Source of the DNA: Chiloscyllium plagiosum
Lineage: Eukaryota
Direction of reading: 5' to 3'
DNA length: 38,908 bases
NCBI RefSeq assembly: GCF_004010195.1
Contig: NC_057718.1
Location: forward strand, 10,093,059 to 10,131,966
The position numbers and the translations under genes were made by a program. The notes beneath the pieces were generated by a model. It was not told the origin of the DNA, searched no databases, and saw only the letters and a program-made list of their open reading frames with translations. Numbering within the stretch: position 1 is the stretch's first letter; the number at the start of each line of letters is the position of its first letter. Shown here piece after piece: positions 1-38,908 of the stretch.

Positions 1-254
1 GCCTTCCTCATCGTCTGCTCTCTTCTGCTCTCTTCTGGCATGATTTGTGTAATAACATCGCTGAAGGTCTTGTCCAGAAAGATCTCGTTCTCTCGGATGA
101 GCCTAAGGTCTTCGGGTTCTTTCGTCAGCGCTGCAATATGCTCGGTCAATTGCTGAATGTGCACACATTTTCCACACTTATACGAGCCAGACACACTAGA
201 GTCGTTGACCTCCCACAACAAGCACGTAGCGCACTGAACCAGCTGGGCAGTCAT
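1..254 (-). mobile_element. 5' end of a CR1-type LINE: ORF1 N-terminus (zinc finger plus coiled coil), running off the left edge
   Basis: Minus-strand ATG at 254 reads MTAQLVQCATCLLWEVNDSSVSGSYKCGKCVHIQQLTEHIAALTKEPEDLRLIRENEIFLDKTF..., open to the window edge. CxxC...CxxC followed by a leucine-zipper-like helix is typical of vertebrate CR1 ORF1. The putative 5' UTR extends to ~375. Confidence 0.7.
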
Positions 255-389
255 GTCTTCACCCTCTTCAACTGTGGTGTAATCACTTCACTCAACCTCC
301 TTGTCAAAGATTCCTGAGCTGAAGCCTCACTCTTCGATCTAAACTTCCTTAGACCCTCTTTTTGTGGCACAATACTTTAGGAGGGCATC

Positions 390-880
390 CTTTAGGAAGG
401 ATGTAGAAGCTTTGGAAAGGGTTCAGAGGAGATTTACTAGGATGATGCCTGGTATGAAAGATCTGAAGAGGAAAGGCTGAGGGAACTGAGTCTGTTTTCA
501 TTGGAGAGAAGAAGGTTGAGAGGTGACTTAATCGAGATTTATAAGATAATCAGAGGGTTAGATAAGGTGGACAGTGAGAGCCTTTTTCCTCAAATGGTGA
601 AGGCTAACACAAAGGGACATAGCTTCAAATTGAGGAGTGATAGATTTAGGACAGATGTCAGGGGTAGGTTCTTCACTCAGAGAGTAGTAGGGGCGTGGAA
701 CGGCCTGCCTGCAACAGTAATAGACTCACTGACATTAAGGGCATTTAAATGGGCATTGGACATACATATGGATAATAATGGAACAGTGTAGGTTAGGTGG
801 GCATCAGGTTATTTTCACAGATCGGTGCAACATCGAGGGCCGAAGAGCCTGTACTGTGCTGTAATGTTCTATGTATCTAT
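390..880 (+). mobile_element. CR1 LINE 3' fragment (end of ORF2 plus 3' tail)
   Basis: ORF 501-791 [16 protein letters not shown]...FFTQRVVGAWNGLP is the CR1 ORF2 C-terminus. The fragment ends in a tgttctatgtatctat tail. Confidence 0.9.
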
Positions 881-1313
881 GATATGAACACTAATACTTT
901 CATATGTTAATCATTTACACGTACATATGCATAATTACACGCCTGAATATTGCTAGGAAAGAAAATTACATGGTGCCAGTTTTTTTTGTCTTGCTTTCAT
1001 CAGGACAGCATGGCAAGAATACCAAATCTCAAAGGGAATAACAATTTGTACTGCTTTCTGAAGTGGCTTGGCAAGTGGACTCTGATTGCTGGTACTGTTA
1101 CAATTCAGCACCCTCTTCTTATGCAATATAAATTGTTGTTCCTTTTGTGATTTGGTGTTCTTGCGTGCTGTCCTGATGAAAGCAAGGCAAGAAGCTTTGT
1201 CAGCAATATTCAAATTCTGTGCTGCACAGAATATGTACCTCCCTCTCCTTCGATATCTCCATTGACTCTCTTTGTCTAGTCTATCGCTTGTTCCCTGATA
1301 TTTTTTACTACGA

Positions 1314-1720
1314 GAGGGCATAGGTTTAAGGTGAGAGGGGAAAGATTTGAAAGGGACCTGAGGGGCAACAACTTCAAGAACAGCTTCGTCCCCTCTATTA
1401 TTAGACTGATGAACGGACCTCTCATATATTAGTTTTGATCTCTCTCTGCACGTTCTCTGTCGCTGTATCACTGTACTCTGCATTCTGTTCCGTTACCCTG
1501 ATGTACTTGTGTAAGGTATGATTTGCCTGGTTAGCGCGCAAAACAATACTTGTCACTGTATTTCGGTTCATGTGACAATAATAAATCAAATTAAACCAAT
1601 CATTTTCACACAGAGGGTGGTATGTGTACGGTATGAGCTGCCAGTGGAAGCGTGGAGATGGATACAATTACAACATTTAAAAGACATTTGGACAGGGACA
1701 TGAATAGGAAAGGTCAGAGA
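1314..1720 (+). mobile_element. CR1 3' fragment interrupted by the 3' tail of another non-LTR element (~1370-1600)
   Basis: gagggcataggtttaaggtgagagggg...ggggcaac breaks off near 1369 and resumes as ttttcacacagagggtgg near 1603. The insert ends in gtgacaataataaatcaaat. Confidence 0.7.
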
Positions 1721-1754
1721 GACTGAAAACAGAAACTGCTGGAGACCACATGGT

Positions 1755-3290
1755 TAGAAACAGAAAAGCTGCAGATGCTGGAATCCAAGGTAGACAAGCA
1801 GGAGGCTGGAAGAACACAGCAAGCCAGGCAGCATCAGGAGGTGGAGAAGTCAGCGTTTCTGGTGTAACCCTTCTTCAGGACTGGGGGTGGGTGTAAGGGG
1901 AGCTGCAGATAAAGGGGGTGGGAGGAGGCAGGGTGCTGATAGGTAAAGACAGGTAGAGGGTACAGCCTAGTTGGTCAATGGGAGGGATGAATCTAGTTGG
2001 TGGTTGGAAGGAAGGGTTGGTGAGAGGAATGGAAGGGAGGGGAAAAGGCTGAAAAGGAAGTCAGAGAAGGGAAGGGCGATTATTTGAAGTTGAAGAACTC
2101 AATGTTGTGTCCTCCGGGCTGTAGGCTGCCCAGGCGGAAGATGAGGTGTTGTTCCTCCAATTTGCGTTTTAGTTTGTTGTGTCAATGGAGGAAACCGAGG
2201 ATGGTCATTTCGGAAAGGGAATGGTTAGGGAAATTAAAATGGGGGGTGACTGGGAGGTCCGGTCAGCCCCTGCGGGCCCAGCTGCGATGTTCGGTGAACC
2301 GTTCCTTAAGTTTACATTCGGTCTCCCCGATGTAGAGAAGACCACATCGGGAGGACCTGATGCAGTAAACCAGGTTGAAGGAGAGGCAGGTGAACCTCTG
2401 TCTCACCTGGAAGGACTGTTTGGGGCCCAGGATGGTGGTGTACTGGCAGGTTTTTCATCTTTTTCGGTTGCATGGGGAAGGTACCTGGGGGTTTGGGGCG
2501 GGTTGGTGGGGAGCGTGACGCACACCAAGGACTGTTAGAGGCAATGGTCCTTGCGGAAGGCAGAGAGGGATGGGGAAGGGAAGGTGTACTTGGTGATGGG
2601 GGTCAGGTTGGAGTTGGCTGAAGTGTTTCAGGATGATGCGTTGAATGTGGAGGCTGGTGGGGTGGTAGGTGAACTCAAGGTGGACCTGTCTTTATTGCGT
2701 TTAGGCAGAAGGGTTAGAGCAATGGAACAGAGAGGAGTACTGTGTAGGGCTGTCTGTATGACGGAAGGGGGTAAAGCACTTTGTTCAAAATAGATGGACA
2801 TCTGGGATGCTTGGGAGTGGAATGTTTCCTCATCCGAGCAGATGTGGCAGAGGCGGAGGAATCGGGAGAACGGGATGGAATTCTTGCAAGATACTGGGTG
2901 GGAGGAGGTGTAGTCCAGGCAGTTGAGTCTGTGGGTTTATAGTAAATGTCTGTCTGGAGACTGTTGCTGAAACTGAAAATGGAGAGGTCAAGAAAGGGGA
3001 GGGAGGTGCCGAAGATGGAGCAAGTGAATTTGAGGACGGGGTGGAAGTTGTGGGCGAAGTCGATGAACTGCTCCAGTTCAGCCTGGGTGCAGGACGCTGC
3101 GCCGACGCAGTCATCGATGTAACAACGGAAGAGTTGGGACGTAGTGCCTGTACGGGTACTGAAGAGGGACTGTTTGACATAGCTGACAAAGAGACAGGCA
3201 CAGCTGGGGCCCAAGGCCACCCCCTGGACATGGAGGAAATGGGAAGAGTTAAAGGAAAAGTTACTAAGGGTGAGGACTAGTTTGGTGAGG
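1755..3290 (-). mobile_element. Penelope-like retroelement, 5'-truncated and frameshifted (RT, GIY-YIG endonuclease, terminal repeat)
   Basis: RT motifs ALGPSCACLF...FRCYIDDCVG...LPFLDL...TDIYYKPTDS (ORF 2714-3220). GIY-YIG region CGLLYIGETECKLKERFTEH (~2290-2345, -). C-terminus LEEQHLIFRLGSLQPGGHNIEF. The terminal region has a hammerhead-like CTGAAGA...GAAAC at ~1850-1880 (-). Confidence 0.88.
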
Positions 3291-3332
3291 CAGAGGGGGT
3301 CTGGATGGGTGTGTTGGAGAGGAGATTACAGC

Positions 3333-3522
3333 AAGTCAGGCAGTATCCAGGGAGAGAGAGCAAGCTAATGTTCTGAGTCTAGGTGACCCTTCATCAGAAC
3401 TCTGCTGAAGTGTAATCTATACTTGAAACGTTAGCTTGCTCTCTCTGTCTCCATGGATACTGCCTGACCCGCTGTGATCTCCAGCATTTTTTGCTGTCAG
3501 TACAGATTCCAGCATCTGCAGT
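3333..3522 (+). repeat. Palindromic Penelope-terminus-derived repeat with degenerate hammerhead cores
   Basis: Inverted arms gtcaggcagtatcc...gcaagctaatgtt / aacgttagcttgc...ggatactgcctgac. The centre is cttcatcagaactctgctgaag and the tail is ccagcatctgcagt. Confidence 0.7.
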
Positions 3523-3706
3523 GGTACAAGGATTTAGAGGGATATGGGCCAAATGCAGGCAAATGGGAATTAGTTTGTAATTATGGTCAGCGTGGTCAAG
3601 TTGGGCTGAAGGATCAGTATCCCTGCTGTTTGACTGTACCATTCTGTCTTTTCATCCTCAGTAATGTTGAAAACGAAGTTTTAAAGATTGCCTTTGCCGT
3701 CTTTAG

Positions 3707-4502
3707 GTCCAAGCGGAGAGTGCTGGGCAGGAAGGATTCTGAGGATGAGCTCAGTAAGAGTGTGCCACACTCACCCCCGGTCACCCCTACGGGCACGGCC
3801 TCCAGTCCGGGCACCATCAAGCAGGTTGGCTCCATCCAGAGGAACCTGCGCAGGTCCAGCACCAGCAGTGACAGCTTCAAGGCCTTGCTCCTGAAGAAGG
3901 GGAGCAGGGTGGAGACCGGATCCCGCATGTCGGCGGCTGAGATGTTGAGGAGCACCGACCCGAGGCACCGACCGCCCGAGTCACCGGCAACAACGGACAC
4001 AGCCCGCATGAACGGCTGGGGCCCGGCTGAGTCCCGCTCGCCGGGCCACCGGGCCAGGAACCCCCGCGAGGAGTGGGCCTCACACGAGGGGCCGGTACCC
4101 AAGGGGTCAGGGCACGCGGGAGTCCGTCATGGGCGTTCGCGCACACCCCCCTCGGCCCCCAGCAGCCGGTACGGCGCGCGGCACCTCCACCTGCACCGGC
4201 TCCACAGCAGCCCCATGACTGTCATCCGTGAAGGGGAGGTCGAGAGCCCGGAGGTCACCGAGGGTCATCGCCCTGGCGACGAGGGCCGCAGGCACAGCGA
4301 GGGAGACCTCCTCAGCACCAACGGCCTGGCGGATGCCCAGTGCAGCCAGGAGTCCAGAGACGACCACATCTCCAGCCACACGCGGCAGGGGGGCCCTGCC
4401 TCACAGAACCTTCTAGACTCGCTAAAGCGCAGGGCAGCAGACACTCTCCCTGCCCAAAGCGTTTTGGCAGAAGAAGGTGCAAACCAGGACTGGGACTCGT
4501 GA
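3707..4502 (+). CDS. NHSL1: NHS-like protein 1, last coding exon (upstream exons outside the window)
   Basis: Acceptor ctttag|G at 3705-3706. Reads SKRRVLGRKDS...SPPVTPTG...KQVGSIQR...STSSDSFKALLLKKGSR...RMSAAEML...EEWA...GRSRTPPSAPSSRY...SSPMTVIREGE, matching the NHSL1 C-terminus as I recall it. TGA at 4500-4502. The neighbour ARFGEF3 fits known synteny. Confidence 0.92.
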
Positions 4503-7260
4503 AAGACCGAGCAATAACGGAAAGAGACTGTTTTTATTCCTGTGTTTTAATTTTTGTTTTAACGTCAAGTTAATTGCAAACGGCCCCAGCCGGTTAAGGA
4601 GAAACCTAAACGCTGAAGACTCTGGTCTCGCCTGGTCCTTCAGGCTGAGCTTTCCAAACCTGGGAGACTCACCCATGCACCAAAACAGAGAGAGAGACCT
4701 GCATTTAAATAGCACCTTTCACAACCTCGGGCAACCCATGGCGCTTTGAAGTCTGCGATGCACTTTTCCAAGGTCTTGTAAAAGCAAGGGGCAAAGAGCT
4801 CCTTTGCATTGGTGTGGGATGTGTCACAGGGGAGGGGGGGGGGGGGCAAAGCTCGCTACGCAGCAAGAGGCTTTTTGTGACAGAGGTGGGCAGGAGTGGG
4901 CAATAGGCTGTGGGGTGAAGCTGGGAGAAAGATAACTTTGGGTTTGCGAGTTGACAGATGAGAGAGACAGAACAAAAAGGAAAAAGAGGCAAAGGACGAT
5001 AAGGAAAGAATGAGGGGGAGAACAATGAGACCAAGAGGTTTTTGAAAGATTTCTTTTCTGCCAGACATTCACATCAGTCTCGTTGACTTATCTGAGTGGA
5101 ACTGAGGGCGAGAGAGATGCATGGTTACTGCCCCAGGTGGATGAAGGAAGGTATGACCTGACTATGACTATAATCAAGGGCAGTCTGAAATCTCAAACTC
5201 TTAACATGGGACAATGTGAAGGAGGTTTGGAGTGTTCAGCTGACCACTAGCCTCCACCCTGAGTGGAAGGAGGAGAGGTAGTAAGTATTGGAACTTGGAG
5301 GGTTGGAACTGGAGGATGTGTGTACTTGGCGAATTATCAGACTGTAATACATTGAAGCAGCCGCATGAGAGGGCTGGTCTTTTCTGTGGTTGATAACTGA
5401 GCTCAGTAAGTGTTGTATTGTTAATGAACAGGCATGTCAGTCGGCAGGTCTCGGTGGTGTTCACACCGGGTCGCATCGGTGTTCCGTTAGCTCAGCCTGC
5501 AACAGTCGGAGTTGGTTCGAGCTACCAAGAGGATGGTGGTGAGGCAGGAACAGGTTCCTGAGGAGCAGTGGGTCGAGGAGATGCTCAGCTGCTGTTGCCA
5601 CCTATGATGGGGATTTTGGCTGGGAAGCATGGTGGGGCGGGGGGGGGTGCTACAGTCCATGCTGTGCCAAGCTGAATGCCCCTGTTGCCAAGGTGAGATG
5701 GCTGGCCACCTCCTGGGAAGGGAGGGGACAGCTGGGAAATGGGGGGAAGGGGAATTCCTGACGTTCATGAATCCATGCCAGTAGTCTCTTTTATGTCCCT
5801 CTTACTCCCATTGCCACTGGATCAGTCAAAATAGATCAGCAAGCTTTGTGACTGACTGAATAAAGCCGTTCAACCTTTTGACTTGATATTAACCCAATTG
5901 TAGCCCAGTCCTGACTTCAGCAGACCGGTCAGTGGGGGCGGGGGGGGGCAGCCAAAGTCAGTGGTTCAGGTGTCAGTAGTATCGCTACTTCTTTGACACC
6001 GGCCTTGACCCCCTTTTAGGGGCTCCCAGTCTGAACTCCCCACCTCAGTTGTTGCAGGTGGCTGGGCAGGGGTCAACATCAATGCTGGGTGTTCACTCAT
6101 CTGTATATTTTCTGGGTGAATCTCTGATTGGACTCTGCCTCAACGTGCAGAAGTTGGGTGAACTGAATCTGCCAAGCTGTTGTCACCAGGTTTGGTTCTG
6201 TACCAGATCCACGGTTAATACAGTGATAAGCAAGGCTGGCATAGATTCTGCCCAAGTCATAGCTCATTGGAACTGAAATCCTCGATAATTTAGTGAGAGC
6301 AATATCAAACAGGGATGGCTGCGATAAGATGGGGGTGTGATCTGGGTGGTCACGCCAACAGCTGTAAGTGGAACAAAGAAGGCAAGTATCCTAACCTTGA
6401 CACGGAAGGACAGAGCTGCAGGATAGACTTGTGATGCCACTCAAGTCGAACAGCTTGGGTACAGTGGAGAAGAGAGACCAGTGATGCTGGAATAATCACT
6501 CGTACACCGAGGAGGAGGAGAAAATGTGAGGGAGGTGTGGAAGAGAGTGAGAGAGACTTGGGAGACGGTTAATTGCTGATCAGGACAATATTACAGATAT
6601 ATACATGTGACTTGAATATTCTAAATCCTGTGACACTTGCTGATGTCGTTACCAAAGAGATGGAATCTTTCCTAAGGGGAAAAAAAATTGTTGCCTACAG
6701 TATTTTTTGGAAGAAACTTCAGAGAGCTTTTTTTTAAAAAAAACACAATATTTCCCTTGTTCTCACATCCTGCCACACAAATAAAGCCTTACATTTTAAA
6801 CTAAAACAAAGCACATTCACTCATGTTTGATGGTGGCACCAAAGCCCAGAACCAGTCAAAGGGAAATGATGCTTGTTACTCACATTGTGATCTTTCAATA
6901 CTTGTTTGTACATGTACAGAGATTGTCAAATGCCCTCTTCTTTTGGGAGGGGATTCTCTTTGTAAACACAACTTTTGGAAATGTGTACATTTTAGTCTTT
7001 CTTGTTTTTACATGGGATGTTTGTAGATTATTTATTTTAGTACAGAGAGCAGTGTGTGAAGCTTTCTTGTCTCCTTCCACTCTCTAATGTGCTCTGCTTT
7101 TACCAGGGCTGCAGGAAGGGGCATAGGCTCCTTTCTGTTCTAGTGGGATCTACTAGAAACACCGGGACTTTTCAGAATGCCTTTGTTTGTAGCTGGAAGG
7201 AGGGTAGCGATTGCTGTGTTTACACACTTCAAATAAAGCAACATTTTCAGCTCATCTTCA
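4503..7260 (+). other. NHSL1: Probable NHSL1 3' UTR
   Basis: Follows the stop codon. There is an AT-rich UTR-like block at ~6570-7250 and AATAAA at 5859, 6780 and 7232. The true end is unknown. Confidence 0.5.
7232..7237 (+). terminator. Candidate distal polyadenylation signal of NHSL1
   Basis: AATAAA followed ~30 nt later by GT-rich gtgtcttgtgt. Confidence 0.5.
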
Positions 7261-7497
7261 AAGCTCTCAAGTGTCTTGTGTACCTAGAAGAGATTACATG
7301 GGATTCTACCTCGAAACATTTTAATACCATTTTAGTACATTCCAAAATTCAGTGGTATTCTTCACGGTAAATGTTCATTGCACTAAAAGATATCAATTTA
7401 TGTTGCATCTTTCACAGTTTCAAGGTGTCTCAGTGCATTTCAGACATCCAAAAACTTCTGAAGTGTTGTCATATAGGAATTGCAACAGTTAATTATG

Positions 7498-7710
7498 GAT
7501 AGCATGGTGGCTCAGTGGTTAGCACTGCTGTCTCACGGTGACAGGAACCCAGGTTTGATTCATTCTCCCCCTGTCTGCATAGGTTTCCTCTGGGTGCTCC
7601 AGTTTCCTCCCACAGTCCAAAGATGTGCAGGTTAGGTGGATTGCCCATAGTGTCCAGGGACTTGTAGGCTAGGTGAAGTATCCATGGGAAATGCATGGTT
7701 ACAGGGATAC
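7498..7710 (+). mobile_element. HE1-type tRNA-derived SINE, internally deleted
   Basis: A-box-like tggctcagtgg, B-box-like ggtttgattc, and body ggtttcctc...cccacagtccaaagatgtgcaggttaggtggattg. Confidence 0.8.
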
Positions 7711-9026
7711 GGGGGGGATTTTTTCTGTGTTTCATCATCAATGACACAATCAATCATAGATTCTTAATCGGTAAGGGAATCAAGGGTTATGGACAAAAGG
7801 CAGGAAAGTGGATGTGAGGATTGTTGGATCAGTCATAATCCTATTGTATGGCAGAGCAGGCTCGAATGGCATTCCACTGTTCCTGTTTCTCATGGGCTTA
7901 TGGTTATGGACACGGATGAGATTGAATCCTTCAACCCATTCCAAAATGGTGGTGGAGTAGGGCTTCTGAGCCCAGGAATAGTCTGTGGATATGTGTGACA
8001 ATAAATAATTATTGTGAATCTTGTTCCAAAGCAGTGAATACTGTTTGTATAGTGTTGCCAATCTCTGGTTCCATCTTACAGACAAATAAACCAAAACATA
8101 AAGGCAGAAAAAAGAAGAAATAAAGACACTTGACAGGCCTTAATGTTAAGTGCTCTGTCATGGGCCTGGTGACCAGGCACGAGTTACCACCACTGGAACA
8201 AATGTCACTCTTTGGCGATATCTCACCTCCACTGATGTCTTCACCACTATGAGACCTTGTTAGACCTCACCAATGCAGACGCCACCAATGCTGGTGGGTA
8301 CTGCACCAGCCCAAACTCTAATCTACCGCTGCCATGAGTCCGCTTCAGGCCCACTGTGCTGATGCAGCCACTGCTGCCGGGTCTCATACTGCTGGGCCTA
8401 CTCGGGTTTGCACTGCTGGGCCTGCTCGAATCCGTGCTGCTGGGCCTACTCCCATCATGCAGTCATTGAGTTATAGAGATATACAGCACAGAAACAGACC
8501 CTTCAGTCGAGCTTGTCCATGCCAACCAGATTAATGGGACTAAATTAATCTGGTCCCATTTGCCAGCATTTAGCCCATATCCCTCTAAACTCTTCCTATT
8601 CATGTACCCATCCAGATGTTGTCATTGTACCAGCTTCCACCACTTTCTCTGGCAGCTCATTCAGAGAGACAGCATAGAAGGAAGCCGTTCTGCCCGTCAG
8701 ATCTTTGGTGCAACCACTCCCCTGGAATGATAGCAGTAAGTCTGATTCTGTTTAGACTGTTACTTAAGTCTTTCCTGGGATTGCACAACTAATCTGTGTT
8801 AACCAACTTCCAATTGTTAACAAGGTGTAGATTACTGAAGTCTTATCCCAGTACAACACTAAGCAAGGGCCGGTTGCATGATGAGTCTCAAGTGGGTGAT
8901 CAAATCTACAATCTTCAATCCTGAAGATGTCAGGGCTATCCACTCTAAGCCAGAGCTAACACACAGATCAAATTGACAGAGAAAACAGAGACAGCAAAGT
9001 GCAGTTTATGATGTTGACTGGCAATG

Positions 9027-9032
9027 TTTATT
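9027..9032 (-). terminator. Candidate polyadenylation signal of ARFGEF3
   Basis: tttatt on + reads AATAAA on -. A GU/U-rich element (ctttgctgtctctgttttctctgtc) lies downstream on - at ~8975-8999. A U-rich UTR-like stretch lies upstream at 9030-9430. Confidence 0.6.
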
Positions 9033-9589
9033 CTACAATACAAGCGTTATAAATACAGATCATCCCACAACTGCTTATTAAAGTGACATTCTGAACAAAC
9101 AGTATCGACAACGCAAAAATATACACAAACCGGATTTGTCTCAAAATAAATTAAGCGATAATGGCAATTGACATCCTGACCAGGCAAACATGAACTTAAA
9201 TATCTGATTTCTTAAAAACACAAGTACAATATAAATAAAAGGTGAATAAAAGGGGAGTAATTTTGCAGCGACTACAAATAGCACATGGGAATGGGCACAT
9301 TTAACAAGGTCATTTACAGTTACATGGTCAAAGGTTAACATCAGATCCAGTTTGAAATACTGTGGTGGTGAGCTGCACAAATGGACAGTTCACTGGAATT
9401 TCAGGTTAAGAGTAAAGCTCCAAATGATATTCAATCAAACTGCAATCGCCCCTCCCCATCCTGAACACACTCCCTCTCCCCCCATGTCAGGTAATAATTT
9501 GTCATCCTCCGGTTGTGTCTGCTGGACAGCTGGTAAGACTAGACAAGTCCCCTAACTGTCAGCTCAGGTAAACAACATAGCAAAGGTGA

Positions 9590-9950
9590 AAGATTGCATT
9601 TGCATATCGCCTTTCCTGGCCTAAGGACTTCACAAAGCACTTCCCAGCCAATGAAGTCCTTCAGTTATAAGATAGGAAAAGTGCCAGGCAATTTAGGCAC
9701 AGCAAGATCCCACATGGCAACAATATTAAGTGTTTTCCAAGTGTATGTGTGTGGTAGAAAAGTTGGTTGCAGGACAAATATTGCCAGGTTACCAGGGGAG
9801 GTCTTTGCTGCTCTGAAATAGATGCTCCAGAATTATTTACATCCTCCTGTCCTGGGCCTCGGTTTAATCCCTCAACTGAAAAACTAGGATTAATGCAGTA
9901 CTCCCGCAGCACCGCCATGGATCAGATGCTCCAAGCTCAGGAAGGGGTGT
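9590..9950 (-). mobile_element. Old DeuSINE/SacSINE1-like SINE remnant
   Basis: ttgcatttgcatatcgcctttc...aaagcacttc...ggcacagcaagatcccaca...aaatattgccagg resembles the reverse of a Deu-domain SINE and the copy at 27530-27810. Confidence 0.5.
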
Positions 9951-10574
9951 GCTGCTGAAGATATATCTGCCAGATTGACTCCAGGCCAGCCAGAGGAGTG
10001 GCCAATAGGCAGATAGGTCTTTTGAGTCCTTACCATTAGGAATGTGTGCCTTGCTGATTGGCAACATGTCTCAGGGTTGACAGGCAACATACAATCCCTG
10101 GTGTGATGATGCTCCTTTAACAAGGTTGTGTTGTCCTTGATTTTTTTTTCAAAATTGTTTTACCAGACCCAGGTTCTGAAATGTCAGGCTTGATCTCCTT
10201 AAAGAAGCTTTTAAGTTTTTTTTAAAAAAGTGGAGTGGCCAGTTCTCCCAGCTCAGCTTTTTTCTGGTTGGGTTTGGTTTGGTTTGGGTTTTAGCAGTCT
10301 GGCTGTTCAGAGAAGGCGATCAGTCAGTTTTTTTTTAGGCTGCTCATCAAAGAAACAGCTACATGGAAGAAGGTGTTCCATACTGAATCCCTCTGCCATC
10401 TCTCTCTCCTGTAAGACCTGTATTTGATTTTTCCTTTTTTGCCAAGGAGTGTTTACAGGGATCTTTGCAAGTGTTTGGAACAGCATCAAAGTTGGGATAA
10501 TCCGTTGAATTTTTGAATAGGTTGTTAATCTATATTCTGCTCTCTTCTGCTTGTATTTCATTCGGTAATCTTGC

Positions 10575-10818
10575 AAATAAATTCTGCTTTGTTTAAAACT
10601 AAGTGGTTGGGCCGGCTGCATCTCCCCTGGAATATCCACTCTACACCTGCTTAAAGCAATTAGCAAAGTTAGTCATAGAGATGTACAGCACAGAAACAGA
10701 TACTTCGGTCCGGGTGCAGAGAACTTTCTTGAAATGTTTTAAGCTGGTGTAGAGTGGATATTCCTGGAGTGATGTAACTGGCCCAGTCACTTAGCTTTAA
10801 ACAAAACAGAATTTATTT
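10575..10818. repeat. Inverted repeat with 81-bp arms (10575-10655 / 10738-10818) at the edge of an LTR-like repeat fragment
   Basis: Manual alignment of arm 2 with the reverse complement of arm 1 gives about 70/81 identities without gaps. Confidence 0.85.
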
Positions 10819-11888
10819 GGCTGCCAAGTTGCTGGGGCACGAAGCAGGAGGAGGTACAGAAAATAGAAACCTGAATCCAAGTACGAAATTTTGAGGGAGG
10901 CAGGGAGCCTCTACAGAGCATATCCAATGGAGAGTTCCATTCCCGGGGGCGATACAGATTGAAGCTGATTGGCCGAAGGATTAGAGGGCATGTGAGGAAA
11001 AGACTTTTCACCCAGAGGGGATGTGGGCATCACAAATCATCTGGTGTTCAAAGGGAAACTCCCCAACTCAATTAAAAGGAATCAGGATCTGCATCCTAAA
11101 ACAGTGTAACCCGCAAGGCTGCGGACCAGGAAGGTGGGATCAGAGCGGGCAGCTAGCTCTTTGATATAACCATGCACTCATGTTGGGCTGAACGGTCTTC
11201 TTCTTTGCCATAACTTTTCTATGGTTCTTAAACCAAAGGATGGGGCTCTTTTTGCATAGACACCATAAGACACAGGCACTGACAAATTGGCCGGTAATAA
11301 ACTGTGTGGTCACCATCTCCACTGGGTGAGGAGTAGAGAGTGGGATAGGTAAAAAGATTGGGATGAGTTACCACAGGAACAGGACAGCAATAGTTAGCCT
11401 CTCAGGCCTGTTCTGCTAGCCTGTTGCATTATGGCCGTTGTATCATTTCTCTGACTTATGTTGACTTCAGCTTTATGTTGATTGAGTAAACGAGACTTGA
11501 AAACAACGACAAACCCACTGAAGGGTTGGAGATCCGTGAGAATGCTATCCCATTAACAGGAAGGCCTTGGGGGGTGGGGCAGGAAGAGAAAAGAGGCTTT
11601 GGACAGCATATAATGTGGGTGAGACATTAATATTCCAGTTTTCCGGAATTTGTAAACAACATTTGCTGGACATACTCAGATCCAGGAGTGCTCTAACCTG
11701 CTGAATATTTCCAGCATTTTCTGTCTGTCAATACAGCCCTAAACCCCCTGGAGAAAGTGGTAGAGAACAATCTGAACTGCTGCACTCCATGGGGTGTTGG
11801 AACATGCATAGTGTCTGCTCACAGTTAGGGAGGGAGTTGCAGGATTTCCACCCAGCGATACTGAAGGAATGGAGATATATATCCAAGT

Positions 11889-12111
11889 TGAGAGTGTGGT
11901 GCTAGAAAAGCACAGAAGGTCAGGCAACATCTGTGGAGCAGGCAAATCGACATTTTGGACATAAGGCCTTCATCAGGATTCCTGATGAAGGGCTTATGCT
12001 CGAAACGTCGATTCTCCTGCTCTTTGGATGCTGCCTGACCTGCTGTGCCTTCCCAGCACCACACTCTCGACTCGGATTTCCAGCATCTGCAGTCCTCACT
12101 TTTTCCCTCCT
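11889..12111 (+). mobile_element. Palindromic Penelope-derived insert with hammerhead core and 15-bp TSD
   Basis: Inverted arms 11890-12068 are centred on tcaggattcctga. The core is CTGATGA(11982)-aGGGCttatGCTC-GAAAC-GTC(12007-12009). TSD gatatat(a/g)tccaagt at 11874-11888 and 12112-12126. Inserted in an older repeat. Confidence 0.85.
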
Positions 12112-12839
12112 GATATATGTCCAAGTCAGGATGGTGAGTGGCTTGGAGGGGAACTTGGCAGAAGGTGCTTGCTCCCATGTATTTGCTGCCCTTGTCCTTC
12201 AAGATGCGGTAAGTGTTTGCGGGTTAGGAAGGCACTGTCTAAGGATCTTTAGTGAACTTCTGCAATGCATCTTGTAGGTGGTACACACAGCTGCCACTGA
12301 GCATCGATGGTGAAAGGAGTGGATATTTAAAGGTGATGGATTGGGATCACGTGGGTTACTTGATCAAGATGGATAGCCAATGAAGATGACGAAAACTGGA
12401 GAGAGTTAGAGCATCCATTTTAAAGGTTAGGGAATAGAACTCCTGGGATTTCCATGCACAGTTCCTTTGCCCCTCTCCATTTCTCATTTATATAATTTCT
12501 TCACTTTGTTTCTATTTAATATACCTTCATCTATACATTCTACTTTTAAAAAATAATGATTCCTTTCTTTCCTGCCCTCTATTCAGTGTCGCCCAACTTG
12601 GAGGTGGGAGCTACATTGTGCACTTTTCGGTTCAGATTGTATGCCATGGGTATATGGGACAGAGAGCTCATGGCGCTGGACACTGTCAGTTCAATGTCAC
12701 ACCAGAATCTGATGAGGTTGCATCAGCCACAGGATCAGTGGTTCAGCCGACTCTGACAACAACTGGCATTGCAATAGTGCCGTTAATGTAGACTGTTCCA
12801 TGGTGACTGACAAAAGAGTGACCGACACACTGAGTCAAG

Positions 12840-13014
12840 ATATGGAGGTGCCGGTGTTGGACTGGGATGGACAAATTCAGAACTCACACGACACCAAGTT
12901 ATAATCCAACAGGTTTATTTAAAATCACACACCTGATGAAGGAGCAGCGCTCCGAAAGCTTGTGATTTTTAAATGAACCTGTTGGACTAGAGCTTGGTGT
13001 CATGTGACTTCGGG
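12840..13014 (-). mobile_element. Second family of palindromic Penelope-derived insert, with hammerhead core and 12-bp TSD
   Basis: Arms ~12883-13007. The + strand has CTGATGA(12933)-aGGAGCagcGCTCC-GAAAGCTT. TSD cactgagtcaag at 12828-12839 and 13015-13026. Confidence 0.8.
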
Positions 13015-13562
13015 CACTGAGTCAAGGAGGAGACACCAGGATAAGTATCCACATTATCACTGGGGCACTTCCAATCTATCTGTACTCATATGATATCTGC
13101 ATCCTGGCACAAGCTTTAGGACTTAGGGCTACAACTTAGTCTGCTCATTACTGATTAGACCAGAAATAATGGGGTTAGTTTGGAGGACAACTCATTAAAA
13201 CCAGCAAAGGCACTTTGGGCTGAATGGCCTCAACATTCCCCATTTGAATTGAGCAGATGTAAGTGAAATACTTCTTCCAAATTCTGCATTCAGAGTTCCT
13301 GTGGATAAAAGGTTCATTTCCAGCTTCAGAAATTAATCGCTCAAAGTTCTGAAACAAGAAACAGCTAACTTCATGAGGCCTGATGGGAACAGCAGTTAGC
13401 GTGGAATTCAACGCAACAATTCCATTGATATAGCAACTTTAAAATGGAGGAAGTGTCCCTGGATGCTATGTAATGCAAATTCTGCATCAACGTAACTGTT
13501 CAACTGCAGCCTAGGCTCTTTAATAACATCCAATTAACAAATGTTATCTTCACTGTGGTAAC

Positions 13563-13799
13563 GCTTAAAAATGTGTTGCTGGAAAAGCGCAGCAGGTCAG
13601 GCAGCATCAAAGGAGCAGGAGAATCGACGTTTCGAGCATGAGCCTTTCTTCAGGAATGAGGAATGAGGACACTCTCCTCATTCCTGAAGAAGGACTCATG
13701 CCCGAAACATCGAATCTCCTGCTCCTTGGATGCTGCCTGACCTGCTGCGCTTTTCCAGCAACACCTTTTTAAGCTCTGATCTGCAGTCCTCACTTTTTC
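13563..13799 (+). mobile_element. Palindromic Penelope-derived insert with two opposed hammerhead cores and 15-bp TSD
   Basis: Arms 13563-13774. CTGAAGA...GAAAC is present on both strands. TSD cttcactgtggtaac at 13548-13562 and 13800-13814. Confidence 0.88.
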
Positions 13800-14310
13800 C
13801 TTCACTGTGGTAACATCTGCCATAAGTTCACACTGTTTACTAAAAACGCTTCCAAAGCAGCAGCATCTATTAAGAGACAGTCACAAAAATGCAAATCAAA
13901 AAAGTGTAATTTCAAAGTGAGTCAGGGAGCAGAACAAGCTGGAAGTCAGGAGCACAGTGCGTGTGTGTTGCCATAGTCTTATCAGACCAGAAGGCTGCAT
14001 TCTTCTTTGAGAGAGAGAGAGAGACGACTAGTGGTGGTTTAACCTGAGGACCACCAATAGCTCAGGCGAGGGGAGGAGTTCAGAAGGAGAATCCTTCCTG
14101 GTCACTTCAGCTGGTGGCAGGAACTGAACCCACGCAGTTGGCGTCACACTACTTTGCAAACCAACCTTCCTGCCAAACGAGCTAAACCAGCACCACCCCC
14201 CCCCCCCCCCCATGGGAATGCAGTGACGTTCAGATAGATTTCAAGAAAAGGTTTCACAGGAAGAGTGACTAACTCTTGGAGCGGTCTTTCTAAGTCTAAA
14301 GGAAAAGGGA

Positions 14311-14511
14311 TGAAAATGTGTTGCTGGAAAAGCGCAGCAGGTCAGGCAGCATCCAAGGAACAGGAGAATCGACAGTTCGGGCATAAGCCCTTCTTCAGGA
14401 AGCCCGAAACGTCGATTCTCCTGTTCCTTGGATGCTGCCTGACCTGCTGCGCTTTTCCAGCAACCCATTTTCAGCTCCGATCTCCAGCATCTGCAGTCCT
14501 CACTTTCTCCT
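14311..14511 (+). mobile_element. Palindromic Penelope-derived insert with central deletion and 14-bp TSD
   Basis: Arms 14311-14473, tail ctccagcatctgcagtcctcactttctcc. TSD taaaggaaaaggga at 14297-14310 and 14512-14525. Confidence 0.88.
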
Positions 14512-15349
14512 TAAAGGAAAAGGGAACTTTGTTAATGAAACATGAGACTGAGACGTAGTGCAGGAGGGGGCACTGACCAATATCTGCCCATCCGCCCACC
14601 CTCTCAACATTTGACCTTTCACCCAAGGTGTTTAGGTGGGTGAACGGAGGTGGATCCAAATGGTTGCCCTTGTTGATCTACCCATTCTGCAGTCCAGCCC
14701 AGTCAGTGCCAGGTTGGTGATGATGCTTCTTTTAGCAGGAACGATACCCCCTTCCTCACAGATAAAACTACAGGGTCACAGTACCACACAGTTCAAAGCC
14801 CTAGACCCCACTGCCCTTGACCCTGGCCAATTTCCAGCTTTGCTCTGTCCCTGGCCCCAGATTTATGTTCGGATCTGCTTATGATCACACTGGTGTCTCC
14901 CAGCAGAGTCCGGCCTTTAACTAGCCTGGAGCTCCCTCGCAGTTGGGCCTCACTCGTGTTGGACTGCAGTGACCCTCCACCTTCCATAAAACCATAAGAC
15001 ACAGGAGGAGAGGCGGGCCATTCAGCCATTGAGTCTGCTCCATCCTTCAAAGCTCGGACTCTTCAAATCCTTCCAGCTCCAACGCAAGGCCTTCCTGGAT
15101 CCCAAGAGGCTATCTCAGAGAGAGGGAGCAGGAGAGAGCACAACCCCCACTGACAGGTTGGGGTTCAAGGAGCAAGCCCATTGGCCACAGATGTATCCCA
15201 GAAACATTTGGATCTTGGAGGGTAACATAAGAAAAATATTTTCTCAGTCAGGGTTGGAAAAGTAGGTCATTTTCTCACAGGCTAACCCTTGTGCTTCATA
15301 AATATAGATTTGTTTTCTCTTAGTGTTGATGCCTTTTTCTCTTTCATTT

Positions 15350-15541
15350 TTACATAATTATATCATAAACTCTTCCGACTCTTCCCAGCCATTCTCGAAC
15401 AGCTTGCCGAACACGGACATCGGTGACGTGGCAGGTGAGTTGGCTGATACTTGGGTATACGGAGGGCTGCAGAGCGGTGAACGTCTGATCCGGCAATTGC
15501 TGAATTTGGTTGAGGACCGTGAGGATCATGTTGGTCCAGGC
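15350..15541 (-). CDS. ARFGEF3: ARFGEF3 (BIG3/KIAA1244) last coding exon
   Basis: Acceptor ctctggtag|GCC. The 192 nt encode AWTNMILTVLNQIQQLPDQTFTALQPSVYPSISQLTCHVTDVRVRQAVREWLGRVGRVYDIIM*, matching the BIG3 C-terminus. Not called in the ORF track because the frame has no qualifying start. Confidence 0.95.
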   Translation of the reverse strand, partial: AWTNMILTVLNQIQQLPDQTFTALQPSVYPSISQLTCHVTDVRVRQAVREWLGRVGRVYDIIM

Positions 15542-17139
15542 CTACCAGAGAAAAGCCATTTTAGTCAGACAGCCAACAACGCCGACCCACATTCACAGAG
15601 AGCCTCTAACCTCTCAAGGTGCTTCCTCGGGATACACAAACAGGAGTAGGCCATTCGGCCCTTCTGGGTATGCCCTGCCATTCTGTTAGGTCATGGCTGC
15701 TCTTCGCAGGAACACTGTCAAAATATCGACACTGAGCCACGTACTGGGGCCAGTGAGTCAAAGAGGTTTAAGGAGGGGAGAAAGAGAGAGACAGAGTGTG
15801 TAGGAAGCTGAGAGGGGACATTTCAGAGCTTAGGGGCGTCAAGCAGTTACAAGGCACAGCCACCTATGGGGGAAGCAGTGAAAATCAGGGATGTGCAGGA
15901 GACCAGAATTGGAGAAGTAAATTCTCATTGGTCAAGGCACTCTACTGTGGAGATGCCGGAGTTGGACTGGGGTGGACAAGGTCTCTATCTCTCTTTGAAG
16001 GTGAGGCAAACAGCTTGAGTCATAGAGTCATACAGCATGGGAACAGACCCTTCAGTCCAACCAGTCCACACCGAATATAATCCCAAACTAAATTAGTCCC
16101 ACTTGCCTACTCCTGGCCCATATCCCTCCAATTGTAAAATAAAATTAATTCATGGGACGTGGGTGTTGCTGGCTGGGCTAGCGTTTATTGCCCGTTCCCA
16201 GTTGCCCTTGAGAAGGTGGGGGTGAGCTGCCTTTTTGAACCGCTGCAGTCCATGTGCTGTAGGTATTACCCACAATGCCCTTAGGGAGGGAACACCAGGA
16301 TGTTGACCCAGCGACACCAAAGGAACACCAAATACTTCCAAGTCAGGATAGTGAGCAGTGTGGAGGGGAACCTGTCGTTGGTAGTGTTCCCATGTATCTG
16401 AAGCCCTTGTCCTTCTAGATGTTTTGCAGTGCATCTTGTAGATGGTACATCCTGCTGCTACAGTCATAACTTTCAAGGCTGTGGTCCAAGTACTGGAAAG
16501 TGGGACAAGTGTTGATTTGGCAGTACAGTGTTGGGCCAAAAGGGTTCCTCGGCACTGTATGATTCTATGATGCTGAGTGTTGGTGGTGGAGGAAATGGAC
16601 ACTTGTGGAGATGATGCCAAACAAGCAGGTGCTGCTGGTGCAAGATCAGTCGAATTCCAGGAGGTTTCTTTATTGTCCACCCCGATGCACCACAGATGGT
16701 GGTGGTTGCTGAGTGACTGGTCTTACAAAAGAAGGGCTTACTACGTCACTTCAGAAGGCATCAGGATACAAGCGTGTAACCTGGCAGCAGAGAGTGACTC
16801 ACAGCATGTCAGGGTCCTGAGGGACAGAGAGGGGCCCATTGGGATTTTTACAGATCTATGGTCAAATTTCTGTTGGCAATCCAGTAACGACCAGAGTCCA
16901 GACTGAGATCTGTGCGTCAAGTGCAATAACTAGTGGTTGATCTTTACACCTCTCTGTGAACATCAGTCACCCTCAGCTTAGGCCTGTCTCACACAGAATC
17001 ACCAGTGAGCATCACAGGGAATAGGAGCAGGAGTAGACCCTTTGGCCCTATCATTCTATCCCATCATTGCTAATTTTAGTCTTCAAACACCACCTCTTCA
17101 CCATCTACCACCAACCAGAAATCTGTCTACCTCGACCTT

Positions 17140-17442
17140 ATCCATGTTCGATTCCCAGGGTGACTGTCTGTTTGGAATTTGCATGTTCTCCCAGTGTCGG
17201 CATCGATTTCCTCCGGGTGCTCTGGTTTCCTCCCACATGTCGAAGATGTATAGGTTGGGTGGATTGGCCATGCTAAATTGTCCATATTGTCAGGGATGTG
17301 TTGGTTAGGTGGATTAGCCATGGGGATGGGGTTATGGGGATAGGGTAAAGAGTGGGTCTGGAATGGATGCTCTTCAGAAGTTCAGTGTGGGACTTTGATG
17401 GGCCGAATGGCCTGTTTCCACACTGTAGAGTTCTATGATTCT
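17140..17442 (+). mobile_element. HE1-type SINE, 5'-truncated
   Basis: gttcgattcc...gactgtctgtttggaatttgcatgttctccc...ggccgaatggcctgtttccacactgtagagttctatgattct. Confidence 0.8.
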
Positions 17443-17565
17443 TAGACATACATACATATACATGGAGTATGCACAACCCTCTGGGGTATAGAATTCTAAA
17501 CATTCACCACCCTTCAAGTGAAGTAATTCCTCCTCATCTCAATCCTAAATGATTCGCCCTTTAAT

Positions 17566-18110
17566 AGAAATTGCTGGAAAAGCTCAGCGCCTGTGGAGAG
17601 AAATCGGAGTTCACATATCGGGTTGAATGACCCTTCCTCTGATCTGAAGTAAATTGGGTGAATAAGGTATATCAAAATCCAACGCAATTTTATCAGGCTC
17701 AAACCCCCTGCATAAAGTATCAGCTAACTTGCCACAATTTATATTAAATGAGACCATGAAAATAAGCAAAATATTATATTAAATGAGACCATGAAAATAA
17801 GCAAAATAAATATGTCTTACATGGCACTGTCTTATGAAATTTACGTGTGCACCCACTAGAGCTTAGAAGGATGAGAGGAGATCTAATTGAGGTATATAAG
17901 ATGTTAAAGGGAATTGACAAAGTTAATGTAGAGAGAGTGTTTCCTCATGGGGACATCTAGAATGAATGGACATAGTTTTAGGATAAGGGGTAGCAGATTT
18001 AAAACAGACATTAGTAGGAATTACTTCTTTCAAAGGGTTATGAATCTGTGGAATTCACTATCCCAGAGGGTAGTGGACATTGGGGCATTGAATAAGTTTA
18101 AGATGAGATC
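17566..18110 (+). repeat. Direct duplicate, copy 1 (partner 22558-23067), with an internal 35-bp tandem duplication at 17739-17808
   Basis: Near-identical to 22558-23067. It comprises a Penelope terminus, a non-repetitive-looking AT-rich spacer and a CR1 fragment. Confidence 0.92.
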
Positions 18111-18142
18111 AGATTACATTACCTACAGTGTGGAAACAGGCC

Positions 18143-18625
18143 NNNNNNNNNNNNNNNNNNNNNNNNNNNNNNNNNNNNNNNNNNNNNNNNNNNNNNNNNN
18201 NNNNNNNNNNNNNNNNNNNNNNNNNNNNNNNNNNNNNNNNNNNNNNNNNNNNNNNNNNNNNNNNNNNNNNNNNNNNNNNNNNNNNNNNNNNNNNNNNNNN
18301 NNNNNNNNNNNNNNNNNNNNNNNNNNNNNNNNNNNNNNNNNNNNNNNNNNNNNNNNNNNNNNNNNNNNNNNNNNNNNNNNNNNNNNNNNNNNNNNNNNNN
18401 NNNNNNNNNNNNNNNNNNNNNNNNNNNNNNNNNNNNNNNNNNNNNNNNNNNNNNNNNNNNNNNNNNNNNNNNNNNNNNNNNNNNNNNNNNNNNNNNNNNN
18501 NNNNNNNNNNNNNNNNNNNNNNNNNNNNNNNNNNNNNNNNNNNNNNNNNNNNNNNNNNNNNNNNNNNNNNNNNNNNNNNNNNNNNNNNNNNNNNNNNNNN
18601 NNNNNNNNNNNNNNNNNNNNNNNNN
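18143..18625. other. Assembly gap
   Basis: Run of N. Confidence 1.
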
Positions 18626-19147
18626 ATCTGGATGGGTATATGAATAGGAAGGGTTTGGAGGGATATGGGCTGGGTGCTGGCAGGTGGGACTAGATTGGGT
18701 AGGGATATCTGGTCGGCATGGACGGGGTGGACCGAAGGGTCTGTTTCCGTGATGTACATCTCTATGACTTTATGTACTCAAGTATAGGAGTACAGTGAAA
18801 AGTGTATAATGTCGCCACACATGGTGCCATCTCAGATACAAAGGTACCTAAGATATAAAAACTCAGGTACAAAGTAGTAAAGGAAACAACATTTTTTTAA
18901 AAAAATTAAGCATTACCTTCATAGCATAAGTAGAAAAATAAAGAAATAAGGTAATAGTGAAAGTTAAAGTTCTTGTGATGGTGAGTTCCATGTTCTCACC
19001 AGTCCCTGTGCAAGTAAATTTTTCTGAATACCCATAGAGTCATAGAAATGTACAGCTCAGGGACAGACCCTTCGATCCAACTTAGCCATGCTGACCAGGT
19101 ATCCGTAATTAATTTAGTCCCATTTGCCAGCTGTCAGCCCATACTCC

Positions 19148-20775
19148 TTTTAACCCTTCCTATTCATAGAACATAGAACAGTACAGCACAGAACAGGCCC
19201 TTCAGCCCACAATGTTGTGCCGACCACTGATCCTCATGTATGCACCCTCAAATTTCTGTGACCATATGCATGTCCAGCAGTCTCTTAAATGTCCCCAATG
19301 ACCTTGCTTCCACAACTGCTGCTGGCAACACATTCCATGCTCTCACAACTCTCTGTGTAAAGAACCCGCCTCTGACATCCCCTCTATACTTTCCTCCAAC
19401 CAGCTTAAAACTATGACCCCTCATGTTAGTCATTTCTGCCCTGGGACATCTCTGGCTATCGACTATCTATGCCTCTCATTATCTTGTATACCTCAATTAG
19501 GTCCCCTCTCCTCCTCCTTTTCTCCAATGAAAAAAGTCCAAGTTCAGTCAACCTCTCTTCATAAGACAAGCCCTCCAGTCCAGGCAGCATCCTGGTAAAC
19601 CTCCTCTGAACCCTCTCCAAAGCATCCACATCTTTCCTATAATAGGGCGACCAGAACTGGACGCAATATTCCAAGTGCGGTCTAACCAAAGTTTTATAGA
19701 GCTGCAACAAGATCTCACGACTCTTAAACTCAATCCCCCTGTTAATGAAAGCCAAAACACCATATGCTTTCTTAACAACCCTGACCACTTGGGTGGCCAT
19801 TTTANNNNNNNNNNNNNNNNNNNNNNNNNNNNNNNNNNNNNNNNNNNNNNNNNNNNNNNNNNNNNNNNNNNNNNNNNNNNNNNNNNNNNNNNNNNNNNNN
19901 NNNNNNNNNNNNNNNNNNNNNNNNNNNNNNNNNNNNNNNNNNNNNNNNNNNNNNNNNNNNNNNNNNNNNNNNNNNNNNNNNNNNNNNNNNNNNNNNNNNN
20001 NNNNNNNNNNNNNNNNNNNNNNNNNNNNNNNNNNNNNNNNNNNNNNNNNNNNNNNNNNNNNNNNNNNNNNNNNNNNNNNNNNNNNNNNNNNNNNNNNNNN
20101 NNNNNNNNNNNNNNNNNNNNNNNNNNNNNNNNNNNNNNNNNNNNNNNNNNNNNNNNNNNNNNNNNNNNNNNNNNNNNNNNNNNNNNNNNNNNNNNNNNNN
20201 NNNNNNNNNNNNNNNNNNNNNNNNNNNNNNNNNNNNNNNNNNNNNNNNNNNNNNNNNNNNNNNNNNNNNNNNNNNNNNNNNNNNNNNNNNNNNNNNNNNN
20301 NNNNNNNNNNNNNNNNNNNNNNNNNNNNNNNNNNNNNNNNNNNNNNNNNNNNNNNNNNNNNNNNNNNNNNNNNNNNNNNNNNNNNNNNNNNNNNNNNNNN
20401 NNNNNNNNNNNNNNNNNNNNNNNNNNNNNNNNNNNNNNNNNNNNNNNNNNNNNNNNNNNNNNNNNNNNNNNNNNNNNNNNNNNNNNNNNNNNNNNNNNNN
20501 NNNNNNNNNNNNNNNNNNNNNNNNNNNNNNNNNNNNNNNNNNNNNNNNNNNNNNNNNNNNNNNNNNNNNNNNNNNNNNNNNNNNNNNNNNNNNNAGACTC
20601 CACACACAAGTTCCCTATGCTATCCCTGATCGGCCGTACTCTTTCTTTGACCATTCTCTTATTCCTCACATAAGTGTAAATGCCTTTGTGTTCTCCCTAA
20701 TCTGTTCTGCCAAGCCTTTTTCGTGCCCCCTCCTGGCTCTCGTCAGACCATTTCTGAGCTCCTTCCTTGCCTGCC
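19148..20775 (-). mobile_element. CR1 LINE ORF2 fragment(s) spanning an assembly gap (19805-20594)
   Basis: [44 protein letters not shown]...RGDLIEVYKIM. The tail is (tgttcta)n at ~19148-19160. Beyond the gap it reads RPIRDSIGNLCVES. Confidence 0.9.
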
Positions 20776-21120
20776 AGTACTCATCCAGATGCCTTTTAAA
20801 TGCTGTCATTGTACCAGCCTCCACCACTTCCTCTGGCAGCTCATTCCATACACGTACCACCCTCTGTGTGAAAAAGTTGGCCCGTAGGTCCATTTCAAAC
20901 CTTTCCCCTCTCACCCTAAACCTATGCCCTCTAGTACTGGACTCCCCCAACCCAGGGGAAGAACCTTATCTACTTTACTTATCCATGCCCCTCATGATTT
21001 TGTAAACCTCTAGGTCACCCCTCAGCCTCTGACACTCCAGGGAAAACAGCCCCAGCCTATTCAGCTTCTAACTATAGCTCAAACCCTCCATCCCTGGCAA
21101 CATACTTGTAAATCTTCTCT
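20776..21120 (-). mobile_element. CR1 LINE 3' ORF2 fragment
   Basis: GESSTRGHRFRVRGERF...NFFTQRVVRVWNELPEEVVEAG. Confidence 0.88.
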
Positions 21121-22557
21121 CCGTGTACATTCTGTTAGTGTGTTTAGTTCAACCTTCAGCTTTCATTTTTCGAGACAGGAAGCCCAACCTCCAGGTAGTA
21201 TTATCCCTGTAAATCTTCCTATTTTTCCCTCTCCAGTATCACTTTTATAAAACAGCAACTAGAATTGTTCACAGTCCTCCAAGTATGGTCTGATCAAGGT
21301 CTGATACATGTTTACTGCAACTTCAATGCGCTCTCCTCAGAAATAAACCCTTGCACTTGTTTTGATTGGGTTTTTTTTTAGTAAGGCTTTGTTAACTGGA
21401 GAATCGAATGAGTGAGGTGGAAGAGTATGGAGTTATCTTTAACGTAATCTGCCCACTAAGAAAGTGATGGGAGAGGGTACAACTGGTTTTACACGTTAAT
21501 GGTACATGCCATTGAAGGCAATGGTGGAGTGGGTAATGAGACCAAGAAGCTCCCTACACCCACCCAGTGAGTTATTTTCACAGTGCCCCCTGAAGCTGGG
21601 ACAGAATGAGGGAGAAAAGCCCAGTACATTCTGTAATGGCCGCCACTGACAGGAAGGGTTACAGGAACAAAGAGAGCAAGTTTGTAATCGATCCAAGATG
21701 GTGGTGCAGCAGGATGCTTCAGCCAGAGCCCGTCTGCTCCATCCATTTTGTTTTCTTTATTTTTCTCTTTTCTTGTTTGTGTTTTTTTTTCTCTTATCTC
21801 TCTTTTATCTCAGAGAAGATGTCCTGAGCTTTGGCCTTAGCACAGACCCAGCCTGATGGTGATCTCCCAGCCTGGTGTAGCGGTCTCCTGCCCCCTGTAG
21901 TGATCTTTGTGCCCAGCGTTATAGTCCTGGCCCATAGTGAAGCCCTGAACATTCTGGAGTCAAGGCACGGCATGGGCTGGACGCTCAATGTCAGCTTGGA
22001 CTGGATTGGAAGGACTGGTGTGTGGACTTCTTATTTCCCCATTTTCTAAGCTACTGCTGCGCTCTGCAATGCTGGACTTCTTATTTCTTTATCTTTTTTT
22101 CCCTAAGAACTTGTACTGTAGAATCTGTACCTATTGCTTGACCTTATACCTTAGATGGTGTTGTAAGTGCTGACTTGCAAGCCTTTCACTGTACTCACCT
22201 GAATATGTAACAGTAAAGCTAATTCAACCCCCCAGTTGTGCATAAGCGCTTGTTACAGACTGCACCACTGCCAGCCCATGAGCAACTGTTCCTGATGCTG
22301 GTGGCAGGATGAAATTTTCCTACATCTGAATTACTAGAGAAGGAAATGTGGACTTTAACGACTTGTTTGCATCTGTGTTTGATTATGCTAGTCTGATCAC
22401 CGATCCTTCTTTATTGCTTGACTGAGGAACTAGTGAGTCAGATGTTATCTTTACTCCACAAAGGATCCTTCAAAGATATACATATAAGTTCTAAGATGTT
22501 TAAATTTGTGTGAGTAAACTGCTTAAGTTTAGAACTACGGTTATCTTTGTCAAAAAC

Positions 22558-23067
22558 AGAAATTGCTGGAAAAGCTCAGCGTCTGTGGAGAGAAATCGGA
22601 GTTCACATATCGGGTTGAATGACCCTTCCTCTGATCTGAAGTAAATTGGGTGAATAAGGTATATCAAAATCCAACGCAATTTTATCAGGCTCAAACCCCC
22701 TGCATAAAGTATCAGCTAACTTGCCACAATTTATATTAAATGAGACCATGAAAATAAGCAAAATAAATATGTCTTACATGGCACTGTCTTATGAAGTTTA
22801 CGCGTGCACCCACTAGAGCTTAGAAGGATGAGAGGAGATCTAATTGAGGTATATAAGATGTTAAAGGGGATTGACAAAGTTAATGTAGAGAGAGTGTTTC
22901 CTTGTGGGGACATCTAGAATGAATGGACATAGTTTTAGGATAAGGGGTAGCAGATTTAAAACAGAGATTAGTGGGAATTACTTCTTTCAAAGGGTTATGA
23001 ATCTGTGGAATTCACTATCCCAGAGGGTAGTGGACATTGGGGCATTGAATAAGTTTAAGATGAGATC
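22558..23067 (+). repeat. Direct duplicate, copy 2 (partner 17566-18110)
   Basis: See copy 1. The copies differ by roughly eight substitutions plus the 35-bp indel. Confidence 0.92.
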
Positions 23068-23352
23068 CCAACAAGTTCACACTGACCCTCCAAAGAGCAA
23101 CCCACCCAGACCCATTCCCTTACATTCACCCCTGACTAATGCATCTAACACTATGGGCAATTTAGAATGACCAATTCACCTGAATTGCACATCTTTGGAC
23201 TGTGGGAGGAAACCGGAGCACCTGGAGGAAACCCATGCAGGCATGGGGAGAATGTGCAAACTCCGCACAGACAATCACCCGAGGCTGGAATTGAACCCAG
23301 GTCCCTGGTGCTGTGAGGTAGCAGTGCTAACCACTGAGCCACCGTGCCGCCC
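23068..23352 (-). mobile_element. HE1-type tRNA-derived SINE, near full length
   Basis: The minus strand starts gggcggcacggtggctcagtggttagcactgc (A box), then ggttcaattcc (B box), then the typical HE1 body. Confidence 0.88.
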
Positions 23353-23557
23353 ACAATTATGGTATAACATAATACAAGAGGAGCTTTCGAAAGGGAACTG
23401 GATAAGGTCTCGAAGGAGGAAGAGGTGATTTGGAGAAAGAGCAGAAGGAGTAGGGCCTATACTTCGAGACAACCTGTACAGACCAGCTGGGCTGAATGGC
23501 CTGTTCCCGTACTGCTTGGGACGTCCTGTGAAATGCAACATTCGGAGAGGAACTTAC

Positions 23558-24779
23558 CTGCATCTGGGCCTCGGTGTCGCGCACAGAGACGCTGTGGGAG
23601 CTGACAGTGGATCCGGAGCGAGGTCGTTTTTCCAGTCGGAGCAGCTCGGGGCCTGCGCTTAGCGAATGCCTCATCTGGCCCTGGTCCAGCAGCTGCTGGG
23701 GCCTCTGGAGAGGGGAATCCGGGCATCTCCCCAATGCCACCTCCCCCTTCTCTACCTTCCCCTCCTTGACTAACGTGGCCAGGTTATGCTGCTGCAGCTG
23801 CTGCTGCTGTTTGCGCTTCTTGTATTCAAAGACGAGCTTGTTGATGGTTTTGTCAGTTGCAATGGTGTAGATCTTGTTGCCAGCGCTCTCCCACCACTCC
23901 TTCTTCCGGCCTTGCTCCTTCTTCTCCATGTTGGGGCTCAAGGGAGCGCTGCTGGGCCCTTTCAGTTTCCCTTCCTCCAGCTCTTTCACGTGGTACCTGG
24001 TGCCATCTTCTGAAGGGGTATCTTTGCCTGACATGCCGCCAGTGGACGGGGTGGATCCTTCGGAGTAGCAGGAGGGCAGAAAGAAGAGGGGGTCACCCCT
24101 CAGCGCTGGGGGCTCCTCTGCCAAGCACTCCAGGTCAAGGTGCATCTGGATGTAGTTGTTACAGAGCTCCAGGCACACCTTGTGCAGTCTCTTCACCAAC
24201 CAGACCCAGTCCACGTTGCTAATCGGCTGAATGCTGAGAGAAGGCACCCTCGCTCGCCACTGCCTCTTCTCCTTTCCCCTCGGTGGGCTGACCTGGGCCG
24301 TCTCCTCAAAGATGTCCTCATCCTCCGAGGAGCACTGCTGGGAAGAATCCGAGCTCAGCTCCTCCTCCTCATACAGGATCTTCTTGACCTGCTCGGCCGT
24401 TATGTTCTCCTGGTTGGTCATAATGGCGGATACCAAAGCCTGGAAGTAAATGTTGAAGCTCATGGCTGACTGGCGGTAGAGGTTGGCAGCCCCTCCCACT
24501 CCCGAGACTTTCATCAGTAGGTACTTCAGGCCAGGCCTCGTGTCGAACTCCCTGGCCGTTCGGTAAGAGTCCAGCAGCAGGTCAAATATGACAGCCAGGT
24601 TCTGCATGGAGATGTACCTCAGGAAGCTGGCCGGCCTGGTCTCTCCAAAGTTAACGGTTCGGTCTGAGGCCTCGCTCGGTGTAGGGCCTTTGACAAACTC
24701 TTCGAGCAGGACGTCATAGAGGTTTTGAAGTAACACTTGATGGGACAGCAAACTCACCACTATTGTCCGGAATGGGATT
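23558..24779 (-). CDS. ARFGEF3: ARFGEF3 penultimate large coding exon (1222 nt)
   Basis: Acceptor ttttgatccacag|A, donor CAG|gtaagt. Encodes IPFRTIVVSLLSHQVLLQNLYDVLLEEF...DIFEETAQVSPPRGKEKRQWRAR...KKEWWESAGNKIYT...RPRSGST...SVRDTEAQMQ. Phases fit the flanking exons. Confidence 0.96.
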
Positions 24780-25874
24780 CTGTGGATCAAAAGAGAAAGG
24801 TTTAGACAGCTGGACACACAGAGTAATGAATACAAGAGACAGTATGAGTTTTGTTTCATAGTCAACCTTTATTGCTAATTGTACCTTGAGAAGGTGGCAG
24901 TGAACTGCCCCCATTTACCACTGCAGTCCTTTGGTTGTGGGTATGCCACCAGTACCATTAGGGAGGGAGTTCCAAGGCTTTGATCCAGTGACACTGGAGG
25001 AATGGATATATTTCCAACGAATGGCTTGGACGGAACTTTCAGGCAGTATCTGCTACCCTTGTCCTTCTAGATGGTTGAGATGGGGGACTGGTCTGTGTGT
25101 GCGAATGCACATTCAAGTCCATTTGCATGAGTGTGTGTGTGACTGCATATTTGAGTGTGGGCGCAGTCTGTTTAAGGCTGTGTGTTTGGCAGTGTTAAAT
25201 TTTTTTTTTACACAAGTGCTTGTGAGTTGTGTGTTAGCGAGTCCACAGATGTGCATGTAATAGTTGTGTGTTTGTGAGACTGCGTGTTTGTGTGTGCTTG
25301 ACAGTTTGTGAGGACTGAAGGTAGACCTTCTGAGAAGATGATGCTGATGCCAATTTTAAGAGGAAGGGAGATAGTACATGAGGGGAGTGAACAATTTCAG
25401 AAGCAGTTAGCACAGAGACCGGGAAATGAGCAATGGGCTTCAATATTTAAACAACTAAATGCAAAATATCATGTAAGAGGACTGCTTCTGAGAGAATCAG
25501 TGATTATATTGTTGGTATTACTGCATCGGTTAAGCACTCTGAACGTGTTAAAATGTTAAAGGTGCTATGTAAATGAACATTGTTGGTATATGGCATATCA
25601 TTGGGCTGATGGGATAACTCTCTCAGAGGTTCACTGTCCCTCCTATCCTGTGGACACACATGCAGTCAGCACTGAAATAAACCTTGCATTTATATAGCAC
25701 TATTGATAGCAACTGGACATTAACATGCCTGTGGCCTCAACGGTATTCCAGCTGAGGCCTACAAAGATACTGGATTTTCGTCGGATTCAGGCACTCATCA
25801 AGAACTCCCCCTTTCCCCAGTCCACGTCAGAAATGAAACTCTCTTGTGCTGTGGAATGTATTAAGGATTTTTCC

Positions 25875-27130
25875 TCTTAATTATAGCAGGGAAAATCCTG
25901 ACCTGCATTCTTCTGAACCTGGTCTGTTCCTGTGGGAGAGGAAATGCTGCCAGTGACCTTCCAGGGGAATTTCCAACATAGTCTTTGCTGTCAATCCAAG
26001 AAAGATGTGAAGAACAACATTTGGAACTGTTCATTATGTTCATCAATGTGACCAAAGCATTTGAGTAAATTACCAGGCTATATGCATTGTTCTAGAGTGA
26101 TTTGAATATCTAAGAAACTTCTTCAAATTCCTGTAACTGCAGCTTGATGGTCGTATTGCAAGTGGGCATTCTGAAACAAATGCTTTCAATATCTGACTGA
26201 TGTCAGGCAAACGTGTGTGATCAGCTCCCTTAATAATTACAGTCAACGTATCAGTGATTATTCACCTCATCAAAGATCAACTATCCTCTGGCGTGACTGT
26301 TAAGTACCACCTTTAGCCTATGTCACCTCCATGCCAATACTAAATTGTCCACTATTGACATACATAATCAACAGCGTACAGGTGACTGCAGTGTCATTAA
26401 CACTTAGTCAAAAAAGTGTGGTGCTGGAAAAGCACAGCAGGTCAAGCAGCACCGAAGGGCTGGAGAATCGACATTTTGGGCATGAGCCCTTCAGATTCCT
26501 GATGAAGGGCTTACGCCTGAAACACGACTCTCCTCCTTGGATACTGCCTGACCTGCTGTGCTTTTCCAGCACCCCACTTTTTTGACTCTGACTCTCCAGC
26601 ATCTGCAGTCCTCACTTTTTCCATTAACACTTTGTACCAAGTTTGTAAAGCCCCTCTCGATCCCTTTAATTGTGCGTCTGAAGTATTTGGTTCAGTCCTT
26701 GGATGTTGCCAAAACAAAACTAATTTTAAACCAGGCCTGGTCACTCAAATAGTCCATCTTCTGCGTATGTTGAAGGAGGGAGTCTGGCATATGTTGAGCT
26801 TTTCCCACACCTTGGTAGCCGCCCGTATCAAAAGGCCATCGGTGATGAGGAGATCCGGCAATGGATGGGTTTTGCCAGCTCGATGTTCTATAGGTTACAG
26901 GTGTGACTTATTTACAACAAGGTCCACCATATACAGCAATATACAGAGCAATATTCAGCACTACAGTCCTGTACTACAGTGAGATCTGGAATATGACAGA
27001 GAGTATTGGAGAAAGTCCGCCAGCAATGTGTACACGGCATTCTCCAGATTCATTAGGACAACTACTAAACAAATGCTAAGGTCCTTCTTGAAGCCAGCTT
27101 CACAAACGTTCTGGCAAAACTGCTGTAAAA
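25875..27130 (+). mobile_element. Highly degenerate RTE-clade LINE RT fragment, split by the palindromic insert at 26406
   Basis: Recognisable remnants IAGKILTCILLN (~25882) and IQERCEEQHLELFIMFINVTKAF (~25994), plus a VRQ.CVI-like motif (~26200). Confidence 0.55.
26406..26621 (+). mobile_element. Palindromic Penelope-derived insert with degenerate hammerhead core and 11-bp TSD
   Basis: Arms 26406-26587. CTGATGA(26499)-aGGGCttacGCCT-GAAAC. TSD cattaacactt at 26395-26405 and 26622-26632. Confidence 0.87.
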
Positions 27131-27529
27131 CAAACTATAATCGACTAGAAACTGTGCCCCCCCCCCCCCCCCAAGATCCTGTTTCCTCATCCCTGCAGTG
27201 GTTCTCTGAAGCTCTCCAGAAGGGCTGACTACATTGACAGCAGCGACTAGGAGGAGCTCACGACCAATCAATCATTCAAAATGGTGACACAACTTGTCCA
27301 TCAACCCTTTGAGTCCAAACACCACAAAGATGAGGTAGGGGGACAGCAGAGAAGGAAGGAAATCTGAGAAAATCCTGCATTCCAGAGAGAGACACTACTT
27401 CATGGGACCTCCTCCCCATGGTGCCCAAAGATCTGTGTGTTCAGAACCGGACCGATCACTCACATGAAGACCCACAGCAGCAACTCACAACCCTGTGGAG
27501 ACATCAACTTCAAATTGGGGGAACAGCTG

Positions 27530-27810
27530 ACAATGACCAGATAATCAGATAATCTCTTTCCCAGCGATATTGATAAGGGATAAATATTGGCATAGACACC
27601 AGGGATGACTCCCCTGTTCTTGGAAATGGTATCTCTGGATCTTCAACATCCACTTGAGCAGGCCAATGGGGGCATCAGTTTGGGATCTGAACGGAAAGGC
27701 AGCACCTCCAACAGTGTAGCACTCCTCTGGCACTGCATCGGAGTGACAGCCTTGGTTTTTGCACTGGAGTCTCGGAGCTGGAATCCGAAATGAGAATCTT
27801 TCTGCTACGG
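27530..27810 (-). mobile_element. DeuSINE/SacSINE1-like SINE remnant
   Basis: gataaatattggc...ggatcttcaacatccacttgag...ggaaaggcagcacctccaacagtgtagcactcc resembles the reverse-strand Deu-domain core. Confidence 0.6.
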
Positions 27811-28295
27811 AAGCCAGAACTATACTCTATGACCACACATCAAACATTTATTCCTCTCCACCTCTCCAGGAAAAAAATCTTATTGACGCACAGAGGCCCA
27901 ACCTCCATTTCGTAACTGATTTATTTTCTTTTTAAAATTGTGCACCTTCTACACAAGTTCATTTGGTAAGACCACTCAAACATCCAATTAAATGTCAACT
28001 TGGGTGTGTACCGAAACACATCAAAAATCAGGAGAGGAACAAAATATTATCGAGGTGTGTGGCTTTTAGGTTTTCTAAAATGGTGTCCCTTTGAAATATG
28101 TGTCCCTTTCCCTATCCACCTCGATGTATTTTGTATTGAATACAAAGTGTGTACAAATAGAAGAAATGGAGCAGCCTGAGTGACTAATATAGAAACAAGA
28201 AGCAGGAATTACTCTGTCAGACAACAGCATCACAGCATCATTACTTCAAACTGAAGCAAGATCATGACCCAATGTAATTAAAATAAAATGCTTAC

Positions 28296-28304
28296 CCTAT
28301 TTTT
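28296..28304 (-). CDS. ARFGEF3: Candidate 9-nt alternative microexon of ARFGEF3 (inserts K-I-G)
   Basis: On the - strand: CACTAAC branch point, ~26-nt pyrimidine tract, aTGCttgacgtcgaacAG | AAAAATAGG | GTAAGC. Phase 2-2 and frame-preserving. Confidence 0.72.
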
Positions 28305-30805
28305 CTGTTCGACGTCAAGCATGGGGAGAAAGAAGCAAGAGGAGGAAAGTTAGTGCAGTCTGAACAGGAGGAATATTAAACACCAGCAGAAGGTTAAACA
28401 CTGATTGACATGAGGAAAGATTGAACACAGGATTAAACCCTGGGGATGAGGAGAAGAATGTAATACTGGACACCAGCAGGAAGATCAAATACTAAAGGTT
28501 GGAGAAACAAAATACAAACTGAATAAGGAAAAATGCCTAGCACTTGACACTAAAAGAAGATTAAACACCACTTGATATTGCAAATGCAGAGTGTATGTAA
28601 AAAGAAATCAGTAATCATCCTTTCTAACTTGCACCTTTTCTTGTTTAAATACAGATGAACAATGAAATAATTGAAGGATGTAGCTTAGAATGGATGTTTG
28701 AGACAGGACAGAGAAAGCAGCAATAATAATAATGAATACATAATAATATAAAATTAAATATTACATTAAAATTATCTTATTAAAAAGTGTAATAATACAA
28801 TGTGATATAATTTTAAATTTAATAGAAATCAGGAATTCCCATTTGAATGAAAGATTCATTAGTGGGTTTTGAGAAGATTTGTAGCTCAGGTTGAGGTTCT
28901 GAATGTAGATTTGCTCGCTGAGCTGGAAAGTTTATTATTGTCACATGTACCCAGATACAGCAACAGGTTTTACTTTGCATGCAGTAGAGGCATTTATAAG
29001 GCATTTCATACCTTATAAAGTGCATTAGGGTAATAGTGAGGAATACAATGTTACAGCTGCAGAGAAGGTGCACAGAGATCGAGATCAACATTAAAATTTG
29101 AGAGGTCCATGAGAAATTAGAAGAGTTTAGATGATTATTATGACAATTGTAAAAATACTCTAGTTCATGGCTCATTTTATTAATTTAACTTAAAATTTAG
29201 TTGAAGTAGTTTAATGTTTAAGCTGGAAATTAAAGTGTGAAATTCAGGATAGACATTAGGGCCTGAATTTGCGTTAAGACAGAGAGGATGCCATATGCAG
29301 TCAGAAGGGCCTGAATCCAGATATTCCTGCCCCAAAGACAACCCTCACCATTTTCACAGCAGGGGGAGCAGGAGCAGGTTTGCACTGTAATTAACATGTC
29401 TGTGGTTAAAGGGCATCTTTAAGGTGTCTTCAGTTAGATCCAATTTTTGGTGGTGGGAAGTTCAAATCATGACTAATGAGCTTTCAATGTGTTAGGACAA
29501 GCTATTATCTTGCCAGACTCTCTTTCAGGAAGCAGGAACCCATTTGGAAAATAAGACACCCTTTTGGATATGATCCTGAGACACCTTTGGAACATCTTTG
29601 GGAGAAATCAGGTGTCTTTGAGATTGGTGAAAGTCAGTGTGAATGTGCACAGAAAATGAATAAGAGCATTGGAATTATCAAGGGAACTTCAAGACATTTA
29701 AAACTCCTGCCCTTTGAAGATTTGGGAAAAAAAGTGTCTGCTGGGTTAAAAGAAATAGCTTGTAGTTCCACTCTGTTGATATAAATCTTGTAGGACTAGT
29801 TCTAACTGACTGATTTCATGGCCTATCATTGCAGGGTATCTATCAGTTCAGATTTATTAACACATCCAAGTGCTCATCTAGTCTTTGAAGTGGGACTACA
29901 AGCACAAGTGCTTGTTTTTACCAGGTATTAAACGGAAGTTAAGTGTGGTAAATGGGATTTTATCATTGAACTTAAGAACTTTATTCAATCTCAGCGTGAA
30001 CATGGTGGAGGCCTCTCCTACACAAACCCCGTTTGAAAACAAAATCTCTTCTTTTCACACTTTTTGGACTATAATAGTTTCAAAACAAAAAATCTTATGC
30101 TTCTGATGTATAATTACTATAGGAAATCTACAGGAAAACCTGCAACTCAGGAGCAGCTGCAAGATCCACGCTACTCTCAGTCCACCATCTTTTTTTTATA
30201 AAAGTTATTTTTAAAAATGTTCTAAAATTCTACATTGTTTAACCTAGAAACCATGGGAAATAGGAGTATGATAGGCCCTTTGACTCTGCTATACCATTCA
30301 ATATGTTCATGGCTATAAACCCTTTGATCCCTTTAGTCCTAAGAACGATATCTAACCTTCTTGAATACATTCCAAGATTGTGCTCTAAATGACTTTCTGT
30401 GGCAGGGAATTTTACAGTATCTCTTTACAATCTACATTTTCACTACTTCTTATTTTAAAATTTTACTATTTGTTAACAATTCCTATTTCAATTTAATTCA
30501 GAGATTTTGCTGCTACTGGGTGTCAGAAAATAACACCCTCTGCTTGTGTAAACCAAAAAGATGCTGAAATTACTTTTACTTTCACAGAGGTCTGTGCTTC
30601 TTTCAAGTTAATAAATATTCCAGAACTTGGAATCTTCTGAATTTCAATTGAAATGTTTACCCTTTGCTGCTTTGGTCACTGGAGCAGGATTCAACAATAA
30701 ACTGTAGCTGGGACTGTAGGGAGGAAGATGCATTGGATGAAGATATCATCTAATAGCCTGTCTATCCATCACCTTCACCAATGGGTGTCCAGGGGTTTTT
30801 TTTAC

Positions 30806-30936
30806 CTCTTCTGAGTGTGGCCATTGTGTTTCTCATCCGGTGGGAGTTCGATGATCAACACGCAGGACTGAGCATGCTCAAAACCTTCCCTGTTGCTGGG
30901 GGTTTTGGGTGAACACTGGGTGTCCAGCAGAAAGAC
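30806..30936 (-). CDS. ARFGEF3: ARFGEF3 internal exon (131 nt)
   Basis: Acceptor cttctcctccag|GTC. Encodes VFLLDTQCSPKTPSNREGFEHAQSCVLIIELPPDEKHNGHTQK plus AG, then donor gtaaaa. Confidence 0.93.
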
Positions 30937-31104
30937 CTGGAGGAGAAGATTTCAGTCTGATTATAATAAAACAATGAACCACTGGAAAACTGAAACAAGA
31001 ACAGAAAATGCTGGAGAAACTCAGCGGGTCAGGCAGCATCTGTGGACAGAAGGCAGAGTTAACATTTCAAGTCCAGCCACCCTTCTTCAGATGCTGTTAC
31101 AGTC

Positions 31105-31500
31105 AAGTAGCCTGGAAACGTACGGCTTGGAAACAGGCCCTTCAGCCCAACCCATCTAGTCCAACCAGGTTTCCGAAACTCAACTAGTCCCGCTTGCCTG
31201 TGTTTAGCTCATATCCCTCTAAACCCTTCCTATCCATGTACCTGTCCAAAAGTCTTCAAGTGTTGTTATTGTAACCCTCCATCACTTCCTCTGGCAGTTC
31301 ATCCCATACACTGTTGCCCCTTACGTCCCTTTTAAATTTTTCCCCTCTCTCCTTAAACCTATGCCCTCTAGTTTTGAACACCCCTCCCCAGGGGAAAGAC
31401 CTTATCTATGTCCCTCATGACTATACAAATCTCTATAAACCTCACCCTCTGACTCTTCAAGGAAAGAAGTCCCAGCTTACACAGCCCAGCTCAGAAACAT
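31105..31500 (-). mobile_element. CR1 3' fragment
   Basis: Reverse of CR1 tail and ORF2 end (ccctctaaacccttcctatccatgtacctgtcc...ccttaaacctatgccctctagt). Confidence 0.75.
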
Positions 31501-31884
31501 TCCTCCAAAGCCTTAGGAAATTTGCCCGTTCGAAATATTTCCAAAACAACATCAGCCCTAAATTTGCTGAAATACAAAAAAACTAGAGGAGGATTTGACT
31601 GTGTCTTTAGGGATTTCAGTCGTGTAGACAGTGAGGAACACTTTATTTGCTCGGGAAGTCTAGGTACAAGGAAATACGTCCTTAAAATGAGTGCCAGTGC
31701 CTACAGGAACTGAGTTAGTACAGGCCTCTCTGCAGAAGGTCAGATAGATGTGTGGTGGAAAGCTCACCCACAAAAAAACAGTGGATGGTCATTCAATTAA
31801 TATTTTTAAATCTGCAATAATTAAGATATTTCCTGCACAAGAGTGGAAAAGGTGCTGGATGGGAAGATGGAGTTAAGGCCTTAA

Positions 31885-32275
31885 GACCATAAGGTGTAGG
31901 AGCAAGCGTAGGTCATTCAGCCCATCGAGTCTCCTCCGCCATTCAGTGAGGATCATGGTTGATCTGATAATCCCCTGCTCCACTTGCCTGCCTTTTCCCC
32001 ATAGCCCCTCGCTTCTCTTACTGAGTGAACGTCTGTCAATCTTAGCCTTGAAAATAGTTAACAAGCTAGCCTCAACAGCACTCTGCAGTAAAGAGTTCCA
32101 CAGGTTCACTACCCTCTGAGAGAAGAGATTCCTCCTCAGCTTTGTCTAAGATGCGTGAAATGATGCCCCTCTGGTCCTAGACTCTCCCACAACGGGAAAC
32201 AATCTTTCCACATCTACTCTGTGAAGCCCCCTAAGAATCTTGTATGTTTTGATAAAGTCACCTCTCATTCCAATG
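31885..32275 (-). mobile_element. CR1 3' fragment (different subfamily)
   Basis: FSQRVVNLWNSLLQSAVEA...IFKAKIDR on the - strand, with a CR1-type tail. Confidence 0.8.
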
Positions 32276-32474
32276 AATACAGTTAAGATAGGGATCTGTT
32301 ATGATCCCACTGAATGGAGTATCAGACAAGAAGGGCTGAATGGCCTTCTACCAATTCATTTTTAATCCCAGCAAGGTGGAGGTATAAATTCTTTGGCCTG
32401 ATCCAGGGAATGTTTAGCACCTTTGGCCCACTCTGGCCTGGCCTAGATGAAAAAGGCTCATGTGGGCACAATAC

Positions 32475-32606
32475 CTGCTGTGCCATTGCCCGGATTCTCC
32501 AGTACTCTGCCTCTGCGCTGGCAGAATGTGAGGGGGCTGCCACCTTCACCTCGCAAGCATCTCCGCTGAAGCTGTCTGAGCCGCTCTGGAAACAGGCCAG
32601 CAGATT
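32475..32606 (-). CDS. ARFGEF3: ARFGEF3 internal exon (132 nt)
   Basis: Acceptor ccttgcctttcag|AAT. Encodes NLLACFQSGSDSFSGDACEVKVAAPSHSASAEAEYWRIRAMAQQ. Donor CAG|gtattg. Confidence 0.94.
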
Positions 32607-33835
32607 CTGAAAGGCAAGGATGAAACAGGGTTAGGAGGACGGTACAATCCAAAACAGCCATGTGGACCATTGAAGAGGACAACACCGGTGTTGACCCACC
32701 AACTCCCATTAGGACCACTCGAAGCTCTTCAGGTAACAGTGCGTTGCCACAGGTACAACAGTCAGTCAGGCAGTCAGTGTGTACCAACAACAATTGGTAC
32801 TCAACTGAATCCTCCTGACAGTTACCTGTGGCTGAGGAAGGATTGAATTGAATTTTATTTCATCCTTTTCACCATTTTAAACATTTCTAAGGATCTCTTT
32901 CCTAACATCTTCATCTAACACACCAGCTTTAATTGTTCCCCCCTTTGGGGACCCTGCCTTCAGTTGCCAAGCCCTAAACTCTGAACTCTCTCCCTAAATT
33001 GCTTTCTTCCTCAAAGATGATCCTTAAAACCAACTGCATTGACCACTGATTTGGTCATCTGCCTTAAACCAACACTTTACCAGTGTTGGGTGGTTTGGAG
33101 TCAATTATTGTTTGGGTAATGCTCCTGTGTAAGTACTACTGGATGTTTTTCTCCACTTGAGATACTTTTTATTCACTTATCCACAGGATGTGGGCTTCAC
33201 TGGCTGGGCCAGCATTGTTCAATGTAGTCTTGCCCTTCCTAAATGCCCAGAGGGCAGATAAGAGTCAACCACATTGCTATGGGTCTGCAGTCACAGACCA
33301 AGCACGGAGGGCAGATCTCCTTCTCTAAAGGGCATGAGTGATCCAGATGGGTTTTTAAATAATTGACAATAGTCCAACATTAACCTCTTAATTCCAGACC
33401 TTTACTGAATTCAAATTCCACCATTTGCCAGATTCAAACCCAGGTCCCAAGCACATTACCTGGGTCTCTGGTCTAGCAATAATATCACTAGGCTATCACC
33501 TCTCTCAGAAACAACTTGTTGTTATTAATTGAAGTTCCATAGTGTCCCCTGAAATTCCACTGGGAAATGAGTGGGATCACTACAATCCAGTTCCAAATTG
33601 GCATTATCCTTTAATGGGTTGACTGCTGTCTTATAGTCTTTAAATATCTCAACTTCCCTTCATCACTGCCCAGACCTTTTCATATTTTACACGGGCCAAT
33701 CCCATTTACTGCTTACTCCCATGTTCCTTAATATCTCACTGACCTAATCTCACTCTCTCGTTCACCTCCACATAATTTTTTAATACCTGACCCATTCTAA
33801 TTCCATCTTCTCTCTCACCCCTAGTAGCCTTTTAT

Positions 33836-34054
33836 CTGGTTTCCTCCCACAGCTCAAAGATGTGCAGGTTAGCTGGATTGGCCATGCTAAATTACCCCAT
33901 AGTGTCCAGGGATGTGCAGGCCAGGTGGGTTAGCCATGGAGAATGCAGGATTACAGGAATAGGGTAGTGGGGTGGGACTGGGAGGGATGCTCTTCAGAGG
34001 GCCAGTGTGGACTTGATGGGCTGGATGGCCTGTTTCCACATTTGTAGGGATTCT
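33836..34054 (+). mobile_element. HE1-type SINE, 3' half
   Basis: ggtttcctcccacagctcaaagatgtgcaggttag...ggcctgtttccacatttgtagggattct. Confidence 0.8.
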
Positions 34055-35204
34055 GTGGTGATGTCATCATCCTTTGCATGCAGAAATGTTTCCAAACCTA
34101 CTTGTGAAAAGTCTTGATCTAATCTTTGAACCTCATTCTAATCTGAGTGCAGAAATAGTTTTTTCTGTATCTACTACCGCAAGGGTCATACTTTTTAACC
34201 TTGTGGACTGTAATGAGAAAAAAAAAAGTTTTAAAACTAGTGTTTTAAAAGATGGCTGCATTGTTTGAAAGTAACCTGAAACTCTTGGCAAGCTTGTTTT
34301 AAAAAGCTGTTTGAACAAGCAATAACTAAAGCGATTGCAGATAAACTGGAGTTCAGCGGGTTCAGTATTCAGATGTACCTGGGTGACGAGAAGTTGACTG
34401 GTCTATGGACTAGTAACCAGTTGAAGACAAGGGCCTTTCGCCTGCCTATAAATTGCATAAAAATGAGACACTTGCACATTACGCAAATTGGGTCTCAAGT
34501 CACTAAACAGTTTGAAACTGGGAACAAGTTTCAGAGAATGGTTTTGATCTTCACTAGCTCAGGTGCTGTCTCTCTGCTCAAGCTCACTTTAACCTGAAGA
34601 CATCTAGTCAATCCTTTCCTTTAGCATTTGCTGTGATTTTTACCTGGATAAAACAGAGACATTTTACAAGTGAACCAACCACCCAATGCCTCTTGCAAAC
34701 CAGTGGAAGCATTCGGAAAAGGAAAGCTCAGAAAATAACGTTCACATCAGCAAGAACTAGCGCGATAGAATTTGTGAACAAAGGCTTCTAATCTGTTTTT
34801 CCCTCTGTCCAGGAGTTATTTTTTCCCTATCTATAGTTGGAAGCTACATTTTTGTAATTAAATAGTAATTCTTGTTAAATTCGGAAACTGGGTTTTCTGC
34901 CAACCTGAGTCTGAAAATCAGTAAATTGGAGAACATTTTGTACTTACTTTCAAATGTTTAACGTTTATGATAAATCTACAAATGGGGGGTGCTTGGTTTC
35001 CATCCTGCTACTCCAGTGAGTTGTGACACTACCATATTTCTTCACCTTAATGTCTTGAAACCTTTGATTAAAATATGCCCTCATCTTCTGAATTCCAAGG
35101 GGACACAAGCAGAGATTGTGCGACGTAGTTATCATTGACAGTACTGTGTGGCCTCAGCCACTGAACATACACCGTGCCAAAGCATACCGAATTATTGGAC
35201 CTAC

Positions 35205-35307
35205 CTTCACTGGTTCCAGTGTGACCGTGAAAGCATCTTGTAGGGCGCAACAGGCCAGTCTCCACATTTCATCAGTAAACACAGGGCCAGCTGTGACCAG
35301 GACGTAC
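35205..35307 (-). CDS. ARFGEF3: ARFGEF3 internal exon (103 nt); upstream exons lie beyond the right edge
   Basis: Acceptor ttctgtttcag|G. Encodes YVLVTAGPVFTDEMWRLACCALQDAFTVTLEPVK. Donor AAG|gtaggt. Confidence 0.94.
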
Positions 35308-35941
35308 CTGAAACAGAATTACCAGCATAAAGTAGAAAGCAGAACAGCGGAGATGCACAGTCAGGGCAACTCAAAAACCTCACACCGAATCTAACACACA
35401 AGCCAGACTCCAGATGGTCATCTGCGAAAATCTCCAAACAAGCATCATGTAAGAGAAATATCAATGAGGATCGCACAGTTATCCAGTGTGACAATGTCAC
35501 CAACATACTAACGCTGGTACAGGTAAATGCTCTGGGGACATGTGTTCAAGACAGGTGCTAGATATTAAAATCAGCTCATCAATTTGGGATTGGAAGGTAG
35601 TCCTGGTTAATCCTGAAACTCTCATTAATGGCTACAGGAACTGATCATCTGCTTCACAAATCCCATCCTTACCTGGTGTGGCCTATGTGACTCCAGACCC
35701 ACAGCAACATGGATGTCTCTTAGCTACCCTCTGAAATGGCCAAGTAAGCCAGTCAGCTCAAGAGCAATTAGAGATAGGCATCAAGTGCTGGATGTGCCAG
35801 AGATCACATCCCACGTAAGAATTTTTAAAAACTTCTAAATCCCTTTCTAACAGCACTGTGGGTGAACCTACACAACCCCTCTTTCAAAACGAGTTGCAGC
35901 ATATATGTAGATATTTCCTATTCAGCTCCCCCCATTGTGTT

Positions 35942-37368
35942 GCAAGAGAATAGGGCCCCTCAAAGATCAGCAAAGCGACCTTTGTGTGGAGCCACAGAAA
36001 ATGGGAGAGATACTAAATGAATATTTTGCGTCAGTATTTACTGTGGAAAAGGATATGGAAGATATAGACTGTAGGGAAATAGATGGTGACATCTTGCAAA
36101 ATGTTCAGATTACAGAGGAGGAAGTGCTGGATGTCTTGAAATGGTTAAAGGTGGATAAATCCCCAGGACCTGATCAGGTATACCCGAGAACTCTGTGGGA
36201 AGCTAGAGAAGTGATTGCTGGGCCTCTTGCTGAGATATTTGTATCATCGATAGTCACAGNNNNNNNNNNNNNNNNNNNNNNNNNNNNNNNNNNNNNNNNN
36301 NNNNNNNNNNNNNNNNNNNNNNNNNNNNNNNNNNNNNNNNNNNNNNNNNNNNNNNNNNNNNNNNNNNNNNNNNNNNNNNNNNNNNNNNNNNNNNNNNNNN
36401 NNNNNNNNNNNNNNNNNNNNNNNNNNNNNNNNNNNNNNNNNNNNNNNNNNNNNNNNNNNNNNNNNNNNNNNNNNNNNNNNNNNNNNNNNNNNNNNNNNNN
36501 NNNNNNNNNNNNNNNNNNNNNNNNNNNNNNNNNNNNNNNNNNNNNNNNNNNNNNNNNNNNNNNNNNNNNNNNNNNNNNNNNNNNNNNNNNNNNNNNNNNN
36601 NNNNNNNNNNNNNNNNNNNNNNNNNNNNNNNNNNNNNNNNNNNNNNNNNNNNNNNNNNNNNNNNNNNNNNNNNNNNNNNNNNNNNNNNNNNNNNNNNNNN
36701 NNNNNNNNNNNNNNNNNNNNNNNNNNNNNNNNNNNNNNNNNNNNNNNNNNNNNNNNNNNNNNNNNNNNNNNNNNNNNNNNNNNNNNNNNNNNNNNNNNNN
36801 NNNNNNNNNNNNNNNNNNNNNNNNNNNNNNNNNNNNNNNNNNNNNNNNNNNNNNNNNNNNNNNNNNNNNNNNNNNNNNNNNNNNNNNNNNNNNNNNNNNN
36901 NNNNNNNNNNNNNNNNNNNNNNNNNNNNNNNNNNNNNNNNNNNNNNNNNNNNNNNNNNNNNNNNNNNNNNNNNNNNNNNNNNNNNNNNNNNNNNNNNNNN
37001 NNNNNNNNNNNNNNNNNNNNNNNNNNNNNNNNNNNNNNNNNNNNNNNNNNNNNNNNNNNNNNNNNNNNNNNNNNNNNNNNNNNNNNNNNNNNNNNNNNNN
37101 NNNNNNNNNNNNNNNNNNNNNNNNAGGGGCAACCTTTTAACGCAGAGGGTGGTACGTGTATGGAATGAGCTGCCAGAGGAAGTGGTGGAGGCTGGTACAA
37201 TTGCAACATTTAAGAGGCATTGGATAGGAATATGAATAGGAAGGGTTTGGAGGGATATGAGCCAGGTGCTGGTAGGTGGGACTAGATTAGTTCGGGATAT
37301 CTGGTCGGCATGGACAGGTTAGACCAAAGAATCTGTTTCCATGCTGTACATCTCTATGAGTCTATGAC
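35942..37368 (+). mobile_element. CR1 LINE ORF2 fragment(s) spanning an assembly gap (36260-37124)
   Basis: RIGPLKDQ...EILNEYFASVFT...KSPGPDQVYPRTLWEAREVIAGPLAEIF. After the gap come QRVVRVWNELP and the tail tctctatgagtctatga. Confidence 0.9.
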
Positions 37369-37819
37369 ATGTTCCCCAATAAGCCACTCACCATCCTTAC
37401 TTGGAAATATATCACTGTTCCCTCAGTGTCACTGGGTCAAAATCCTGGAATTCCCTCTGTACAACAGGTGGACTGCAACTGTTCAAGAAGGCAGCTCACC
37501 ACCACCTCCATCTTAAGGGCAACTAAGGACAGGCAATAAAGGCTTGCCTAGACAGCAATGCCCACATTCCATGATCCAATAAATTAAATAAAAATTGAAA
37601 AAATAAGAAATTAATAAAAATGTTTTGGACAGGAGGACAGAGGATATATAGTATCAGGCCATTCAGCCCAACTAGTCCATGCACATCCTTACACTCCACT
37701 CAAGCCTCCTGCCATCTTTACTCATCTCACTCTATTCTAATGCATAGCCAGTTTCTTCTGAACTGCATCTACAGTGTTGATGCAGTTTTTAGCATTTAGA
37801 TTTTACTGTCACATGGATC

Positions 37820-38908
37820 CCATGGAATACGGGGAGATTTAGCCATTTGGATACAGAACTGGCTCAAAGGTAGAAGACAGAGGGTGGTGGTGGAAGGTTG
37901 TTTTTCAGATTGGAGGCCTGTGACCAGTGGAGTGCCACAACAATCCTTGCTGGGCCCTCTACTTTTCATGATTCATATAAATGATTTTGATGTGAGCATA
38001 AGAGGTATAGTTAGTAAGTTTGCAAATGACACCAAAATTGGAGGTGTAGTGAACAGCAAAGAGGGTTACCTCAGATTACAATGGGATCTTGATCAGATGG
38101 GCCAATGGGCTGAGAAGTGGCAGATGGAGTTTAATTTAGATAAATGGGAGATGCTGCATTTTGGGAAAGCAAATCTTGGCAGGACTTATACACTTAATGG
38201 TAACGTCATAGGGCATATTGCTGAACAAAGAGACCTTGGAGTGCAGGTTCATAGCTTCTTGAAAGTGGAGTCGCAGGTAGATAGGATGGTGAAGTATGCT
38301 TTCCTTTATTGGTCAGAATATTAAGTACAGGAGTTGGGAGATCATGTGGCTGTACAGGACTTTGGTTAGGCCACTGTTGGAATATTGTGTGCAATTCTGG
38401 TCTCCTTCCTGTTGGAAAGACATTGTGAAACTTGAAAGGGTTCAGAAGAGATTTACAAGGACGTTGCCAGAGTTGGAGGATTTGAGCTATAGAGAGAGGT
38501 TGAATAGGCTATGGCTGTTTTCCCTGAAGCATCAGAGGCTAAGGGGTGACCTTATAGAGGCTTAAACAATCATGAGGGGCATGGATAGGATAAATAGATG
38601 AGGCCCTTTCCTTGGGGTGGGGGAATCCAGAACTGGAGGGCATAGATTTAGGGTGAGAGGGGAAAGATATAAAAGAGACCTAAGGGGCAACTTTTTCATG
38701 CAGAGGGTGGTACGTGTATGGAATGACCTGCCAGAGGAAGTGGTGGAGGCTGGTACAATTGCAACATTTAAAAGGCATCTGGATGGGTATATGAATAGGA
38801 AGGGTTTGGAGGGATATGGGCTGGGTGCTGGCAGGTGGGACTAGATTGGTTTGGGATATCTGGTCGGCATGGATGGGTTGGACCGAAGGGTCTGTTTCCA
38901 TGCTGTAC
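37820..38908 (+). mobile_element. CR1 LINE, 5'-truncated (RT domain to 3' tail), frameshifted
   Basis: VTSGVPQQSLLGPLLF...KFANDTKIG...[15 protein letters not shown]...QRVVRVWNDLP, then the 3' UTR. Confidence 0.92.

What the first reader, a model, noticed from the sequence alone, without database searches (positions are those of the whole stretch)
11874..14525. Family of ~200-bp palindromic inserts with back-to-back hammerhead ribozyme cores and 11-15 bp TSDs
Seen: copies at 11889, 13563, 14311 and 26406 share one design. Each has an ~80-105 bp inverted repeat whose centre carries CTGA(T/A)GA-stem II-GAAAC-GTC motifs, complete or decayed, on opposite strands. Each has a one-sided tail ((ccagcat)ctgcagtcctcacttt) and a copy-specific flanking direct repeat (15, 15, 14 and 11 bp). 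The tail and core resemble the end of the Penelope element at 1755-1880. Established: Penelope-like elements carry minimal hammerhead motifs with a very short palindromic stem III that can act as dimers, and they often insert with an inverted terminal repeat. Inference: the palindrome-plus-tail unit integrates as one event, either as a recurrent extreme truncation plus inversion or as a non-autonomous retrozyme-like element with ribozyme cores in both polarities.
Basis: partly seen in the sequence, partly recalled or inferred. Interest (0 to 1): 0.7.

Follow-up and report, generated by a model that had tools for sequence, protein, structure and literature searches.

The report
Hairpin-shaped Penelope retroelement stubs
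These short mirror-image inserts are real but largely ordinary: each is the ribozyme-bearing end piece of a Penelope-like jumping gene laid down twice, head to head, in one insertion, rather than a new self-cleaving RNA element.

Summary
Observation confirmed. Four 201-237 bp palindromes with a one-sided 25-42 bp tail are flanked by 15 (1 mismatch), 15, 14 and 11 bp duplications. Single-event insertion is supported: a contig of a related organism lacks copy 3 and holds one copy of its duplication, and a paralogue of copy 1's host repeat holds the 15-mer once. The arms are the end module (minimal hammerhead to tail) of a Neptune-like Penelope element. All four centres differ, and at six columns a copy's two arms agree with each other and differ from other copies, so the mirror arm is most likely built anew at each insertion. 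The retrozyme reading fails: cores are head to head, 1 of 8 is intact, 0 of 8 arms begin at the cut site, and the full hairpin abolishes stem II in folding. Inverted repeat, tail, TSD and opposite-strand hammerhead pairs are published Penelope features. Inferred, untested mechanism: both target nicks prime short cDNAs from the two known initiation sites. This scan has noted the same thing repeatedly in other windows of this genome. New member of a known kind; interest low.

The parts
11874..11888 (+). c1 left target-site duplication (15 bp)
   Evidence: occurs once in a paralogue of the host repeat at 37399-37413
11889..11978 (-). c1 left (inverted) arm, tail-less; hammerhead core decayed at GAAAC
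11978..12069 (+). c1 right arm
11978..12013 (+). the only complete minimal type I hammerhead: CTGATGA 11982-11988, extra A, 4-bp stem II, GAAAC-GTC, predicted cut after 12009; stem I short with one mismatch
   Evidence: read from sequence against the description in PMC4209133; cleavage not tested
12070..12111 (+). c1 tail (42 nt)
12112..12126 (+). c1 right target-site duplication (1 mismatch)
13548..13562 (+). c2 left target-site duplication (15 bp)
13563..13661 (-). c2 left arm; core motifs present but first stem II pair mismatched
13662..13675 (.). c2 junction insert: 7-nt repeat of the left arm's end plus 7 nt seen in no other window copy
13676..13774 (+). c2 right arm; stem II and stem III mismatches
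13775..13799 (+). c2 tail (25 nt, internally shortened)
13800..13814 (+). c2 right target-site duplication
14297..14310 (+). c3 left target-site duplication (14 bp)
   Evidence: single copy at the empty site in run X18 record 23
14311..14401 (-). c3 left arm; GAAAC changed
14402..14473 (+). c3 right arm, begins inside stem II, no CTGANGA
14474..14511 (+). c3 tail (38 nt)
14512..14525 (+). c3 right target-site duplication
26395..26405 (+). c4 left target-site duplication (11 bp)
26406..26494 (-). c4 left arm; core incomplete
26495..26587 (+). c4 right arm; cut-site triplet lost
26588..26621 (+). c4 tail (34 nt)
26622..26632 (+). c4 right target-site duplication
1757..3320 (-). decayed, 5'-truncated Penelope-like element (RT, cysteine-motif linker, GIY-YIG) of a sister family; its 3' end 1757-1883 carries the same hammerhead-arm-tail module
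37365..37457 (-). paralogue of the repeat into which c1 inserted; an empty site with one copy of the 15-mer

Best explanation
The four inserts are minimal insertions of an endonuclease-bearing Penelope-like element (PLE), probably Neptune clade: the standard 'inverted pseudo-LTR + pseudo-LTR + tail + TSD' unit with nothing left but the last ~90-130 nt. SHOWN: each is one insertion at a staggered 11-15 nt cut; the arms are a PLE end module; outer ends are nearly fixed (left arms end at +88 to about +92 counted from the C of CTGA, tails 25-42 nt further) while centres are copy-specific. STRONGLY INFERRED: the mirror arm is made at each insertion from the same source as the tailed arm, and the ribozymes are passengers. 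INFERRED, about even odds: the RT-endonuclease nicks both target strands, each 3' end primes a short cDNA, one from the inner and one from the outer initiation site (hence a tail on one side only); both run through the uncleaved hammerhead to near the RNA's 5' end, and their free ends are joined head to head with little or no homology. Odds: PLE end module 0.95; rebuilt per insertion 0.8; two-nick priming as the route 0.5. The confidence given covers the first two.
For: Empty site of c3: run X18 record 23 covers 14009-14296 with its letters 11-291 and 14512-14800 with letters 292-575. Empty paralogous site of c1 in the window and 809 X1 contigs that enter at 12111 from host-repeat sequence. 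Junctions (left arm/right arm start): c1 -2/-4 with 1 shared base; c2 -8/-8 with 14 nt between; c3 -3/+17; c4 +5 (or +1 with a 3-nt slip)/-4. At 6 alignment columns both arms of every copy agree while copies differ, giving 4 haplotypes in 4 copies. 0 of 8 arms begin at the cut site (+28); all reach further 5'. The module also exists without the mirror arm: 1299 X1, 203 X18 contigs and 454 X21 reads carry other sequence before 11978 (agreement 0.34-0.43), and a sister module ends an RT + GIY-YIG element at 1757-3320. Three other hammerhead-bearing PLE-type families form palindromes in this window (983-1193, 3321-3482, 12880-13011). PMC11167929: a purified PLE protein cuts and extends both strands, starts at two sites whose interval is the tail, and needs no hammerhead cleavage.
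Against: Only four copies could be read whole; no genome is held. All 4 of 4 window copies of this family are palindromic, and 6 of 8 arm starts fall between -8 and +5, tighter than random truncation. Centres of long hairpins can be deleted after insertion, and arm-to-arm gene conversion could also make arms agree. c1 and c4 left arms share two changes (both at CpG sites) and both right arms start at -4, weakly as a master palindrome would predict. The variant-centre joints mostly have sides of 22-26 letters, which the tool flags as unreliable, and 1688 joints were not shown. The direct parent was not found; the window PLE is only 73-76% alike. The in vitro data are from a Poseidon element, not a Neptune one, and did not show joining.
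Confidence: 0.75

Rival explanations
1. Same identity, different last step: one nick primes one cDNA, which folds back and copies itself (self-priming, as proposed for rotifer PLEs), or switches template, to give the mirror arm.
For: Arms agree within a copy, including a variant seen only in c3. PMC3846280 reads junction palindromes as self-priming. c1, c2 and c4 are nearly symmetrical.
Against: In c3, the youngest copy (3 of 72 arm differences; absent from organism C), the tail-less arm reaches 19 nt further 5' than the tailed arm, which a fold-back from the tailed cDNA cannot copy unless a later deletion is added. The junctions show 0-1 nt of homology. Fold-back does not by itself explain why the copied arm stops at +88 to +92.
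Confidence: 0.25
2. A discrete non-autonomous family: a palindromic master RNA (retrozyme-like, cores in both polarities) is copied whole by PLE proteins; centres changed afterwards.
For: 4 of 4 window copies are palindromic with similar size (201-237 bp); very high abundance (200,053 of 21,185,600 X1 contigs laid on the 3.2-kb stretch, all repeats in it together); PLEs do mobilise non-coding passengers (PMC3846280, PMC8557442, bioRxiv 2026.07.22.740005).
Against: Four different centres; variants shared within copies rather than by arm; 1 of 8 cores intact; stem II probability 0.000 in whole c1 against 0.52-0.55 in the arm alone; no head-to-tail repeat; same design in three other families of the window.
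Confidence: 0.1
3. The template is a short non-coding single-arm RNA (a SINE-like PLE derivative starting just before the hammerhead) rather than a full-length PLE transcript. This is compatible with the best explanation and changes only the donor.
For: Arm starts cluster just 5' of the core; loose ends before 11978 share only a few letters next to the arm; no ORF-bearing parent closer than about 75% was found.
Against: The loose-end consensus in X1 is C-rich like the region upstream of the window PLE's hammerhead, as expected if longer copies exist; the parent search was limited to the window and one protein search.
Confidence: 0.25
4. A MITE (non-autonomous DNA transposon) with long terminal inverted repeats.
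For: Short, palindromic, non-coding, flanked by duplications.
Against: The inverted repeat is not terminal on the right (25-42 nt tail); duplications vary from 11 to 15 bp; arms are homologous to the end of an RT + GIY-YIG element.
Confidence: 0.02

Closest known systems
Insertion unit of EN+ Penelope-like elements: inverted pLTR, tail, TSD (PMC3846280 passages; PMC8557442 passages; PMC8969392 passages)
   Same: Inverted 5'-truncated copy head to head with the main copy, 30-40 bp tail on one end, TSD around the whole unit, strong 5' truncation.
   Different: No ORF remnant at all: both copies are about 70-130 nt. TSDs are 11-15 bp against 8-10 bp in the rotifer examples.
Minimal hammerheads (min-HHR) of metazoan PLEs (PMC4209133, parts 1-2 of 4 read)
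   Same: CTGANGA, extra base before stem II, G-C first pair, palindromic 15.2-16.2, short stem I; that paper already reports dual motifs on opposite strands about 100-700 bp apart and most motifs as truncated PLE ends.
   Different: Here the opposite cores are 0-30 bp apart; stem II is 4 bp; activity untested. Cartilaginous fishes are not named in the parts read.
PAc (Poseidon of Anolis) in vitro mechanism (PMC11167929, parts 1-2 of 4 read)
   Same: Two fixed 3' ends a tail apart; hammerhead cut site not used as an end; both target strands can be primed.
   Different: The related window element has the Neptune/Nematis-type cysteine linker; no open frame starting at stem II is evident in the stubs; that paper does not account for inverted pairs.
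Non-LTR retrozymes (bioRxiv 10.64898/2026.07.22.740005, parts 1-3 of 5 read)
   Same: Non-coding, type I hammerhead, derived from PLE pLTRs, present in a chondrichthyan.
   Different: Retrozymes are head-to-tail tandems with a complete motif in at least two consecutive units; these are head-to-head pairs with mostly broken cores.

Membership tests
EN+ Penelope-like element insertion | Sequence is the terminal repeat of an element encoding RT plus C-terminal GIY-YIG | tested here: met
   73-76% identity to 1769-1886, which ends a decayed ORF matching P0001 at E 3e-50 to 9e-24; P0001 has RVT_1 and GIY-YIG hits. The window fragments themselves gave no Pfam hit. Sister family, not the direct parent.
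EN+ Penelope-like element insertion | 30-40 bp tail on one end | tested here: met
   42, 25 (shortened), 38, 34 nt, right side only, 4 of 4
EN+ Penelope-like element insertion | Inverted 5'-truncated copy adjoining the 5' end | tested here: met
   4 of 4
EN+ Penelope-like element insertion | Target-site duplication made on insertion | tested here: met
   Empty sites with one copy for c3 and c1; c2 and c4 by direct repeat only
Neptune clade | CX2-5CxxC motif between RT and EN (shared with Nematis; PMC8557442) | tested here: inconclusive
   Complete in homologue P0001; the decayed window copy keeps two of the three cysteines. No RT tree was built.
Minimal type I hammerhead | CUGANGA, stem II, GAAA, NUH, stem I | tested here: met
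   Complete in 1 of 8 arms, damaged in 7
Minimal type I hammerhead | Self-cleavage (as dimer or protein-assisted) | not testable with these tools
   Bench assay needed
Non-LTR retrozyme | Head-to-tail tandem with complete hammerhead in two or more consecutive units | tested here: not met
   Head to head; no copy with two complete cores
Non-LTR retrozyme | Abundant monomer or circular RNA with ends at the cut site | tested here: inconclusive
   No pile-up of ends in X21 (table 6), but a poly(A) single-cell library sampled at 2% would not show it
LTR retrozyme | Direct LTRs with type III hammerhead, 4-bp TSD | tested here: not met
   Inverted arms, type I motif, 11-15 bp TSD
Discrete non-autonomous family (single master) | Fixed centre and arm-specific variants shared among copies | tested here: not met
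   4 centres in 4 copies; variants track within copies; n = 4 only
MITE | Inverted repeats at both termini and fixed-length TSD | tested here: not met
   One-sided tail; TSD 11-15 bp

The most novel reading that the evidence does not exclude
The palindromes are the genomic record of a general, so far unexplained PLE step: both strands of the staggered cut prime reverse transcription, one at each of the two internal start sites, each yields a short 'strong-stop-like' cDNA ending at the RNA's 5' end just ahead of the hammerhead, and failure to jump templates leaves the two joined head to head. This one model would explain the inverted pLTR, the one-sided tail and the TSD together, and the probably 10^5-scale copies in this genome would map the RNA start and the joining chemistry at base resolution.
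Probability: 0.4. Interest if true: 0.5.

Novelty: new member of a known kind. Interest (0 to 1): 0.25.

Why it matters
As an object it is ordinary: a compact case of published PLE architecture in a cartilaginous-fish-like genome. Its use is as a test bed. How PLEs form inverted repeats and tails is called undefined in PMC8557442, and PMC11167929 leaves the steps after initiation unvalidated. Very many short, datable (arm-to-arm divergence 4-22%) insertions with clean junctions would let two-nick priming be tested against fold-back by counting alone. Practical side: such stubs mimic MITEs and microRNA hairpins in annotation (Rfam gave only sub-threshold miRNA matches), inflate hammerhead counts, and would give about 90-bp double-stranded RNA when read through.

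Tried and rejected
Genome-wide census: no genome is held. Pattern scans: 0 matches in viral contigs and metagenomes for the tail; a second motif gave 21 metagenome and 9 genome loci, but the best alignments over all 30 were 23-41 nt around the motif (top 30 rows seen), so chance matches, not used. Rfam: 11 matches, none at gathering score, none a hammerhead. Pfam on two window RT fragments: 0 families; the window GIY-YIG segment was not scanned directly, and its assignment rests on homologue P0001. One protein search gave 6 hits, none full length with an N-terminus that could be linked to the arms, so the parent was not identified. No RNA holder listed. In RNA run X21, 6572 records were laid, 98% running on into other sequence, 111 at 99% or more identity, with zero depth on the unique bins 12349-12776 and 13098-13525: family reads come from elsewhere and expression of these copies is not shown; no end pile-ups, uninformative for this library type. 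The joint 14511->11978 (46 X1, 4 X18 contigs; intervening length unknown) was considered as a sign of head-to-tail dimers and set aside, since neighbouring independent copies could give it. AT content of the four TSDs (0.73, 0.53, 0.64, 0.73 against 0.55) is too small a sample to show a preference. No TSD was found for the four other palindromes. Supplements 1 and 2 of PMC11167929 gave only figure letters; bioRxiv supplements were not seen and may list chondrichthyan families. Paper searches at (0 papers) showed no paper on ORF-free head-to-head PLE stubs in cartilaginous fishes, judged from listings; the library lacks most subscription papers and Repbase, so this does not show novelty.
Full report
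Observation. The four copies are real and at the stated places: c1 11889-12111, c2 13563-13799, c3 14311-14511, c4 26406-26621. Each is a long inverted repeat (82-96% complementary for c1-c3) followed on the right only by a tail of 42, 25, 38 and 34 nt. Flanking direct repeats are 15 bp with one mismatch, 15, 14 and 11 bp exact; an exact repeat of 11 or more turned up at 1 of 2756 random positions searched the same way. The elements fold at -124 to -186 kcal/mol against shuffle means of -54 to -67.

Source of the arms. Arms and tail are 73-76% identical to 1769-1886, the 3' end of a decayed minus-strand element at about 1757-3320. Its frames align with proteins from cartilaginous fishes (59-62% identity for the top 4 of 6 hits; tblastn), one of which carries RVT_1 and GIY-YIG domains and a CX2-5CxxC linker, the mark of Neptune and Nematis elements (PMC8557442, passages). 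So the arms are a Penelope-like end module, of a sister family of the window element; the direct parent was not found and no tree was built.

One insertion event. With no genome held, I laid four public runs on 11600-14800. In X18 (organism C, about 5% different on unique sequence) record 23 covers 14009-14296 with its letters 11-291 and 14512-14800 with letters 292-575: c3 and one copy of its duplication are absent. This is one contig of one run. c3 also has the most alike arms (3 of 72 differences; c2 6 of 75, c4 14 of 72, c1 16 of 72). Pieces of X18 enter c1 and c2 by 27-29 letters, just under the tool's 31-letter bar, so their presence there is suggested only. c1 sits in another repeat, whose paralogue at 37457-37365 holds the 15-mer once; 809 X1 contigs enter at 12111 from that repeat's sequence.

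Family or recurring product. Counting the C of CTGA as +1, left arms end outward at +88, +91, +88 and about +92, but the centres differ: left/right starts are -2/-4 with one shared base (c1), -8/-8 with 14 nt between (c2), -3/+17 (c3), +5 or +1/-4 (c4). At six alignment columns the two arms of each copy agree while copies differ, four haplotypes in four copies; a master palindrome copied whole should instead pass on arm-specific variants. Against this, c1 and c4 left arms share two changes, both at CpG sites, hairpin centres can be deleted later, gene conversion can homogenise arms, and n is 4. The module also occurs without the mirror arm: 1299 X1 contigs, 203 X18 contigs and 454 X21 reads have unrelated sequence before 11978 (agreement 0.34-0.43; X1 counts incomplete; contigs may break at hairpins, so no ratio can be taken). 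Joints with other centres are listed too, but most have short sides and are weak. Three other hammerhead-bearing families form palindromes in the window (983-1193, 3321-3482, 12880-13011), so the design is not peculiar to this family. Abundance is high: summed depth of 1.1-2.4 million in bins on c1-c3 against about 9-22 in most unique bins of X1, which the tool says is no copy number; 4 copies in 36.8 kb of read sequence points the same way.

Ribozyme. The motif fits the minimal type I hammerhead of metazoan PLEs (PMC4209133, parts 1-2 of 4). Only c1's right arm is complete; c2's arms have stem mismatches; c1 left, c3 left and both c4 arms have broken core elements; c3 right lacks the first half. 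Rfam found no hammerhead. In either direction a transcript meets the antisense arm first; stem II probability is 0.52-0.55 in c1's right arm alone and 0.000 in the whole element. A cis dimer needs two sense cores, which a head-to-head pair cannot supply. None of 8 arms starts at the cut site (+28); all extend further 5', so the template was uncleaved there. RNA data were uninformative on cleavage and do not show these loci expressed.

Mechanism. PMC11167929 (parts 1-2 of 4) shows that a Poseidon protein cuts and extends both target strands, starts at two internal sites whose interval is the tail, and does not need hammerhead cleavage. I infer that each target nick primes a short cDNA, one from each site, both run to about the hammerhead's 5' edge, perhaps the RNA's start, and are joined head to head; the stagger gives the TSD. 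This fits all four junctions. Fold-back self-priming (PMC3846280, passages) fits c1, c2 and c4 but needs an extra deletion for c3. Neither is shown. The likeness to retroviral strong-stop DNA and L1 twin priming is from my own knowledge.

Comparison and novelty. Inverted pLTR, tail and 8-10 bp TSD are described for rotifer PLEs; an adjoining inverted truncated copy and a one-sided tail are called typical; dual minimal hammerheads on opposite strands were reported in 2014. Retrozymes are head-to-tail (bioRxiv 2026.07.22.740005, parts 1-3 of 5), a test these fail. Searches listed no paper on such ORF-free stubs in cartilaginous fishes, in a library that lacks many sources. Earlier notes of this scan on other windows of the same genome reach the same reading (102 notes fit the look-up, 8 shown); they are unchecked AI notes and not counted as support. 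Verdict: real, new member of a known kind, interest 0.25; the open value is the junction census as a test of how PLEs build inverted repeats.

Noticed in passing
window 12880-13011: Palindrome of another PLE-type family with one hammerhead core. In RNA run X21, 800 family reads run into poly(A) behind 12989 and 301 diverge behind 12964 with an AATAAA-bearing sequence: transcripts of this family seem to be polyadenylated about 30 nt after the hammerhead.
   Followed up: partly
window 3321-3522: Palindrome plus tail of a further family directly abutting the truncated 5' end of the minus-strand PLE; no TSD found. Separate insertion or composite event unresolved.
   Followed up: partly
window 983-1193: Head-to-head pair with hammerhead-like cores near the outer ends and a long, partly unpaired centre: a longer-armed version of the same design in another family.
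   Followed up: partly
window 10574-10819: Inverted repeat of about 88-bp arms without a recognisable hammerhead, with a fragment of another repeat in its centre. Origin not determined.
   Followed up: no
window 30982-31090, 17561-17639, 22549-22631, 11691-11724: Solo or fragmentary PLE-type end modules of other families (profile search).
   Followed up: no
window 17563-18073 and 22555-23030: About 510 bp present twice at 98-99% identity, 5 kb apart, the first next to a run of N: recent duplication or assembly artefact.
   Followed up: no
window 23357-24868 (-): Long open frame with a BIG2 C-terminal domain hit, an exon of a host gene; c4 lies 1.5 kb upstream on that strand, probably intronic. 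Another likely coding exon at about 3700-4500 (+) was not scanned.
   Followed up: no
joints 14511->11978 and 14511->14479: 46 X1 contigs continue from a tail end to another arm start (distance unknown), and 12 repeat the last 33 nt of the tail: possible head-to-tail or tail-duplicated forms elsewhere in the genome.
   Followed up: no

Follow-up and report, generated by a model that had tools for sequence, protein, structure and literature searches.

A 9-nt unit at 28304-28296 on the minus strand of the window (the whole stretch of 38,908 nucleotides analyzed here) is very probably a real, conserved and alternatively spliced microexon of ARFGEF3, or BIG3, which has already been annotated. Its inclusion in this shark is given by an annotation model, and the finding is a confirmation of known annotation, not a discovery. 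The layout of its splice signals fits that published for microexons of the SRRM3/SRRM4 type, and the same three-residue insert recurs at the same junction in vertebrates as distant as lungfish, birds and the platypus. The features on which this reading is built are collected in Table 1.

Table 1. ARFGEF3 exons, microexon and associated splice signals in the window (offsets are relative to the microexon)
Feature	Position	Strand	Description
Upstream ARFGEF3 exon	30806..30936	-	Residues 1671-1713 of shark isoform P0294; peptide 43/43 identical to P0294 and P0296
Candidate branch point CACTAAC	28349..28355	-	Motif match; branch A at 28350 = -46 from microexon
Pyrimidine tract, 26 nt	28323..28348	-	25 pyrimidines and 1 G; -44..-19, set back from AG
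TGC (UGC in RNA)	28319..28321	-	-17..-15, directly after pyrimidine tract; within ATGC 28322-28319
3' splice-site AG (cAG/A)	28305..28306	-	Read from sequence
9-nt microexon AAAAATAGG	28296..28304	-	Lys-Ile-Gly = residues 1714-1716 of P0294
5' splice site AGG/GTAAGC	28290..28295	-	GTAAG core; strong donor by core motif
Downstream ARFGEF3 exon, 1,222 nt	23558..24779	-	Peptide 407/407 identical to P0294 and P0296; RNA contigs cover exon

Reading frame, isoforms and RNA contigs

The gene in the window is ARFGEF3/BIG3, as the first-pass annotation had proposed; the best matches are named BIG3, with 94% identity to Hemiscyllium. Full-length P0294 contains the Pfam domains DCB (5-169), HDS (1248-1314) and BIG2_C (1740-1851). 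The intron that hosts the microexon spans 6,026 nt. Its upstream exon terminates in ...CAG AAG AG, the final AG being the first two bases of a split Arg/Ser codon, and its downstream exon starts A ATC CCA TTC, where the first A completes the split codon and is followed by IPFRTIVVSLLSHQ...; the intron is therefore in phase 2. Together with the split codons, the microexon reads (AG)A AAA ATA GG(A), that is, R-K-I-G, so that the skipped form QK-R-IPF becomes a stop-free QK-R-K-I-G-IPF on inclusion. The phase, peptide and absence of a stop had all been proposed from the raw letters, and both exon ends read as stated there. Having 9 nt, a multiple of 3, with no stop and with the arrangement cAG/AAAAATAGG/GTAAGC, the unit has the properties of a cassette microexon (3-27 nt). 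A search of the host intron against Rfam gave 0 matches, and Tandem Repeats Finder returned 0 rows.

Annotated isoforms agree with this frame. RefSeq isoform X1 of Chiloscyllium ARFGEF3 (XP_043551287.1 = P0294, 2186 aa) contains QKRKIGIPF, and isoform X2 (XP_043551288.1 = P0296) is X1 minus exactly K-I-G, which bears out the proposal of a frame-preserving microexon. The further claim that the unit was hidden and missed by gene predictors had to be given up, as K-I-G is already present in X1 and the orthologous insert in dozens of other RefSeq and Ensembl models. The peptides of the downstream window exon match P0294 and P0296 completely, compared with 402-405 of 407 residues in the Hemiscyllium and C. 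punctatum entries, and public protein annotation of apparently the same shark species already contains the microexon. Compared with the X1/X2 pair, the window microexon has 100% identical flanking peptides and no difference at the protein level; it is the same exon.

Isoform pairs that differ by just these three residues were found in five species (Chiloscyllium, Austrofundulus, Polypterus, Polyodon and Xyrichtys). In two Podarcis pairs, one residue beyond these three changes as well, as expected if the split codon encodes R in the included form and S in the skipped one. Both forms also occur among Logan transcript-length contigs of fishes, with K-I-G in P0033 and P0164 and without it in P0036 and P0040. 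No listed isoform of nine sharks (Hemiscyllium, Rhincodon, Stegostoma, Scyliorhinus, Carcharodon, Cetorhinus, Heterodontus, Mustelus and Pristiophorus) carries the insert, a pattern for which annotation depth alone may account.

Splicing in RNA was checked in Logan assembled contigs of four runs (X1, X2, X5 and X8; presumed RNA, tissue unlabelled) at a minimum likeness of 93. The skipping junction, 30806 to 24779, was present in spliced RNA contigs of three runs from two studies. Among the joints listed from the Logan contigs, which drop minor variants, none used 28296-28304, a result that carries no weight against inclusion. In run X5, the exons had no contig cover. Low-depth unspliced pieces extended over the microexon region in runs X2 (28259-28409) and X8 (28327-28491), and these are uninformative on splicing.

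Conservation of the microexon across vertebrates

The minus strand of the host intron contains 12 AG-N9-GT units, of which 8 are stop-free in phase. A GTRAG donor follows just one of the 12, the microexon unit, and this is also the sole unit that encodes K-[ILV]-G, the peptide found in orthologues at the same junction. Among 427 anchored homologues, R-K-[I/L/V]-G was present at this junction in 58 and the insert was lacking in 369; the middle residue of the 58 carriers was I in 31, L in 20 and V in 7, and nothing else. Besides the shark, the carriers include teleosts, Polypterus (bichir), Polyodon (paddlefish), Protopterus (lungfish) and Leptobrachium (frog), and, among amniotes, turtles, crocodilians, the lizard Podarcis, birds including Corvus and Falco, and the platypus. 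The orthologous vertebrate microexon shares its junction, its phase and the R-K-phi-G pattern with that of the shark, and it is alternative in isoform pairs. Its peptide is K-I-G in teleosts, K-V-G in eel, arowana, bichir, paddlefish and lungfish, and K-L-G in frog, turtles, crocodilians, lizard, birds and platypus; in tetrapods, skipping turns the R of the split codon into S. The insert was found in 0 of 89 therian-type sequences, with 15 of the 657 members of the large placental cluster among the matches listed, and the lamprey model has no insert.

Since the shark, ray-finned fishes and lobe-finned lineages as far as birds and the platypus all carry the insert, the microexon is older than the split between cartilaginous and bony vertebrates and was present in the jawed-vertebrate ancestor at the latest. 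The first-pass annotation had offered such an age as a possibility, and the distribution of the insert upholds it.

This distribution also bears on whether the unit might be a chance AG-9nt-GT, with the insert-bearing models being artefacts spread across species by protein-homology evidence. That no inclusion contig appeared among the listed Logan joints is what such a reading would lead one to expect, but independent sources agree on the insert, namely RefSeq, Ensembl/UniProt and the two K-I-G-bearing Logan contigs from fishes. Furthermore, R, K and G are fixed and the middle residue is confined to I, L or V from shark to platypus, a span of about 450 million years; the DNA unit must therefore exist, under constraint, in each genome. 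In the Podarcis pairs, the split codon switches between R and S, as real splicing would have it, and the microexon unit is the only strong-donor candidate of its intron. We consider an artefact of this kind extremely improbable.

Splice signals and candidate regulation by SRRM3/SRRM4

On the minus strand, the series of motifs described by the first-pass annotation (CACTAAC, pyrimidine tract, AG, 9-nt unit and GTAAGC) is in place, with the single correction that the proposed end at 28356 lies one base too far. The pyrimidine tract includes a second TGC, and an 18-nt spacer after aTGC terminates in the AG of the 3' splice site. No further AG occurs between this site and -57, and the AG-exclusion zone of the microexon is therefore intact. 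The pyrimidine fraction upstream of the microexon is 0.50 at -3..-14, 0.88 at -15..-30 and 0.93 at -31..-45, whereas over the same three intervals the fractions are 0.75-0.92, 0.44-0.75 and 0.53-0.80 at the five ordinary acceptors of the window. A TGC no more than 30 nt from the AG also occurs in two of these five ordinary acceptors, so the specificity of this motif is weak.

According to passages of published studies, the pyrimidine content of neural microexons peaks at 15-30 nt upstream, and their branch points lie at a median distance of 45-47 nt, compared with 34 nt. In the same kind of source, 57 of 73 and 51 of 71 SRRM3/4-dependent microexons have a UGC placed between the branch point and the AG, and a long distance from branch point to AG and a strong 5' splice site are listed among their further properties. 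The ARFGEF3 microexon has the UGC placement, the displaced pyrimidine tract, the long distance from branch point (by motif) to AG and the GTAAG donor of this class, together with its deep conservation. By analogy, its cis-architecture fits the published SRRM3/4 type, a resemblance and no demonstration of regulation.

On these grounds, we lean towards a model in which the SRRM3/SRRM4 (eMIC-domain) system promotes inclusion of the microexon in neurons and/or endocrine cells. The system would bind the UGC that lies between the AG and the set-back pyrimidine tract, and would assist the first steps of spliceosome assembly where an exon is too short to be recognized by exon definition. Inclusion places Lys-Ile-Gly behind the split Arg codon, at the junction of exons 30936-30806 and 24779-23558; outside neurons and endocrine cells, the 6-kb intron would be excised in one piece.

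A serious contender is that the microexon is real and conserved while SRRM3/4 is not in control, the choice being made by RBFOX, NOVA, PTBP or plain splice-site competition, with use that is perhaps broad and low-level. The skipping form seen in spliced contigs of three runs is compatible with this, and a UGC is common by chance, as the two ordinary acceptors of the window illustrate. According to published passages, a sizeable share of dynamic brain microexons has no UGC, which makes the motif no clean separator of classes, and a passage of a preprint on SRRM3/4-dependent microexons describes the UGC as neither universal nor strictly necessary. Additionally, arfgef3 did not appear, at least under that identifier (others are possible), in the searchable supplementary tables of three zebrafish studies of microexons or srrm3/4: PMC12626420 (all but file 13), PMC12626424 (12 files) and PMC13281805 (2 files). 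However, the layout as a whole matches the SRRM3/4 type as far as it is set out in those published passages, unlike all five ordinary acceptors of the gene. Inspection by eye of 60 nt on either side of the microexon revealed no RBFOX GCATG and just one YCAY, which likewise speaks against this contender.

Protein-level reading and evolutionary meaning

To place the insert in the protein, a 330-residue segment was folded in the inclusion form; the mean pLDDT was 63, and 59 around the insert. In the predicted fold, the strand RKIGIP pairs with VLIIEL, at a pLDDT of 59 there. With low confidence, the model suggests that the insert extends the segment just before a conserved helix (IPFRTIVVSLLSHQVLLQNLYDVLLEEF) adjoining the BIG2_C region. 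With similarly low confidence, the insert may restore a hydrophobic residue two positions ahead of IPFR. The arthropod orthologues that were aligned (four, arthropod and spider) have a hydrophobic residue two positions ahead of VPF[RK], in the sequences IRVPFR, IRVPFR, VRVPFR and IRVPFK. BIG3 is linked to secretory-granule biology.

These comparisons bear on an inverted view of the switch, in which the included form would be ancestral and structurally complete, with skipping as the derived, regulated event, so that the removal of K-phi-G would be what has to be explained. The arthropod and spider sequences are indeed nearer to K-I-G-IPFR than to QK-R-IPFR, and the paired strand of the predicted fold would suit a complete structure that contains the insert. 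The basis of this view is, however, one aligned residue and a low-confidence model. The majority of annotated homologues lack the insert, the RNA contigs show the skipping form and the lamprey model is insert-free. We therefore regard ancestral inclusion as unlikely.

A broader evolutionary scenario can be proposed with some hesitation. K-phi-G might represent an ancient neuro-endocrine microexon of SRRM3/4 type, present in the jawed-vertebrate ancestor and lost in the therian stem, where the flanking sequence would have been rewritten from IPFRT to VSFRE with a 3-residue deletion upstream. We hold this combination to be possible but rather doubtful. A therian-stem loss, if true, would account for the lack of the microexon in catalogues centred on human and mouse and in the searchable literature. 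Our literature search found no description of an ARFGEF3 microexon, and the papers retrieved for arfgef3 with srrm4 or alternative splicing were unrelated, as judged by title and the start of the abstract.

The analysis illustrates that a true exon of 9 nt inside a 6-kb intron can be recognized from the raw letters by looking for the combination of branch point, set-back pyrimidine tract, UGC, short in-frame unit and strong donor. The ARFGEF3 microexon is among the more deeply conserved microexons, yet no paper on it was found. The most intriguing point left over is that the microexon appears to be missing from therians, while monotremes, birds, reptiles, a frog and fishes have kept it; with such a pattern it would escape human- and mouse-based studies. 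Were the therian loss true, mammals would have dispensed with a conserved microexon, with BIG3 as the natural example; the therian pattern also offers a test of the role of a conserved microexon in BIG3.

Compared with the neural and islet microexons of the SRRM3/SRRM4 (eMIC-domain) system, the ARFGEF3 microexon is alike in its length of 9 nt, its preservation of the frame, its deep conservation, its long AG-exclusion zone and its host gene in vesicle traffic.

Gene context and layout of the microexon

The 407-residue peptide of the exon downstream of the microexon matched vertebrate proteins annotated as brefeldin A-inhibited guanine nucleotide-exchange protein 3 (ARFGEF3/BIG3). Homologue searches with this exon gave 67 matches in one case and 490 in another, and the closest among the 120 of 490 listed was from Hemiscyllium (94%). 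Pfam recognized DCB, HDS and BIG2_C in the full-length shark protein. Given the exact exon matches to RefSeq isoform X1 (P0294), the window spans the 3' third of ARFGEF3. The first-pass annotation had placed the splicing motifs almost to the base, as minus-strand reading and motif location confirmed, and translation of the flanking exons returned the same phase 2 intron and the same peptides, QK-R-IPF upon skipping and QK-R-K-I-G-IPF upon inclusion.

Features of the ARFGEF3 microexon and neighboring exons in the window
Feature	Position	Strand	Basis
CACTAAC	28355-28349	-	motif location
Pyrimidine tract, 26 nt with 25 pyrimidines	28348-28323	-	motif location
ATGC	28322-28319	-	motif location
18-nt spacer (counted from the A of ATGC) with terminal AG	AG 28306-28305	-	motif location
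Microexon AAAAATAGG	28304-28296	-	direct reading
Donor GTAAGC	28295-28290	-	direct reading
Upstream exon, peptide ...GHTQK, last bases AG	30936-30806	-	translation
Downstream exon, first base A, then IPFRT...	24779-23558	-	translation
Exon, residues 2124-2186 and stop	15353-15541	-	exact match to P0294
Exon, residues 1626-1670	32475-32606	-	exact match to P0294
Exon, residues 1591-1625	35205-35307	-	exact match to P0294

The 5' splice site of the microexon reads AGG/GTAAGC. As a control for chance, AG-N9-GT units were counted on this strand of the 6,026-nt intron: 8 of the 12 were stop-free and 1 had a GTRAG donor. The microexon is that sole GTRAG unit and also the sole one encoding K-[I/L/V]-G.

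The insert across jawed vertebrates

The junction was scanned in each retrieved homologue for the predicted insert peptide. QKRKIG-IP[F/Y] occurred in 8 of the first 67 matches, and a teleost query revealed K-I-G in 30 of 161 anchored proteins. Searching with the window's own stop-to-stop frame added R-K-L-G in turtles, gharial, a lizard, a frog and platypus, and R-K-V-G in eel, arowana and lungfish, while members of 90% clusters extended K-V-G to bichir and paddlefish and K-L-G to crows, a falcon, further turtles and crocodilians, and three of seven platypus isoforms. The same clusters yielded QKRKIGIPF in Chiloscyllium isoform X1 (XP_043551287.1, 2186 aa), which without K-I-G is exactly isoform X2 (P0296). 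Both isoforms are identical to the window exon peptides (407/407 and 43/43 residues); C. punctatum and Hemiscyllium entries differ from these by 2-5 residues. In the final tally of 465 homologues, the anchor motif was present in 427 and absent in 38; 58 of the 427 carried R-K-[I/L/V]-G, the middle position being I in 31, L in 20, V in 7 and never any other residue, and 369 lacked the insert. The three residues are the sole difference within isoform pairs of five species, and two lizard pairs show one extra residue difference, as expected if the split codon encodes R when the microexon is included and S when it is skipped. Transcript-length Logan contigs from fish encode both forms. The ARFGEF3 9-nt microexon is real and alternative. 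It is also as old as jawed vertebrates, an age the first-pass annotation had raised as possible and which the insert at this junction in shark, fishes, lungfish, frog, reptiles, birds and platypus bears out. By contrast, its description as hidden and missed by gene predictors fails, because isoform X1 already contains K-I-G and the microexon is thus known in public annotation. No description of it was found in the searchable literature, nor was arfgef3 found in the searchable supplements of three zebrafish microexon papers.

Two further length variations were observed. Polyodon isoform X2 (P0361, 2224 aa) contains K-V-G yet is one residue shorter than X1 (P0364, 2225 aa; X3 is P0360), so the protein must hold a second variation, of one residue, at another place; a NAGNAG-type acceptor is a possible source. 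In seven homologues (P0005, P0006, P0026, P0041, P0051, P0292 and P0409), the large downstream exon starts four residues late (QK-R-TIVV or KK-R-EIVV), fitting an alternative acceptor 12 nt within it in these species; the window (24768-24779, minus strand) has CG where such an acceptor would need AG, which makes it unusable here.

The insert was absent from all 89 therian-type junction sequences (KK-S-VSFRE or the 12-nt-shorter form), a protein set covering marsupials and many placentals but only 15 of the 657 sequences grouped in the main placental cluster. The junctions compared included P0008-P0012, P0197, P0200, P0286, P0312-P0339 and P0386-P0435 against P0210, P0380 and P0382. The therian flanking peptide is also altered, with VSFRE for IPFRT and NNFDHAQSCQ in place of NNKEGFEHAQSCV, three residues shorter, whereas platypus isoforms X1, X3 and X5 have the insert. 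Together, these observations suggest that the microexon was lost in the therian stem lineage. The lamprey model lacks the insert. In the four aligned orthologues from arthropods and spiders (P0061, P0062, P0065 and P0069, against P0294 residues 1651-1760), the constitutive sequence is [I/V]-R-VPF[R/K], with a hydrophobic residue two positions ahead of VPF[R/K], resembling the vertebrate inclusion form K-I-G-IPFR and not the skipping form QK-R-IPFR; inclusion may therefore represent the ancestral-like state.

K-I-G occupies residues 1714-1716 of 2186, shortly before the BIG2_C match at 1740-1851. A structure was predicted for a 330-residue segment from an alignment of 33 orthologues (mean pLDDT 63), with the insert at segment residues 175-177 (block pLDDT 59). 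In this model, the insert tentatively forms part of a short strand (174-179) that pairs with VLIIEL (156-161), and a confidently modeled helix (180-206, pLDDT 81-83) would follow directly.

Transcript contigs in the shark

Four Logan contig runs, none recorded as RNA, were aligned to the window. The skipping mRNA is established: spliced contigs join 24779 straight to 30806 in runs X1 and X2, from one study, and in X8, from a second, with joint ends CT..AC on the plus strand, that is, GT..AG on the minus strand, and contigs of 4,111 and 3,728 nt span both flanking exons. No joint using the microexon was among those listed in the four runs; since contigs drop minor variants and a further 29 joints lie outside the list, this does not weigh against inclusion, which in this shark is predicted by the RefSeq X1 annotation model.

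In the large exon, contigs from organism A (runs X1 and X2) depart from the window at 23660, 23981, 23998 and 24224; run X8 (organism C) is identical there and differs at 24388. Organism A is a very near relative or a different individual. Within the intron, summed RNA-contig depth over 26261-26762 and 28771-29021 climbs into the thousands to tens of thousands in each of the four runs, and joints and loose ends are numerous. Both intervals have the appearance of multicopy interspersed repeats that are transcribed from some part of the genome; Rfam gave no match and no tandem repeats were present.

Acceptor architecture and comparison with SRRM3/4-dependent microexons

The acceptor region of the microexon is unlike all five ordinary ARFGEF3 acceptors of the window. 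Its pyrimidine fraction is 0.50 at -3 to -14 upstream of the AG (ordinary acceptors, 0.75-0.92), 0.88 at -15 to -30 (0.44-0.75) and 0.93 at -31 to -45 (0.53-0.80). A CTAAC motif provides a candidate branch A at -46, a TGC sits at -17 to -15 directly after the pyrimidine tract, and no upstream AG occurs as far back as -57. According to PMC12871342, neural microexons have a pyrimidine peak 15-30 nt upstream and a median predicted branch-point distance of 45 nt in human and 47 nt in chick, versus 34 nt. For SRRM3/4-dependent microexons, bioRxiv 10.1101/2024.09.17.613571 reports that 57/73 and 51/71 have a UGC in the stretch from branch point to AG; the one that matters is located between the end of the pyrimidine tract and the AG, together with a long distance from branch point to AG and a strong 5' splice site; UGC is described there as not strictly necessary. 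TGC within 30 nt of the AG also occurs at two of the five ordinary acceptors in the window. Set beside these published values, the acceptor layout resembles that of an SRRM3/4-type microexon, and we lean slightly toward this assignment, with control by SRRM3/4 plausible. The likeness is one of motifs: the shark microexon shares with published SRRM3/4-dependent microexons a set-back pyrimidine tract, a distal candidate branch point, a UGC between that tract and the AG, and a strong donor.
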